64,000 bases of DNA from a candidate division FCPU426 bacterium (GCA_963738405.1 CAVTWJ010000012.1:32001-96000), one strand, 5' to 3'; shown: positions 1-64,000, numbered from the stretch's first letter. The notes: generated from the letters alone by a model not told the origin. Numbers and translations are program-made.

Positions 1-38
1 ATTGCAAGGGTTTTAGAGGTTTGTTAACATCTAAACCC

Positions 39-1001
39 ATGGATTCTCCAACCGCAGACTCTAAGAACCATACGCTCCTTTACGTCGGGCTTGGATTGCT
101 CGCTTTTTTCATTTTAACCTTTGGTTTTGTGGTTTATTCGATCCAAAAGACCTTTTCCCACGGAAATACCGATTTTTTCGCGGGGGATGACGAGATCGAC
201 TTAATTGAAATCCAAGGCCCCATTTACGAAAGCGATGATATTGTCCGCCGGATTAAAAAGTTCGGAAAAAGCTCCAAAAAGGCGCTTTTAATCAGGCTGG
301 ATAGCCCGGGCGGTGCCGTGGCCCCTTCCCAGGAAATTTACACCGAAATCCTCCGCGCCCGGGAGGAAAAGAAAATCGTCGTGGCCAGCATGTCGAGTCT
401 GGCCGCATCCGGCGCCTATTACATCGCCTCTGCCTGCGATCAAATCGTGGCCAATCCAGGCACCCTGACAGGGTCCATCGGGGTCATCGCTGAATTTCCA
501 GACGCTTCAATACTTTTGAAAAAGGTGGGTCTTAATTTCGAGACCATCAAAAGCGGTCAATTCAAGGATACGGGTTCTTTCAGCCGACCCATGACTCCCC
601 AGGAACGGCAATATCTGCAGGGAACCATCAACGAGGTTTATGAGCAGTTTTTAAGTTCCGTCATGCAGGGCCGCCGGAACGCTTTCCAATTGAAATTGTC
701 CAAACTGCTCAAGGTTAAACCCCAGGCCGTAACGGACACGCAAATCACCCAATTTATCCGGCCCTACGCCGATGGAAGGGTCTTAACCGGAAGCCGGGCC
801 TTTGACCTAGGGTTCGTCGATCAATTGGGAAACTATTATGACGCGGTGAAATTGACCGCAGATTTAAGCGGGATCAAGGGCGAACCGGTCGTGCGGCAGG
901 ACGCGCCGAGCAAATTGGACCAATGGGTCAACGGGATATTGCCCTTTTCGTTTTTTTCTAGGAACAGCACAGGTTTTCAACTGGAATATAGAGCCTTTTA
1001 G
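39..1001 (+). CDS. sppA: Signal peptide peptidase SppA (S49, 36K type)
   Basis: N-terminal TM helix; motifs RLDSPGG, AASGAYYIAS, TGSIGVI, KSGQFKD, ADGRV. ATG at 39 preferred over TTG at 21. Confidence 0.93.
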   Translation: MDSPTADSKNHTLLYVGLGLLAFFILTFGFVVYSIQKTFSHGNTDFFAGDDEIDLIEIQGPIYESDDIVRRIKKFGKSSKKALLIRLDSPGGAVAPSQEIYTEILRAREEKKIVVASMSSLAASGAYYIASACDQIVANPGTLTGSIGVIAEFPDASILLKKVGLNFETIKSGQFKDTGSFSRPMTPQERQYLQGTINEVYEQFLSSVMQGRRNAFQLKLSKLLKVKPQAVTDTQITQFIRPYADGRVLTGSRAFDLGFVDQLGNYYDAVKLTADLSGIKGEPVVRQDAPSKLDQWVNGILPFSFFSRNSTGFQLEYRAF

Positions 1002-1006
1002 ATCTG

Positions 1007-2854
1007 TTGGACCATAGGAGGACAAATTGGCCGAAGCTAAAATCGCAGCGACTCCCGCGGATGCCCCAGCGCCCGAAACACCAGCCAGCCCCGGTTCCTG
1101 TAATGCCAAAAAAGGAAAGCGCCTTTATTAAAGCCGCCTCCCGAATCTTTTCTACGACTTTTATATTTGTGGCCGGTGTGGTCATGCTTTTGTTGGGAAT
1201 CCTTTTCAAAGTGCAAAACATTTCTTTGGGCCCATTAAACCAGGCCATCGCGGATCACCAATGGCGGGTCACTTATATTTTCGTGGGACTGGGATTGTTA
1301 TTCATCGGACAGGCGAGAACGCAGGTCGTGAGTCTTTATTCGGAAGAGGCGAGAAAAAATAGAGCCTCGACCCATAAATGGAAAATCCCCTTGGTCGTAG
1401 CCCAGGTCGTACTTCTTCAAGTGTCCGGGCTTTATGGCGCCTTAGTGGGTTTTCACGTCATCAAGGAACCCGTTAAAAACCTTCTTTTCTTTTTCTTCAT
1501 CGGCGTTGTTTTTCTCGGTTATTTTTTCTGGTATCTCATCGCCCATATGCAAAACCGCTACCAAACCCTCGCGGGTTTGAGAATAGCGGGCGTGAGCCTG
1601 ATCTTAGCCACCTTTTCTTTTTTCTCCTGGACCATCGGACAGTTTGTCCTTTTAAGCCTCTTAGCCGCTTTTTTTTCGGTTTTGGCCCTTTTAATTTCCA
1701 TCACCTTTGTTCCATTGGGTAAGGAGGAGCAAAGGGGAAATTGGCTTCGAGCCTTGTGCCTGATGGGAACGGTGCTTCTTCTGATCCCCATCGCCTTGGC
1801 CGCCAACCCCTTGAACAAAATTATCTCGACCTATGTTCAATTGGGCCCGGCCGCGCAAAATTTAAGCGGCCAAGTGGATCAATTGACCTATTCCCCAGAC
1901 AGTAAAAAGCTTGCCTTTACGCAAAAAAACGATGACGGGTGGTTTTTGGGGCTTTTGGACCCTGACGCGGCCGACAAAATGATCGTGAAATACCAAGCCG
2001 GCGATGACGCTTTCACCCCCATTTTTGTGGAGCGGGGGTCGGGGATTGTCGTCGATCTTCAAAAGGGTTCCGCCCGCAACCTCTATCTTTTGGATGTGGA
2101 GAAGGGCACCTTTAAATCCTTAACCCATACCGGCATCGAACCCCTATCGGGAGGAGTTCCTTGGTCCGAAACAAGCAAGCAATTTTTATACGTCACCAAA
2201 ACCGAAAGTGGTTATCAGCTGAACGCGCTCCCTCTCTCCTCGGGTAAAAGCGTTAAAATTTTCAGTTCGCCCAACCCCATTCTTTCACCTTCTTGGGTTA
2301 GTACGGGTTATCAAATCGCCTACGTGGACGGGATCTGCGAGCGGCCCTATATTTACGACCAAGAATTAAAGACCTCGCGCAAACTTTTTTCCGATGATGA
2401 AAAGGCGCAGATCGCCGCGGCCGACGGAAAACTCAAGATTGGTTATCCTGCGGTGGAGGTGATTCCATCCCCCGACGCCTTCCGCTACCTCTTCAAATGC
2501 AAAAAGGATGATGTCACCGTTTTGGAAACCGCCCTGGCCGACGGGTCCAAAGCCTATGAGCTGTACCGCTCCTTCCAGCCTATCGAACACCTGGCCTGGA
2601 TGGATTTGGGCCAAAAGATTATTTTCGAGGAAGCGGGCCGGCAGGCCATGTACTTGCGGCCTTCCAAACGGATTGAAATCCAGGACGCAAATCTGGGATC
2701 GATGGAAACCCTGATTTGGCCCCAGATTCCCCACCATTCACCGGCCCCCTCTCCGGATGGGGTGAAGGTGGCCTTTGTCGGGAGTTCCGGTTTATGGTAC
2801 CCTTCGATCGGTCTGCAAGAATCCTCCGGCATTTGGGTCGCGGTTCTTCGTTAA
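1007..2854 (+). CDS. Multi-pass membrane protein with C-terminal TolB/PD40-like beta-propeller
   Basis: About 7 hydrophobic segments followed by PD40-like repeats (YSPDSKKLAF, SPSW, SPDGVKVAF). Start codon uncertain. Confidence 0.7.
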   Translation: MDHRRTNWPKLKSQRLPRMPQRPKHQPAPVPVMPKKESAFIKAASRIFSTTFIFVAGVVMLLLGILFKVQNISLGPLNQAIADHQWRVTYIFVGLGLLFIGQARTQVVSLYSEEARKNRASTHKWKIPLVVAQVVLLQVSGLYGALVGFHVIKEPVKNLLFFFFIGVVFLGYFFWYLIAHMQNRYQTLAGLRIAGVSLILATFSFFSWTIGQFVLLSLLAAFFSVLALLISITFVPLGKEEQRGNWLRALCLMGTVLLLIPIALAANPLNKIISTYVQLGPAAQNLSGQVDQLTYSPDSKKLAFTQKNDDGWFLGLLDPDAADKMIVKYQAGDDAFTPIFVERGSGIVVDLQKGSARNLYLLDVEKGTFKSLTHTGIEPLSGGVPWSETSKQFLYVTKTESGYQLNALPLSSGKSVKIFSSPNPILSPSWVSTGYQIAYVDGICERPYIYDQELKTSRKLFSDDEKAQIAAADGKLKIGYPAVEVIPSPDAFRYLFKCKKDDVTVLETALADGSKAYELYRSFQPIEHLAWMDLGQKIIFEEAGRQAMYLRPSKRIEIQDANLGSMETLIWPQIPHHSPAPSPDGVKVAFVGSSGLWYPSIGLQESSGIWVAVLR

Positions 2855-2883
2855 GACAGCCTGAATGTGGGGAGGAGCTGAGA

Positions 2884-5800
2884 GTGGGTGAAAAGCCAAT
2901 TCTCAAGCGTCTCCTCTTTGTTTTTTTTATATTTTTTCTGGCCGCCAATACTCACGCCCTCGAATTTGGCGATAACAAAGTCCGATATCACGATCGGACT
3001 TGGCAAATTCTTGAAAGCCCGCATTTCCTGATTTATTACTATTCCCCCTGCGAATCTTTAGCGAAAGCCGCGGTGCAAGACGCGGAAGCCGCTTTTTTGC
3101 CCACAAGCAAGGCTTTTGATTACGTCCCGAAGACGAAGATTCCCCTTTTTATTTACGCGACCGGGTTGGAATTTCAAGAAACCAACATTACCCCCGAAAT
3201 TTTAGGCGAGGGGGTCGGGGGTTTCACGGAGGTATTTAAAAACCGGATTGTCCTTCCGATGGACGGCTCCTATTTTGAGTTTGAAAAGGTGTTGCACCAC
3301 GAATTGACCCACGCTTTTCAATACGACGTCATTTACGGGGAGGGTTGGAGGTCGTTGAACCTATTCAAGGCAGTATCGGTTCCGACCTGGATGATGGAGG
3401 GAATGGCCGAATGGAACGCCCGACATTTGGACGCTCAGGGCGAAATGGTATTAAGAGATGGGGTTTTAAACGACCAGATTCTGCCTCTTTCTCTTTTGGA
3501 TTCCTTCGACCATTTTGAGCAGGTTTATATGGCCTACAAGGAATCGCAAAGCATCCTGGACTATATTTCCCAAGTTTATGGAAGGGAAATGGTTCCCCAA
3601 CTTTTCGCCAAAATGGCGGGGAACCAATCCCCCGAAGGAGCCTGTAAGGCTCTATTGGGCCTTTCGCTTGAGGAGCTTTACCACAACTGGAGTTTCTATT
3701 ACAAAACCCAGGCCTGGTCCCGCATCAAAGGCATGCCCGAGCCCGAACGATACGGCGATAAAACCAGAGAAAAAGTATTTCGAGCCGTTTGGTCCCCGGA
3801 CGGCGGCCAATTGGCCTGCCTGGGGGAAGACCGGTTGTTTCTATTGGATCCTGATTCTAAAAAAGAGAAAACCTTAATCTCGCGACATTTTCAGGTGAAG
3901 GGAAGCGGTGTGGCTTGGTCGCCCGATGGAAAGTTTTTATCCTTCGTGGCGACGCAAGAAGGGGAGTACAAGCTTTACCTGTTCGAACTGGCGACCCAGC
4001 ATTTAACCGAACTGGGATTTACCGGATTGCCGGAAATAAATTCCCCCGCCTTTTCCCCTGACGGTCGATATATTCTTTTTAGCGGGTTTGACTACCATTC
4101 TTACCAACTGTACCGCGTGGACCTATCATCTAAAAAAATCGATCCGCTAACGGATGATGATCACACGAAAAGCTGGGGGCAGTATGATCCGTCAGGCGCG
4201 TCCATTTACTATTTGGATGAATGGCAGGGGGTTACCGCCCTTCGCCGTTTAAACTTAAACGCCGATGGGCTTCCAATCAGTTCATTCATCCAAGTCCCAC
4301 TTCCAGGCGGGACAATTTCATCCTTTCGAATCAAAAATAAAAAAGTATATTTCACCTCCAATTACGAAAAGAAAATTTTCAATCTTTACCAATCGGATCT
4401 TGATGGAAACCATTCCATCCAATTGACCCATAGTTACGCCGATGTTTTGACCGCCGATCCAACCCTTGACGGCGGGAGAGTTGCCGGGATGGTTTATCAA
4501 AAAGGTGCGGAGTCTTTATATCTTTTCAACGCGAATAAATTTGACGCGATTCCTTTGGCCGCGGGCCTAACCCCAAGCCTTAGTGAAAACTCTTTTCTTT
4601 CCGATTCTTTCGCTGAGGCCGAAAAGGTCATACCCGCTAGCTCCACCAAAACGAATTCCGCCTTAACACCGCTCGTAGCCCAGGCGGACCAAAATCCTTT
4701 GGACAGCAAAACCCAAACAGCGGTTCACGTTCCGGCACAAGTGGAAAAGGTTGAGATTTCCGATGCCTCCAATTTGGTTGTTTTGAAATGGACTCCGTTA
4801 GATCCGGACCAAAATACCGTTGAGGGTTACCGTATCTATCGCTCATCTTCAACCAGTTCCGCCTTTTCCCTGGTGGGCACCGTTGATGGTAGCAAGCCAT
4901 GCCAATTTGCTGATTATTTAACGGAGTCGGGCAAGAACTTCACCTATTACGTCAAGGCTTACAATTCGGCCGGGGAGGGAAATGCATCTTCGACCGTTAC
5001 CGCCACACCCCAGTTAACCCTCCTGCATAAAAAGTATGAATTCTCTTTTACCCCGGACATTATGCTTTTCATAGCAGGGTACGACAGCTCCTTTGGTTTT
5101 GTGGGCGGCGGAATGGCGCAAATGAGCGATTTGTTGGGGGATCACCGCTTGGCTCTTCTGGGTGACACCATTCCTAATGTTCAAACTGGATTGGAGGCAA
5201 ATTACGAGTTCTCCCAATGGAGGACCACGGTAGATGCTGATTTTTATTATTTTCAAAATTATTTCCAAGTTTTCGATCTTCAATCAGGGAATATCGTTAA
5301 TCAATACCGGAACAACGAAAATGGATTTGATTTAAAATTCACCTACCCGTTGGATTTTTCAACCCGAGTGGAATATGGAATCGGCAGCCAACGGTTTGAG
5401 GGAAGCCCCCTTTATCTCCAGTTTTCCCAGGGACTTTCGAATTACGGCCTTAATCCTGACCAATGGGACGTGGCAAATTTCTATACGCTTTCCTTCGTTA
5501 AAGACGAAAGAAGATCGCTCCATTTTTGGCCCTCAAACGGTTACTCGATCAATTTGACGCTTTTGCATGCCTTGCCGGTTTTAGACGCTAACGTTGAATT
5601 CGCAAATCTATTGCTAGAGACCCAAGCTTACGCGGATTTAGACTTTTTAAACCACTTGATTTGGGCGACGCGGCTCATCGGCATGACCTCTCAGGGGCCA
5701 GATCCCCAAACCTTTTTTATAGGGGACGACGCTCCCTTTCAGGCTTTTTTTACAACCATAAGGGGTTACGGGGGATCGACCTTTTACGGGAGGAATCTCG

Positions 5801-6099
5801 GTCTTTTAAACACCGAATTGCGTTATCCCATGGCGACGGATCTTAATTTCCCCCTTCAGCCCCTTTCTTTTCTTTTGTTAAAGGATATTGAATTGGCGGG
5901 ATTCATGGACGCTGGATGGACCAGTAATAGTCTTGATCATCTTTCCCAAAATCCACTTTTATGGAGTGCGGGATCGGGATTAAGGTTTTATTTCTCGGTT
6001 TACCAAAGGGCTTTGGTGATGTTTCGTTTTGACGTGGCCTGGAGGCTTGACGGGACCTATCCGCCGACTTTTCACTTCAATTTAGGCCCAATGTTTTAG
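2884..6099 (+). CDS. Omp85/BamA-TamA-like barrel protein with N-terminal peptidase MA-like domain, TolB/PD40 propeller and FN3 domain
   Basis: GGAGGAG RBS before GTG 2884; signal peptide; HHELTH...WMMEGMAE zincin motif; WSPDG repeats; FN3-like (LKW...GYRIYRS...YYVKAYNSAGEG); IRGYG barrel motif; C-terminal Phe. Confidence 0.8.
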   Translation: MGEKPILKRLLFVFFIFFLAANTHALEFGDNKVRYHDRTWQILESPHFLIYYYSPCESLAKAAVQDAEAAFLPTSKAFDYVPKTKIPLFIYATGLEFQETNITPEILGEGVGGFTEVFKNRIVLPMDGSYFEFEKVLHHELTHAFQYDVIYGEGWRSLNLFKAVSVPTWMMEGMAEWNARHLDAQGEMVLRDGVLNDQILPLSLLDSFDHFEQVYMAYKESQSILDYISQVYGREMVPQLFAKMAGNQSPEGACKALLGLSLEELYHNWSFYYKTQAWSRIKGMPEPERYGDKTREKVFRAVWSPDGGQLACLGEDRLFLLDPDSKKEKTLISRHFQVKGSGVAWSPDGKFLSFVATQEGEYKLYLFELATQHLTELGFTGLPEINSPAFSPDGRYILFSGFDYHSYQLYRVDLSSKKIDPLTDDDHTKSWGQYDPSGASIYYLDEWQGVTALRRLNLNADGLPISSFIQVPLPGGTISSFRIKNKKVYFTSNYEKKIFNLYQSDLDGNHSIQLTHSYADVLTADPTLDGGRVAGMVYQKGAESLYLFNANKFDAIPLAAGLTPSLSENSFLSDSFAEAEKVIPASSTKTNSALTPLVAQADQNPLDSKTQTAVHVPAQVEKVEISDASNLVVLKWTPLDPDQNTVEGYRIYRSSSTSSAFSLVGTVDGSKPCQFADYLTESGKNFTYYVKAYNSAGEGNASSTVTATPQLTLLHKKYEFSFTPDIMLFIAGYDSSFGFVGGGMAQMSDLLGDHRLALLGDTIPNVQTGLEANYEFSQWRTTVDADFYYFQNYFQVFDLQSGNIVNQYRNNENGFDLKFTYPLDFSTRVEYGIGSQRFEGSPLYLQFSQGLSNYGLNPDQWDVANFYTLSFVKDERRSLHFWPSNGYSINLTLLHALPVLDANVEFANLLLETQAYADLDFLNHLIWATRLIGMTSQGPDPQTFFIGDDAPFQAFFTTIRGYGGSTFYGRNLGLLNTELRYPMATDLNFPLQPLSFLLLKDIELAGFMDAGWTSNSLDHLSQNPLLWSAGSGLRFYFSVYQRALVMFRFDVAWRLDGTYPPTFHFNLGPMF

Positions 6100-6186
6100 C
6101 CAAATTAGAATTCTTTTCCTCCTTACCTGCAATCGTTATAATGAACGCTCTTGTGATTGAACCTATTTAGAAACGAGGTTTCATTC

Positions 6187-6816
6187 GTGAAAAAGATTCT
6201 CTTGGTTTTGGTGGCGGTCTTGGTCGGCCCGGTTCTTTGGGTACTCGCAGAAAACCAGGAAGATTTATTTTTCACTCATTACGAAGACATGCGATTGGGT
6301 TTTCTAAGGACCCAGTACACCAAAATCAATGATGGCAGGCCTATTCGCGTTGAAGGGTATTTTAAGGGCATCCATTGGAAGTCGCCGGTAACTTACCGGG
6401 AGCGCTTGAATGAATTAGGGCTAAATATAGATAAATATAACGTGGTCGAGATGAGCCTGAGAGAGCTCGACAACGTTCATTTCGCCTTTCCCATTCTTTT
6501 AATTCAAACCCAAGCAGGTGATTTGCACGAGATCAACAGCCTAGTGGATGGCCAAAAGGTGGCCCTCTATGGCAAGTATTTCAAGTTGAATAAATCCGAA
6601 TATGGCTTGGAACTGGATGTCCTAGAAGGCACCTCACCCAGCCGGGGAAGCCACGATGTCGGGATCGTCTTAGATGCCCGGGTTGCCCCATCGCCTACCC
6701 TGACACCCACCGTGACCGTGACACCCCAACCCAGCTTCTTTCAAAGGGTTGGCAACTGGATCAATCCAAAAGAAACAACGACGCCCAACCCCTCGGAAAC
6801 CCCATCCCCCAAATAG
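6187..6816 (+). CDS. Exported hypothetical protein with Pro/Thr-rich tail
   Basis: GAGGT RBS before GTG 6187; signal-peptide-like N-terminus; PT-rich C-terminus. Confidence 0.65.
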   Translation: MKKILLVLVAVLVGPVLWVLAENQEDLFFTHYEDMRLGFLRTQYTKINDGRPIRVEGYFKGIHWKSPVTYRERLNELGLNIDKYNVVEMSLRELDNVHFAFPILLIQTQAGDLHEINSLVDGQKVALYGKYFKLNKSEYGLELDVLEGTSPSRGSHDVGIVLDARVAPSPTLTPTVTVTPQPSFFQRVGNWINPKETTTPNPSETPSPK

Positions 6817-6904
6817 GGAATTACAAAGAATTTTTGGGGATTGGAATTTATTAAAGGTTTTATTTAAGTCTTAAAGCAGAATCTCCAAAGTTTACTCCGA
6901 ACGA

Positions 6905-7699
6905 ATGTTTTTCCGAGGAAATAGCTTGAACCTGAATGTTGAAGTTATTGGCAATGGTCGGCCCTTCCTATTGCTCCACGCCTTTCCACTGAATCACGAG
7001 ATGTTCCAAGCCATTCACCTACCTGGGTATAAACTTATCCTGCCTGATTTCCCGGGTTTTGGCCCAAAGGGAACCATTGACCCAAATTTCAGCTTGGAAA
7101 TGGCGTCTGATAGCCTTAAAAATGGCCTGGATGAGATTTTGCCACCTACGGAGAAAATCGTATTAGGCGGAGTTTCGATGGGTGGTTATTGGGCTTTTGA
7201 ATTTCTTCGGAAATACCCCGAAAAGGTTTCTGATCTTGTTTTGATATCGACCAGACCAGGAATTGATCGCTCTGAAGCAAAGCAAAAGCGATTAGAGATG
7301 GCCTATAGAGTTGAGAAGGAAGGCATTGCATATCTTCCGGATCTGTTGATGCCGGGTCTATTAGGCCCTAAGACCCTCAAAGAAAGGGCCATCGTAGTTG
7401 ATCGTGTTCGAAATTTGATCCTTTCGGGCAGTCCTGAAGGGGTCGCGGCTGCCCAAAGGGCGATGGCGAGCCGCCGGGACCAAACCGACTTGCTTGCTAA
7501 AATTGACTGTCGAGCCCTTATTTTGGCGGGCGCTGATGACCAGTTGATTCCAATAACCGAAGCGAAGGCGATGGCCATGGCCATAAAGAACAGCCGCCTC
7601 GAGATTTTGGAGCAGGTAGGCCACTTGATACCGCTCGAAACTGCAAATTTGTTCGAACAAAAATTGTGTAATTTCCTAACTCCGGACGGTCAAAATTAA
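6905..7699 (+). CDS. Alpha/beta hydrolase (PcaD-like)
   Basis: LLHAFP, PDFPGFG, GVSMGG nucleophile elbow, GADD, GHL. Confidence 0.9.
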   Translation: MFFRGNSLNLNVEVIGNGRPFLLLHAFPLNHEMFQAIHLPGYKLILPDFPGFGPKGTIDPNFSLEMASDSLKNGLDEILPPTEKIVLGGVSMGGYWAFEFLRKYPEKVSDLVLISTRPGIDRSEAKQKRLEMAYRVEKEGIAYLPDLLMPGLLGPKTLKERAIVVDRVRNLILSGSPEGVAAAQRAMASRRDQTDLLAKIDCRALILAGADDQLIPITEAKAMAMAIKNSRLEILEQVGHLIPLETANLFEQKLCNFLTPDGQN

Positions 7700-7730
7700 A
7701 AAGCAAAGTGGAAATTTTCGCGATCATTCA

Positions 7731-8081
7731 TTGGATTTGACCTGCACCATATGCGGGAAAAAATACCAATATGTTTATAAAAACGGAAAATCTTCAGGCA
7801 GCAATAAGAAAAAATGTAACTCATGTCACGCCAATTCAGGGCGATTCGCTAAAAAGAATAAGATGATTGACTATAAAGGCGGGCGTTGCCAACTTTGTGG
7901 ATACAATAAATGTAATCGCGCTTTAACCTTTCATCATCTTGACCCAGCAAAGAAAGATTTTAATTTTGCGGGTAATCACTCACTCAAATGGGAGACCATC
8001 AAAAACGAGTTGGATAAATGTATTTTGCTTTGTCAAAACTGCCACTGTGAAGTCCATCCGGGTGTCGCCAAATACCCTTAA
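7731..8081 (+). CDS. Small Zn-binding HNH endonuclease-like protein
   Basis: KGGRCQLCGY...LTFHHLDP...KCILLCQNCHCEVH, plus an N-terminal CxxC...CxxC; resembles phage-type HNH proteins. Confidence 0.8.
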   Translation: MDLTCTICGKKYQYVYKNGKSSGSNKKKCNSCHANSGRFAKKNKMIDYKGGRCQLCGYNKCNRALTFHHLDPAKKDFNFAGNHSLKWETIKNELDKCILLCQNCHCEVHPGVAKYP

Positions 8082-8100
8082 ATTTCACTTGAATCCCTTC

Positions 8101-8136
8101 TTGTATTTCATATAACTATAATTATATGAAATACAA
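8101..8136. other. Putative dif-like site-specific recombination site (perfect 15-bp inverted repeat, 6-bp spacer)
   Basis: TTGTATTTCATATAA-CTATAA-TTATATGAAATACAA. The inner 11-6-11 core resembles dif: right arm TTATATGAAAT vs E. coli XerD arm TTATGTTAAAT. Overlaps the recombinase ATG. Confidence 0.7.
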
Positions 8137-9163
8137 AAATGACTCCCGGCCCCCAAAAGAATCAGAAAATCTTAATGAATTAGCTCCTTACAAAGATTTC
8201 CTTGCGCTTTGTAAATCTAATCATACTCGGTATAGCTATCATCAGGATCTGCGGGTTTTGAAACAATTTTTGGATCAAAACGGCTTAAATTCTCCGGTTC
8301 TGGCCAAACCTATCGACTTAACCCGATTCGCAGGTGAATTAATAAAACCCGGGCATACACCCATGGGAAAGCCACGTTTATCCTATTCTACCCGTTCAAT
8401 GAAACGTATCTTGGCCTCAACTCGTTCCTTTTTTCGCTTTTTAGCCTCCATCCAGCTAATTGCTACCGATCCTACGGCCGTATTTCACAATTTAAGCATC
8501 CGAAGTCCACATCGTAATCCTCGCCCATTGTCCCCAAGAGACCGTGAAATATTACTTCGAAATCTAAAAACTAATGATTTGCAAAACATGAAAATCAGCC
8601 TCTCGGTTCTTCTAGGCTATCACTGCGGCCTACGAGTCTCTGAAATCGCCCATTTAAAACTTAATGATTTGGATTTTACCCGAGGTTTAGTAACAGTCAT
8701 TGGCAAAGGCGACAAAGAAAGAATCGTTCCTATGACGGAGTCACTCAAGGAACTTGCAAAAAAATATTTTACTCAAATTCAAAACGAAGACCTTTATTTA
8801 TTTCCAAGTCCACGAACAAAGGATAAGCCAATCCATATTCGATACTTGGAAACTTGGGTTAAAACGGCAGCCCGATGGGCTAACTTGGATAAAAACGAAG
8901 AAATCACAGTTCATGTTCTGCGCCATTCCTTTGGTACCCAGCTTGCCGAATCCGGGGCCAGCGTTTATGAAATTCGAGATCTCATGGGGCATTCCAGCAT
9001 CGTGGTAAGTGAAAATTACGTCAAATTGGCTTCCACCAAAGCCACTCAAGCCCATCAAAAGGCCTTTCCTGTGACTTGGACAGCGATGGCACTCCAACTG
9101 GAGGCAGCCAATGGCCCTCAGTCGGTCTTGGCAAAACTAAGACAACTCAAAGGTTCAAGATGA
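8126..9163 (+). CDS. XerC/XerD-like tyrosine recombinase
   Basis: N-terminal SAM-like domain (S..T..SY..DL; RSFFRFL); catalytic residues R (GLRVSE), K (GKGDKER), HxxR (HVLRH), H (MGHSS), Y (ENYV). Confidence 0.93.
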   Translation: MKYKNDSRPPKESENLNELAPYKDFLALCKSNHTRYSYHQDLRVLKQFLDQNGLNSPVLAKPIDLTRFAGELIKPGHTPMGKPRLSYSTRSMKRILASTRSFFRFLASIQLIATDPTAVFHNLSIRSPHRNPRPLSPRDREILLRNLKTNDLQNMKISLSVLLGYHCGLRVSEIAHLKLNDLDFTRGLVTVIGKGDKERIVPMTESLKELAKKYFTQIQNEDLYLFPSPRTKDKPIHIRYLETWVKTAARWANLDKNEEITVHVLRHSFGTQLAESGASVYEIRDLMGHSSIVVSENYVKLASTKATQAHQKAFPVTWTAMALQLEAANGPQSVLAKLRQLKGSR

Positions 9164-9533
9164 GGTTTCTGGTGAAAAAAAGATCTTTAGGCGAAGGTGG
9201 CAAAGCTAAGTCACCTACTATCCGACGATTCTTTTTCTTTAAAAGCTCGGATTAACGTTAGAAAAAAGAATCTGAAATAAAATGAAAAACGTGCCGATTT
9301 TGAATTTAAATGCCTTTTTTTTGAAAGATTATTTTGGTTTTGATTATTGAGTCGAACATTTTTTTCCTGATTTCGGACCACCTGTGAAATGATTTTGTTC
9401 TGCTGTTGAAGCTTAGGGATGCGATGGAAAGAACGCTTGGGGCGGGTTTGAGAAAGAAATTGGGTTCAAAAGTACACTTTTTCTCAATTTATAATGGCAG
9501 CAAAGAGTCCTAAAGTTTTACTTTCAGGGGTAA

Positions 9534-10703
9534 ATGATGGCTTTTTCGTTTCGAACTCCCTCGGATCTCACTCCCAACCCTATTTCCAACCTGATCGATT
9601 CCCTTTCAGAAGAGAAATGGATCGATTTAACGGAGTCCAACCCAACCCACTGCGGCTTCAGCTACCCTCCAACCCTTTTAAAAGACCTTTCGGATCACCA
9701 AAATTTAAGTTATTCCCCCCATTCGGCGGGTATTCCAAGCGCCCGCGAGGCTGTAGCGGCCTATTTAAATGCCAGGGGGTTAACAACCAATGCGGACCGC
9801 ATCCTTTTGACTGCGAGTACCAGTGAAGCCTATTCCTATTTGTTTAAGCTCTTGGGCGAGCCGGGAGATTCCTTTTTGGTTCCGATTCCCGGCTATCCCC
9901 TTTTGGATCATCTCGCGCGTTTGGAATCGGTGCGGCCTATCCCCTATTCATTCAAATACGAGGATGGTTGGCCTCTGGATATAAAAGCTTTCCAAATGAC
10001 AATTAAAGAAAAACATAAAGCCCTAGTGAGTGTTAATCCTCAAAATCCAACGGGCGTCCCATTATCCGACCAGGATCTAGTGTGCGTCTTAAAAGCCTGC
10101 GCAGAGGGACAAATGGCGTTTATTTCGGATGAGGTTTTTTGGGACTTTTTAATCCCCGTCCGCCCATATCGGCGCTTTAACCACCCCGACGTTCTTTCCT
10201 TTCGGCTCGGTGGAATCTCCAAGTCTTTGGGCCTTCCCCAGTTAAAACTCGCCTGGATCGTTATCGACGGCCCGGAGAAATTGGTTTTGGAGGCCAAAGA
10301 ACGCCTCGAATTTATCGCAGATACCTATCTTTCGGTACAAACCCCCGTTCAAACAGCCTTACCCGGCTTGTTTCAATCGGCGGAATCTTTCCAAAGCCAA
10401 GTCCGAACCAGGATCAGTCAAAACAGAAAATGGTTGGAATCAAATCTGAGTGTTTTTCAGGAAAGGGTTCGTTTATGGCCCCTTGAGGGAGGGTGGTATA
10501 ACCTGGTTGAAATCAAGGATTCACCACTCACCGACGAGGAATGGACCTTAAATTTGTTGGAAAAAGAGAAGGTGTTGATCCACCCCGGGTCGTTTTATGA
10601 GTTTCAGGAAGGGTGCTTCGGCGTGATCAGCCTATTGCCGAAACCCAAGGATTTTGAGGAGGGTGTAACCCGTATCGCTCAAAATCTAACGACTATTTTA
10701 TGA
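9534..10703 (+). CDS. PLP-dependent aminotransferase, class I/II
   Basis: NPQNPTG, ISDEVF, GGISKSLGLPQLKLAW (PLP lysine). Confidence 0.9.
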   Translation: MMAFSFRTPSDLTPNPISNLIDSLSEEKWIDLTESNPTHCGFSYPPTLLKDLSDHQNLSYSPHSAGIPSAREAVAAYLNARGLTTNADRILLTASTSEAYSYLFKLLGEPGDSFLVPIPGYPLLDHLARLESVRPIPYSFKYEDGWPLDIKAFQMTIKEKHKALVSVNPQNPTGVPLSDQDLVCVLKACAEGQMAFISDEVFWDFLIPVRPYRRFNHPDVLSFRLGGISKSLGLPQLKLAWIVIDGPEKLVLEAKERLEFIADTYLSVQTPVQTALPGLFQSAESFQSQVRTRISQNRKWLESNLSVFQERVRLWPLEGGWYNLVEIKDSPLTDEEWTLNLLEKEKVLIHPGSFYEFQEGCFGVISLLPKPKDFEEGVTRIAQNLTTIL

Positions 10704-11402
10704 TTTAATTTCCGCCAGCTGTTGAGCGGCCTGTTTGCCCCAGTTGCTATCCGAATATTCCTTGGCGGTCAATTTCAACTCATCCAGCGCCTTATCTTTG
10801 TTTTGATTCTTAAGATAAGCCTCGGCCAGACGAAGGTGAATTTCAGGATTCAGGAAATTTTGAGGCTGGTCCTTTAGAAAGGTTTCAAGCAAAGTGATAG
10901 CTTGGGGCCATTGGCTTTGGGCTTCAAGACAAAGAACCTTCCCCAAATAGGCCTCATCCCCCAACGGGGTACCTTTGAGGGATTGGGTAGCAACATCAAA
11001 GCTGGCATAGGATTGGGGATATTGACCCATAAATAACTGGCATTTCGCCTCGAAAAACTGAGCCACTTTCGCTGATTTGGTTCCCGCGAAATCGGTCGTG
11101 ATGCGGTGAAAGGAATCGAGGGCTTGCTTGTATTTATCACTATCCGATTTAAAAGGACCGTTTTTTGGGTCCACTTGGGCTTGTAGGTAATATTGCGCTA
11201 GATTCAATCCGTTCTGGGCGTCTTTCTCGCTTTGTTCCCTGCTTTGAAGAACATAGGGGATGCCGATCACCAGCAATAGAATCAAAATTCCTCCCACAAA
11301 AACAATTTCTTGATGCGTTTTCGCCCACCCCAAAAGCTTTTGAGTGGTGTTTTCGCTTGAGTGATGGTGAGTGCCGGGCACCGGATGAATAGCTTGTGTC
11401 AT
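10698..11402 (-). CDS. Membrane-anchored TPR protein (YfgM-like)
   Basis: Single N-terminal TM helix followed by TPR-like helices. Confidence 0.75.
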   Translation of the reverse strand: MTQAIHPVPGTHHHSSENTTQKLLGWAKTHQEIVFVGGILILLLVIGIPYVLQSREQSEKDAQNGLNLAQYYLQAQVDPKNGPFKSDSDKYKQALDSFHRITTDFAGTKSAKVAQFFEAKCQLFMGQYPQSYASFDVATQSLKGTPLGDEAYLGKVLCLEAQSQWPQAITLLETFLKDQPQNFLNPEIHLRLAEAYLKNQNKDKALDELKLTAKEYSDSNWGKQAAQQLAEIKS

Positions 11403-11440
11403 ATTGAAAAATCCTTTTCACAATAGTCTTTAAAAGCGAA

Positions 11441-11460
11441 GCCTTCCCTGTCGGGAAGGC
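11441..11460 (-). terminator. Hairpin downstream of tRNA-Arg, probable intrinsic terminator
   Basis: GCCTTCCC-TGTC-GGGAAGGC followed on the - strand by TTCGCTTTT. Confidence 0.5.
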
Positions 11461-11469
11461 CCCATGAGG

Positions 11470-11546
11470 TGGTACCCTCGACGCGAATCGAACGCGTGAC
11501 CTACCCTTTAGGAAAGGGTCGCTCTATCCAACTGAGCTACGAGGGC
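11470..11546 (-). tRNA. tRNA-Arg(CCT)
   Basis: GCCCTCGTAGCTCAGTTGGATAGAGC...TT-CCT-AA...GTTCGATTC...ACCA; 77-nt cloverleaf with encoded CCA. Confidence 0.96.
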
Positions 11547-11579
11547 CCTTCGAAGCAAAAGGGTTTAAAAGCTGAAAAA

Positions 11580-12092
11580 TTAGTAGTGAATTATAGAAAA
11601 AACGGGTGTTGTTTTCAATTTATCCCGGCCCTTCAGAAACTCAAGTTCAATCAAAAAACTGGCTTCAACCACTTGTCCGCCGGCCCTCTCCACTAAACGA
11701 ATCGCTGCGGCGGCCGTTCCGCCAGTGGCTAACACATCGTCCAAAACAACCACCTTCTCCCCAGCTTTAAAGGCATCCTGGTGGATTTGAAGGGTGTCCT
11801 GCCCATATTCCAGGTCGTAGGTTTCGCTGTAGGTTTTCCAGGGGAGTTTTCCGGGTTTCCTTACCGGAACAAACCCAGCGCCCATTCGGCTGGCCAAGGC
11901 CGCGCCAAAAATAAAACCCCTAGATTCCATGGCTACTACTGCGCTAATACCAATTTTTTTGTAGCGTTCTGTCCATTGGTCCAAAACAAAATTCAACGCG
12001 GAGGAATCTTTTAATAAGGGGGTGATGTCTTTAAAAGTGATGCCTGGTTTTGGAAAGTCAGGAACATCGCGGATAAAAGATTTTAAATCCAT
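11580..12092 (-). CDS. apt: Adenine phosphoribosyltransferase
   Basis: PDFPKPGITFKDIT, ESRGFIFG, RKPGKLP, LDDVLATGGT. Confidence 0.97.
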   Translation of the reverse strand: MDLKSFIRDVPDFPKPGITFKDITPLLKDSSALNFVLDQWTERYKKIGISAVVAMESRGFIFGAALASRMGAGFVPVRKPGKLPWKTYSETYDLEYGQDTLQIHQDAFKAGEKVVVLDDVLATGGTAAAAIRLVERAGGQVVEASFLIELEFLKGRDKLKTTPVFSIIHY

Positions 12093-12165
12093 GGACCCTC
12101 CAGGGCCTTGGGATCAGCGTCTATAAAAAGTTGTAGTGAATGCTTTTGATTAACGGAGGGTTATC

Positions 12166-13122
12166 TTACACAAATTCATTGAGGAGTTCATGGTATTCTT
12201 GCTGGCGAGATCTGATCAAAGAACGAATTTTCTGAAGGGCCTTTTCCTCGATTTGGCGGATTCTTTCCCGGGTCACACCCAAAAACTGACCGGTTTGCTC
12301 CAAGGTATGGCATTGGTCCAAATCAAACCCAAAGCGCATTTCAATGACCTTTTGTTCCTTTTCCGACAAGTGATGAATTAGTTTTTTTAATTTTTCAGTG
12401 CGTAATTGATCAAAAACGGTTTCAGCCGGGTTGGCGGACGTTTTGTCCTCGATAAAATCGCCGAAGGATTTGGCCTGGGAGTCATCCCCAAGCGGGCGTT
12501 CCAGAGAGACGTCTTTTTGGGCTAACCGGTGTAGTTTGTGAATTTTTTCAAACTTAATTTTCGCGGCTTTTGATAATTCCAACAGGCTGGGGTCACGGCC
12601 CAGTTTGCGGGTGAGATTCCGGCTGATCCGCTCAACCCTGCTGATATCCTCAGAAACATGAACCGGAACCCGGACGGTCCTGGAGTAATTTGAAAGGGAT
12701 CTGGTGATCGACTGGCGGATCCACCAAGTCGCATAGGTGCTAAATTTAAACCCCCGCCGCCAGGAAAACTTTTCGCTGGCCTTAATCAATCCCAGGTTGC
12801 CCTCTTCAATTAAATCCTGAAAGCTGAGCCCCTGATACATGTATTTTTTGGCGACCTTGATCACTAGGCGCAAATTGGCGGCGATAAGGATTTGTTTGGC
12901 CTTTTCCTCGCCCTTTTCAATTCGTTGGGCTAAATCAACTTCTTCTTTTCCGGTCAGGAGGGGAATTTTGGATATCTCGCGGAAATACAGTTTTAAACTG
13001 TCAGTGGTGACCCGCTCGGCTGTTTTCGGAAACCGTTTAGTGGCGATGGATACCAACTGGGTAACTTGGTCGTTTCCGACCTGTGGTTTAGATGCCAATT
13101 GGATGCCCAAACGTTTGGCCAT
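12166..13122 (-). CDS. Sigma-70 family group 2 (RpoS/RpoD-like) sigma factor lacking region 1.1
   Basis: [44 protein letters not shown]; located next to apt, as rpoS is in several phyla. Confidence 0.92.
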
Positions 13123-13123
13123 T

Positions 13124-13399
13124 TCAGTACCTAATCGTGAAATCGGAGTATGCTTCCCTCTCTGAAAGCCACTGGAAAGCGAAGGAGTGAACCCTGCTCC
13201 CCAAGGGACCTTCTTTTAAAACTTGCATAAACTGTTCCAAATCCGATTCAGGCCCAAAAGCCAAAACTTCCACATTGCCATCGGGAAGATTTCGAACCCA
13301 GCCCGTCAAACCCCGCGCATCCGCATGATTTTTGGTGAAGTATCTAAACCCCACTCCCTGTACTTTCCCTGAAACAGTAATGGTTATGCCTTTGACCAT
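13124..13399 (-). CDS. acyP: Acylphosphatase
   Basis: [21 protein letters not shown]. Confidence 0.96.
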
Positions 13400-13523
13400 T
13401 GATGCCTCAATGTTTTTGTCAGTTTTTTGAATAAATAAAATAAATTTGACGTATTAGGCCAAAAAAGCGCTATTTAGAGCGATGCCCAATATTTTTGAGT
13501 TTTATGGAATTTACAAGAAAAAA

Positions 13524-13600
13524 TGGTCGGGGCGGCAGGATTTGAACCTGCGACCTTTTGCACCCCATGCAACTGCGCTACCGAGCTGCGCCACGCCCCG
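13524..13600 (-). tRNA. tRNA-Pro(GGG)
   Basis: CGGGGCGTGGCGCAGCTCGGTAGCGC...AT-GGG-GT...GGTTCAAATCC...ACCA. Confidence 0.95.
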
Positions 13601-13658
13601 ATTTTCCGACCATTAGGAAGGTTGTACATCACTTTTAGGCACTAAAGACAGGCTATCC

Positions 13659-13735
<77 letters not shown>

Positions 13736-13873
13736 TCCAAAGATACCCGGCCAGGTTTGTCCCAGCCATCCGCCTCTCCTTTATTTAAAAGAAAGGCCGA
13801 AAAGGAAACACACTATAAGCCAAAAAGGATGGCGCTTCAAGAACAACAAAAAGGGTTATGTTTTAATGCTTTC

Positions 13874-14329
13874 CTAAGCCAAATTATATTTTTTAAGGAT
13901 TCTTTGAATATCCCTTAACAAAGCTTGAAACTCTAAACCTTTTTCACGCTTGATGGGTTTGGTGGTTAGGGGCTTTTTCTCTTGCGGTATTCCCCTCCCT
14001 CTTGATTCTTGAGCGTTTGAAGCAGGAACTGGTTCCTTTTGGGATGGTGTAGAAATGGTTCCCGATACAGGCAAGGCATTAAAACCTGTCTTTTCAAGTT
14101 CTTCTAATTTTTGTTTCGCTCCGGCAATGGTGTACTTTTCATCATATAAAAGGTTTTTTATTGTTTTTAAAACAAGAAGGTCTTTAGGTCGGTAGACCCT
14201 TTGGCCTGTTTCGGATTTTTGGGGCTTCAACTGGTGAAATTCGGTTTCCCAGTAGCGCAAAACATAGGGCTTCACATTTATTTCTTGAGAAGCTTCTCCT
14301 ATGGTAAAAAAAAGTTTCTCTTCGCCCAT
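13874..14329 (-). CDS. MerR-family transcriptional regulator (ihfA-linked type)
   Basis: FTIGEAS...VLRYWETEF...GQRVY...LLYDEKYTIAGAK; typical ihf-merR-tRNA-Pro synteny. Confidence 0.9.
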   Translation of the reverse strand: MGEEKLFFTIGEASQEINVKPYVLRYWETEFHQLKPQKSETGQRVYRPKDLLVLKTIKNLLYDEKYTIAGAKQKLEELEKTGFNALPVSGTISTPSQKEPVPASNAQESRGRGIPQEKKPLTTKPIKREKGLEFQALLRDIQRILKKYNLA

Positions 14330-14347
14330 TTTTTCTCCGGGTAACAC

Positions 14348-14650
14348 TTAACTTAACTTCGCGCTTTTGAACCTGCTTTTAAGCGATGGCGCCGGGGTAA
14401 ATGACAATGTTTTGCGTTTATTTAAATAGATAACCTTACCCGTTTTTGGGTTTCTGGTTTTTCTCGACAGCCGGGTTTTCCATTGCCAAGAACCTAATCC
14501 AACTATAGTTACTTTTTCTTCCCGCTTCAAGCCATCCAAAATAGTGTCAAAAAATGTCTCCAGAGCCGTTTGAGCTTGATTTTTCTTAAGGCCCAATGAC
14601 ATTAAAGATTTTAAAAACTGATCTCTTTTTAATGGATATTTAGGACTCAT
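14348..14650 (-). CDS. HU/IHF family DNA-binding protein
   Basis: V.IVGLGSW...RKTRNPKTG...LSFTPAPSLK. Confidence 0.85.
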   Translation of the reverse strand: MSPKYPLKRDQFLKSLMSLGLKKNQAQTALETFFDTILDGLKREEKVTIVGLGSWQWKTRLSRKTRNPKTGKVIYLNKRKTLSFTPAPSLKSRFKSAKLS

Positions 14651-15656
14651 GTTCTGGTTTCGGCGACCGGTTTAAGAGACTCTTAACCGCGTCGGATGGT
14701 TTTTTACCTTCAAACATGACGTTATAAACTTCCTGGGTGATGGGTATTTCAACCCCCACCGTTAAAGCCAGGTCGAGGGCGGCCTTTGCCGTATTCATCC
14801 CCTCCGCCACCATAGTCATTTCTTTCAAAGCCTGCTCCAGGCTCTTCCCCTGCCCGATTTTTTCGCCCAATAGCCGGTTTCGGCTGTGGCGGCTGATACA
14901 AGTCACCATCAAGTCGCCAATTCCGGCAAGCCCGGCGAATGTCTGGGGGTTTGCGCCGAGGGCTACCCCTAAGCGGGTCATTTCATAGAGGCCCCGGGTC
15001 ATCAGAGCCGCTTTGGTGTTATCGCCAAGGCCTAGTCCATCTAGTATCCCCGCGGCGATTGCGATCACGTTTTTCAGTGAAGCCCCTAGTTCGACCCCTA
15101 ACAAATCGGGAGAGGTATAAACCCTAAAAAAATCAGCATGAAAGACGGATTGAATCTTTTCGGCCAGCGCAAGGTCATAAGAAGCTGCCACAACCGTGGT
15201 CGGCATCTTTCGCGCGACTTCCTCCGCGTGACTTGGGCCGGATAGGACTCCAATAGGGGTTCCGGGGGGCAAGCTCTGGCTTAATACCTCGGATAAACGC
15301 AGGTGGGTTTTGGGTTCCAGGCCCTTACTCACGCAGACAATCCAGCTTTTGGGGTTCAAAAAAGGTTTCGCCGTTAAGGCTGTCGAGCGTATGGCGCTGG
15401 AAGGTACCGCCATCACCACCCCTGCTGCCTCTTTTAAACAAGTTTCAATGGAGTTTGAAACCACGACCTCTTTTGGCAAATGCGCTTCTGGAATAAGGGG
15501 GTTGGTCCTTTTTTCACTCATTTCTTTGGCCTGTTGGGGATCAAAAGACCATAAATAAACCTGATGTCCATTAGCTTGTAGATGACAAGCCAAGGCGGTT
15601 CCCCAACTTCCAGCGCCTAAGATGCACATTTTCAAGTTATTTGCCCTTTTTTCCAA
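14640..15656 (-). CDS. gpsA: NAD(P)H-dependent glycerol-3-phosphate dehydrogenase
   Basis: GAGSWGTALA, SGPSHAEEV, LKNVIAIAAG, GDLMVTC, SRN, AEG. Confidence 0.97.
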   Translation of the reverse strand: MEKRANNLKMCILGAGSWGTALACHLQANGHQVYLWSFDPQQAKEMSEKRTNPLIPEAHLPKEVVVSNSIETCLKEAAGVVMAVPSSAIRSTALTAKPFLNPKSWIVCVSKGLEPKTHLRLSEVLSQSLPPGTPIGVLSGPSHAEEVARKMPTTVVAASYDLALAEKIQSVFHADFFRVYTSPDLLGVELGASLKNVIAIAAGILDGLGLGDNTKAALMTRGLYEMTRLGVALGANPQTFAGLAGIGDLMVTCISRHSRNRLLGEKIGQGKSLEQALKEMTMVAEGMNTAKAALDLALTVGVEIPITQEVYNVMFEGKKPSDAVKSLLNRSPKPEHES

Positions 15657-16242
15657 AACTAATCGTGTTTTCCTTGCCTTGGGCGATCCGCTTCAAGTTG
15701 GCCCGGTGGGTATACCAAACCATCGCCACCGCAAAGACCGCCAAGAGGATGGACCAATGCTCTGATTGATTAAAAACGAAACTTACAGCCGCCATGGTGG
15801 TAACACCTGTCAAGCTTCCGACCGAAATCATCTTCCAAGCCGAGAGGGCAACCACAAATACGGCCATACCAATCATGCTTGGTATAGGTAAAAGAGTAAA
15901 AAATACGCCCACGCTTACGCCAATTCCCTTCCCGCCCTTGAATTTTAAGAAAGCTGAAAAAACATTCCCCAAGAGAACCAACAGCCCGGCCGCTGCGGGC
16001 AGCCAGTCGAATTGCTGAAAATGTTGGGCCGTTTTGACGGCGATCACGCCCTTGGTAATATCCAGGGCCAAGGTTACGATTCCCCATGGCGCGCCAGCCA
16101 CCCTCCACACATTGGTCATCCCGATATTTCCACTGCCCTTGGCGCGGATGTCATAGCCCTTGAAGGCTTTAATGAGCCAATAGCCTGTTGGAATGGATCC
16201 CAGCAAGTAAACGCCGATCAAAATCAGGATTGCGTAGATCAT
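15637..16242 (-). CDS. plsY: Acyl-phosphate:glycerol-3-phosphate acyltransferase
   Basis: YLLGSIP, GSGNIGMTNVWR, FKGGKG, HRANLKR; der-plsY-gpsA synteny. Confidence 0.96.
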   Translation of the reverse strand: MIYAILILIGVYLLGSIPTGYWLIKAFKGYDIRAKGSGNIGMTNVWRVAGAPWGIVTLALDITKGVIAVKTAQHFQQFDWLPAAAGLLVLLGNVFSAFLKFKGGKGIGVSVGVFFTLLPIPSMIGMAVFVVALSAWKMISVGSLTGVTTMAAVSFVFNQSEHWSILLAVFAVAMVWYTHRANLKRIAQGKENTISFGKKGK

Positions 16243-17702
16243 TTTGTTTTTTTCCTCGTTTTCTTTTTAGCGCTCATATAGGCGTCTTTCTTGACTTTGT
16301 TTTTGGCCCGGTCCTTCCTTAATTTAATGTTGGGGTCGAAATTCCGTCTGTAACTAGGACGGCTAAAGGGATTTTCCTCAACCTTTTCTTTAAGAACAAG
16401 GTGTAAGGGAGACCTTTCAAAACCAAGGCTTTTCCTCAGCTCATCTTCCAAGAAGCGCATATAGGCCGGGGCCATGCTATCGGCGTGACGGGCGAAGATT
16501 TCAATGGCGGGCGGATGGCCCTTGCGCTGATAGCCATAGAGTATTTTTACCTGATTGCCCTTGCGGTAGGGCGGGCCCTGCTTTGAAAGGGCGTCCTGAA
16601 GGGCCTGGTTTACCCTTGAGGTGGGTATTTCCTGGCAGCTTTCTTCAAATACCGACTTGGCCAAGGGCAATACCTTTTCCAACCCCATCCCGGTTTTGGC
16701 TGAAATAAACAATACCGGGGCGAAGTACAAAAGTCTTAATTCCCTCTTGGTGATCCTCTCAGCCCTGGCCTGTTCCGCCGCGGGGGGGTGGATATCCCAC
16801 TTGTTGATCAAAATCACGGTGGGCCGGAAAGCCTCATCAATAATTCTGCTAATGGTGACATCCTGGTGGGTAATTCCCTTTTCGCCGTCCACCAGCATTA
16901 CCGCCACCTGGCAGGTCTGAAGCTCAAAAAGGGCCTGTTCCACGCTCATTTTTTCAATCCGGCTGTCCTGCTGCTTGGAAAGCCTTATGCCCGCTGTGTC
17001 CACCATGGTCAGTGCCGAATCGGCTGTTTCGATGATGACCGGAATGGCGTCATGGGTGGTGCCGGGCATGTCATCCACAATCAGCCTTTTTTCGCCCAAC
17101 AGGGCGTTCACTAGCGAGGATTTGCCCACATTGGGCTTGCCCAATACGGCCAGCCGCATCAGGCGGGGGGGCCCTTCGGCCCATTCCTTTGGCTTTTCAT
17201 CCATTGGAATGCTTAGAATTAATTCGTCCAAAAAGTCGTCGATGCCGATTCCGTGAAGTGCCGAAATGGGGAAAACATGCTTAAACCCCACCTTGGTGAA
17301 ATCCGAAACCATTTCATCGCTCTTATCGTATTCATCCACTTTATTCACGATCAGCCAAGGCTGAACGTTTTTGGTCCGCAAATACCGAATGACGGTTTGG
17401 TCCGAAACGGTCAAACCCTCCATCGCGTCCACCACCATCACCAAAACGGGCACTTTTTTTATTTTTTCATCGAGCATTTGCCCGACTTTATTTGCGATCG
17501 ATTCTTTATCGCCCGGCACCCAGCCTCCGGAATCGGTTAAAAGAAATGTCACGCCTTGCCATTCCACCTCGTGGCTCTTGAAATCACGGGTAGAACCGGG
17601 CTGGCTGTCCACCAAGGCCAGGTTTTTACCGACGAGGCGGTTGAAAAGGGTGGATTTCCCCACGTTCGGACGGCCGATAATTAAAACTTCAGCTTGGGAC
17701 AT
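16239..17702 (-). CDS. der: Ribosome biogenesis GTPase Der (EngA)
   Basis: Two tandem G domains (GRPNVGKS, GKPNVGKS), DTAG, NKWD, KH-like C-terminus. Confidence 0.96.
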   Translation of the reverse strand: MSQAEVLIIGRPNVGKSTLFNRLVGKNLALVDSQPGSTRDFKSHEVEWQGVTFLLTDSGGWVPGDKESIANKVGQMLDEKIKKVPVLVMVVDAMEGLTVSDQTVIRYLRTKNVQPWLIVNKVDEYDKSDEMVSDFTKVGFKHVFPISALHGIGIDDFLDELILSIPMDEKPKEWAEGPPRLMRLAVLGKPNVGKSSLVNALLGEKRLIVDDMPGTTHDAIPVIIETADSALTMVDTAGIRLSKQQDSRIEKMSVEQALFELQTCQVAVMLVDGEKGITHQDVTISRIIDEAFRPTVILINKWDIHPPAAEQARAERITKRELRLLYFAPVLFISAKTGMGLEKVLPLAKSVFEESCQEIPTSRVNQALQDALSKQGPPYRKGNQVKILYGYQRKGHPPAIEIFARHADSMAPAYMRFLEDELRKSLGFERSPLHLVLKEKVEENPFSRPSYRRNFDPNIKLRKDRAKNKVKKDAYMSAKKKTRKKTK

Positions 17703-17713
17703 GTTTCCTCAAA

Positions 17714-18244
17714 TCATTTCATTACGGCAAAATTGCTCAGGGGAAGATGGGTGATCTTTCCGGTTTTATCATCGACGATCTGCGTTTGATAGTAATAAAG
17801 ACCTTCAGGCACTTCTTTAAGGTTCCACAGGATATCAAAAACCTTCTCCCCCTCCTTTTCTATTTTGGCGAAGCCTTCCAGATTATGGTTGTAGATCCTG
17901 ATCCGAACCAAGGATTTGGCGGGTGCCATCACCCGAAAAGACACTTTATCGCCGTAAGCCGGGTTGGGAATCACGGTGACATCGGCTTTGGTGATCTTTG
18001 AGGAAAGGTCAAATTGAAAGGTATCCACCGGCGTAGGGGTGCGGGCGGCCTTAGGGGTTGGGGTTTCCGTGACCGTAGGCGTTAAGGTTTGATCAAGGGC
18101 CTTAGCTTGTGGGGCCTGCAATGAAATGAACAAGAAAATGATATAGGAGATTTTTGTTAAACACTTTTGGGCCGCTGTCAGAATCAAATGACAGGGTTTT
18201 CTTGGTGTCTTGGAGTCTTGGTGGTGAAAAATCCTTATCATCAC
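17714..18244 (-). CDS. Exported PT-rich protein with C-terminal Ig-like (FlgD/secretion-CTD-like) domain
   Basis: Hydrophobic signal-like segment, TPT repeats, VIPNP...IRIYN...W...GLYYY pattern. Start uncertain. Confidence 0.55.
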   Translation of the reverse strand: MMIRIFHHQDSKTPRKPCHLILTAAQKCLTKISYIIFLFISLQAPQAKALDQTLTPTVTETPTPKAARTPTPVDTFQFDLSSKITKADVTVIPNPAYGDKVSFRVMAPAKSLVRIRIYNHNLEGFAKIEKEGEKVFDILWNLKEVPEGLYYYQTQIVDDKTGKITHLPLSNFAVMK

Positions 18245-19179
18245 CCGGTAACCTTCACCATTGCGGCGAGGGTTTTCATGTCTTCCACGTTGGAACTGCG
18301 GGTATCCACGTCGATTTTTTTAACCATAGAGGTATAAACCCTTCCCGGGCCCACCTCGACCCAAGTGCGAAACCCCCTCAATATAACAGCTTTTACCGAC
18401 TCCACCCATTGAACGGGGCTGGAAAGCTGCTTCACCAAAACGGCTCGAACCGCCTCGGGGGTCGATACCATTTCCCCGCCCCGGCAATGGTGAAAGCTGA
18501 TCTTGGGGTTCTTCAGCGCGGTTCCGGCCAAACACTCGTCCAACAGTTTCTCAATAGGTTCTTCCAGCTCCTGGGCCAAGGGCGTAAAGACCGGCCCCCG
18601 ATCCAGTTGAAGGTTGGTTTTGACCTGTTTCACGCCCTGAAGCTCCGCTTGAAGGGATTTCACAGCTTCCCCCGGCCCCCAAACGATAAAGGTTTCGGGC
18701 GAGAGAAAATGGGTAAGGATTAGTTCCCCCTCTTCCCTTTGAAGCAGGGGGGTTAGTTGTTCTTGGGTGATTCCGGTTAAGGATAAAGAATGGCCGCCGT
18801 GCTTTTGGGCGAAGGTTAATAACAGTTCAGCCCTCTTGGCCACAAATTGCACCGCGTTGGCAAAGGGAATGGATTCGGCAACCACCAAAGCGGCAATTTC
18901 TCCCAACCCCACTCCAGTCAATGCCTCGGGTTTGCGCCGATTGGGCACCAGGGGCTCGTAAAAAGCCACATCGTTTAAGAAGGTTGCCAAATGGGCGTTG
19001 AAAAGTTTGTCCTGTTCTTCCTTGGGCCCGAGAAAGCAGACCTTGGCAATTTTCGAGTTTAGAAGTTTCTCGGTGTCATCGTAAAATTTCCGGGCGCCGA
19101 GGGATTTGGCGTAAAAATCCTTCCCCATCCCCACGTATTGGGAACCCTCGTTTGGAAACACCACCGCGATGCGGGCCAT
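18241..19179 (-). CDS. FabD-like (ACP S-malonyltransferase fold) protein with degenerate active site
   Basis: FPNEGSQYVGMG, QLSSPVQW and EVGPGRV match FabD, but GHSxG is replaced by GVGLG and the GAFHS region by GPVFT. Confidence 0.85.
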   Translation of the reverse strand: MARIAVVFPNEGSQYVGMGKDFYAKSLGARKFYDDTEKLLNSKIAKVCFLGPKEEQDKLFNAHLATFLNDVAFYEPLVPNRRKPEALTGVGLGEIAALVVAESIPFANAVQFVAKRAELLLTFAQKHGGHSLSLTGITQEQLTPLLQREEGELILTHFLSPETFIVWGPGEAVKSLQAELQGVKQVKTNLQLDRGPVFTPLAQELEEPIEKLLDECLAGTALKNPKISFHHCRGGEMVSTPEAVRAVLVKQLSSPVQWVESVKAVILRGFRTWVEVGPGRVYTSMVKKIDVDTRSSNVEDMKTLAAMVKVTG

Positions 19180-19220
19180 GAAAACCCCAGTTGAAAAATA
19201 TTGTGGATCTTAAACCAGCC

Positions 19221-19751
19221 TCAATAGGGGCGGTTCCAGCCCTTGTTCATAAAGTAATGGGTGGGACAGATATATTTGAAAAGGTCGTAAACCTTGTCCG
19301 CCTTGGTGACCCAGACCTCTTCTTTATTTAGGTCTTGTTTCATTTGTTTCCCGAACATGGCGTTGAAATAGTCGTCCGTGGCCTTGGCCTTTTCGGCTTC
19401 GGAATGAAACTGTTCGCGAATCTTCAGCAGTTCGCCCATATAGAGGAAATAACCTCCGCATTCGGGGCATTCGTTGATCAAAACTTCCCTTTTCACGCTG
19501 AAGAAATGCCGCATCATGACGATCTTGTCGGGACATTGGGGGCAGTGAAGGGGTTGGTTGACGTCAATCTTGATATTGGCCTTGTTTTGAAGCTGTGTCA
19601 GTATTTCCCCGTCGTACTCATCCGGCATGTCGATCTTGTCCAATTGGAAATGGTTGATCCATAATCCGCCGCACCCGTTTTGGCAGGCGTGCACGAGGAT
19701 GCTTCCGGCTTTTACTTCCGACAGGGCGTTCCCGCAGACGGGGCATTTCAT
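19221..19751 (-). CDS. Double zinc-ribbon (zf-TFIIB-like) protein
   Basis: MKCPVC...C.NGCGGLW and CPQC...ECPECGGYFL..GEL. Confidence 0.8.
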   Translation of the reverse strand: MKCPVCGNALSEVKAGSILVHACQNGCGGLWINHFQLDKIDMPDEYDGEILTQLQNKANIKIDVNQPLHCPQCPDKIVMMRHFFSVKREVLINECPECGGYFLYMGELLKIREQFHSEAEKAKATDDYFNAMFGKQMKQDLNKEEVWVTKADKVYDLFKYICPTHYFMNKGWNRPY

Positions 19752-19871
19752 ATCGCTTCCTTTCCAAACCTATCGTTTCGACAAAGCTTTCAATCGGGGG
19801 TTAGTTTAACACAGCTCCTAAAAATGGGCGCTGGTTGAAGGCCTTCCCATTTCTTCATAAACCCTTCAATA

Positions 19872-20465
19872 TCACTTCAGTCTTTCCTCCAACAATTTGA
19901 TCATTTCGGCTTTCTTCTTATCCCCGCCCATACTTCCATAGGCGCCCCAGCTGGTCCAATGGACCAGATCGATTTGAAACTTGGTTATTTCCGAAAGGTC
20001 AGCGCCCTTCGCGCTCAGTTCCCTGGCCTTTTTCCGCCACTCTCGGCCCGCTTCCAAATAGACGGCCATACCTCCGTCTCCGTGGGGCAAATGGGCCAAC
20101 AGCCGTACCGCCACAGCCTCTATTTCCAGGTTGGGGCCTACCACCTTTTTGAATGACTCCCGCAGAGTGTCCCGGGCATATTCCAAAAGCCCCAGTTTTG
20201 TGTCTTCTTCGTTTATTTCAGGGTCGCTATAGGAAAAACCGAACCTTTTATAGCTGCGAAAAAGGGCCAAGTTCCATCCCAAAATAAAGGTCGCTTCCGC
20301 GACCAGCAGTTCCTTGGTTTGTTCGAGGTTGAGGAGATGACAAGGTACATCGAAGAATTTTTCCAGCAGTTCGTGGCCGCAAATGAGGCAAAAAATCCAA
20401 CGCTTACTTTCACTGGGGGGTGGAAGGGTCTTGGGTTCAAGACAGAAGTGGCAGAGGCCTTCCAT
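19872..20465 (-). CDS. Hypothetical protein (N-terminal CxxC...CxxC)
   Basis: 197-aa ORF in the same orientation as its neighbours; no family recognised. Confidence 0.55.
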   Translation of the reverse strand: MEGLCHFCLEPKTLPPPSESKRWIFCLICGHELLEKFFDVPCHLLNLEQTKELLVAEATFILGWNLALFRSYKRFGFSYSDPEINEEDTKLGLLEYARDTLRESFKKVVGPNLEIEAVAVRLLAHLPHGDGGMAVYLEAGREWRKKARELSAKGADLSEITKFQIDLVHWTSWGAYGSMGGDKKKAEMIKLLEERLK

Positions 20466-20589
20466 TTAGACGAACCCTATGAATTTTTTAGTTCGAAATT
20501 GAATGGGATCACCCATTTGGTTTTAAAAGGTGATCCCATTATCGTTGGCTCGATGGACAAAACAATCGAGAATTTATTCAGCCCAGCCT

Positions 20590-20814
20590 TTAAACAGGAG
20601 CGATCGCCGCCGCCGCTTCCCGCACGGCGGGCAAGGGGATGGTATCGGAATCCTGCCAAACCTCATAGCCGTAAACATCCGTAAGAACCACATAACCGGT
20701 AAAATCACCGCTGTTGGCTTTAAAGAGCTCCGAGGCAATTTTACCTACTTTCGCGGTCTTTAAATTGCCCACTCTAAAGTCCAAAGCGAATTGTCTCATG
20801 TTGCCTGCTTTCAC
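20590..20814 (-). CDS. Small hypothetical protein
   Basis: Short ORF with protein-like composition; start uncertain (ATG 20799 possible). Confidence 0.4.
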   Translation of the reverse strand: MKAGNMRQFALDFRVGNLKTAKVGKIASELFKANSGDFTGYVVLTDVYGYEVWQDSDTIPLPAVREAAAAIAPV

Positions 20815-20853
20815 CTGGGTCGAGGCTACAAGCCGAGACCCATGGTTTGGTAA

Positions 20854-20878
20854 TGCCGGTTCCTTAGGGGAACCGGCA
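20854..20878 (-). terminator. GC-rich hairpin after the radical SAM gene
   Basis: TGCCGGTTCC-N5-GGAACCGGCA; weak U-tract. Confidence 0.45.
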
Positions 20879-20896
20879 CGATAAGAGATGAATAGG

Positions 20897-22546
20897 TTAT
20901 CCTGCCATCGCCGGCACAGCTGCCGCCGGCTTTAAGATGGTTTCGATTCTTCTTGGGAAGGCGCACACCATCCGCGGGTCGCCGTCCCTTTCCAGCTTCT
21001 TCACATCCGCGTCCAGCCTTTGTAAAATCACATCTCGGAAATTCTGGAAATGAAGGTAAAGGGCCATCAGCGAAAGCGCGTCCCTGAAGGCTTTTGGATT
21101 CTTCAACAGGGTCGTTATCAGCACCCGCCAATAGTGATAGCCGGTGGAAGGCTTGGACATCATCTGGGCCGTCAGGCTTAAAAAGCCCTTCGCGTCTTTG
21201 AAAATGTTCAAAAGGCTGTAATGCTGGCGCCGTTTGGTGGTGCGCAGCATCAGCGAGCTTCGAAGCGCCCGGCTGAAATATTTTTCAGGCTTCAGAATTT
21301 CCATCACAATCTTTCCGTAGTCTTTCAAAATATCAAGCCGGGGGCGGGTGGTGGTAAAGTTCAAGCCGCTCACGCATTGGTCCCCCGTCGTGTCGGTGGG
21401 GGTCTCAAAATCCTCGTCCAAACGGCCTTCGGCCTTGAGGCGCCGTGTCAACTGGGTGTTGGGCACGGCCAACATCAGGCCCACCATATTGACGGCGATG
21501 TTGGTTTGCTCAATGTTTTCAAGAATTCTTTCGGCGATATCGGGCTTTTCCCCGTCAAAGCCCACAATGTAGCCCGCCATCACAATCATGCCGTGGCGGT
21601 TGATCTTGTGGATGCTCTCGGGGATCGACCGGTGGGTGTTCTGGTGCTTCTTCGCGGCCAATAGGGCGTCCTTGTCGGGCGTTTCAATGCCCGTGAAGAG
21701 CCAGGTAAAGCCCGCCTCTTCCATCAGATCCATCAGCTCGTCGTCATCGGAAAGGTTGAGCGAGGCTTCGGTGCTGAAATCGAAAGGAAAATCGCGCTGC
21801 TTCTGCCACTCGATCAGCTGCGGCAATAGTTCTTTCACGGCTTTCTTATTGCCGATGAAATTGTCGTCCACGATGCCTAACTGGCCGCGGTAGCCCAGTT
21901 CGTACACCTTTTGCAGTTCCTTTTCCAATTGGGCAAAGGTCTTGCCGCGGGGCTTGCGCCCGAAAAGCTCAATGATGTCGCAAAATTCGCACATGAAGGG
22001 GCATCCACGGTTCCACTGGATGCTCAGGTTCAGGTAGTTGGAATATTTCAATAGGTCAAACCGGGGCGTGGGCGATGTGTGCATGTCGGCCTTGCGTTCG
22101 CCGGGCTGGTAGCGGTGCTTGGCCTCCCCAGCCAGGTAATCCTGTAAAAATTCGGGCAGGGTCACTTCGGCCTCGCCCAAGATTTGGTGGCTGGCGTGAT
22201 CATAAAGGTGGGGGCTGGATGTGGCGTCGGGCCCGCCGATGATGACGGTCTTGCCCCGGTCGCGGAAATAGTCAATCAGGCGCAGGTGCTCGCTTTGCTG
22301 AAAAATCTGCCCGCCGATGAAAACCAGGTCGGCCCAATCCACGTCCTTGGGGTTCATGGGTTCGACGTTCAGATCGTTTAAACGAACGTCCCAGCCGTCA
22401 GGCAGCATGGCCGCCACGGTAATGAGGCCTAACGGCGCCTCAGGGTATTTGGCCCCGACCAGCTCGCAGGTTTCGCGGTAATTCCAGAAGGAATCGGAGG
22501 TAAAACGGGGATAAATAAATAAACAGTTTTTGACGGCTGTATCCAT
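20897..22546 (-). CDS. B12-binding radical SAM protein (DUF4070/HpnP-like family)
   Basis: PLGLITVAAMLP, GGPD, RGCPFMCEFC (CxxxCxxC), VDDNFIGN, GIETP. Confidence 0.9.
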   Translation of the reverse strand: MDTAVKNCLFIYPRFTSDSFWNYRETCELVGAKYPEAPLGLITVAAMLPDGWDVRLNDLNVEPMNPKDVDWADLVFIGGQIFQQSEHLRLIDYFRDRGKTVIIGGPDATSSPHLYDHASHQILGEAEVTLPEFLQDYLAGEAKHRYQPGERKADMHTSPTPRFDLLKYSNYLNLSIQWNRGCPFMCEFCDIIELFGRKPRGKTFAQLEKELQKVYELGYRGQLGIVDDNFIGNKKAVKELLPQLIEWQKQRDFPFDFSTEASLNLSDDDELMDLMEEAGFTWLFTGIETPDKDALLAAKKHQNTHRSIPESIHKINRHGMIVMAGYIVGFDGEKPDIAERILENIEQTNIAVNMVGLMLAVPNTQLTRRLKAEGRLDEDFETPTDTTGDQCVSGLNFTTTRPRLDILKDYGKIVMEILKPEKYFSRALRSSLMLRTTKRRQHYSLLNIFKDAKGFLSLTAQMMSKPSTGYHYWRVLITTLLKNPKAFRDALSLMALYLHFQNFRDVILQRLDADVKKLERDGDPRMVCAFPRRIETILKPAAAVPAMAG

Positions 22547-22793
22547 GGCCGATCCTTTTTTTGAAGTGGGCTGGAGGGACGAGTGGGATCGGGCAGGTTC
22601 TAAAAGGCTGGATCAGTACTCTTCAACCGACTGAGGTGAGCTACTTAAGTTCATCATAGGAGGGTTCAGGATAAGAAGGTGATTAATCGGAGGTTTTCAG
22701 GGTAAACGTGACAGGCGCATGAAATAAAGAATGACCTTTACCACTAAAACACACACGCCTACCTAAAGGTTTGTTTGAAGGGGTTCCGAGCGA

Positions 22794-23081
22794 TCAATCC
22801 AATTTCAATAATCTTTCGCTTCGCCATACGCGAATAATCCAAATGTTTTTGGGATCGACCTTATAAACGAGCCGGTAAGGCGGCACGATCACTTCCCTTA
22901 AAAAGGGGACCCCGAATTCAGGGACAATTCTTCCCGACTCGGGGTATTTCGCGAGCCTTTCCGATTTACGGAGGATTTCCGCGATTAAGCGAAGGCCCGT
23001 TTCTCTTAAATTTTGTTCTTCGTAATAACGGAGAGAATTTTCCAAATCCTTGAGTGCGGATTCGGTGAGTTGAACTTTCAA
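22794..23081 (-). CDS. RelE/ParE-family toxin
   Basis: SALKDL...L.KYPESGRIVPE...REVI..PYRLVY. Confidence 0.88.
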   Translation of the reverse strand: MKVQLTESALKDLENSLRYYEEQNLRETGLRLIAEILRKSERLAKYPESGRIVPEFGVPFLREVIVPPYRLVYKVDPKNIWIIRVWRSERLLKLD

Positions 23082-23084
23082 GGC

Positions 23085-23354
23085 TTATTTCAAACCGAAT
23101 TTCACCCGGGCTTCCGCCACACTCAAGGTCTTGCCCTTTTCAACGTCCTTGAGGCCTTCCACCACAGCCTTCATGAAGGCCCTTTCTTCGGCTTGTGTCT
23201 CATAATCGGCGAGGGATTGAACAATCGCGACGCCTTTCCCGCGGCTCGTCAGCAGAACAGGACGGTGGGCTTCCGTAACCTGCTGAATCACCTTGGCGGG
23301 ATTAGCCTTCATGGTGGTCACGGGCACCACATCTTGTGAAAATTTAACGTTCAC
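23085..23354 (-). CDS. Phd/YefM-family antitoxin
   Basis: VPVTTMKAN...RPVLLTSRGKGVA; directly upstream of the toxin. Confidence 0.88.
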   Translation of the reverse strand: MNVKFSQDVVPVTTMKANPAKVIQQVTEAHRPVLLTSRGKGVAIVQSLADYETQAEERAFMKAVVEGLKDVEKGKTLSVAEARVKFGLK

Positions 23355-23482
23355 GGGAATCTCCTGGATAGTGTATTCCTAAGACCACTTAACAGGTCTT
23401 AACACGGGTCTCTTAACAGCACCTATTCTAGGTCCGCTCGGGTTGAATTCAAGAGACAATTGAAATGGGTATTGGGGCAAAT

Positions 23483-23519
23483 AAAAAAGCCTCGGGGCGA
23501 ATGCCTCGAGGCTTTTTTT
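23483..23519. terminator. Bidirectional-type intrinsic terminator
   Basis: A6-GCCTCGGGGC-GAAT-GCCTCGAGGC-T7. Confidence 0.75.
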
Positions 23520-23537
23520 CGGATAGAAGAAAAAGAA

Positions 23538-24131
23538 TTATGGGCAGGTCGTGGCGTAAACATTCAGGGTGCGGGCATAGCTTGTTCCCCCCGACGGAAA
23601 GGTATCCGGGAAAACCCCGTAACCGCCGCTGGAGGTAAGAAAGAAGGATGTTCCCCCGGTGTTGCTATTGTACCCGCCGCCGGCGTTGGAAAACTCGAAA
23701 CAAATAAAATAGACCCCCGCCGGTAAAAGAATATCGGGCACGCTAGCGGTGGTCCAGGCGAGGTTTTGGGTCAAATCCAGAGGAAGGGTCTGGTAGATAA
23801 GGTTCGTCGGGTAATTACCGCTGGCGTTGTAGAGGGCCATAATGATCTGGTCGGTCGTGCCCGACCCATAGGGCCCCTCGCCGTAGAAGGAGAGGTTGGT
23901 GATGGTTTCGGTGGCCGCGAAGGTCACGGCCTGGGAGTAAAAATAGTTGATCGCCCCGCCCGCGTTAGTGTTTCCAATGGCGCTCAGGCCTTGGGAGCTG
24001 GGGTTGGAACAAAGCCCCGAGGGGCCGCTGGGTGAATTACTGCTGGGGGAGGAAGAACTGCCGCAACCGTTGATCGTGATCCACGCGATACCGATACAGA
24101 ATAACCCTGCCAAAATCACTGGCTTTTTCAT
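23538..24131 (-). CDS. Putative lipoprotein, Ser/Gly-rich
   Basis: Signal peptide ending INGC, Ser-rich linker, beta-rich domain. Confidence 0.65.
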   Translation of the reverse strand: MKKPVILAGLFCIGIAWITINGCGSSSSPSSNSPSGPSGLCSNPSSQGLSAIGNTNAGGAINYFYSQAVTFAATETITNLSFYGEGPYGSGTTDQIIMALYNASGNYPTNLIYQTLPLDLTQNLAWTTASVPDILLPAGVYFICFEFSNAGGGYNSNTGGTSFFLTSSGGYGVFPDTFPSGGTSYARTLNVYATTCP

Positions 24132-24296
24132 AGAACGCTCCCCCGAGTTGTTAAAGGCGGGGCAAATTTAAGGGAATCCCATGTCAATGTCAATCAACCC
24201 ATTTTCGAGGGGTTATTTTGGCTTTTACCCTCCAAACCTTCTGACCCATCACTCCTCTCGTGGGTTCAGCCTTAATCAGCAACTTGTCCTCACCTC

Positions 24297-24731
24297 TCAG
24301 CACCAAAGATGATGGCGAATTCTAATAAGACGAAGGAGCATTTCATCCTCGAGGGCGTTATTTCTATCTTCCAGTTTCCGATGATAGGCGTTGGCCTTCT
24401 TATCTTCGTGCAGCACGACATGCAACGAAGACCTTCCATCCGGGTTGGGAACCCAAGTGTCCTTATAAGTCTTGGCCCATTTTTTTAAGGCTTTTTGTTC
24501 TTCCCTTTGCAGCCGGGGCCGCTCCACCTTCCAATATTGATAGAGGGCCTGAAGCTCTTTCCATTGTTTCCGATGGGATGTGTCATAATCGTAATCCACG
24601 ATCTTCTGTGGGTTTTCTTTTTCTATAAAATCCACCAGCAGTTGAAAACAGGCGTAAAGCATCACCCGGTCCTTGTCGCACCACTCGCTCCTCTTCTTTA
24701 ACGCTGTAATTCTAAGAACATTACCTTTCAT
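24297..24731 (-). CDS. Hypothetical protein
   Basis: 144-aa ORF overlapping the stop of the upstream BRO gene (ATGA). Confidence 0.65.
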   Translation of the reverse strand: MKGNVLRITALKKRSEWCDKDRVMLYACFQLLVDFIEKENPQKIVDYDYDTSHRKQWKELQALYQYWKVERPRLQREEQKALKKWAKTYKDTWVPNPDGRSSLHVVLHEDKKANAYHRKLEDRNNALEDEMLLRLIRIRHHLWC

Positions 24732-25627
24732 CGTGATCGCCTTTTGAGTTTTTTTCGCTCGGAACCTTTATCGGGTATCGTCGGGCCCTCGATCTTTTTC
24801 AGGTCCCCTTTGGGCGGCAAGAAATTCTCGCCTGTCACAACCTTTCGTCCGGTCTTACTTTCAAGTTCCAAACGCGCACCCCGGGCAATTCCGCCCCCCT
24901 TTTGTCCGGCCGCCTTGTTCGGCTCCAAGCCAACCGCGCTTTCGGTTTCCGCGATTTGACGGGTGGAAAGCTCGGCCAGGGCCGTGAAGATCAACTCCGC
25001 CTCCGTCATGTGGTCGCGAAGGTTCTGGGTTTTGAGGCCCTTCAACTTCTTGTGGCCTTTCACCGAAACGTCGGCCCATTCCCGGTGGATCAGGTCCGTC
25101 AATAACGCGTATTCGGCGTCGCCCTTAATCTCATGGTCTTTCCAGTAATCCGTCAGCTTATTGCGGGTTTCCTGACCCATCATCCGCTGTTGTACCCACT
25201 TCTCGCTTCGGCCCTGCCGCTTCCAGTATTCCCTTGCCCGGTCCAGGGATAGGGCGGGGTCCGCCATATCCTTCAGGCGTTCATGGCCCACCTTGGCCAG
25301 CCAAAGCTTCAAGGGCTCGGCCTTGGGGCTGGGGACGGATTGGACCAGCCTTAATAGCGTTTCGGAGTTCGCCACATCCGTCAGGTATTCTTTTCCGTCC
25401 GGAGCTGCCAATTTCAGGGCGTTACAGTTTGTAACGACCTGGCTTCCTTCCTTTTTCAGGCGATGCTTCAGGACCCTCCAATAAACACCGGCTTTTTGGA
25501 AAGAGGATTGTTGAGTCAAAGCGCCGACGACATCTACGACGGAGAAGAACCATTCTTGTTTCTTTTCGTCGAATACACGGCGTATCTTGAAATTCTCAAA
25601 GACCGTCACTGATTTTTCCAATTCCAT
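24728..25627 (-). CDS. BRO-N family (phage antirepressor-like) protein
   Basis: IRR.FD...WFFSVVDVV..L, LK..APDGK..LTD, RLVQSVPSPKAEP.KLWLA, LRDHMT..ELIF. Confidence 0.85.
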   Translation of the reverse strand: MELEKSVTVFENFKIRRVFDEKKQEWFFSVVDVVGALTQQSSFQKAGVYWRVLKHRLKKEGSQVVTNCNALKLAAPDGKEYLTDVANSETLLRLVQSVPSPKAEPLKLWLAKVGHERLKDMADPALSLDRAREYWKRQGRSEKWVQQRMMGQETRNKLTDYWKDHEIKGDAEYALLTDLIHREWADVSVKGHKKLKGLKTQNLRDHMTEAELIFTALAELSTRQIAETESAVGLEPNKAAGQKGGGIARGARLELESKTGRKVVTGENFLPPKGDLKKIEGPTIPDKGSERKKLKRRSR

Positions 25628-25847
25628 ACCAATCTCCCAGTTTTTTTGCCCATTTGTTGACGTCAACGATATGTTTTTCAGAGTCTCCGCCAAAAAGAAT
25701 ACGGGTGTATACTATTCAAAAAACAGGCCGGAGACAAGATGAATTTGGGGAGGGTTTCGGCTAGTTGTGAAATGGAGGGGCCAATTCATTGAAACTTTCC
25801 CGGCGCCGGCCCCGTATATTCCCTCGAACGCAAATCCAGGAGAATCC

Positions 25848-26588
25848 ATGAAATTACCTTCCCTCCTCGCCCTATTCGCCCTCTTCCCTTTCCAGGGCGC
25901 GTGGGCGGAGGATGTTTCCATCCAGGGGGATGTACCCATCCAAAGGGATGCCCCTATCCTGGTGGAACTCTTCACTTCCCAGGGTTGCTCCAGCTGTCCC
26001 CCTGCCGAAAACTGGCTCAACACCCGGGGCATGGAACTTTTTAAGCAGGGCAAAATTATCCCCCTGGCCTTTCATGTAGATTATTGGGATTACCTGGGTT
26101 GGAAGGACCCCTTCTCTTCCAGGCTCTTCACGGACCGCCAGCGTTTCTATTCTTCCGCCTGGGGTGAAAATTCCATCTATACCCCCCAGATGGTCGTAGC
26201 GGGCCGGGTGGGGTTCGTGGGAAGCGACGGGGAGAGGGCCATCCAGGCCTTGTCGGACCCCGCCAACCAGACTGCCGGAAGGATCAGCTTGGCCCGCCTT
26301 AAGGGTATGCTGAAGATCACCCTGCCTCGGCCCCTCAACCCAAATGAAAAACTTTATATGGCGGTAATTGGGAATCAACAGGTGACAAATGTTTTAAGGG
26401 GCGAAAACGCCGGGAAGACCTTGGAGGAAAACTTCGTGGTCACCCATCTTCAGGAACTCCATTCCACTCAGGTCAACGAATTGAGTGTGCCGGTTCCTAC
26501 AGGAAACGGCATAGAGGGCATGGCCGTTTTCACGCAGGATGAAATGAATATGCAAATCACCGCCGTGGGGTGGATGGGTTTGAAATGA
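25848..26588 (+). CDS. DUF1223 thioredoxin-like secreted protein
   Basis: ELFTSQGCSSCPPA, FHVDYWDYLGWKDPF, YTPQ, GENAG; AGGAG RBS before ATG 25848. Confidence 0.9.
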   Translation: MKLPSLLALFALFPFQGAWAEDVSIQGDVPIQRDAPILVELFTSQGCSSCPPAENWLNTRGMELFKQGKIIPLAFHVDYWDYLGWKDPFSSRLFTDRQRFYSSAWGENSIYTPQMVVAGRVGFVGSDGERAIQALSDPANQTAGRISLARLKGMLKITLPRPLNPNEKLYMAVIGNQQVTNVLRGENAGKTLEENFVVTHLQELHSTQVNELSVPVPTGNGIEGMAVFTQDEMNMQITAVGWMGLK

Positions 26589-26727
26589 GAACATCGAAAC
26601 GGGAATGAGACGCCTGCTGCGAGACAACGGGTCGAGCAGCAAGACTTGGCAGTCCCAATTCCTAGCGGGAATTGGGAAAAAAGGCCCCCTTTTCTTAAAA
26701 GAGGGCCTTAAACACGAAAAAGTGTTT

Positions 26728-27462
26728 TTAGACCTGGGCCATTCCCCCGTCCACGAACAATTCGGCGCCCGTGACGAAACTGGAATCATCCGAGGCCAAA
26801 TAAACCGCGGCCTTGGCGATCTCATCCGGCTCGCCCATGCGCCCCAGGGGAACCTGGGAAACGATCTGGTCGATCATGGCCTGCGGGGCCCCGGCCAGGA
26901 TAGGGGTTTTAATGGGCCCCGGGCTGATCACGTTCACCCGGATCTTGCGGCCCTTCAGGTCGGTCGTCAGGCTTCGGGCGAAGGACCGCAGGGCGGCCTT
27001 GGTGGCGTTGTAAACGCTGAAATTGGCCAGGCCCATGCTTCCGGCCACCGACCCGGTCATGATGATCGATCCCCCGTTTTTAAAAAGAGGCAAAGCCTTT
27101 TGAATGGAAAAAAGCACGCCCTTCACGTTGGTCGCGAAGGTCTTGTCGTAATGGTCCTCGGTCAGCTGGTCGATATGCACCCACTCGCCCCCGCCCGCGT
27201 TGGCGAAAAGAATGTCCAGATGCCCTTTTTTCTCCTTCACGGTCGTAAAAAGGGCGTCCAGGTCTTTCATATTGGAAACATCCCCGCGGAAAGCCTTTGC
27301 CTCCGGCCCCAATTCCTTCACGGCCTCATCCAGTTCCTTCTGCCGGCGGCCCGTGATAATCACATGGGCCCCTTCCTCAACAAACCGCTTGGCCGTGGCA
27401 AAACCGATCCCCGTGGACCCGCCCGTAATCACCGCTACTTTCCCTTCCAGTTTCTTGCTCAT
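26728..27462 (-). CDS. SDR family oxidoreductase
   Basis: TGGSTGIG, ANAG, YNATK, RVNVISPG. Confidence 0.95.
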   Translation of the reverse strand: MSKKLEGKVAVITGGSTGIGFATAKRFVEEGAHVIITGRRQKELDEAVKELGPEAKAFRGDVSNMKDLDALFTTVKEKKGHLDILFANAGGGEWVHIDQLTEDHYDKTFATNVKGVLFSIQKALPLFKNGGSIIMTGSVAGSMGLANFSVYNATKAALRSFARSLTTDLKGRKIRVNVISPGPIKTPILAGAPQAMIDQIVSQVPLGRMGEPDEIAKAAVYLASDDSSFVTGAELFVDGGMAQV

Positions 27463-27515
27463 GCCGCTCCCCTTTTAACTGTAATTTTGTTTGTAACAAT
27501 ACCCCGCAAAAAAAA

Positions 27516-27935
27516 TCACCGGCCCACCGCGTCGGCGATCACTTCCGAAAGCCTCACCTTCCCCAAACTTTCCTCCATCGTCTTCTGCGTTCGGCTTAAA
27601 ACCCTCTCCAGGCTCGACTTGATCCCGCAGCTTACCGGGCAGAAGCTTTGCGTGGGATAGGTGTGGATGGCGAAAGCCTTCGGGGCCTCGACCGCCCGGT
27701 AGATATCAAGCAAGGTCACCTGCTCCGCTTTTCGGCTTATGGAACATTTCCCCAGCTTGCCGGTCGTGGTGCTCACCAGCCCCGCCTTGGAAAGCTTGGC
27801 CATCGTTCGGCGGACAAAACTCGGCGAGGCATTGATGCTTTTGGAAAGGTCCGAAGAGGTGACGCCCTTTCCCCCGTGGTGCCCCAAACCCGCCATCAAA
27901 TGCACCGCGATGGAAAACTGGTTGTTGATCGCCAT
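27516..27935 (-). CDS. Rrf2 family transcriptional regulator
   Basis: FSIAVH, S.DL..SIN.SPSFVRR, VTLLDIYRAVE, C.V. Confidence 0.9.
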   Translation of the reverse strand: MAINNQFSIAVHLMAGLGHHGGKGVTSSDLSKSINASPSFVRRTMAKLSKAGLVSTTTGKLGKCSISRKAEQVTLLDIYRAVEAPKAFAIHTYPTQSFCPVSCGIKSSLERVLSRTQKTMEESLGKVRLSEVIADAVGR

Positions 27936-27960
27936 ACTGTTACTATATTTATCACAGTAT
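27934..27960. promoter_or_regulatory. Probable Rrf2 operator
   Basis: ATACTGT-N13-ACAGTAT over the start codon; a related ACTGTAA...AACAATA box lies upstream of the SDR gene (~27478-27501). Confidence 0.5.
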
Positions 27961-28086
27961 GGAAGTCAAATGAAATCATTCCGTCCCATGGTCATCACCA
28001 AAAGCCATATTCTCATGCCAGCCTATACCCATCTCTTACCTTCCCAGTAAGCGGCGGGAATTGGGATTTCTTCGGTTCCGATTTAA

Positions 28087-28116
28087 TTGCGTTGTAACTA
28101 CATTGTAGTTTATAAT
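28087..28116 (+). promoter_or_regulatory. Sigma70-like promoter with palindromic operator for brnTA
   Basis: TTGCGT-18-TATAAT; AACTACA-T-TGTAGTT palindrome at 28096-28110; ATG starts 7 nt after the -10. Confidence 0.6.
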
Positions 28117-28122
28117 CCAAAT

Positions 28123-28395
28123 ATGCTCATCATTTGGGATCCGCTAAAGGCGCTTGCCAATCATAAGAAGCATGGGGTCTCTTTTGAGGAAGCCCAATCC
28201 GTATTGGAATCAGAGGTTCAGCTGATTCTAGAGGATCGAGAACACGCGGAACCCCGATTCATCGCAATCGGAGTTTCTAAAAAACTGAACGTGCTGGTTG
28301 TGGTTTACGCCTACAGGGATGTCGACGTCATCCGCATCATCTCGGCCAGGAAAGCCACAAGGAAGGAACGGGAAAACTATGAAAAAAGAATATGA
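28123..28395 (+). CDS. brnT: BrnT-family toxin
   Basis: WDP.KA.AN.KKHGVSFEEA, E.RF..IG, IRIISARKA. Confidence 0.9.
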   Translation: MLIIWDPLKALANHKKHGVSFEEAQSVLESEVQLILEDREHAEPRFIAIGVSKKLNVLVVVYAYRDVDVIRIISARKATRKERENYEKRI

Positions 28396-28636
28396 TTTTT
28401 CTAAAGCCAAGGTTCACCGGGGTTCCCTTTTGACCCCCAAAGGGTCCAAGATCCAGAAGACTTTTCGGCTCGATGAGTCTGTCTTCTTGTGGTTGATCGA
28501 AGAAGGGAAAAAGCAAGGCATTCCCTACCAAACCCTTATGAACTCAATCCTCAAGCGTTCCATGTCGGAAAACTCATCTTTGGAGGAACGGGTCCGTAAG
28601 ATTGAGTTGAAACTGGGATTGAAAAAAACCGGTTAA
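28379..28636 (+). CDS. brnA: BrnA-family antitoxin
   Basis: MKKEYDFSKA...RLD...GIPYQTLMN; overlaps brnT. Confidence 0.88.
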   Translation: MKKEYDFSKAKVHRGSLLTPKGSKIQKTFRLDESVFLWLIEEGKKQGIPYQTLMNSILKRSMSENSSLEERVRKIELKLGLKKTG

Positions 28637-28738
28637 CCTAACGTGTAATGTGTATGCCAGGCTCCTTGGTTTTACCTAATTCATTACCTAATTGATTAGG
28701 TAATACCCAATTGCAAAAGGAAATGGGGATCCGTTCCC

Positions 28739-30298
28739 TCAATGCCCCGCCGGGTTTTCAGGCGTTGGCGCTTTCGTATTCTTTACGAAGGCAATCAACG
28801 CGACGCTCACGAAAAACATGACGCCAATGGCCATAAAGCAATCGCTGTAAGACATCACAAAGGCCTCGCGGTTGAGGGTGCCGAAAACCGAGGCCATGGC
28901 CTGGCCAATTCCATCACCCGGCGCCCGTAGGGCGAAAAGCCCGGCCCGGTTTGAAAGATCCACCTGGGCGGCCAGTGAAAACCGGCTGGTGGCCTCCGCC
29001 AGGCGGGTGAAATGCAGGTGGTAGCGGTTGTTCAAAAGCGCCCCCAAAAGCCCTATGCCGATGGACCCGCCAAGGTTTCGCATCATGTTGAAAAGCCCCG
29101 ATGCCGACCCCATTTCTCCCGGCTCCAGGCCCCGGTAGGCCAGGTTCGACATGCAGGTAATAATCAGCGGCTGTCCCAGGGCCCGCACCACTTGCGACCA
29201 GAGAAACTGGTCGTAACCCCAATCTTTGGTTAGCCCCGCGTTCATGAAGGCGCTGATGCCGAAAAGCAAAAACCCGGTCCCCGCCAAAAGGCGGTTATCT
29301 ATCTTTTTCACCAGGGTCGGCAAAAGGGGAATCACCAGAAGCTGGGGAAAGCCCGACCACATGATCACTTCCCCGATATGCACCGCGTCAAACCGCTCCA
29401 CCTGGGCCAAGTACAAAGGAAGGATAAAAATGGAGCCGTAAATGCCAAAGCCAAAGGCCAGGGCCCCCAGGTTCACCAGCAAAAAATTGGGGCGAAGCAA
29501 AAGCCTTACATTGATGAAGGGTTTTGGGTTGTGTATTTCCACCGCCAAAAAAGCCAGGGCTGAAACCAGGCACAAGAGGGCGAGGGAAAGGATCAGGTTT
29601 GAAGAAAACCAGTCCTTGCGCACGCCTTCTTCCAGCACCACCGTCAGCGACCCCAGGGCCGTTCCCATAGTCAGAATTCCCCACCAATCGCCATGCCCCA
29701 AAAGTTCAAGCTTCAAAGCGCTCTTTTCTACCCCGTAGCCGATCAACAGCATCAACAACAGGCCCGGCACCAGATTGATGTAGAAAACCAATGGCCAGGA
29801 AAAGTTCACCGTCAGCCATCCCCCCAGGGTTGGACCCACGCAGGGGGCAAAGGTGGCCGCCAAACTGAAGAGGGATAAACCTAAAGGCCTTTGGGCCGCC
29901 GGCAGGTAAGTCATCACAATCGTGGCGCTTAAAGGGATCAGCGCCCCGCCCGAAAAACCCTGAATCACCCGAAAAAGAATCATCTCGGGCAGGCTCTGGG
30001 CCGTGCCGCACAGCATGGAAGCGGCGATAAAAACCGCCGCGCTCCCCAAAAGGTAGCGGCGCAATCCGAACACCTGCGAAAGCCAGCTGGTTAGGGGGAT
30101 GATGATAATTTCAGCCACCAGATAGGCGGTGGATATCCAGGCGCCTTCGTCTAACGTGGCTGAAAGTCCACCCTGGATATCCTGTAAGGAGGCGTTGGTG
30201 ATGGAAATATCCAGTATGGCCATAAAGGCCCCCAGGAGGGATCCCGCCACCGCCACCCACTGCCGGGCCGTGGCCTTGTCGGGGGTTGGGGAATTCAT
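28739..30298 (-). CDS. DHA2 (EmrB/QacA) MFS efflux permease
   Basis: About 14 TM segments; MAILDISITN, W..TAYL, RVIQG..GG, GPTLGGWL, RNLGGSIG. Confidence 0.93.
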   Translation of the reverse strand: MNSPTPDKATARQWVAVAGSLLGAFMAILDISITNASLQDIQGGLSATLDEGAWISTAYLVAEIIIIPLTSWLSQVFGLRRYLLGSAAVFIAASMLCGTAQSLPEMILFRVIQGFSGGALIPLSATIVMTYLPAAQRPLGLSLFSLAATFAPCVGPTLGGWLTVNFSWPLVFYINLVPGLLLMLLIGYGVEKSALKLELLGHGDWWGILTMGTALGSLTVVLEEGVRKDWFSSNLILSLALLCLVSALAFLAVEIHNPKPFINVRLLLRPNFLLVNLGALAFGFGIYGSIFILPLYLAQVERFDAVHIGEVIMWSGFPQLLVIPLLPTLVKKIDNRLLAGTGFLLFGISAFMNAGLTKDWGYDQFLWSQVVRALGQPLIITCMSNLAYRGLEPGEMGSASGLFNMMRNLGGSIGIGLLGALLNNRYHLHFTRLAEATSRFSLAAQVDLSNRAGLFALRAPGDGIGQAMASVFGTLNREAFVMSYSDCFMAIGVMFFVSVALIAFVKNTKAPTPENPAGH

Positions 30299-30305
30299 GG
30301 TCGCC

Positions 30306-31163
30306 TCAATTCACTAAAATTTTGGCCTCAACCGACAGGCCAGGCACGATGCGGTCTTCATAGCCCTGTATTGAATCCGCCAAAAAGCGCAGGCGCACCG
30401 GCACCCGCTGGACGATCTTGGTAAAGTTGCCCGTGGCGTTTTCGGGCGGGATCAAGGCGAAGGTCGATCCGGTACCGGGGGCGATGCTATCGACTACTGC
30501 CTCAAACCGCTTCCCACCAATGGAATCAATATTCACCTCGGCCTTCTGGCCGGGGCGAATTTTTTTGAGCTGGGTTTCTTTAAAGTTGGCGTCCACCCAG
30601 GGCGTGCCCGCGTCCACGAAAGCAAGCAGAGGCTCGCCGGGCGCCACCACCATGCCCGATTCCACGGCCTTCTTGCCGATGGTGCCGTCCGATGGCGCGC
30701 GAAGCAGGGTAAATTGCAAGTTCAGCTCACTTTGCTCAATCTGCGCCCTCAGGGAATCCCACTGGTTTTCCAGTTCCTGGGCCTTGGCGTTGGCCTCGTC
30801 CCGGTACTGGGCGCTCACCGCCCCTTCGGCGAAAAGGTCTTTCGCGCGTTTTTCATCTTTCTTGGCAAGCGTTAGGCTCGCCTCCACCGACCTCAGCTGG
30901 GCTTCCTGCTGGTCCAGGGCATTTTGGAAATCCCGGGGGTCAATGGCCACCAGTATCTGGCCCTTCTTGACCTTCTGGTTTTCTTGCACCAGCACCTGCG
31001 TCACCAGCCCCGGCACCTTGGTGGATAGGGTGGCCACGTTGGCACCCACATAAGCGTTGTCGGTGGATTCGCTTTTCCCGCCGAACACCGCCATGATCCC
31101 TAGGATCAGCGCGGCCCCGATGCCGATCCCGAACCCCGTTTGTTTTTTCGCTCTTTCCGTCAT
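30306..31163 (-). CDS. HlyD/EmrA-family membrane fusion protein
   Basis: STDNAYV, ANFKETQL, PPENATGNFTKIVQRVPV; GGAGG RBS before ATG 31163. Confidence 0.93.
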   Translation of the reverse strand: MTERAKKQTGFGIGIGAALILGIMAVFGGKSESTDNAYVGANVATLSTKVPGLVTQVLVQENQKVKKGQILVAIDPRDFQNALDQQEAQLRSVEASLTLAKKDEKRAKDLFAEGAVSAQYRDEANAKAQELENQWDSLRAQIEQSELNLQFTLLRAPSDGTIGKKAVESGMVVAPGEPLLAFVDAGTPWVDANFKETQLKKIRPGQKAEVNIDSIGGKRFEAVVDSIAPGTGSTFALIPPENATGNFTKIVQRVPVRLRFLADSIQGYEDRIVPGLSVEAKILVN

Positions 31164-31209
31164 GACTGCCTCCTTGAATTTTGAATGCTCTCCAACCCTT
31201 GGAAACTTC

Positions 31210-31377
31210 TTATGCCGCCCGGTGAAAGGGCCTCCCCTTGTGGCTTTCCTGAATAGTGGCCACCCGGCGCACCATGTTGTCGTTGATGTGCAACAAACTT
31301 TTGATTTCCTCCAAACCCCGCTCGGGGTTAGGCCTTTCCACTTCAATCAGGTTTTGAATCGCGCTTTCGGTTTTCAT
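31210..31377 (-). CDS. Small protein (55 aa), not in the ORF track
   Basis: GGGGAGG RBS, ATG at 31377, MKTESAIQNLIEVERPNPERGLEEIKSLLHINDNMVRRVATIQESHKGRPFHRAA*; first gene after the TetR operator. Confidence 0.55.
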   Translation of the reverse strand: MKTESAIQNLIEVERPNPERGLEEIKSLLHINDNMVRRVATIQESHKGRPFHRAA

Positions 31378-31443
31378 GTCGTCCTCCCCAAAGACTGTTA
31401 AGGGTGATTTATTTTTTTCCCGGTGAGCCGGGCCTTTTCAAAC

Positions 31444-31463
31444 TATCTACCTCAAGGTAGGTA
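31444..31463. promoter_or_regulatory. TetR operator upstream of the efflux operon
   Basis: TATCTACC-N4-GGTAGGTA; same motif as the two boxes upstream of the tetR gene. Confidence 0.7.
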
Positions 31464-31487
31464 TTGAGGGTAAAAAAATTTAACCGG

Positions 31488-32081
31488 TTACTTCTTCAAG
31501 GCCTCCGAAATTTGGCCCGTTACCTTTTTAAAATAATCAGGGTTGCTCTGCGCCCGGCTGATCTGCAATGCCCCCTGGATGGAGGAATAAATAAACTGCG
31601 CCTGGTCCGCCGCCTCACCCTGAAGGGCGAAAACCCCTTCTTCCCTTCCCCGTTCCAACAAGGCCTTCAGCCAATCCTGGTGGCGCTTCATTACCCGCCC
31701 CGCCGCGTCCTGCAGTTTCTTAGGCAAAGATACCCATTCAGAAGCCAAGGCCCCGATCGGGCAAATGCGGGTGCAGTTTTCGGAAATGCGGGTGAAGTAG
31801 GCGAAGTAGGCTTGCATCTGCTCTACCGGCGGCAGGTTTTGGTCTTTCATCATTTCTTGCCAGGTGTCGATGCGTTTCAGGCTGTCGTTAAGCAACCCCA
31901 CCCCCAGGTCTTCCTTCGTGGGAAAGTGGTAGTGGATGCTAGCCTTGCGGATATGCAGCCTGTCCGCCAGGTCCTGGTAGCTGAAGGCGTTGTAACCCCG
32001 GGTTTGGATCAGTTCCAGGGCCACCTTTTTCAGGTCGGCGCTGGTGTCTTTGGTGTTGGCTAAGGTTGGGCGGCCCATCAA
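31488..32081 (-). CDS. TetR/AcrR family regulator
   Basis: GYNAFSYQDLA..L.IRKASIHYHFPTKEDL. Confidence 0.93.
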   Translation of the reverse strand: MMGRPTLANTKDTSADLKKVALELIQTRGYNAFSYQDLADRLHIRKASIHYHFPTKEDLGVGLLNDSLKRIDTWQEMMKDQNLPPVEQMQAYFAYFTRISENCTRICPIGALASEWVSLPKKLQDAAGRVMKRHQDWLKALLERGREEGVFALQGEAADQAQFIYSSIQGALQISRAQSNPDYFKKVTGQISEALKK

Positions 32082-32098
32082 GCACCTCGAAAAGCTTT

Positions 32099-32140
32099 AT
32101 ATCTACCTACGGGTAGATATTACCTACCTCTTGGTAGATA
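32099..32140. promoter_or_regulatory. Tandem TetR autoregulatory operators
   Basis: ATATCTACC-TACG-GGTAGATAT and TACCTACC-TCTT-GGTAGATA. Confidence 0.7.
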
Positions 32141-32294
32141 GTCAAGGGACTTTATAAACTTTTTTAATCATGAGGAAAATTAGGCTTAAATTCGCGAAGA
32201 GGTCTTTTGGTCCTTAAGGGGTTGGAAAGGCCCCTTTTTAAAGAATGAAAAGGGTCTTATAGTGAATTCAACATTAAGAGTTAGGCCAGCGCCT

Positions 32295-32447
32295 ACACCA
32301 ACCTGCGAGAATTCCAGTCGAGCAGTATGCCTTGGTTGTCCCAACCGAAAAAAAACGGTTGGGACACCAACCTGCGAGAATTCCAGTCGAGCAGTATGCC
32401 TTGGTTGTCCCAACCGAAAAAAAACGGTTGGGACACCAACCTGCGAG
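32295..32447. repeat. 69-bp exact tandem repeat (about 2.2 copies) containing a hairpin
   Basis: Units start at 32295, 32364 and 32433; each forms TGTCCCAACCG-A8-CGGTTGGGACA. Confidence 0.9.
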
Positions 32448-32610
32448 CTCTCGCAAGGTGGTCCGCGAAAGCGAATGGGGTCCTATCTGGGACAACCAAG
32501 TGAGCGATCCCTCTCTTAAAAATCCGCGCCTGCACCGAAGTCTCATGCTGAGGTGCATGCTTTGGCAGTACCGGATCAAAAGTTATCAAGATCCGGTAAG
32601 GGAGGCCGTC

Positions 32611-32988
32611 ATGTTTACCACCTACTACATTCAAAACGGAAAATGGGTCAAGGGATTCCATAATTGGGCCACGGGCATAGGTTTTCTCATGTATTCCGCC
32701 CTATATCGAGGCGCCTTTCCCCAACCGATGCCTCCCTGGCTTTTTTATCTACCGTTGTTTGATCGGGTGATGCTTCTTAAGAAAGCCGTTGAATCTAAGA
32801 CACCTGTCCCGAACCTTCCAAGTGAGGGACAAGCCTTGGTAGTCCCAATTCCAAAAGGGAATTGGGAACCCATTCCAGAAGCCCGGCAAGGTCTTTATTA
32901 CCCTTTAGATTTTCCGGGGGATATGGCCCCGGACGACCGTCGATGGCTTCGTGAGACTTTAGGTTTTGAACTTGTTTCGGAGAATTAA
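32611..32988 (+). CDS. Hypothetical protein
   Basis: GGGAGG RBS before ATG 32611; 125 aa. Confidence 0.55.
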   Translation: MFTTYYIQNGKWVKGFHNWATGIGFLMYSALYRGAFPQPMPPWLFYLPLFDRVMLLKKAVESKTPVPNLPSEGQALVVPIPKGNWEPIPEARQGLYYPLDFPGDMAPDDRRWLRETLGFELVSEN

Positions 32989-33050
32989 ACTAACTTCAAG
33001 GAGATTGAGGAAGGATCAATTTTCTTTTTTCAGGCCTGACCCCTTTTACA

Positions 33051-33097
33051 CCCGGTAGGCCAGGTTCGACATGCAGGTAATAATCAGCGGCTGTCCC
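33051..33097. repeat. 47-bp exact copy of MFS coding sequence 29131-29177
   Basis: CCCGGTAGGCCAGGTTCGACATGCAGGTAATAATCAGCGGCTGTCCC occurs at both positions in the same orientation. Confidence 0.95.
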
Positions 33098-33157
33098 GAA
33101 CATCACAGCCTTTATACCATTGATGGTAATCAGCTCACCAATGATGAGGTCGCATGA
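33098..33157 (+). pseudogene. 3' stub of a probable ThiF/E1-like gene (normal upstream partner of DUF6527)
   Basis: Reads EHHSLYTIDGNQLTNDEVA* with ATGA overlap into DUF6527; family recalled by eye. Confidence 0.55.
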
Positions 33158-33504
33158 AACTCAAGATAATTTTGAAATATGAATTCGTTGAGTTCATCCC
33201 AGAAGACCTAAGAGACAATATGATTTATATCTCCATACCATATGCCACGGCAGTCCACAAATGTTGTTGTGGTTGTGGAAATAAAGTGGTCACACCGCTA
33301 TCACGAACCGATTGGAAGCTAATTTTTGATGGCGAAACCGTTTCACTTTATCCGTCAATTGGAAATTGGGCTTTTGATTGTCAGTCCCACTATTGGATTA
33401 AAAATAATACTATCCGTTGGGCCCCAAAATGGAGCTCACGGAAAATTGACGCAGTACGAGCATATGACAAGGTAATGAAGAAGAAATATTTCGATTCAAT
33501 ATAA
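33154..33504 (+). CDS. DUF6527 family protein
   Basis: FVEFIPE.L....YIS..YATAVHKCCCGCG.KVVTPL...W...VSLYPSIGNW...CQSHYWI. Confidence 0.85.
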   Translation: MKLKIILKYEFVEFIPEDLRDNMIYISIPYATAVHKCCCGCGNKVVTPLSRTDWKLIFDGETVSLYPSIGNWAFDCQSHYWIKNNTIRWAPKWSSRKIDAVRAYDKVMKKKYFDSI

Positions 33505-33537
33505 TTTTCCTTATTTTAAGAATTTTTCATCGGGTTG

Positions 33538-35520
33538 CTAAATCGATGAAAACCCAAGACTTTTCAGGTAATTGAATGTGTTGTTATAAAAATGTGGTGG
33601 TCGAGTTGGATCCGTCTTTTCTCCTTCAGGGACTACAATCACCATACCCTGTCGAGCACGGGTTAACAGTACCCTGTAAGCATTCTTGAGGTACTTTTGT
33701 CTGTCTTCGGAATGTATGTGCTGCCACTTGTTACCTCGGAACGACCAATTTTCCCATCCTTGCGTGGTATAACGAAAATCTGCATCCCAAGTTACGCAGG
33801 CCCAATCCAATTCCAAACCTTGGATATGAAATTCGGTAGCTACATCCTCCAAATAATAGGAAGAACGGACATCATCCTTATCATCTAAGAACCAATGGAT
33901 TGGATCGACAGGGGTTTTTACATCAATCGCATGTGGTTTCAAGCGCTCAGCCTGTGAAGAAACAACAATTCCATACCTTTCAGTACCGCGCGCATGGTCC
34001 CTTAACCATTTTTTGGCTTTGTTCAAATCACGAGTAATAACGATAGGATATTTATCTTGAAGTGCCTCAAGCGATTTTTGTGCCTTTACTACATTAAGGT
34101 CCAGTATTTCTTTAACAAGAGACGCCAGGTTTTCTGCGCGGAAAGAACGCATAGACACCGAAAGGTGTAATTCATCTTTTTTCGTGGTATTGGGCTGATT
34201 CATATAGTTTTTAATGTTTTCGGACGACCCATATTCCGAATCTGAAAGTTTAGGGGATATATATATTCGCCAATCCGGATAAGAACGTTTAATGCTTTCA
34301 AACCATTCTGATATGCCGGCTTCTCCTGTATTTATTTCTTGGCCCCCACCTACCAGGCACACTACCAACGCCCAGTCTTTATGCCTATTCATACAAGAAA
34401 TTAAAAATTCAGGTTCTGATTGATTGAAATTAGGCCTGTTCTTTTTTCGCTTCATAAAACTACTAGTTTGTTTCAAATCCCATGCCCGTTGAGCTTCATC
34501 AAATATAGCAACGTGTTCTTTAGGTGGATTTTCTTCATCGATTAGACCTTCATCTCGAAAATTGTGAATATTTTGAATAAAAGCTTTAACTTCGCTAAAA
34601 GCAACATTCTTTTTTATACGATTCCCTTTTCCTTTTTCTCTTTTTACTTTGTCGCGAGCCAAAGCCTCTCGAAGAACAGCTACCAATGGACCATTCCCAG
34701 ATAGAAATACGCTGTAAAGGTCATTTTCATTACTGATGTGTTTCGTTGCGATATTTAAACCCACCAGAGTCTTGCCTGATCCTGGTACACCCGTCACAAA
34801 ACAAATAGCTTTCTGCCTTTTTTCTTTCGAATATCGAATAATTTCAGAAATGGTTTCGGAAGTCTTTTCAAGATTGATTGCGCCTGCATCACTACGAGTT
34901 ATATCAATAACGGAATGATTGCCATAAAGAGCTAAAGCAGCCTCAATAATAGTTGGGGTCGGCGAATATCTGCCCTGGTCCCAAGTGCCTGAAACTATTT
35001 TTCCGCCACCAGTGAAATCTAATACTGATCTAATAATTTCACTCAATTTCTTCGTGTTGGTTTTCATAGGCACAAAAAGCTTATCGTCAGCCACCTCAAA
35101 CCCAATTACCTCAGAAGTCTCTGAATCTTTGGCGTCTGTAGCAATAAGAATAGGAGCGACATATTTATCATGGCTTGTTTCATGAAAATTCTTTAAATCG
35201 AGACCGTAATCCCAAACTTGATCGATGGCTTGTTTATGGAAAACTTGTTCGTAAATCTTAAATTCGAGCACAAATATAACGGGACCTATTAAAAGAAGAA
35301 CATCAATACGGGAACCCATTCGTGGGATGGAATACTCGAAGTAAATTGAACCCAAAAATGGCTTTAAAGCGACTTTCAGAATCCTAATTTCTTCTAGCCA
35401 GGCATCTTTTTGTGTTATTTCTAAATTAAATTCATTTCGCGATGCAATTTTCCCAACAATTGAAGCATCTGTTTCTTTCAAGAATCGCGAAATAGTATCG
35501 GAGTAATAGGATCGAATCAT
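33538..35520 (-). CDS. DUF2075 (Schlafen group 3-like) nuclease-helicase
   Basis: N-terminal RIDV...LEFK (PD-(D/E)xK-like); [30 protein letters not shown]. Confidence 0.88.
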
Positions 35521-36468
35521 TTAAGCTAGAAACCTCTGTTTCAAATGCCATTCCAAATAATCGTGGGAAGGTTGTTCAGCAGGCTTTTCTGGTATTACTT
35601 TAAGTTTCTGCCCATCGTATATGTAATAATCCCTACCATTTTCAAATTCTTCTCGTATTTTGGGGCTCACCCTAACCTTAAAATCCTGGTCCACAGCCAA
35701 ATAACGTTGGTCAAAAAGGATATGAAGATCTGACCTTAGAAGCAGGCCGTTTCGGATTTCATGTGGCCCATCCTCGGCATAAGGTTTGATATGGGCGGCC
35801 TCAAGGACGGGTAGGGTTTTTTCACCACTAATAGCGCATTTGCGATGATAAGCATCAGTAACTAAGACCCTGAAAGCTCCTTGTCCTAAACGAGGTCTAA
35901 CGATTTGTGGTGTTCCATATCGTTCTTTATCGCCATCGATAGATTGTTCAGAAGTTTCTAATGAAGGTAATACTTCTAAACCTGCAAGTCGGGGTTGAAT
36001 TTTACCCCATAATTCTTTTCCCATTTCATCATCAACCGAATCTAGGGTTTTACCTTGAACCACATTCATGGGCCACTGAGAAGGCACGGGAATCCATTTT
36101 TCTCTTGGCCAATAGAAAGGTTGCGCGAGAAGCGTACAGCCAATAGCTGGATCGCGCGGTACATCTACATGGCGATCCCGACGATATCCGGCAATGGCTT
36201 CCCGCAATTGAGCTAAGGTTTCCGTGCCATTCTTTTCACCATAAGCTAACCAAGCCAAAGACAATGGTAGAACCGTGTGCTTAACAAAATATCCCCCCCC
36301 AACGATGTAGTTATTTGGTGCATGTAACTTAAAGAGGAAAGGCGCGCCTTCAGGGATGGGCCCCCAATGGGCTTGGGCACCCGGACGCCAAAAATTGATC
36401 TCATCAGCCTTTTTCGCCGCGAGGAAATGGAACCATTTGTCATCGGTAACACCAACGAAAAATTTCAT
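35521..36468 (-). CDS. HNH endonuclease (putative restriction endonuclease) with N-terminal PUA-like domain
   Basis: RLGQGAFR..V.DAY..KCAISG...LEAAHIKPY...NGLLLRSDLH.LFD; N-terminus VTD..W...NFW.P. Confidence 0.88.
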   Translation of the reverse strand: MKFFVGVTDDKWFHFLAAKKADEINFWRPGAQAHWGPIPEGAPFLFKLHAPNNYIVGGGYFVKHTVLPLSLAWLAYGEKNGTETLAQLREAIAGYRRDRHVDVPRDPAIGCTLLAQPFYWPREKWIPVPSQWPMNVVQGKTLDSVDDEMGKELWGKIQPRLAGLEVLPSLETSEQSIDGDKERYGTPQIVRPRLGQGAFRVLVTDAYHRKCAISGEKTLPVLEAAHIKPYAEDGPHEIRNGLLLRSDLHILFDQRYLAVDQDFKVRVSPKIREEFENGRDYYIYDGQKLKVIPEKPAEQPSHDYLEWHLKQRFLA

Positions 36469-36490
36469 TTAACTCCAGTTCAAACAGAGT

Positions 36491-38470
36491 CTAAAAATCC
36501 TTTTCTTTTTCTGCTGCCATTTGGCTAATTTCTACCGGTTTATATAAAGTCTCCAATTGAATAACTTTTGTTGTTACCGATTTTGTTAAAACTAACCGTT
36601 CTTTTAAATATTCTCTTAATGCCGCATCTTTACACCAAACATAACAACCTTTCCGGCCCCTAGAGAGCAGAACCCGATAAGTGCTTTTGATAATGCTTTC
36701 CACTTTTTCCAATATCGCTTTTTGCCTTTCTGTCTTCCCTTCTGCTTCTCTAAATTCACCCTTCCATCCGGTTAAACTTTTATCAGTGCTGGCTCTTTTA
36801 GCTGGATCGCCTTGAACCTTTTCATTCTTATAGAAGAGATCATCACCTATAAGTAGGCCTATCCAATCAAACTCCAGACCTTGGATTGTATGGATACATC
36901 CAACCTGTCCAATACCATCTTTTGAGGCGGCCCAACTTTCGCTGGCGAAATTCCACGGCAGCGACAACCCATCGGCCTGGACATGCTTAATTTTGGTGCC
37001 TCGCTCACGGCCCTCTGTTGGCCATTTCCAGGAATAGCCCGCGATAAGACGTGCTTTATTCGTATCGTTTTTCTCTGTTAAGGCTTCATAAAGTGTTTCG
37101 GCCTGGTCAAAAACCTTAAATTCGTATTGACCATCACCCCAATTTTCAAAATTACCCGTTGGCCTAATCTGCAGAACATCGTCCAGCCAATTCAAATAGC
37201 CCGTGGATCCATTACAGCGGAATTGGGCTGAAAGCTTAAAAATGGGATGAATTTTTGCTTTATATTTCTTCGCGGCCTCGACAATTGAATCAACGGACCC
37301 AGTGTCTTGCCAACTCACCCTTTGGGATTCATCAATAAAAAAAACGCTGATGCGTGCGCTACGCACCATGTCCTCAACCATACTTTTACCCTTGTATTGG
37401 TAAGCCTGGTCCTTGAGCCGATGGGCCTCATCGACGATCAGAATCTCACAACGCTCGTCTTTACGGTAATCGGCGTCATAAAAGCTCCACGAAGATTGAA
37501 AAAGCGCCTGCCCATCCTCCCGATATTGCTTATTGCCCTTTGATAAGCTTTCGACCAAGGCATCTCGAAAAGCCTTATTAGGCGCTACAAAGAAAGCCAT
37601 TCGTTTGCGTTTGAGCATTTCAGCTAACAGCCTGACCGCGATAACCGATTTGCCTGTACCCGGCCCACCTTCTACGACGAAGACATGGCGATGAGTGCGG
37701 TCTGTTTCAGTAAGTAATTGATGCCTGATAATCCGAAAGGCTTCATCCTGCTCATCAATCAATTGGAACTCTTCATTCCCTTCCAACATGCTATCGACTT
37801 TGCTAATAAGCTCGTCGGATGGGCGCCAACGGCCCTGATCCAAAAGAAACAAAACGTCATTTTTGGATTTCTTGGGAATAAGTTCTTCAAAATAGGACCG
37901 AAGTTTCGAGACATCATCCGCAAGAAATAGCCTCGATTCGGCCAGAAGGTCCTGATAGCGAGCATCTTCAAGGGGTTCGGGATTACGGCGGTGCAGGTTA
38001 AAAAGGTAAGCGGATGGGTGAAGTTGGATACCTTTTTCCACAATATCCTGGTTAAAACGAACAATGGTCCCTTTATAGGTACGGGCTTGAAGACAGGGGT
38101 GTTGTTTTTCAGTGCCGCCACCGATGGGGGATATAACCATGTTCTCAATATTAGAAAGACCCGCCTTATCCCATGCCTTGAGTTCGATAATTAAACCGTT
38201 ATCTGTTTTGCCGTCGTTCCCCGCCAAAAGAACATCTATACGGCTTCGTCCAATGGAAGAGAGGTGGTATTCGATTGCGACTTGAACATCATCCGCTACT
38301 TGGGCTTTGCGTAATTGGAGGGAAAATTGGGAATATTCAGATGCCCATACAGAACGATCTCTTGGGATTGACCCCGTCTTAACTTTAAAAGCATTTTCTA
38401 ATTTTGGTTGGAGATTATTACTATCGACATCATCTATAAATCCGGATTTAGTGTTTTGGTAGATGATCAT
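36491..38470 (-). CDS. DUF2075 (Schlafen group 3-like) nuclease-helicase, second divergent paralog
   Basis: RIDVLL...IIELKAW; HP..QA..Y; GGPGTGKS; DEAHRL; QFRC.G; IHTIQGLEFD; YRVLLSRG.KG. Confidence 0.9.
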   Translation of the reverse strand: MIIYQNTKSGFIDDVDSNNLQPKLENAFKVKTGSIPRDRSVWASEYSQFSLQLRKAQVADDVQVAIEYHLSSIGRSRIDVLLAGNDGKTDNGLIIELKAWDKAGLSNIENMVISPIGGGTEKQHPCLQARTYKGTIVRFNQDIVEKGIQLHPSAYLFNLHRRNPEPLEDARYQDLLAESRLFLADDVSKLRSYFEELIPKKSKNDVLFLLDQGRWRPSDELISKVDSMLEGNEEFQLIDEQDEAFRIIRHQLLTETDRTHRHVFVVEGGPGTGKSVIAVRLLAEMLKRKRMAFFVAPNKAFRDALVESLSKGNKQYREDGQALFQSSWSFYDADYRKDERCEILIVDEAHRLKDQAYQYKGKSMVEDMVRSARISVFFIDESQRVSWQDTGSVDSIVEAAKKYKAKIHPIFKLSAQFRCNGSTGYLNWLDDVLQIRPTGNFENWGDGQYEFKVFDQAETLYEALTEKNDTNKARLIAGYSWKWPTEGRERGTKIKHVQADGLSLPWNFASESWAASKDGIGQVGCIHTIQGLEFDWIGLLIGDDLFYKNEKVQGDPAKRASTDKSLTGWKGEFREAEGKTERQKAILEKVESIIKSTYRVLLSRGRKGCYVWCKDAALREYLKERLVLTKSVTTKVIQLETLYKPVEISQMAAEKEKDF

Positions 38471-38491
38471 CCGGTTTTATACCGTGCTTTC

Positions 38492-38530
38492 TTACAGGTC
38501 GGTGTACTTCTTATTGCTTCCCTTCGCTTT
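38492..38530 (-). pseudogene. 3' stub of a second MazG-like gene
   Basis: Encodes KAKGSNKKYTDL*, paralleling KAKGSNKKYSEFR* of the intact gene but with different synonymous codons. Confidence 0.7.
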
Positions 38531-38536
38531 TAAAAC

Positions 38537-38567
38537 CAGTTCACAGTTGGCAGTCGGCAGTCGACAG
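38537..38567. repeat. CAGTYNN heptamer repeats (second tract at 38977-38997)
   Basis: CAGTTCA CAGTTGG CAGTCGG CAGTCGA CAG; and CAGTTAA CAGTTCA CAGTCGG on the other side of the mazG-like gene. Confidence 0.75.
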
Positions 38568-38594
38568 AGAAACATCAATTAAAGCCAACTTAAT

Positions 38595-38969
38595 TCAGCG
38601 GAACTCCGAATACTTCTTGTTGCTCCCTTTAGCTTTGCTCACTGGATATTTTCGGCCACTTTTAAGGAGTTTTCGTTTAGCAGCGCGAGCTAGGTCAATA
38701 TCGTAGCGTTGGGCGAAGCGGACCACAAAAAACAACACGTCCGCCAGTTCATCCTCGATTTCTTCCCGTTTCTTCTTGCTTTTGAACATCTCCTCGATTT
38801 CTTTATCACTTTTAAAGCGGAAATGTTCCAGAAGTTCCGAAGCTTCGGTGATGGCGCCGATAGCCAGGTCTTTCGCGCCGTGGAATTGGTCCCAATCGCG
38901 TACCTCACAAAATTTCTGGACGAGTTTTTTGAGGGAGGCCAGCGAGGTCTTGGAATCCATGGGCGGCAT
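38595..38969 (-). CDS. MazG-like nucleotide pyrophosphohydrolase (DCTPP1/RS21-C6-like)
   Basis: F...RDWDQFH..KDLA..EASELLEHF...EIEDELADV...KYP. Confidence 0.92.
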   Translation of the reverse strand: MPPMDSKTSLASLKKLVQKFCEVRDWDQFHGAKDLAIGAITEASELLEHFRFKSDKEIEEMFKSKKKREEIEDELADVLFFVVRFAQRYDIDLARAAKRKLLKSGRKYPVSKAKGSNKKYSEFR

Positions 38970-39042
38970 TATAGACCAGTTAACAGTTCACAGTCGGTGG
39001 CCGAAAGCAAAAGAAACAACAAGAGTCTAAATCAGAGGGATA

Positions 39043-39288
39043 TCAGGCGGGGATTTGGACGATTCCGTGGAGAAATTCAGGTGCAAAATCGGCGTCGTTC
39101 GGCCAAACAAGGGTACGCAATTCAGGGTGAACCTTGAACCTTTTGAATTCCACCAAATCCTTCAATGGGGCGAAGACGACCCCATCTAACTCATTCTTCA
39201 AATCCACATCGCCTTCCAAACCATCATTAAACTTTAAATGAATGGTGTAGTCGCGAACATAATGGGCCTCAAGAACCGAATAAATCAC
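39043..39288 (-). CDS. DUF2442 family protein
   Basis: Y.I.L.FNDG.EG.VD...GVVFAPLKD...F...TLVWPN.ADFAPEFL; GGAG RBS before GTG 39288. Confidence 0.85.
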   Translation of the reverse strand: MIYSVLEAHYVRDYTIHLKFNDGLEGDVDLKNELDGVVFAPLKDLVEFKRFKVHPELRTLVWPNDADFAPEFLHGIVQIPA

Positions 39289-39325
39289 TTTGTTTACTCC
39301 AGTGGGGCCATAAATTTCATTACGT

Positions 39326-39649
39326 TTATTTACCCATCGGCCTTTTATCCCCATAGGGCGCCGGGGCCTCGTGCGCGGAGGCCATGGATAGCTCTTTGGT
39401 GATCCTTTCGGACAAAAAGAGTTTCATGAGGGATTGATAGGGCACATCCCGCTTGTTGGCCAGGATTTTCAATTCTTCAATCATGGACGCGGGCAAACGC
39501 AAAGAAATGGTTTTCAGGGACGGTTTGAGGTTCGGAAAACCAACGCGTTTGGCCTTAGACCAATCGATATAGTCGGCCGAGTCTTCCTTGGCCCAAAATT
39601 GACGTTCCTCGGCTTCCGACTTAAAGGTTGGTATTTTTTTCTTCGGCAT
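39326..39649 (-). CDS. brnA: BrnA/CopG-like antitoxin
   Basis: IPTFKSEAEE..FW...DS.DY.DW...TISLRLP...DVPYQSL.K. Confidence 0.88.
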   Translation of the reverse strand: MPKKKIPTFKSEAEERQFWAKEDSADYIDWSKAKRVGFPNLKPSLKTISLRLPASMIEELKILANKRDVPYQSLMKLFLSERITKELSMASAHEAPAPYGDKRPMGK

Positions 39650-39944
39650 TTTGGTATTCCCTTCTTTCCTTACGGCTCATGTCCCGGGCGGAGATCACCC
39701 GGATCTTCTTTCGGCGGACGGTAAAAGCCAAAAACAAGGTCCTTTCGGCGTCCGTTTTCCCAAGGGCGAAAAACCTTTGCTCTTCCCCTGAATGCCTTGA
39801 ATCATCCGCCAGCAGGAGGGGTTGATTGAAGAAAACTTCCTCGCATTCCCAAAAAGCCACTGCGTGCTTTTCCCAGTTTTTAAGGAGGTTCACCTGATCC
39901 CAATCAAAGCCTGCGCAGTCGCTTAATAGTTCTTGAGGGTTCAT
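39621..39944 (-). CDS. brnT: BrnT-family toxin
   Basis: GFDWD..N..KNWEKH.V...ECEEVF...HS..E.RF..LG...IRVISARDM. Confidence 0.9.
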   Translation of the reverse strand: MNPQELLSDCAGFDWDQVNLLKNWEKHAVAFWECEEVFFNQPLLLADDSRHSGEEQRFFALGKTDAERTLFLAFTVRRKKIRVISARDMSRKERREYQNAEEKNTNL

Positions 39945-39946
39945 AT

Positions 39947-39975
39947 TCTATGTATATTTTATAAATATACATAGA
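39947..39975. promoter_or_regulatory. Palindromic operator of the brnTA pair
   Basis: TCTATGTATATTT-TAT-AAATATACATAGA immediately upstream of the brnT ATG. Confidence 0.65.
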
Positions 39976-40005
39976 TATGTCGAGAAAAAAACAGGGGGTG
40001 GGTTA

Positions 40006-40392
40006 TCAGATTCCGGTATTACCATGGGGCTCTTTTATAGGAACAAGCCACCGGTTCACGGCATTTCCCAGCCGGCTCTCATTACACCCCGATTCCCGGA
40101 TGCTTCCATCTTCCGAAAGGAGCGAAAAGTTAAACCCTGTCTCCAAATCTTCGTAATACATCACCTCGTCACCGCGCTGGGCCACAATAAAGGCTTCTTC
40201 CTGTCTTTCATACCGAACCAGGACGGCCCTTCGCAAAAGGACCCGGTGATCTTCAAACACCTGACGCTGTTCCCTTGTGCAGGTTTCCAGTTCATGGTTG
40301 ATCAGTATTTCTAATTCCGCTGGGGTAATGGGTGACCAGGCCGTCAAAGGAACACCTCCCGAATTTTCACGACATTCTATCGATGGGTCCAA
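40006..40392 (-). CDS. Hypothetical protein
   Basis: ORF with protein-like composition (YYEDLETGFN); start uncertain. Confidence 0.5.
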   Translation of the reverse strand: MDPSIECRENSGGVPLTAWSPITPAELEILINHELETCTREQRQVFEDHRVLLRRAVLVRYERQEEAFIVAQRGDEVMYYEDLETGFNFSLLSEDGSIRESGCNESRLGNAVNRWLVPIKEPHGNTGI

Positions 40393-40679
40393 AGGGCGGG
40401 CAGATCCCTGGAACCGTGAATAAAACCCAAAATCAGAACTTCTTTTTCATCTTCACGGTAGATGAGCCTGTAATTACGGACGAATATCTCGCGGATGCCG
40501 GGGAGGGCGAATTCGGGCACGATTCTTCCGCGATTTTGGAATGAGGAGAGGGTTGAGGCGGCTTCTAGGACTTCCCGGGCGAAGGCGGCTGAATAATGAA
40601 GGGAATCCTTGGCGATAAAGGCGGTAACCGCTTCGAAATCCTCATAAGCGGATTGAACCCAAATTACGGGTTGAGCCAT
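40377..40679 (-). CDS. RelE/ParE-family toxin
   Basis: VIW..SA.ED...FIAKDS..Y...GRIVPE...IREIFV.NYRLIY...IHG.RD. Confidence 0.88.
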   Translation of the reverse strand: MAQPVIWVQSAYEDFEAVTAFIAKDSLHYSAAFAREVLEAASTLSSFQNRGRIVPEFALPGIREIFVRNYRLIYREDEKEVLILGFIHGSRDLPALWTHR

Positions 40680-40852
40680 TTCGCCATTTTTTCTTCAACT
40701 TGAAATTGGGTCAGGGTGCGGCAAGCCTGGGAGTCTTGGAGGCCCTTTTCCACCTTTTCCCGGACATAGATGTGGTATTGAATATCCTCATAGGTCGCGT
40801 CCGCCGGGAGTTTTTGAAGGATCTGGATGACTTCATCTTTCGCGTTTGACAT
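40664..40852 (-). CDS. Small antitoxin partner of RelE/ParE
   Basis: AKDEVI..L..LP.DATYEDIQYHIYV.EKVEKGL; overlaps the toxin start. Confidence 0.8.
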   Translation of the reverse strand: MSNAKDEVIQILQKLPADATYEDIQYHIYVREKVEKGLQDSQACRTLTQFQVEEKMAKWLNP

Positions 40853-40976
40853 AGGTAACTCCCCGGAAGCTTCTTGATGCTTTTACGATAACATAAATGA
40901 GGGGTATTCCCAACCGCCCCGAACTTACTCGTTATTCTAACGAAAGTTCGGTAGTGCCTCAATTTGAAGTCATGCT

Positions 40977-41156
40977 GTCATTGCGAGGCCCAGTCCCAAT
41001 CGGGGCGATTTGGGCCAAGCCTGTGGTAGTTGGCCTGAATTCGGCCAACCATCCATGGGCTTCAGCCCATGGACAATCTCAGTTAAAATCTAACAAAAGA
41101 AACCTGGGATTCCCACGTCGCAAACCAAGCCTATCGGCTTTGCTCCTCGGAATGAC
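40977..41156. repeat. Palindromic REP/MITE-like element (GTCATTGCGAG...CTCGGAATGAC type)
   Basis: Terminal IR 11/12 match (GTCATTGCGAGG / CCTCGGAATGAC) enclosing several internal hairpins; the 5' end recurs at 52239-52250. Confidence 0.65.
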
Positions 41157-41262
41157 GAGAGGAGACATTACTGAAAGTCAGCCCCTCTTGCTTTTCGGTT
41201 CGGTGATAACTTTACTACTCTCCGGCGGTATTCGGCTTCACATCTAAAAGGGGAGTTTCATT

Positions 41263-42105
41263 ATGAAAAAATTTTTCGCTGGGCTTTTTTTGCTGGGGAT
41301 CGTTCTTTCACCGCTGGCCTGCGGCAACAGCAACAGCACTTCCCCTGCGCCGGTGACCGTCTACGTCGTGGTATCCCCCACCCCCGTTTCCCAACCCGTT
41401 TCCCAGCTTTCCTGGAACACCAACGGTTCCCTGGGGGTCGCCGTCAGCGGAAACTATGTCTGGGTGGGCGACTACAGCGCGGCCTTGGATGTCTATACCC
41501 TTACCGGAACGCCGGTCACAACCATCGGCTGGGGGGTCTATAACGACGGCATTGTGCCGGATGGAAGCGGGGGGGTTTACGCCAGCGGGGCGGGAAACAG
41601 CAAAATTTGTCACTCCACTTCCACCTTCGCGCTCACCAGTTTCTCGACCGCTAACTATGACTACGGCCTGGCCATCGACAACTCCGGCAACCTCTACAGC
41701 ACCGACGATTCGCCCAGCGGTCATATTAATAAGTACACGAGCGCGGGGGCGGCCGTTACATCCTGGACGGTGCCGGGTGGAAGCCCCCAAGGGATCGCCA
41801 TCTACGGATCACCCCAAACCATTTACGTCGCCAGCACCACCGCCCAGGAAATCTACACTTACGACCTGAACGGCCATTCCCTGCCCGTTTCCTGGGCCAT
41901 CACCGGTGATGGGGATTCATTGGGCATCAACCAGGGCCATGTCTATTCGGGCAGCTACTCCAGCGCCGGCCCCATGGCGGTTTACACGCTGACGGGAACC
42001 TTCCTCACCGAATTCGGCAGTTTCCAGGCCTATGCGATGGGCTTTGATACGTCGAACAACATATACATCGGATCGGGATCGACGATTCAGGTTTATAAAC
42101 CCTGA
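41263..42105 (+). CDS. Lipoprotein with NHL-like beta-propeller
   Basis: Lipobox LAC; repeats GLAIDNSGNLY, GIAIYG, MGFDTSNNIY. Confidence 0.75.
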   Translation: MKKFFAGLFLLGIVLSPLACGNSNSTSPAPVTVYVVVSPTPVSQPVSQLSWNTNGSLGVAVSGNYVWVGDYSAALDVYTLTGTPVTTIGWGVYNDGIVPDGSGGVYASGAGNSKICHSTSTFALTSFSTANYDYGLAIDNSGNLYSTDDSPSGHINKYTSAGAAVTSWTVPGGSPQGIAIYGSPQTIYVASTTAQEIYTYDLNGHSLPVSWAITGDGDSLGINQGHVYSGSYSSAGPMAVYTLTGTFLTEFGSFQAYAMGFDTSNNIYIGSGSTIQVYKP

Positions 42106-42241
42106 CTTAATCATCATTCAGCGCCCATTGTTCTTTACCGAAAAAAGCCCATGGTTGATGAATCTACGGAAAATTCAACTCACGCGATTCAGGCCGTCAA
42201 TTTTTTTCGGGCCTCAAGCCGAGAATTAGGCCACCGGATTT

Positions 42242-43771
42242 TTAGGGAACATATTCCTGCAGGTTGTTGAGGAAGTAATCGGCCACCAGCAGATTGCCGT
42301 TGGGGAGGATGCACACCCCGTCCGGCTGTTGAAAGGCCGTGCCCCCGCCCTCGGAGCCGGTAAAGGTATGAGCGATCGCGGCGGTGCCGGGCACATACTC
42401 TTCAAGCCCCACCACCCCTTCGTCGGCGGCGTAGACGGTCCCGCTGGCGTCCACGCACATTTGGTAGATGAAGTTCCCATTAGGCGTGTTCCAGGTATTG
42501 AGCACCGTGCCCGAATAGTTCATTTCCCAAATGTGGTTATGGCCCGCGGCGGACCCGTTGTCGCACACATAGATATTGTTGGAGGAATCCAGGGCCACCG
42601 AGAAGAGGCTTGAAAAGGCCGTGGAGCCCGCGGCGGTCCAGGTTTTCACGACCGTCATCCCGGCGGAGCTGAGCTCATAAAGGGTGGCGCCCCCCTGGTC
42701 CACCACATAGGCGTTGCCGTTGGAATCGGTCTCGACGTCCTGGATGTCGTTGAACGAGGTGGTGGATTTATTCACCGCCACACCGGCCGAGGTGAACTGA
42801 TAGACCACTTGGGCCCCGCCGGACCCGCCATCCACGACATAGACATTCCCGTTGACCGGGTTCACCGCCTGCGTTTGCGGTTGGATGAAAGCGGTGGTTC
42901 CATATTGGGTCCAAGTCGCGCTGGGGGAGGTGAAATTGGCGACCGAATTAAACACCTCCACATCGCTGGGCTGGGTCACATAAACCACACTCGTTCCCCT
43001 GTTGCAGGCAAGGCCATAGGGCGAAGCGTTGGTCCAGGCGCCCCCGGCTAAGAAATGAAAGGTAGCCGTGGCGGTGGCCGTGGCCGTGGCGGTCACGGTG
43101 GGACTATAGGTGGGGGTAGCCGTGCGGGTGTGGGTGGGGCTGGGCGTGGGAGTGGCCGTGAGGCTATTGGTGGGCGTCAAGGTAGGGGTGACCGTCTCCG
43201 TAACGGTGGGGGTGTTCGTGGCTTGGGCGGTGGGGCTGTCGGTGGGGGTCTGGGTTTGGGTGCTCGTGGGGGTTTGGGTCGGCGTCACGGTGGGCGTGGA
43301 AGTCGGGGTGGAGGTGGAAGTCACCGTGGGGGTGGAGGTTTGGGTGGAGGTGGAAGTCACGGTGGGCGACGGGGTAATCGTGGGGGATGACGTTAGCGTT
43401 GGGGTGTTCGTGATCGTGGGGGTGGAAGTCGGCGTAGGGGTAAGGGTGATGGTATAGGTCGGCGTTACGGTGGGCGTGGAGGTGATCGTCGGCGTGGGCG
43501 TTGAAGTAGGGGTCAGGCTGGGAGTGGGCGAGGGCGTGGGCGTGGGGCTGTTGGTGGGTGTAGGGGAAGTGGTGGCGGTAGGGGTTTTGGTGATGATGGG
43601 GCTAAAGGTCGCGGTGGGGGGCGTGAGGACGATGGTATTGGTAAAGGTGAAGGTCGGGGCCAGCGAGGCCAAGGGGCTGGAAGGATATACCTGGGTGTTG
43701 TTGCAGGCCTGGATGCCGGCCAACAGCAGGGCCGCCAGGGCCCAAAGAATAACTCCCCGTTTCATGTCCAA
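42242..43771 (-). CDS. Lipoprotein with long Pro/Thr-rich linker and NHL-like propeller
   Basis: Lipobox IQAC; about 190 aa of TPT repeats; [26 protein letters not shown] repeats. Confidence 0.8.
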
Positions 43772-43777
43772 CCTCCC

Positions 43778-44350
43778 CTATTCCATGTCCCAGTGAACGC
43801 CCAGCCATAGGGGCAGATCCTGCCCGACAGCTTTGGATGAAAAGATAAAATTGTATTTTCCTTCCAGATAAAGCCAAAAGCCGTCCGGCAGGCCCGTTTG
43901 AACGCCCGCCCCCAAAGCCCCGTCAAAATCGGCCACCTCAGCCCCGGAAGGGGGGCCGGAAAGAATTTCCAGTTCCCCGCCCATGCCCGCCAAGAGATAG
44001 GGTTTGAAGACATCGCCGCCCCATTGGTAGCGCACCGTGGGGAGAATCATGATTTCCTCATCCGATATACGGCCCGCGTCGTTGGTGCCGTAGTAATAAA
44101 GGTTTTCCAGATCCAATTGAAGGGACCAGGGGGAGTCGATAGAAAATCCAACGCTTGCCTTAAAGGCGGGCGCCGCCGTATAGGCGCTTTGCCAGGCGCT
44201 GGCCGGCAGGTCGATGCCTTCGGCGAATTCAAAATAGAGCCGGCTGGTTTTGGCGGGGGCAGGCGTTGGGGCGGGAGTCAAGGAGGTTTCGGCCTGAAGG
44301 GGCTCGAGGGAAGAAAAAACAAGGATGAGGAAACACAATAATGGTTTCAA
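43778..44350 (-). CDS. Outer-membrane beta-barrel protein (OmpA/OmpW-like)
   Basis: Signal peptide, alternating beta pattern, KPYLLAGMG, LEGKYN, aromatic C-terminal strand. Confidence 0.7.
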   Translation of the reverse strand: MKPLLCFLILVFSSLEPLQAETSLTPAPTPAPAKTSRLYFEFAEGIDLPASAWQSAYTAAPAFKASVGFSIDSPWSLQLDLENLYYYGTNDAGRISDEEIMILPTVRYQWGGDVFKPYLLAGMGGELEILSGPPSGAEVADFDGALGAGVQTGLPDGFWLYLEGKYNFIFSSKAVGQDLPLWLGVHWDME

Positions 44351-44494
44351 GGTCCCCTATTTCGAAACGGGATCAGGAAAGATTCCCGATCACGCGGCCC
44401 GGGAAGGTTCCAATTGGGCCAAACTATAAAATGGGGTTTTGAACCTTTGCAAGACCTGCCCCAAAAAAATTAGGGGAAAAAGTGAGAGGTAAAT

Positions 44495-44866
44495 CTACAC
44501 CCGGGGATGGGACAGCATCATAAAAACGGAACCCATAAAACCGATATAGAACATGAGACATCCCATCAGGACGATATATGCGATCACCAGAATGATTTTG
44601 GGTTGGGTTTGGCAATAGAGATAGATCCCGCCCAGCCAGCCCACGAAGGCCATGGCCATGCTGAAGGAAAATCCATCCCCCACGGCGCTATGGGCTTTCA
44701 TTAAAAAATCGAGGGCGCAATTAAAAACAGGAGGGGCTAAAAAGCTGGCCAAATAAAGCCTGCCCTTGTCGTTCAAAACCTCAGGGAGGATTGGCTCAAA
44801 GGGCGCGCCGCAGTGGGGGCACAATTTACCGGCGGACTCTTTACCGCAAACCCCGCATTTATTCAT
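44495..44866 (-). CDS. Zinc-ribbon membrane protein, hypothetical
   Basis: CGVC...CPHCG followed by 3 hydrophobic segments; GGAGG-like spacing not verified. Confidence 0.6.
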   Translation of the reverse strand: MNKCGVCGKESAGKLCPHCGAPFEPILPEVLNDKGRLYLASFLAPPVFNCALDFLMKAHSAVGDGFSFSMAMAFVGWLGGIYLYCQTQPKIILVIAYIVLMGCLMFYIGFMGSVFMMLSHPRV

Positions 44867-44937
44867 GGAGGCACCTCTAAATGTTCAGCCCGACATTCAC
44901 CGCCAAGTGAACATAGGGGCTTCAACAATCGGAAAAA

Positions 44938-45288
44938 TCATTTCTTTTCCCAATTTTGAATGATTTTCTCAAGCTTTTGAACAAATGGCGGCAGGTCCTC
45001 TGAGACGATCTCCCACAAAATATCAAGATCGACTTGGTCGTAGCCATGGATGAGGCGATTTCTCAACCCGATGATTTGAGCCCAAGGAAGATTGGCATAT
45101 TTTTCCCTTTCCTCATCCGAAACACGAGTGGCCGCTTCTCCAACAACTTCCAAAAGGCGTGTCAAAGCAAGATTCAAAACGCGGTCTTTTGCGATGTCTT
45201 CACGGGTTTTATGCTTGGTCAGGGATACCGCTTCTTGCGCGTAATCCCTCATTTGAAGAAAGGAAATCCTAGGATCGCGCTGTGTCAT
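44938..45288 (-). CDS. hepT: HEPN (DUF86/HepT-like) toxin
   Basis: LEVVGEAA...PW..I.GLRNRLIHGYD (RxxxxH). Confidence 0.9.
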   Translation of the reverse strand: MTQRDPRISFLQMRDYAQEAVSLTKHKTREDIAKDRVLNLALTRLLEVVGEAATRVSDEEREKYANLPWAQIIGLRNRLIHGYDQVDLDILWEIVSEDLPPFVQKLEKIIQNWEKK

Positions 45289-45574
45289 AAAGGGCTTCAG
45301 CCTCAGAAAGGACCTGTTCCCTAAAATAGGGGCTTAAGGATTGATAGGTGTTTAAATCAACCTTTCGGCTAAACAACTTTGAAAAATCATCTTGAAGGGA
45401 AAAAAAAGCCAGCCCCGGGGTATGGTCCGGGCTAAATTCAATCAATAGATCGAGATCACTTTCGGGCTGAAAATCAGCGCGAACAGCCGATCCAAAAAGC
45501 GAAAGCTTTTGAATGTGATGCCTGCGGCATAATTCAGCGATTTTTTCTTTGTCGATTTTAATGCCTGGTTTCAT
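45269..45574 (-). CDS. mntA: Minimal nucleotidyltransferase (MNT) antitoxin
   Basis: LSLFGSAVRADFQPESDLDLL...RKVDL. Confidence 0.9.
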   Translation of the reverse strand: MKPGIKIDKEKIAELCRRHHIQKLSLFGSAVRADFQPESDLDLLIEFSPDHTPGLAFFSLQDDFSKLFSRKVDLNTYQSLSPYFREQVLSEAEALYDTARS

Positions 45575-45627
45575 CCTACGGCCTCGTTCTCATTTCTCAA
45601 TGATTTAGTCTATTTTACCAGAAAACC

Positions 45628-45861
45628 TTATCGGGCATGGAGATTGTCCCGGTGGCCCAAGGCCTTTCCCACCCGGTAGGGTTTGTTCCGCAGGGTCTTC
45701 AGCAGCCGGTCTAAAGACGATTTTCTCAATGGGTCTTCATGCGCGATGGATACCAAATAATCGCGGACCATTTCGGTAAGGGTTTTATTTCTCTGGGCGG
45801 CCGCCAACCGGGCCTGATCCAAGGTGCTTTCCTCGATGGCTAAAGTCAGTTTCTTTTTCAT
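45628..45861 (-). CDS. DUF6364/RHH-like antitoxin (no PIN partner)
   Basis: KLTLAIE...AR..AA.....L..MVRDYL; paralogous to 51064-51294. Confidence 0.75.
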   Translation of the reverse strand: MKKKLTLAIEESTLDQARLAAAQRNKTLTEMVRDYLVSIAHEDPLRKSSLDRLLKTLRNKPYRVGKALGHRDNLHAR

Positions 45862-46081
45862 GAGTCCCTATTTACCTGATTAAGTGATTTACCTAAACCA
45901 TAGGCCGGGAAATCTTAAAAGTCAAAAGGGGCCCTAAACGAAAAACCGTCACACTTATGGCGCCTCCCTGAATCAGGGCCCAATAGCAGCGCAAACGCGC
46001 TACTGGACAGGATTCAGGGCACGGATAATTCCATCTCCGTCATTCGTTCACAAGACGAATGCCGCGGTTTGAGGATTCCCA

Positions 46082-48184
46082 TTACTGAACCAGTAATGGG
46101 AGCCTCGTCTTTTTCGGGTTGAAGACCAAGGTTCTGTTTCTTGGGCCCGACATTCCCTTCACCCATTCGCCCGGGTCCACCACAAACAGCGCGTGCGGGC
46201 CCGGCGACAGGTCTTGCAGACTCGAAAGCAATTCCTCGTTGCCCATGCGCATGCCGGGGTTCGAATCCACCGACCATATATGATCGCCCGGCACAAGACC
46301 CGCCTTCGCGATGGGGCTGTTATCCCATGTTCCCGTCACTTCGCCATCGCTGCCCATCAATAGGCCCTGGTATAGATAGGGCAAAGGGCCGATAGGGGCG
46401 TTCTTGCCCCCTTGGGCGTTTCGCACCCAAAATTCCGAACCCGAAACCAGGTGCGCCAAATCCTCAACGCTTTCGCACTGCACGGCGAAGGGCTTTTTTA
46501 AACCGGCAAACTGCATGGAGAATTGATAAAAGGTGCGGGGGTGGTCACCCAGTACCTCAACCTCGCAACAATGGATGGCCCGCACGTCTTCCCAATAAAA
46601 GGCCATTCCCTTCTTTGAGCTATCGCCCAAGACGGGGTTGATATCCCCAAACGAAAATCCGCCTTGGATTTCCAAGTTGAAACCGGAGCCATTCACCACC
46701 GCCGAGGTAATCTTTTTTTCATCGGGGCCCAACCAAAACGAATATTTTTCCGGGTCTTGGATATCCATGAAGCGGCGGCCCGCCATTTCAGCGCCCATAT
46801 TTGCGTCGGGTTCGATGGAAAAGTCCTTCACCCGGCAGGGCCGGGGCAGGGCTAATATTTCCGCTTCCAAAGAGGCCCGGTCTTCTTTGGGCATGGTCGC
46901 AACACCTTCCTGTTTCGGGGCGGAAAGTTTCTTTTGTGAATGAGGGCGCGCCTGTGCCGGTTCCATAGGGGAACCGGCTGCCTGGGCCGTTGTGGTTATG
47001 GGGCTTTGGATTTTGGCGTTATCCAAGGCTTGGTCGTTCTTGGTGTCTTGGAGACTTGGTGGTGAAAATGGGTTTATCTGAGTTGGTAGATGTTCCATTA
47101 TCCAACTCCTGAAAAACCATCCCGCCCCCAAAACCGCCGCGACGATGAGGGTGGCCATCAACCCGGTGCGGAATTCCTTGTGAATCCACCAAACCAAGGC
47201 GACGGCAAGGACAAGAACCACCCAGGGCTTGGCCAGCGCCTGGGCCAGAAGCCACAAAGGCAAGTGAAGGATGAAGTGGAAAAGGAACCGCCGAAGGCTG
47301 TCGATCCAGGGGCCCACCCCGGGGATAAAGTGCCCCGCAATGCTGATAACACTGCCATAGGTGAAAAGGATGATGAACCAGTAAAGCCCCCAATGGCCCA
47401 CGAAACTAAAGGGGTTGGGCAGGGACTGGCCCGAACCATGTCTTCGGCCTGAACGGGAGGAAGAATGGGAACGAAGGGGGATGAAATAGTTCGCCGTCGT
47501 CTTGGCGCCTTTTGTGATGTACTGGTGAATCAAACTGGCAAGGGTTTTTAGGGTGAAAAAGAAGCCCTTAGCTCCTGCTTTTTGAAGTGCCTTTAGGGTC
47601 TTTTTGGCCCCCTTCCTTTTAGACTTTTTCATTTTGGTTGGTTTCTGGATCACCTCTTCCTCGGAGTCCTCCTCTTCCAGGGATGGGTCTTCTTCGGGTT
47701 CTTGCTTCTTATACGGGACCTTTGTGTGGTCAAAATCGGAGGCGGGTTTGCCACTCACCATATGAACCACCAAAGCCTCAATTTTTCGCCTGGCTAGGTG
47801 GCGGGAAAGGATCACATCCAAGGCTTCATGGACGGCTTTAGGAAGGTCAGGAACCTTTCCGTCTAAGGCTGTCAGTGCCAATGCTTGCCTAAGGGATAGT
47901 TTAAAGGGCCCCTGTGCCGAGGCCCCAAGCCGAGGCACTTGATTTGGGTGTGCCGGTTCCGTAAGGGAACCGGCGGGGGGGCTAACTGCAGCTTTTCGAA
48001 CCTTTTCAACAGCCAATGGATCGAATATTCGTTGAAGGGACCTAAGGTTATGAAGGGTTCCAAGGCTGATATTTAAGGTTTTGACCTGATCTTCATATAG
48101 AGCCGAGGGGTTCTTTTGGTGTTCGAGGGCGTAGGCCGAAAGCTGGTCCAGCCAATCTTTCGTTTTCGGATTAAAACGTCCCAA
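46082..48184 (-). CDS. Membrane protein with N-terminal ParB-HTH-like region, central TM bundle and C-terminal PDZ-like domain
   Basis: AGGAGG RBS before TTG 48184; ParB-like segments; 3-4 TM helices; SPIAKAGLVPGDHIWSVD PDZ signature. Confidence 0.65.
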   Translation of the reverse strand: MGRFNPKTKDWLDQLSAYALEHQKNPSALYEDQVKTLNISLGTLHNLRSLQRIFDPLAVEKVRKAAVSPPAGSLTEPAHPNQVPRLGASAQGPFKLSLRQALALTALDGKVPDLPKAVHEALDVILSRHLARRKIEALVVHMVSGKPASDFDHTKVPYKKQEPEEDPSLEEEDSEEEVIQKPTKMKKSKRKGAKKTLKALQKAGAKGFFFTLKTLASLIHQYITKGAKTTANYFIPLRSHSSSRSGRRHGSGQSLPNPFSFVGHWGLYWFIILFTYGSVISIAGHFIPGVGPWIDSLRRFLFHFILHLPLWLLAQALAKPWVVLVLAVALVWWIHKEFRTGLMATLIVAAVLGAGWFFRSWIMEHLPTQINPFSPPSLQDTKNDQALDNAKIQSPITTTAQAAGSPMEPAQARPHSQKKLSAPKQEGVATMPKEDRASLEAEILALPRPCRVKDFSIEPDANMGAEMAGRRFMDIQDPEKYSFWLGPDEKKITSAVVNGSGFNLEIQGGFSFGDINPVLGDSSKKGMAFYWEDVRAIHCCEVEVLGDHPRTFYQFSMQFAGLKKPFAVQCESVEDLAHLVSGSEFWVRNAQGGKNAPIGPLPYLYQGLLMGSDGEVTGTWDNSPIAKAGLVPGDHIWSVDSNPGMRMGNEELLSSLQDLSPGPHALFVVDPGEWVKGMSGPRNRTLVFNPKKTRLPLLVQ

Positions 48185-48257
48185 GTTATCCTCCTATGCC
48201 GAAGTAAAGGTGTTCTTGAAATTGAAATCAGGGTTAATTTAACGCCAAAAAGCCTTA

Positions 48258-48396
48258 TTTCAACGGAAATTTATCGGTTTTCAACGGAAATAGTGTGTAT
48301 TTTCAACGGAAATTTTATGCTTTTTCAACGGAAACTAAATTTTTTTCAACGGAAACTTTTTGATTTTCAACGGGAATTATATTTTTTCAACGGAAA
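48258..48396. repeat. Array of seven TTTCAACGGAAA boxes with 20-22-bp period
   Basis: Starts at 48258, 48279, 48301, 48323, 48344, 48365 (1 mismatch) and 48385; variable AT-rich spacers. Confidence 0.92.
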
Positions 48397-48446
48397 TGGT
48401 TTTGGATGGTTATGGCCCACTTTTTAGGCGGGTTAGTCCCGAAAAC

Positions 48447-48483
48447 AAAAACGCCCCTACCCCTTTTTAGGGGGGTAAAGGCG
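48447..48483 (-). terminator. Intrinsic terminator after the basic protein gene
   Basis: Imperfect stem CGCCCCTACCCC/GGGGGTAAAGGCG followed by a T-tract on the - strand. Confidence 0.5.
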
Positions 48484-48510
48484 CCTTACAGGCCTATTGA
48501 TTTTGGGTGA

Positions 48511-48813
48511 TTAGCTTTGGGAAGCGGGGTTGCCGGTCGTAGAAGGCTGGGTGACGGCTTGTGGCTGTTCCACTTTAGGGGTCGTCTCAGTCTTTTTAGC
48601 AATGGGGGCCTTGGGGGCCGTTTTGGCGTGGTGTGACCTTTTGGGGCCACCGGTTACAACCGTCTTTTTCTTGCTGGTGGCGACAACTTTAGAGGTTGCC
48701 AAAAGCTCTTTAATCTTCGCGATCAGCTTTTCCCCTTCGGGGCCCTGCTTCCTGATCTTTTTCAGCAGTTTCTTGGCTGCTTTAAACAGCTTTTTTTCTT
48801 TCTTTTCGTTCAT
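48511..48813 (-). CDS. Small Lys-rich basic protein
   Basis: GGAGG RBS; very basic N-terminal helix, low-complexity tail. Confidence 0.65.
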   Translation of the reverse strand: MNEKKEKKLFKAAKKLLKKIRKQGPEGEKLIAKIKELLATSKVVATSKKKTVVTGGPKRSHHAKTAPKAPIAKKTETTPKVEQPQAVTQPSTTGNPASQS

Positions 48814-49038
48814 CTAAACCTCCGTGTATTTAAAAACCATCGCGCCGGTAACTTGCAGGTATCGACACAATGTAAACAGATTATACACGGACGTAACATT
48901 GGATTGTTGAGTTTATTAGGTTTTTGACAAAATTTAACATTGGCGTCCATAGACGAAGGATAGGTTTCAATCCTGGATGGCCTGCCTGTACCACCTCGAC
49001 GAAGTGGTACAGAGCGAATACCCTCACCTTTAAAACCT

Positions 49039-49635
49039 TCAAACGATACGGCAGGCCTCCTCGAAGCTCAGACGCGGTCCCCGTGGGAACAGTTTGGTCT
49101 TGTCACCATGGCCCAAATTACAAATGAAGTTCGATTTCCAGGAAGTGCCCGAAAAGAACGCTTCATCCAGTTTCTTGTTATCAAAACCCGATAGGGGGCC
49201 GCAATCCAACCCCAGGGCCCTGGCGGCCAATATAAAATAGCCGCCCTGAAGCGAACTGTTTCTCATCGCGGTCTCATCGGCCAAAGGTTTGTTGCCCGCG
49301 AACATATCCCGGTAGCCCCCCGCGCCGGGAATGGGAAACAATCGCGTGATATAGTCGTAAAACTTCTCGTCAAACGCGATGATCGCCGTGACCGGAGCGG
49401 CCTTCACCTTTTCCACGTTCGTGGGCGACAAAGAGCCGATCAATTTTTCCTTTTCGGGGCCGTTTTTCACGAAGACAATCCGCGCGGGCGAGATGTTCGC
49501 GCTGGTGGGTCCCCACTTCATCAGGTCGTAAAGTTCATGAAGCGTTTGATCGCTCACCTCTTCGGGAAGCCAGTCCCGATGGGTCCTGGCTTCGGTAAAC
49601 AGTATTTTTAAATCGTCATGGGTAATGGCGCTCAT
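49039..49635 (-). CDS. Nitroreductase family, RutE-like (malonic semialdehyde reductase-like)
   Basis: LFTEARTH, GPTSAN..PAR, RNSSLQGGY.ILAARALGLDCGP.SGFD. Confidence 0.9.
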   Translation of the reverse strand: MSAITHDDLKILFTEARTHRDWLPEEVSDQTLHELYDLMKWGPTSANISPARIVFVKNGPEKEKLIGSLSPTNVEKVKAAPVTAIIAFDEKFYDYITRLFPIPGAGGYRDMFAGNKPLADETAMRNSSLQGGYFILAARALGLDCGPLSGFDNKKLDEAFFSGTSWKSNFICNLGHGDKTKLFPRGPRLSFEEACRIV

Positions 49636-49647
49636 GGCTTCCCCCTT

Positions 49648-50055
49648 TCAATGAATTTTATAAGCCGGCAAAGCCTTGACCGTAAAAAGGGCCTTAAAGT
49701 AACCGCGGTAAGCCCAGATCATAAAAATTTCGAGCAAGGAAAACACCAAGCCCGGCTGGATGCCTTCTCCGCCCATGATCAAAAGGTGGTAAGCCAAAAT
49801 ATTGACGAGAACCGGCCCCAGAAGCACCAGGCCTATGGGCGCGGTACCGCCGATAAGCACCAGGATCCCGCCCGCCAATTGGACAGCCCCGATGAACGCC
49901 ATCCAATGTGTCGGAAACATGACCCCCATGAATTGGGCGGCCAAGGAACCCGCCGGCGGCGCGGGCATGGGCAGAAAGGGGTGAAGGATATTGGAACCAA
50001 AAACAATAAAACCGATGCCCAGCAGTGTCCGGCTAACCACAATCGCGATTTTCAT
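49648..50055 (-). CDS. DoxX-like membrane protein
   Basis: R.LLG..FIVFG.N, QL.GG.L.L, PV.VNI..YH. Confidence 0.75.
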   Translation of the reverse strand: MKIAIVVSRTLLGIGFIVFGSNILHPFLPMPAPPAGSLAAQFMGVMFPTHWMAFIGAVQLAGGILVLIGGTAPIGLVLLGPVLVNILAYHLLIMGGEGIQPGLVFSLLEIFMIWAYRGYFKALFTVKALPAYKIH

Positions 50056-50106
50056 GACGAGTCTCCTTTGTTTTTAAACTTGAACGTCTTATGATCACGT
50101 TAGGTA

Positions 50107-50156
50107 GTAGGCGCAAAATCAGCAAGTAGACACAAAAAGGATAGGTAGGTACAAAA
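50107..50156. promoter_or_regulatory. Three GTAG-N3-CAAAA boxes at 19-bp period, probable HxlR-type binding sites
   Basis: GTAGGCGCAAAA (50107), GTAGACACAAAA (50126), GTAGGTACAAAA (50145) in the divergent intergenic region. Confidence 0.5.
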
Positions 50157-50612
50157 ATGACACCATCACAACCGCCCAACAAAGTCGTCGCGTTGAAAAA
50201 GCCCAAATCCCCCACCGGATTTCACCCAACCGAATGCGCCAAGGAAGGAAAACTGGAGCACGCGGTGATCATCGAGAACGTTCTGAAAGTGATCGGGGGC
50301 AAGTGGAAGGTTCTGATTGTGTTTCACTTGAGCCAAAACGAGGTGGTGCGTTTCGGGGAATTAAAGCGGAAAATTCCGGGCGTGACCCAGAGGATATTGA
50401 CCAACCAGCTTCGGGAAATGGAAGCCGATGATTTGGTCGTTCGAAAGGTCTACCCCGAGGTGCCCCCCAAGGTGGAATATTCCCTCAGCGATGTCGGCCG
50501 TGAGTTAAAGGCGGTCTATATTGAAATGAAAAAGTGGGGGGATAAAAATGCTAGGCTCTTGGCCAAGATCCAGAAGGCGCATGAGGCCGAGCTGAAAGTT
50601 TCCCAAGGCTGA
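50157..50612 (+). CDS. HxlR-family winged-helix regulator
   Basis: IGGKWK.LI, RFGELKR.IPGVTQR.LT.QLRE.E, VYPEVPPKVEYSL. Confidence 0.93.
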   Translation: MTPSQPPNKVVALKKPKSPTGFHPTECAKEGKLEHAVIIENVLKVIGGKWKVLIVFHLSQNEVVRFGELKRKIPGVTQRILTNQLREMEADDLVVRKVYPEVPPKVEYSLSDVGRELKAVYIEMKKWGDKNARLLAKIQKAHEAELKVSQG

Positions 50613-50657
50613 AAGCGGAATATTAAAGGAATCTGAAAACCATGGCGGCCCTATCCT

Positions 50658-51074
50658 TCAAAATGGATTTTTAACCGCAAGTTCACCGAACTTCCTTCCG
50701 GCTTGAAAGTCCTCGGTCAACAACAGCCGGGCCCCAGCCCTTTGGGCCGCAACGACGATCAGGGCGTCCCAAAAGGAAATCTTGGCCCGTTCCTCCAATT
50801 GTGCCGCCTCAGCCACCATTCCCCCTTGAATGCTCACCGTATCCCAGGAAAGATAATGGGAAATCAATTCCAACCCCTGCTTTTGGGTCAGGGGTTTCGG
50901 GATTTTGCGGGTCACATTGACGTAAAACTCCTCCAACACCTGGGCGCTCAAAACCCCGTTGTTGTTTTCCCATAGTTCGCCCACCGCTTCCTGGGCCTTT
51001 TGATGCTTCTCCCCCGCTTCCCGGTCATAAGCGTAGAGCAGGATATTCGTGTCCACAAAGGTCTTAACGGTCAT
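50658..51074 (-). CDS. vapC: PIN-domain toxin (VapC-like)
   Basis: FVDTNILLY, QVLEEF, SFWDALI, LLTEDF. Confidence 0.92.
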   Translation of the reverse strand: MTVKTFVDTNILLYAYDREAGEKHQKAQEAVGELWENNNGVLSAQVLEEFYVNVTRKIPKPLTQKQGLELISHYLSWDTVSIQGGMVAEAAQLEERAKISFWDALIVVAAQRAGARLLLTEDFQAGRKFGELAVKNPF

Positions 51075-51294
51075 GAAGGCTTTCCCGGGAACTCCGCTTG
51101 CCGCCGAAAGGGTGCCCTTTTTCCATCGCCTTAAGAGCCTTCACCTTCGATTCCTGGTAAACCTGGTCCTCCGCGGCCATCTTTTGGATATAGGCCGCCA
51201 ATAAACCCGTAATCGAGGTTTCATGGTGGGCGGCGAGTATCTTTGCTTTCTTGATGAGGTCTTTGTCCAGGCTCAAGGTTAGGTTTTGTTTCAC
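51064..51294 (-). CDS. DUF6364 antitoxin
   Basis: QNLTLSLD..LIKKAK.LAA...TSI; overlaps the PIN gene. Confidence 0.85.
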   Translation of the reverse strand: MKQNLTLSLDKDLIKKAKILAAHHETSITGLLAAYIQKMAAEDQVYQESKVKALKAMEKGHPFGGKRSSRESLHDR

Positions 51295-51543
51295 GGGAGC
51301 CTCCTTTACACGTTATTATGTGTATCACGTGACGCGGCCTTTTTCAAGTTCCAAACAAAGGGTTAATGAATAGCATTCCATAATCCATTTGCGCTGACGG
51401 CAAACCACAAGTTGGCCTGTCGAGTGCCGAAGTCGAAGCGACTTCGGCTTTTGACGGACGAATTATCCGTCCAATCACCAGGAGGTCTTTAGGCCGGACT
51501 ACAATAAGTCCATCAACCGTTTCGAAAAGGTCTGAACTTTTTC

Positions 51544-52186
51544 CTATTTTTTAAGCACCACATGGGTCGCCTGTTCGGTGGTGACGCGCTCCACGCATTT
51601 AAAACCCAACTCATGCAGGTCGAGCCCGGAAAAAAGATTCTCTCCCTTCCCCATCAAAACCGGCATCAAGGCCAAATGCATCTCATCCACCAAGCCCGCC
51701 TTCAAGAACTGCCGAATGGTCGATGCGCCCCCGCCGATCCGGACATCCCGATTTCCCGCGGCCTTTTGGGCCTGCCGGAGGGCCGAGTCGATTCCGCCGG
51801 TCATGAAGATAAATTTGGTCCCGCCTTCCATTTCAAGCGGGGGGCGGGCGTGGTGGGTCAGAACAAAGGTTGGAACATGGTAAGGCGGATTATCTCCCCA
51901 CCAGCCTTTCCAGGATTCATCCGGCCAGGGACCGCGAATGGGCCCAAACATATTGCGGCCCAAGATCCAGGCCCCCACGTTCTCAAAGGATCTCTCAGCG
52001 AATTGGTTGTCCAAACCCGTCGTTCCACCGCCATTGCCCTGCATCTCGTTGAAAACCTTCGTGGGGAAAAACCAACCCATGAGCCTCCGGGCCCCGGACC
52101 CCCAGGGGATTTTCCAGGCTTTGGTCCGGACCCGCCGCGAAACCGTCGATGGAAACTCCAATAGCGGCCACTTTCACTTTTGGCAT
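51544..52186 (-). pseudogene. RibD-C/dihydrofolate reductase family gene with a +1 frameshift
   Basis: MPKVKVAAIGVSIDGFAAGPDQSLENPLGVRGPE lies in one frame; LMGWFF...GRNMFGP...GGASTIRQ continues in another. One extra base at ~52084. Confidence 0.8.
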
Positions 52187-52317
52187 TGGGGCCATCCTTT
52201 CAATAATTATTATTTTTCGGTGGCGGCTCATTTTGGGTGTCATTGCGAGGAATAGCCGCCGTTCCCCGCATATCCATTTAAGCATTTCATTTAGTTTGGG
52301 GGGTATCCCATTTTCCT

Positions 52318-52345
52318 TGTCCACGACGGGTCCCCTTCGTGGACA
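52318..52345. repeat. Hairpin family copy A (TGTCCACGA...TCGTGGACA)
   Basis: Perfect 9-bp stem; related copies at 53552, 54326 and 57282, half copies at 58087 and 58256. Confidence 0.8.
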
Positions 52346-52365
52346 GCAAGCCAGAGGAGTCCAAC

Positions 52366-53532
52366 CTATTTCTTCGTCCAAGACTCTGGATAATAGTTGA
52401 AATGGGCGATAGGACGAAAATTGTAACTGGGCAGACCAACAGGATCAAATACGCTGTCATCGGACGACAAGTCTGAATTTTCGTACCAGGAAAAATCCCC
52501 AGCCGCCCCTTTTTGTACCTTTTCCAGCTCCGATCCACCCCCGACAATCGGGCCAGCCAGAGCCGCTTGATAATAATGACGGGCCTCTGTCTTGATTTTA
52601 TCATTCAATTCAGAACCCTGACTTACGAACAGCGAATCGCCCAAGATCATATTAATCTCATAGCCGTAATTCTTTTGAATGAATTTGTTTCGCAGCAAAC
52701 CTTTAAAAAACGAAAAAGTTTTGGAGCGCGCGAAGGTTTTCGAACGGCTCATGTTACGGATATAGGTAATGGCCACGTCCCCGTAAAGCGCCCCCGAACC
52801 TGCGTGTTCTTGGTAATTCTCGTCGCCATACTTTTCCAACACTTCCCCGAGCATAGTCACTTTCTGGCCCATAGGGAGATCGCAGGTTTTGTACTTCACA
52901 AGCAAAGCCTCCGGACGGGTAAACCCGTAATACCCCCAATGAGTCACTTGGAAAGGTTTATTCGGAAACCCATCTAGTATCCTTTCCGCGGCCTCACATA
53001 GTTTTTCTCGTTTTTGGGTCTCCCGATAGAGGTCCATCATATAAAGATAAGCCTCTTCCTTGATGGGAATGGGGTTCGAACCGACGACTAAGTCCTTTGT
53101 TAAATCATCCTGAAGTTGAAGGATCTTATTCAGGTAAAGCTCTTCCGTTTTAGGCTTATCGTTTGATAATTCGGCGATCTCAAAATAGATCGATGGTTCC
53201 ATGACCTGGCCCGGGACCATAAATGGCTCCAAATAAGGATGTTGCCTATATTCTTTCGACACTAATTCCATGAATTTTTCACTCGGGAATTTCGGGTTCT
53301 TAAATCTATTTAAAATCTCAAGAAAAGCTGTTTCGGAATTCGCTTTCACATATTCGGTAAATGCCAATTCATCGGGATTCAAAGAGGGCATTAGAGGTTG
53401 TGTCGTGGCGGTGGGACTTGGAGTGGATTGACCTAATAACTGGAATGTCCCCATAACGAATGAGAATAGGAGGGCCATAGTAATCAAAGTGAGTCTTTTC
53501 ATTATTTCATCACCTCGAAATATCGCTTTCAC
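52366..53532 (-). CDS. Exported hypothetical protein (helical/TPR-like)
   Basis: Signal peptide, short PT linker, helical composition. Confidence 0.6.
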   Translation of the reverse strand: MKAIFRGDEIMKRLTLITMALLFSFVMGTFQLLGQSTPSPTATTQPLMPSLNPDELAFTEYVKANSETAFLEILNRFKNPKFPSEKFMELVSKEYRQHPYLEPFMVPGQVMEPSIYFEIAELSNDKPKTEELYLNKILQLQDDLTKDLVVGSNPIPIKEEAYLYMMDLYRETQKREKLCEAAERILDGFPNKPFQVTHWGYYGFTRPEALLVKYKTCDLPMGQKVTMLGEVLEKYGDENYQEHAGSGALYGDVAITYIRNMSRSKTFARSKTFSFFKGLLRNKFIQKNYGYEINMILGDSLFVSQGSELNDKIKTEARHYYQAALAGPIVGGGSELEKVQKGAAGDFSWYENSDLSSDDSVFDPVGLPSYNFRPIAHFNYYPESWTKK

Positions 53533-53551
53533 AATTTTTTAACAATACTAA

Positions 53552-53580
53552 TGTTCGCGATGGGTCCCCATCGTGGACAA
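53552..53580. repeat. Hairpin family copy B
   Basis: TGTTCGCGATGGG-TC-CCCATCGTGGACAA. Confidence 0.75.
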
Positions 53581-53593
53581 CGCCTTGGCGCTT

Positions 53594-53956
53594 TTATGCT
53601 TTGGAACGGCGCACCCTTATCTTTTGATTCGTTGCCACTACGTTGCATCCGGCCCAGGTAGAGACCTCTTCGTTTTCGAAAACTTCCACAATGCGTTTAA
53701 ACAGGTCTTTTCGGCTTGGGTCGACGAGTCTGACGAGGAGAACTCCGTGGTGGGTTCCAGGGGAATGGCTTCGGATGTCGGAGAAATACAAATCCTGTGA
53801 TACCAGAAAACGGCCAGCCTCCTGTGAGGCTTTCCAAACGCTTGGATCATCCTTGCCCCTCAAATTCTCCTGAAGGACGGTATCCACATCATGACCCAAG
53901 CGGGAGAGGGGCTCAATTAGATCAGCGGGAAGATTCTCATCCAGCTTTATTTTCAT
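53594..53956 (-). CDS. DUF5615 PIN-like toxin
   Basis: MKIKLDENLP...GHDV.TV...G.DD...R.LVSQDL.F. Confidence 0.88.
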   Translation of the reverse strand: MKIKLDENLPADLIEPLSRLGHDVDTVLQENLRGKDDPSVWKASQEAGRFLVSQDLYFSDIRSHSPGTHHGVLLVRLVDPSRKDLFKRIVEVFENEEVSTWAGCNVVATNQKIRVRRSKA

Positions 53957-53965
53957 GTGTCGGAA

Positions 53966-54202
53966 TTAGACGGTGGGGACAGCGGGAACCGGCAGGTCTT
54001 CCTCCGCGGAAGCGGCGGCGTAAGAAATAACAGAGGTCACCGCCTCACGGGTTAGGGAGGGAAAAGATTTAAGTATTTGATCCATGCCGTCACCAGCGGC
54101 AAGGCTGGCCAAAACGGTTCGGAGGGTAACCCTGGTGCCTTTAATGACTGGTTGGCCGTTACAGATTTTTGGGTCTCTGACAATAAAGTCCGTGTGATTC
54201 AT
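53966..54202 (-). CDS. DUF433 antitoxin
   Basis: I..DP.IC.GQPVIKGTRV.....L..LA.G...I...FPSL. Confidence 0.9.
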   Translation of the reverse strand: MNHTDFIVRDPKICNGQPVIKGTRVTLRTVLASLAAGDGMDQILKSFPSLTREAVTSVISYAAASAEEDLPVPAVPTV

Positions 54203-54325
54203 GGCTCCTCCTAACCGACAAAAATTATTTTAGACCTAATCCATTAGGGCGACAAGTGGCTGAGCAGTTAGTAGTTCATTTGGGATATAACCAGCCCTAA
54301 AGGAGATGTTTTTTCTTTCAATTTC

Positions 54326-54396
54326 GTTGTCCACGATGGGTCCCCGCCCTGTAACGAAGCGCGCAAGCGCATACCAAAGGGCCCGTCGTGGATAAC
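54326..54396. repeat. Hairpin family copy C (long form)
   Basis: GTTGTCCACGATGGGTCCC...GGGCCCGTCGTGGATAAC, about 18-bp stem with G-T pairs. Confidence 0.8.
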
Positions 54397-54398
54397 TT

Positions 54399-55235
54399 TC
54401 ACTTCTTTTTCTTAAAAGTCTTGATAGGGGCCTTTTTTTCAAGGCGCCTCGCGGTCCATCCCTCGGGAACGGGGCGGGCCACGCAGATGGCCCCCTCGGG
54501 TTCGCCATCCGGAACAAATGGCCTGGTATAAAGTTTAACCGGCAGGTACCCGCCCGATCCCTCCAAGATGGCCGTCTCAATCGCGAAGTTCTTTTGCTCA
54601 TGCACCGTTTCCTTGATGCACTTTTCAACGATCTTCAGTTCCCCGGGCGGGACGAGGGAGGCGAGGTTCTTACCCAACCATTCTTCCGTCTTCTGGCCTG
54701 ATTGATCTTCGAACGCCCCGTTTAAATAAACCAAGGTTCCATCCGGGGAGGTCAAGCAAAGGATGTCCATGACGCTGTCGAGCAGAAGTTTGTTTCTGAG
54801 GTTCGCCTCCTCCAGTTTCTTTTCCAATTGCTGGAGGAGTTTGGACTTGCGGTACAACTCGGCGTGAAGGCGGACCTTGGCCCTTAAAACCTCCGGGTCG
54901 AAGGGTTTTCCAAAATAATCCACGCCCCCCACCTCATAGCCCTTGCGGACGTAGGGATCTTCCTGGTAGATGGCGGTCATGAAAATGATGGGTATGTTTC
55001 TATCCGGTATTTTTTCTTTAATAAGCTTGGCGGTCTCAAACCCGTCCATCTGGGGCATTTGGACGTCGAGGATGACCAGGCTGATGTCGGTGGTTTCAAG
55101 GATTTCGATGGCTTCCATTCCCGAGCGGGCCTTCACGATGTTGTAATGAAAGGGGTCCAGCACGGCTTCCAGGGTGATGAGGTTGGCGGGGGTGTCATCG
55201 ACCAAAAGGATTTTTATTTCCACTGAAGTGTCCAT
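54399..55235 (-). CDS. Response regulator with receiver and PAS domains
   Basis: LLVDD, LDVQMP.MDG, KPF; C-terminal PAS (YLN.AFE..SG...EW.G). Confidence 0.88.
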   Translation of the reverse strand: MDTSVEIKILLVDDTPANLITLEAVLDPFHYNIVKARSGMEAIEILETTDISLVILDVQMPQMDGFETAKLIKEKIPDRNIPIIFMTAIYQEDPYVRKGYEVGGVDYFGKPFDPEVLRAKVRLHAELYRKSKLLQQLEKKLEEANLRNKLLLDSVMDILCLTSPDGTLVYLNGAFEDQSGQKTEEWLGKNLASLVPPGELKIVEKCIKETVHEQKNFAIETAILEGSGGYLPVKLYTRPFVPDGEPEGAICVARPVPEGWTARRLEKKAPIKTFKKKK

Positions 55236-55310
55236 GGCTATTTCCTTCCTTTCACGGCGCCCATTCGAAGGGGCCGAAAACAAAGCCCAATCTAAAAAGC
55301 GAAAGCCACT

Positions 55311-55799
55311 TCAAAACCCGACGCGCCCTTCCAGCCCGGACCCTGTCTCATTCCTCTGTACAGGTTCCTCCTCCAGCCACCTTTCTTTCACCTTTTGGAG
55401 GGCCGAGCGGAAGTCCTCGAATTCGGGAAGTTTTTTCAGGTACGAGTCGGCCCCCGCTTTGAGGGCCCGGTTGACGTCCTTGAGGGATTGGGAGTTGGTC
55501 AGCACCACGACCGGAATATCCCGCAGCCGCGGATTGGCTTTAATCTCCTTGATCACCTCAAAACCGCTTTTTCCCGGGAGATAGAGATCCAACAGGATCA
55601 GGTCCGGGAGGCGGACGGGCTTGGACCCGCCCTTCCCCCGCAGGTAGTCCATCACCTGATCCCCATTCTTCAAGGGGACGACCTCCACCGGACGTTTTGA
55701 ATTCTTGAAGGCCTCCATCACCAGGGCCGCGTCGGCCGGATTATCCTCGGCCACGATGACTTGGAACAAGCGAGAGAGTGTTTCGAGTACGGGAACCAT
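55311..55799 (-). CDS. Single-domain response regulator (Rcp1-like)
   Basis: AEDNPAD, PDLILLDL.LP, IPVVVLTNS. Confidence 0.88.
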   Translation of the reverse strand: MVPVLETLSRLFQVIVAEDNPADAALVMEAFKNSKRPVEVVPLKNGDQVMDYLRGKGGSKPVRLPDLILLDLYLPGKSGFEVIKEIKANPRLRDIPVVVLTNSQSLKDVNRALKAGADSYLKKLPEFEDFRSALQKVKERWLEEEPVQRNETGSGLEGRVGF

Positions 55800-56165
55800 A
55801 GGTCTCCTTTGAACAACCCAAGGAAGAGGAAAGGAGACGGCGGAGGCGGAACCGGCTTAATTCCCGGATTCGCCTCGGGGTCGGATGGGGGCCGCCGAAG
55901 GAAAGAACCCCACAAAGGGCGGGACGGCTTGAGGACCTTTGTGAAGGCGCGGATGGATTCCGCCTTTATTGGTACATCTATTTTAACTCCCGGTGGATTC
56001 GGAAAATCCTATGTAAAGCACACAATTCGGGGAAATCTATTACCTAGGGGCAAAAAATGCAGTGCAACCGATTTTAGTGATGTGGATAAAAAAAGAGCCG
56101 GGCCAAGCCTTCACACATTGTTCCCCAATTGCCATTGGACTCGAAAATCGCTGAATCAAGCCTTG

Positions 56166-57209
56166 TCATTGGGCCGGTTCGTATTTCACCCAGTCAAACA
56201 TGGCCGAGGCAGGCAGGCTTTGGGGGTCAAAGCTACCCGCCCAGCCGGGGCCCCAGCCGTTGGTTTGGTTGACGACAAAACTACTCACAAACATGTTCAG
56301 GCCCTGATCGGGCAGGTTCCGGGTTTCGGTCCAAACCTGCTTGTCATCGACGTAAAAGTTGATCCGGTCCTTCAGCCACTCGATGGCATAGACGTGGTAA
56401 TCCTGGTCGGAATCAAACCCCAGGTCGATCATCTTGGGCAGTTGGCCCCCATTTTCAATTGTTCCTTCATGGTCGACGTATTTATGCAGGTTCACCTGCA
56501 CTTGGCTGGGATTTTTACCTAAAAACTCAAAATCCAGTTCCTGGTGGTGCCAACCGGCGGCTTTCCAGGGCGACATGAGGAAAAAACAGTTATCCAGCCC
56601 CGGCACCAGGTGGTTTTTCATCCTCGCGCTGAACTTGCCGTAGGTAAAAGCCCGGTAGCTCATCAGACCCCCGGCCAGAACCTTTCGGTTTTGGACAGGC
56701 GGATCCGCCTTTTCCACCAAAATCGTCAGGATCGAGTTCAAGACTGTTACTTGGGAGGGCGCTTCATAGGAATCGGAATCATCCCAGGTGTAGTTTGACT
56801 GGTTCCAGTTTTTCAGATCGATGGTATTGAAATCGTCGAAAAAGGGTTCTTTGCTGAGGGTATCCAAAAGGGACTGGGGTGCGGGTTGCGGCGCCAAAAC
56901 TTCTAAAGCCGCTTTCACCGCGGGGTTGTCCGGGTTTAGTTCCAGGCACTTTTGGTAAGCCAAAACCGCGCCCTGGTTGTTCCCTATTTTCTTCTGGGCG
57001 CTGCCCAATCCTTGGCAAGCCTGCCAGGAGTTCGGGTTTTCCTCAACGACCTTTTGAAAGGCCGTTACCGCCTGGGCATATTGGCCCCGTTGATAGGCCT
57101 GGTAGGCCAACCGGTAATCATCCGCCGAAGGATCATTCGCGGCCTGTAGCTGGGCGGCAGCGGTGAGAAAAAGTAAAACGATAAAAAACATTCTCTTTAA
57201 ATACACCAT
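56166..57209 (-). CDS. Exported TPR + glycoside hydrolase family 16 protein
   Basis: Signal peptide, about 3 TPRs, YGKF.ARMK, ELDFE catalytic motif, YHVYAIEW, FYVD. Confidence 0.85.
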   Translation of the reverse strand: MVYLKRMFFIVLLFLTAAAQLQAANDPSADDYRLAYQAYQRGQYAQAVTAFQKVVEENPNSWQACQGLGSAQKKIGNNQGAVLAYQKCLELNPDNPAVKAALEVLAPQPAPQSLLDTLSKEPFFDDFNTIDLKNWNQSNYTWDDSDSYEAPSQVTVLNSILTILVEKADPPVQNRKVLAGGLMSYRAFTYGKFSARMKNHLVPGLDNCFFLMSPWKAAGWHHQELDFEFLGKNPSQVQVNLHKYVDHEGTIENGGQLPKMIDLGFDSDQDYHVYAIEWLKDRINFYVDDKQVWTETRNLPDQGLNMFVSSFVVNQTNGWGPGWAGSFDPQSLPASAMFDWVKYEPAQ

Positions 57210-57281
57210 TTGTCTTCGCCTTAGGCTTCGGGCTTTAGCAAGCAAAGGCTTGCGTACCGGTAGGATCGCTTGATTTTTATC

Positions 57282-57309
57282 TTGTCCACGGCGGGTCCTC
57301 ACTGTGGAC
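57282..57309. repeat. Hairpin family copy D
   Basis: TTGTCCACGGCGGGTCCTCACTGTGGAC. Confidence 0.7.
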
Positions 57310-57313
57310 CCAT

Positions 57314-58027
57314 TTAAGTTTTACCTAAATAAGTCGGAACAATCGGTTCTTCAACCACTTTTCCCCTTTGCCAACCCACCCTATAGGCCCGGCCTAAGGG
57401 CCTGGAGGAAACAATATGGGCGATCGAACGGCCGATAAAATGAAGGGCCACGCCGTCATCAGCGGCATAGCCATTTTTAATCTTTTTTTCCTTTAAAAGC
57501 CGATGGTAAGAGGGACGCCGATCCTTTTCCCCATCGTAATGCGGACAGTTACTGCCCTTCAGAAAGCCCAGGCATTTCAACGGGGAGAGTTTTCCCGGAA
57601 ACGAATCGGTTACACCTTCTTCGAACCAACAAATAGATCCCGCGCTCACACCGGAAAGAACAATCCCACTTTCCCATGCTTTTTTCATTATTTTGTCCAA
57701 CCCCCACGCCTTCCAAAGCAAAAGAAGATTTCGCGTGTTCCCCCCGCCGACATAGAGGATGTCCTTTCCGAGCACAAAGGATTCAAGGTTTTCTTGCGGC
57801 GCCTTGAATAACGACAAATAGGAAGGTTGACAGTTGTACTTTTTAAAATGGCTCAAGAATCTTTTGATGGAATCCAACGAATCACCGCTTGCGGTTCCGA
57901 CATAACAAATCTTCGGCTTTTTCTTATGCGATTGCCCAAGAATATAAAGATCCAACAATGGATTTTGGGGTTCCATTAAAAAACCGCCGCCGCCCATGCA
58001 AATAATTTGCTTTTTGATTTTTTTCAT
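57314..58027 (-). CDS. pepE: Peptidase E (S51) family
   Basis: MGGGGF, TASGD, YVGGGNT, GVSAG, CPHYDGE. Confidence 0.9.
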   Translation of the reverse strand: MKKIKKQIICMGGGGFLMEPQNPLLDLYILGQSHKKKPKICYVGTASGDSLDSIKRFLSHFKKYNCQPSYLSLFKAPQENLESFVLGKDILYVGGGNTRNLLLLWKAWGLDKIMKKAWESGIVLSGVSAGSICWFEEGVTDSFPGKLSPLKCLGFLKGSNCPHYDGEKDRRPSYHRLLKEKKIKNGYAADDGVALHFIGRSIAHIVSSRPLGRAYRVGWQRGKVVEEPIVPTYLGKT

Positions 58028-58110
58028 ACTCAAGTTTTTCTTTCTCGTTGGAACTTGTTCATTCTTCGCTTTGCAAAGTCGGTTCAGGGACCCGTCATGG
58101 ACAATTTTAT

Positions 58111-58163
58111 AAAAAAAGGCCGGGCAACCTCTTAACATTTTACATTTTGGAGGTTGCCAGGCC
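58111..58163 (-). terminator. Intrinsic terminator downstream of the third brnTA pair
   Basis: On the - strand GGCCTGGCAACCTC-N18-GAGGTTGCCCGGCC-T7. Confidence 0.6.
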
Positions 58164-58295
58164 CCTTGTCGCTGACTCTTAGATTTTGCCCTTTATGTTA
58201 AACCCTTCCAGTTTGTCCATTGCCACCGCACTGAAACGGGGGTTGGGTGCTTCTTTCGTGGACACCTCCCAACTGCCTTAACGAGCATTGGAAAG

Positions 58296-58568
58296 TTACT
58301 TTTTTACAGCAGCACTCAATAAGGCTTCGTTGATGACGGTTTGGTATCCAATGCCTCTTTGACGGCCAATTCTTTTGGCCCATTCTAAGGTTTTTGGATT
58401 AAGGCGGATGGAAACCGGCAAATAGAGCTCATGAGGCTCTTTAGCCGGCCGGCCGCGTGGACGGCGCGGTTTGCCGGTGTGATGTTCGATTGCTAGCCGA
58501 TTCTTCTCCGCTTCCGCGGGAGTTATCCTTTTTGCTTTGTGAAACGGAAATTCATTTGAGTTCTTCAT
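58296..58568 (-). CDS. brnA: BrnA-family antitoxin
   Basis: RGRP...VSIRL.P..LEW....GIGYQT.IN; overlaps brnT. Confidence 0.85.
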   Translation of the reverse strand: MKNSNEFPFHKAKRITPAEAEKNRLAIEHHTGKPRRPRGRPAKEPHELYLPVSIRLNPKTLEWAKRIGRQRGIGYQTVINEALLSAAVKK

Positions 58569-58833
58569 AACGGTTCCTTTCCCGACGGCTTGCCGGCCTT
58601 GCGCTGATGATGCGACAGATCTGGCCTTGTAAGCGCTTGGTGAAAACCACCACCAGAACCTTTCCACCGTCAGCTTCTCCAATCAACCATTCCCTAGATT
58701 CCGCGGTCGAATGTTTTAGGTCAGCTGCCACCAAGGCATATGGATCATCAAAGGCCGTGATAGCTGTTTTGAATGAAACACCGTGTTTCTTTTGGTTCGC
58801 TTCGTCTTTGGCGGGGTTCCAATCAAATCTCAT
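58552..58833 (-). CDS. brnT: BrnT-family toxin
   Basis: FDW.P.K.EAN.KKHGVSF..A...FDDP...HS..E.R...RIISAR.A. Confidence 0.9.
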   Translation of the reverse strand: MRFDWNPAKDEANQKKHGVSFKTAITAFDDPYALVAADLKHSTAESREWLIGEADGGKVLVVVFTKRLQGQICRIISARPASRRERNRYEELK

Positions 58834-58913
58834 ATTATTAGTATATACATTTAATAAAGATCGTCAATCCCACTGCGCCGCAGACCCTTAGTGACTGGAG
58901 AGTTGGTTTTAGC

Positions 58914-59477
58914 CTAGAACTGAACCTTCGGGGCGGCTTGGGCGGCGTCCTGGGCCTTGAAATAGGTATCCACCGTTTTGAACCCGCAGATGGAAGCGAA
59001 AATATTGGAAGGAAAGGTCTGCACCTTCACGTTATATTCCTGAACGGTCTCGTTATAGCGCATGCGTTCCACCGCGATTCGGTTTTCCGTGCCCGCCAGC
59101 TCGTCTTGAAGCTGTAAAAAACCCTGGTTGGCTTTTAAGTCGGGGTAATTTTCAGCGATCACCATCAGGCGGCCGATGGCGCCTTCCAAGTCATTCGAGG
59201 CCGCCACCTTGCCGGCCGTGTCCTTGGCCGCTCCCCACTGGCTGCGCAGGCGGGTGACTTCTTCCAAAACATTCGCTTCATGTTTGGCGTAGCCCTTCAC
59301 CGTTTCCACCAGATTGGGGATCAGGTCGTAGCGCCTTTGAAGCACCGTTTCCACCTGGGCCCACTGGGCGTCGATGGCCACCTTGGAGGAAACCAGGCCG
59401 TTGTAGGTTCCAAAAAGCATTAAAACAATGACGACTCCCGCTCCCAACAAACCCCACATCAAACCTTTGGCTGTCAT
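58914..59477 (-). CDS. lemA: LemA family protein
   Basis: YNGLV, QRRYDLIPNLVETVKGYA.HE, ENYPDLKAN, GTENRIAVER. Confidence 0.95.
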   Translation of the reverse strand: MTAKGLMWGLLGAGVVIVLMLFGTYNGLVSSKVAIDAQWAQVETVLQRRYDLIPNLVETVKGYAKHEANVLEEVTRLRSQWGAAKDTAGKVAASNDLEGAIGRLMVIAENYPDLKANQGFLQLQDELAGTENRIAVERMRYNETVQEYNVKVQTFPSNIFASICGFKTVDTYFKAQDAAQAAPKVQF

Positions 59478-59490
59478 ATAAACCCCTTTG

Positions 59491-60234
59491 TTATTTTTTT
59501 CGGCTTTTAGCCTTGCGGCCCTTTTTGGCTTTCGGCTTGTCCAAACGTTCCGTCAGCGACTGTAGGGCCTCCAGGTAGGCGCCGAATACCTGATTCGCGT
59601 CCCGGCCCTTGGGCTTGGCCCCCCGCTTCACCGAGTCGATTTCCACGAAAGGCCCCTCATCAAAATCGAGATGACCCTTTAATTGTCGTAAGGCGTCCAG
59701 TTTTTTCAAGGCCGGTTTTTCGCCATATAACCACAGGGAATTCTTAAGCAAGACCAGGAAGGTCGAGAGGGATTGAACCATCAATTGCCAAACCTTGTCC
59801 GCCTTGCCCCCGGTGAGAATATAGCGTGTTTTCAATTGAAGCAGTTTGCCCTGAAGCTCGTGTTCCAATTCGATTCGCAAATGGTCCTTGGAAACTTTTT
59901 GGCGGGTAAGGGGGTCTTTGCCCCAAAGCACCCGATGGTTGCCCTGCATGTCGAGGATTTCAATGGGAAAAACACTTACAAAATCGCCCAAGTGTTCCTG
60001 GGTTAAAAAGAGGGGCGGGGGGTTTTTCTGCTTCACCCAGGCTTCCACCGTCCTGGAGAGGCCCAACAGATCCGCCTGGCCCAATGGATGGGTGACCGCC
60101 AGCAGGTTCACGTCCGATTGGCCCTCCGCGTGATCGCCCGCCGCCGCCGAGCCGAAAAGCACCACCGAGAGAAGCTTTGCCCCCAGCAGGGTCTTCAACT
60201 CTTCCGTCATTTTTTCCGCTGTCCATTTGCCCAT
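59491..60234 (-). CDS. Nucleotidyltransferase-domain protein
   Basis: SVVLFGSAAAGD....SDVN; FPIE.LD. Confidence 0.8.
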   Translation of the reverse strand: MGKWTAEKMTEELKTLLGAKLLSVVLFGSAAAGDHAEGQSDVNLLAVTHPLGQADLLGLSRTVEAWVKQKNPPPLFLTQEHLGDFVSVFPIEILDMQGNHRVLWGKDPLTRQKVSKDHLRIELEHELQGKLLQLKTRYILTGGKADKVWQLMVQSLSTFLVLLKNSLWLYGEKPALKKLDALRQLKGHLDFDEGPFVEIDSVKRGAKPKGRDANQVFGAYLEALQSLTERLDKPKAKKGRKAKSRKK

Positions 60235-60364
60235 AGTCTTTTTCCTTTATTCTAAAACTACTATTGAACCGCTAAGACTCCAAACACTTGGCACCGCAGC
60301 CAAGTGTCGATGGCCAAGAAAGGCAATCCCAATATTCTGACTCAACCTTTAAAGTATCGGATTC

Positions 60365-61162
60365 CTACCAACCCCCGCTGGAACCGCCGCCGCCCGACCC
60401 GCCCCCGCCAAAACCGCCGAATCCCCCGCCGCCGCTGCCAAAACCGCCGCCATAAAAGCCCCCACCGCCGTAAAAACCGCCGCCCACGAAGAATATCCTG
60501 GCCAGGATATAAACAAAGATCACGATGAGGACCAGGATCATTTTCCACAGGGGCCAATCCATACCCGTTTGTTCATCGGGAACCTGGTCCTGCGTAATCG
60601 ACCCGCTGAGGGTGACCCCCGCGTCCTGGGCAATGACCAGGGCGATGGCCGAAGCCCCGTTCATCAGGCCCTGCCCGTATTGCCCCTGTTTAAAGAGCGG
60701 TTCCATGTCTTGTCTTCGGATGGTTCCGGTCATCCCGTCGGTCAGGATGCCTTCCTCGCCGTAGCCCACCTCAATGCCATCCTTGCGGTCGTTGATGGCC
60801 ACCAACACCAAAACCCCGTCGTCTTTTTTCTTGTGGCCGATACCCCAGGCCTTGAAGAGCTCTTCCCTGGCCGTGTCGATGTCTTCACCGTTCAGGGAAG
60901 ACACCGTCACCAACGCCACTTGGGCGCCGGTTTTATCTTCTAATTCCGTTAATAGGGCCTCAATTTGCTGGGCTTGATCGGCGGGAACCACCTGGGCGAA
61001 ATCGTTGAGATGCCCTACGGGTGCGGGCCATTGGGTTGCCGCGAATAGGGGCATGGCAAGCCCAAGGAGGGCTAGTGAAAAGATGGTTTTTTTAAACACT
61101 GGGAGAAAATGGAAAATGGCGGGTTCGCCTTCAAGCGATTTGGGCCTACCGAGGCCTGACAT
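60365..61162 (-). CDS. TPM domain protein (YgcG-like)
   Basis: ND.A.V, WGIG...DDGVL, IEVGYG.EG.LTD, Gly-rich tail; start uncertain. Confidence 0.9.
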   Translation of the reverse strand: MSGLGRPKSLEGEPAIFHFLPVFKKTIFSLALLGLAMPLFAATQWPAPVGHLNDFAQVVPADQAQQIEALLTELEDKTGAQVALVTVSSLNGEDIDTAREELFKAWGIGHKKKDDGVLVLVAINDRKDGIEVGYGEEGILTDGMTGTIRRQDMEPLFKQGQYGQGLMNGASAIALVIAQDAGVTLSGSITQDQVPDEQTGMDWPLWKMILVLIVIFVYILARIFFVGGGFYGGGGFYGGGFGSGGGGFGGFGGGGSGGGGSSGGW

Positions 61163-61222
61163 ACCATACGACTTTAGGGGGTATTTTCAACCTGGAATAG
61201 AACCTTTCCAGGGATTTAATCT

Positions 61223-61675
61223 CTAATCGTCCGGGCTGTTCAAGCCGCGAAGCCATATCTCTTCCACGTACCGCATCGATCGAAAGAGTTGGTCCAAATC
61301 GGACGGCTTGATCACGTAATAGTTGGCCCTGGATTCATAGGCCTTTTTTACATCCGCTTCCAGCTTGGAATTGGTCAGGACCACAACCGGTATTTCGCAC
61401 AATTGGAGGTCGGATTTAATTTCATCCAACACTTCCAACCCGGATTTCTTCGGCATGTTTAAATCCAGCAGAATCAGGTCGGGCCGGTGGGCTTTATCAA
61501 ATTTGCCTTGGCGCTTCAGGTATTCCAAGGCCTCCTCCCCGTCTTTTACGCGCGAGATCACAATAGGCTTCTCGGAAACCTTAAAGGCCTCGGTAATGAG
61601 CGTAGCGTCCCCAAGATTGTCCTCCACGAGAAGGACATTGATGGTCGGGTGTAATTGATTGGCTAGCTTATCCAT
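61223..61675 (-). CDS. Single-domain response regulator (Rcp1-like)
   Basis: LLVEDN.GD, PDLILLDLNMP, IPVVVLT.S, KP; GGAGG RBS before ATG 61675. Confidence 0.9.
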   Translation of the reverse strand: MDKLANQLHPTINVLLVEDNLGDATLITEAFKVSEKPIVISRVKDGEEALEYLKRQGKFDKAHRPDLILLDLNMPKKSGLEVLDEIKSDLQLCEIPVVVLTNSKLEADVKKAYESRANYYVIKPSDLDQLFRSMRYVEEIWLRGLNSPDD

Positions 61676-62021
61676 GGTTCCTCCGAAAGGGTCAGTGGTC
61701 GTTAAAAGCTGTCGGTTCAGCGAAGGTCCGGCGGTCATGCCTGGCTTTCACGGGTGAATTAATGATGTATGGTTTCATTCAGCGCAAGCGCTTCAACGCC
61801 TGGAGTAGATCGCAAACTTCCCCTATTTTAAATTTTACCGCTCAAAAAAGCGGGATCGATGAATCTCCTTTAATGAAAATCGATTTTCTATCCGTCTCTA
61901 GGAAAAGGTTTTTCCTTTAAATGTTGGAAAAATATTTCTATCCGTGAACGACCGGATTAATTTAATCGAAATATGTTTTCCACCTTCCCGTTCCCTCAGC
62001 CGGTGAAGGACGGAGGTAAAA

Positions 62022-62489
62022 ATGACTAAGACCCAAAAACCCAAGTCCGAGAACCCCTTTAAAATCCTCATGGTCGAGGACAGCCAAGCCGACATTTTTC
62101 TCATGAAAGAATACCTAAAGGATTTCAACGTTCCCCTCCAAATTTGCGTGGCCCGGGACGGCGAGGAAGCTTTATCGGCCCTGCGGCAATCCTTGTGCTT
62201 TCCTTCCAAGCAAGATCCGGATTTCATTCTCCTGGATCTCAACCTTCCCAAGATGGATGGCCGCGAGGTACTGGCCCAAATCAAGGGCGACCCCGGCCTT
62301 AAACACATCCCCGTCCTGGTCCTGACCAGTTCCACGAACGAACAGGATAGGGCCATGGCTTTACAGAACCACGCCTCCAGCTACCTCCAAAAACCCCTGA
62401 GCCTTGACCTCTACCCCACCGTGGTGAAGAGCATCGAGGAATTCTGCCTTAAAAATATCCCCCCGCGCCTGCGCCCCTCCGAAGGCTGA
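62022..62489 (+). CDS. Single-domain response regulator (Rcp1-like)
   Basis: MVEDSQAD, LLDLNLP.MDG, IPVLVLTSS, KP. Confidence 0.9.
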   Translation: MTKTQKPKSENPFKILMVEDSQADIFLMKEYLKDFNVPLQICVARDGEEALSALRQSLCFPSKQDPDFILLDLNLPKMDGREVLAQIKGDPGLKHIPVLVLTSSTNEQDRAMALQNHASSYLQKPLSLDLYPTVVKSIEEFCLKNIPPRLRPSEG

Positions 62490-62535
62490 TTCCCAACTCC
62501 TTTGGCGTTTCCCGCAAAGAAGGTCGACCCACCGC

Positions 62536-63891
62536 CTAGTTCGTCCTGGGTTTGCCTACCCTTTCCTTTTCAGCGGCCGCTTCCATTTGGGACCCTTTCC
62601 CGGCTTGTCCTGGAAAAGGAATGGTAAAGAAAAAGCAGGACCCTTTCCCCAATTCGGACTCGCACCAAATTTTTCCGCCGTGAAGTTCAACCGTCTTCAG
62701 GCAAACGGCCAGGCCCAATCCCGCCCCCGGATAATCCTCGCGGTTATTGAGCCTCTGAAAAAGCCGGAAAATTTGCTGGAAATAGCGCGGTTCAATGCCG
62801 ATGCCGTTGTCCTTGACCCAAAAGAGCCAATCCGTTTCCCGCTTTTCGGCCCCCACCTCTACCCGTGGCGTGTTTTTTTTGGAAAACTTGAGGGCGTTTC
62901 CGATCAGGTTTTGGAAAAGCTGGCCCAGCAAAAGCGGCTCGCCGTAAACTTCCGGAAGCCACAGGCATTCCACCTTGGCCCCGCTTTCGGTAATAGAAGC
63001 GTTCAATTGCTGGAGGACCTGGCCCACCAGTGCGGGGCAGTCGACCTCCTGGAACTTCTTCTCTTTCAAGGTTACCTGGGAATATTCCAACAGGCCGTTG
63101 ATGAGGCTTCGCATGTGAGCCGAGCTTTTCACCGCGAAATCGATGTATTGTTTGGAATCCGCGTCGAGGTTGCCGCGGTTGTGGTGTTCCAGCATTTGCA
63201 GGAAACTGGTCACCGTGCGCAGGGGTTCCTGGAGGTCGTGGGAGGAGGCGTAGACGAATTGCTCCAGTTCCGCGTTGGCCCGGGTCAGCTGGGCGCCCCG
63301 TTCCTCCAAAGCCGCCGTGCGGTCCTGGACCCGCGCTTCTAAGGTGGCGTTGAATCCCTTTAATTCCTCCTCCGACCGGCGCAGATCCTCCTCGGTCCGT
63401 TTGCGCATCTCATTTTCATTCTTCAGTCTTAGGTTGAGGATTTCGAGTTCATGGGACCTGCGGCTCAGTTCATCGTTGAGGCCGCGGATTTGGGCGTTTT
63501 TGCGGTACAGATCCACCAGGACCGACACCTTGGAGCGAAGCACCGAGGGAACGAAGGGCTTCACCAGGTAATCGATCGCTCCCACGGCGTAGCCTTGGAA
63601 CATCTCGGTTTCGGTTTTTCCCTCGGCCGTCAGGAAAATGATCGGGGTGTAGCGGGTGCGGTCCCGCTGGCGGATCAGGGCCGCGGTCTCAAAACCGTTC
63701 ATCCCCGGCATGAGCACGTCCAAAAGGATGACGGCAAAATCCTCTTGATTCAGATGCCGGAGGGCTTCCACCCCCGAGTGGACCTTGACGAGGTTCTGCC
63801 CCAGACCTTCCAAAACGGCTTCCAGGGCCAAAAGGTTTTTCGGCTCATCGTCCACCAACAGAATATTGGCCCGGCTTTCTTTATCTGCCAT
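62536..63891 (-). CDS. Hybrid histidine kinase (receiver - HisKA - HATPase)
   Basis: LLVDD/LLDV.MP receiver; SHDLQEPLR H-box; NLIGNALKF; DNGIGI; G.GLGL. Confidence 0.93.
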   Translation of the reverse strand: MADKESRANILLVDDEPKNLLALEAVLEGLGQNLVKVHSGVEALRHLNQEDFAVILLDVLMPGMNGFETAALIRQRDRTRYTPIIFLTAEGKTETEMFQGYAVGAIDYLVKPFVPSVLRSKVSVLVDLYRKNAQIRGLNDELSRRSHELEILNLRLKNENEMRKRTEEDLRRSEEELKGFNATLEARVQDRTAALEERGAQLTRANAELEQFVYASSHDLQEPLRTVTSFLQMLEHHNRGNLDADSKQYIDFAVKSSAHMRSLINGLLEYSQVTLKEKKFQEVDCPALVGQVLQQLNASITESGAKVECLWLPEVYGEPLLLGQLFQNLIGNALKFSKKNTPRVEVGAEKRETDWLFWVKDNGIGIEPRYFQQIFRLFQRLNNREDYPGAGLGLAVCLKTVELHGGKIWCESELGKGSCFFFTIPFPGQAGKGSQMEAAAEKERVGKPRTN

Positions 63892-63912
63892 AAGAATCCG
63901 CTCCCCGGATTG

Positions 63913-63999
63913 TTAACGGCTCAGCCACATCCGCATCAAGGACAGGAGCTGTTCGGAGTCCACCGGTTTGGTGATGTAATCCGAAGCGCCCGACTCGAT
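63913..63999 (-). CDS. 3' end of a receiver-domain protein (partial, runs off the window)
   Basis: IESGASDYITKPVDSEQLLSLMRMWLSR*. Confidence 0.8.
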   Translation of the reverse strand: MESGASDYITKPVDSEQLLSLMRMWLSR

Positions 64000-64000
64000 G

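Follow-up and report, generated by a model that had tools for sequence, protein, structure and literature searches.

Analysis of a 64,000-nucleotide stretch of DNA from an uncultured candidate phylum (the window, namely bases 32001-96000 of contig 12 in the source assembly G000, which comprises 3.18 Mb in 23 contigs and is 90.66% complete) uncovered a compact module in which a perfectly symmetric dif-like site overlaps the start codon of a divergent Xer-type tyrosine recombinase gene. Judging from its sequence and context, this module probably represents a new lineage of single-recombinase chromosome-dimer resolution. The evidence lies in the site and the gene themselves, their joint conservation and the co-variation of the two arms, the uniqueness of the site in the genome, its position at the replication terminus, and the absence of XerC and XerD from the order to which the organism belongs. 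A distinct single-Xer dimer-resolution module had been proposed in a preliminary description of this DNA, and none of the computational tests that could have told against the proposal did so.

Structure and uniqueness of the dif-like site

The site consists of two 15-nt arms (8101-8115 and 8122-8136) that are exact reverse complements of each other and enclose a 6-nt spacer, and it takes the top position when the inverted repeats of the region are ranked (Table 1). The ATG of the recombinase gene falls inside the right arm, and the conserved 11-6-11 core overlaps the coding sequence by 7 nt. The earlier observation of a perfect 15-6-15 repeat overlapping the start codon of a recombinase with the R-K-HxxR-H-Y residues is thus borne out by the sequence, the open reading frame and the alignment of the residues. 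The 36-mer occurs once, against an expectation of 0 from 100 shuffles, and a search of the whole 3.18-Mb assembly, allowing up to 6 mismatches in 28, recovered no second copy of the 28-nt core. The G+C content of this core is 3/28 (11%), as against approximately 0.51 for the contig.

Perfect 11-6-11 palindromes are not in themselves rare in G000; of its 35, nearly all either resemble terminator hairpins rich in G+C or belong to a single repeated element. Hence, the evidential weight comes from the placement and conservation of the site and not from its symmetry alone. No Rfam family matched window positions 7600-9700 at E-values up to 1. As a separate observation, G000 also contains a 28-nt G+C-rich perfect palindrome in at least 9 copies (contigs 4, 11, 16 and 23), which may be a REP-like element.

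Table 1. Features of the recombinase-dif module and its surroundings, in coordinates of the window
Feature	Position	Strand	Basis and remarks
Phage-type HNH endonuclease gene, 116 aa	7731..8081	+	phrog_2255, E 3e-26; weak Pfam HNH match
-35-like hexamer	8089..8094	+	Predicted from consensus match; 16 nt upstream of the -10-like hexamer
Perfect 15-6-15 inverted repeat	8101..8136	.	dif-like conserved core 11-6-11 at 8105-8132
-10-like hexamer	8111..8116	+	Predicted; left arm (inner five bases) plus first spacer base
Central spacer, 6 bp, asymmetric	8116..8121	.	Presumed strand-exchange region; sole asymmetry of the site
Single Xer-type tyrosine recombinase gene, 345 aa	8126..9163	+	ORF, domain, profile, alignment and tree
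Conserved ~50-nt block with near-palindromic core	9285..9334	+	Profile search, 42 bits; downstream of the recombinase gene
Gene-orientation switch from + to -, chromosome-arm convergence	10698..10703	.	Strand bias of long ORFs

Conservation of the module and co-variation of its arms

Orthologues of the recombinase, with 52-73% identity, are present in 29 of the 30 other genomes of the family and in the sole genome of the sister family (30 of the 31 others of the order); the single family genome without one is 63% complete. Contig ends truncate two of the orthologous loci; the 5' end is assembled in the other 29, and in all of these an 11-6-11 inverted repeat lies directly before or overlaps the start codon. 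All of these loci belong to one order of the candidate phylum. The two arms match perfectly (11/11) in 14 loci, at 10/11 positions in 10, at 9/11 in 3, and at 8/11 and 7/11 in one locus each. The palindrome reported in the preliminary description is therefore kept beside the homologues, with compensatory changes in both arms.

The pattern of variation is structured in that the inner bases of the arms are invariant, while the outer six vary between lineages with both arms changing together. Changes on both sides are seen at 8 of the 11 positions, and 93.8% of the cells in the alignment are complementary. None of 500 shuffles reached the observed co-variation score, and sliding the partner arm by 1-3 columns reduced pairing to 34-40%; since shuffles can be beaten by kinship without constraint, the slid controls and the count of independent arm variants weigh more. 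The family has at least six to eight natural variants of the arms, each of them kept symmetric, and even within one genus the sites of 73%-identical proteins differ at three arm positions. The identity and co-variation of the arms argue for a single binding specificity.

The spacer is asymmetric in all 29 loci, with positions 2 and 5 invariant. Read on the gene strand, its outer bases are T..G in 20 loci, the reverse complement C..A in 8, including the window, and T..A in one. The presence of the spacer in both orientations relative to the gene fits a recombination site in double-stranded DNA and not an RNA hairpin. The overlap with the gene is itself variable, the site being intergenic in most relatives with the start codon lying within the right arm in G000, G020 and G015.

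Affinities of the recombinase

The protein contains a SAM-like N-terminal domain (PF02899, E 1.3e-9) and a catalytic domain (PF00589, E 2.7e-31), with no other Pfam domain in its 345 residues; this is the two-domain build of a simple tyrosine recombinase, and an arm-binding domain is absent. The residues R170, K194, H263, R266, H289 and Y298 are invariant in all 18 aligned orthologues. Among the NCBIfam models, XerC (156.8 bits against a cut-off of 335.15) and XerD (155.3 against 329.6) are each matched at about half the cut-off, with E-values of about 1e-46, and XerA (136.4 against 220) and XerS (74.1 against 267) likewise fall short; no curated XerH model appears among the NCBIfam matches. 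When the family profile was compared with solved structures, XerD gave 122 bits, the E. coli protein being the closest, XerA 112 bits and XerH 50.8 bits. As a side observation, a 401-residue chain of 9i5v, which bears the label of the ribosome-associated inhibitor RaiA, gives a full-length match to the recombinase profile (107 bits), and this label is probably wrong for the chain.

In a phylogenetic tree of 64 rows, obtained with a quick search and rooted only at the midpoint, the family forms a separate clade (SH-aLRT 96) that is parted by branches of 1.88 and 1.48 from the XerC and XerD of the phylum, from E. coli XerC and XerD and from the tandem pairs described below; one truncated row and the partial genes of G009, G011 and G019 were left out. 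This placement, together with scores far under the XerS and XerA cut-offs and a score on XerH well below that on XerD, indicates that the recombinase, as read from its sequence, is a lineage of its own outside XerC and XerD, in agreement with the early suggestion of distinctness. Only 25 of 1.84 billion representative proteins are matched at E < 1e-30, and of the 80 matches listed in a metagenome scan with a broadened alignment only 3 are loci of the family, ordinary XerC/D sequences swamping the rest. The nearest proteins outside the clade are metagenomic (P0004-P0008), 38-44% identical and with a characteristic insertion in common; relatives of this type are absent from the other 68 genomes of the phylum.

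Position of the site at the replication terminus

The GC skew of contig 12 is weak, without a clear sign change at the site, and is too weak for placing the terminus; hence, gene orientation, which shows a strong bias in this genome, was used. On this contig, 80% of the long ORFs left of base 42,703 but 22% of those to the right lie on the + strand, and the switch is 2.6 kb from the site. With a score of 5.6 it is the strongest convergent change point in G000, the next (4.3, 3.5 and 3.0) being on other contigs. The dnaA gene, on contig 18, lies near a modest divergent switch, whereas the strongest divergent switch is elsewhere, which indicates that the orientation method is imperfect on the fragmented G000 assembly.

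Two relatives with 99% complete genomes in 5 contigs, G006 and G004, were examined over 200 kb around the orthologous site. In G006 the share of ORFs on the + strand drops from 90% to 7% at 2.3 kb from the site and the skew goes from about +0.07 to about -0.02; in G004 the corresponding drop is from 79% to 24% at 2.7 kb, with the skew going from positive to about -0.06. A terminus recognizable by GC skew, as envisaged at the outset, is thus seen as a sign change near the site in both relatives, but not clearly in the contig of the window itself. On the whole, the site lies within 2-3 kb of a convergent switch in G000, G004 and G006, which supports its position at the replication terminus.

The surrounding locus is stable. 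In all 13 loci of relatives that were compared (11 whole and 2 shortened by contig ends), the sister family included, the gene order is identical, with an outer-membrane assembly-like protein, an unknown protein and a hydrolase followed by the site, the recombinase and an aminotransferase, and then by opposing genes. The retention of the same neighbours in all 13 loci points to vertical inheritance of the locus. The genome also encodes an FtsK with the 4TM, alpha, motor and gamma domains. Within the same locus, a short 6-3-6 inverted repeat (about 9509-9523, + strand) immediately precedes the ribosome-binding site for the aminotransferase; it is kept in 9 of 9 aligned relatives and may be an operator.

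A predicted promoter within the site

Alignment of the 29 loci suggests that the site also contains the promoter of the recombinase gene. The -10-like hexamer reads TATAAT in 18 loci, TATAAC in 7, including the window, and takes other forms in 4, and a TTGNNN hexamer is found at a spacing of 16-17 nt in 21 of the 29. A consensus promoter scan of the window did not list this promoter because its -10 element ends in C. In the window the transcription start would fall within the site, two to four bases ahead of the ATG, so that the message would have little or no leader. Where relatives have other arm variants, the start codon comes 0-4 nt after the arm, and a third group has 12-16 nt between the two, including a ribosome-binding site. 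As the left arm would supply the -10 box, bound recombinase is likely to repress its own gene, and autoregulation is accordingly a likely property of the module; for XerS, autoregulation via difSL has already been the subject of speculation (PMC1914069).

These features raise the alternative that the palindrome is an operator or promoter element only, serving the recombinase or another dimeric regulator, with chromosome dimers resolved elsewhere or never. The coincidence of the left arm with the -10 hexamer and the recurrence of the upstream hexamer are what such an element would display, and symmetric, co-varying arms are to be expected of the operator of any dimeric protein. However, an operator would leave unaccounted the 11-6-11 geometry with its invariant inner arm and conserved asymmetric spacer, the location at the point of arm convergence in three genomes, and the lack of any other dif-like site in G000; further, XerC and XerD have been lost in the order while FtsK retains its gamma domain. 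We therefore regard a purely regulatory role as improbable. Operator and dif functions are compatible with each other, and the best explanation includes both.

Absence of XerC and XerD and the question of a second recombinase

The preliminary description called for a search for xerC and xerD elsewhere in the genome. Across the family, the cut-off of the XerD model is exceeded in 0 of 31 genomes, and the best-represented match is the single recombinase itself, found in 30 of the 31 with about 105-158 bits, the lowest values being those of genes cut by contig ends. The phyletic context was assessed in 60 genomes of the phylum with a completeness of 90% or more, 42 belonging to other families and 18 to this order. 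All 42 genomes of the other families have a match to the XerD model, with 271-370 bits, and 39 of them have at least two unlinked genes in the manner of XerD plus XerC; the 18 high-quality genomes of the order have no XerD-model match above 265 bits. The other families are not entirely uniform: G026 and G060 (families f3 and f14; 100% and 90% complete) have a single XerD-like match (E up to 1e-40, 271-281 bits, ORFs of 364-391 aa), and may represent another departure from the two-recombinase pattern.

The characterization of the recombinase as a lone one holds for Xer-type genes but not for tyrosine recombinases in general. G000 contains phage-type integrases on contigs 1, 9 and 18, the one on contig 18 being broken. 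In addition, beyond the window, three or four tyrosine recombinase genes form a G+C-rich cluster at one end of contig 22 (about 214100-217716). This cluster resembles the 'recombinase in trio' elements as these are described in PMC8138268.

A heteromeric XerCD-like system, in which a second and so far unrecognized recombinase, either one of a tandem pair or a distant paralogue, acts together with the first, is the next alternative. Tandem XerC/XerD-like gene pairs scoring 194-265 bits do occur in 9 of the 31 family genomes (G002, G008, G010, G014, G015, G017, G019, G021 and G041) and could in principle act on a different site. They form a two-branched clade of their own in the tree, are often on short contigs, and are present three times in G002 and as two identical copies in G017. 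Their distribution is sporadic, G000 and the 99%-complete G003, G004 and G006 having none, and they are probably cargo of a mobile element. The second point in favour of a partner is G012, whose site (L023:1470-1497) is clearly asymmetric at 7/11, its left and right arms resembling two different arm variants, and which has an extra, very divergent paralogue of 33% identity (L208:4419-5354, - strand). No dif-like site was found near this paralogue. The asymmetry in G012 is an exception that is not predicted by a strict homodimer model. The identical and co-varying arms argue for one specificity, and a partner recombinase is very unlikely.

Flanking elements and inserted genes

A conserved block of about 50 nt accompanies the module in many relatives. 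It is found downstream in about 24 genomes (27-67 bits), 120-180 nt after the recombinase stop codon, and upstream in inverted orientation in about 17 (17-40 bits), 100-180 nt before the site. The inverted pair brackets the module in most relatives; the window has the downstream copy only, and the profile search found no block in G006, G022 and G025. Outside the window, contig 12 has a weak further copy at 127991-128035, G004 has a third block 21 kb away with the side and orientation of the near copy, and a few more copies are present in the terminus region. The block could be a protein-binding site, such as a fork trap or an accessory site, or could mark the ends of an old cassette, and its link to the module is putative. 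If the blocks are bound by a protein, they might constitute a minimal replication-fork trap or accessory dif architecture, a notion that we put forward only tentatively. We know of no such architecture around dif in any single-recombinase Xer system.

The spot between the hydrolase gene and the site has repeatedly received insertions. The HNH endonuclease gene is present there only in G000 and G023, and its product is 80% identical between the two, as compared with 47% and 66% for the flanking genes, which suggests a mobile, homing-type gene. At the same spot G004 has an NmrA-like gene, G020 an unknown 214-aa ORF and G013 an insertion of 1.4 kb.

That the entire module belongs to a mobile element, as its integrase or resolvase with the attachment site, or is left over from such an element, is hardly credible: gene-plus-site modules are typical of such elements, inverted blocks flank it in most relatives and small foreign genes have been inserted beside the site in several genomes, but it is single-copy with the same chromosomal neighbours throughout the order, its recombinase has no arm-binding domain, no relatives were confirmed in one scan of viral contigs with the protein family, the site region had no match in a phage collection, and no second dif-like site of the kind expected of an IMEX-type integrated element was found within 3 kb in the 12 loci scanned (L049 was left out).

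Relationship to known Xer systems

The sites of the classical dif type have been defined by a length of 28 nt, inverted repeats around a hexanucleotide, low G+C content, proximity to the terminus, a non-coding location and the greatest symmetry at the inner arm positions (PMC2731167). The site studied here shares the 28-nt 11-6-11 layout, a G+C content far below that of the chromosome and the proximity to the terminus. The core in the window extends into the recombinase coding sequence, whereas classical dif is non-coding; in most relatives the site is intergenic. Like XerC and XerD with canonical dif, the module combines a two-domain protein and the catalytic set of residues with this geometry, low G+C content and terminus location; unlike them, it has one protein instead of two, symmetric arms, a gene linked to the site and a separate long-branch clade. 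G000 and its near-complete relatives have one Xer-type gene each, in place of the two paralogues and asymmetric site of the XerCD system. The likeness of the arms to the XerD arm of E. coli dif that the preliminary description suggested is a putative one; a profile of the 29 sites gave no match in two stretches of E. coli sequence.

In Cre/loxP of phage P1, one protein acts on identical inverted arms and direction is set only by the asymmetric spacer. The present module differs from it in arm and spacer lengths and in its chromosomal housekeeping context at the terminus, with FtsK.

The few single-recombinase systems described so far include XerS/difSL, XerH/difH, archaeal XerA and the XerL of Legionellales (PMC1914069, PMC2731167, PMC5357621, PMC9765430). 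The XerS/difSL system of streptococci and lactococci is comparable in that a single recombinase gene lies just downstream of its site at the terminus and FtsK is present (PMC1914069); a site immediately upstream of or overlapping the gene is seen in 29 of 29 loci here, and the protein (345 aa) is close in length to XerS (356 aa). By its profile score, however, it is not XerS, and difSL is described as 31 bp with imperfect repeats (PMC1914069), whereas the arms of the present 28-bp site match each other perfectly or nearly so. In Helicobacter and Campylobacter, XerH is likewise the only recombinase for a site at the terminus, difH, to which its gene is usually linked (PMC2731167, PMC5357621), and difH has been grouped with difSL by site similarity (PMC5357621). 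The profile of the present family scores less than half as well on XerH as on XerD or XerA.

XerL offers a parallel in symmetry, as its dif is reported to have uninterrupted inverted-repeat arms of 10-12 bp, a feature that is stressed as unusual (PMC9765430); hence, the perfect symmetry seen here is not unprecedented. In Legionella, though, dif and xerL are given as more than 400 kb apart (PMC9765430), whereas here the gene abuts the site. XerL (lpg1867) is also described as undetectable by similarity to XerC/D (PMC9765430), whereas the present protein does match these; it is by this description that the two are set apart. Archaeal XerA resembles the module in being a single recombinase with a 28-bp site (PMC5357621) and is the second-best match among solved structures. 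It is reported to act without FtsK (PMC5357621), in contrast to the present bacterial host with FtsK, and the protein is not XerA by the model cut-off. Finally, a subgroup termed 'Cand', made up of Xer-related proteins of candidate phyla and mentioned without sites or function (PMC8138268), might include this recombinase family. A full-text literature search found no description of the gene-site module. Taken together, these comparisons indicate that the module, as far as site and gene can be read, is a new lineage of the known single-recombinase Xer type.

Proposed mechanism

In the dimer-resolution system that we favour, the gene of a single Xer-type recombinase would form one self-contained module with its promoter and the dif site. 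Each of the two identical 11-bp arms would be occupied by one of two identical recombinase subunits, the two copies of the site that a dimeric chromosome carries would synapse at the terminus, and strand cleavage and exchange, presumably by homomeric catalysis, would take place at the edges of the 6-bp spacer. As in Cre/loxP, only the conserved asymmetry of the spacer could determine how the sites align and in what order the strands are exchanged. Delivery of the sites would probably fall to FtsK, which may also license the reaction, and recombinase seated on the site would at the same time block its own promoter.

Implications

The module presents a new combination of traits, namely the gene-site linkage of XerS and XerH, the uninterrupted symmetric arms of XerL and the 11-6-11 geometry of XerCD. 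Asymmetry confined to the spacer raises the question of what sets the order of strand exchange, and identical subunits raise the question of how FtsK could activate one of two. The -10 box within the site would make for a compact and testable autoregulatory circuit. The natural arm variants are possibly orthogonal recombinase/site pairs, a doubtful prospect at present; if true, they may serve as orthogonal recombination pairs with 28-bp lox-like targets.

How single-recombinase systems arose from or replaced XerCD was treated as an open question in a 2017 review (PMC5357621). The lineage described here would offer a clean natural case, in which the only Xer of one order, a divergent one, has been passed down vertically at an unchanged place in the terminus, while the other families of the phylum keep XerC and XerD.
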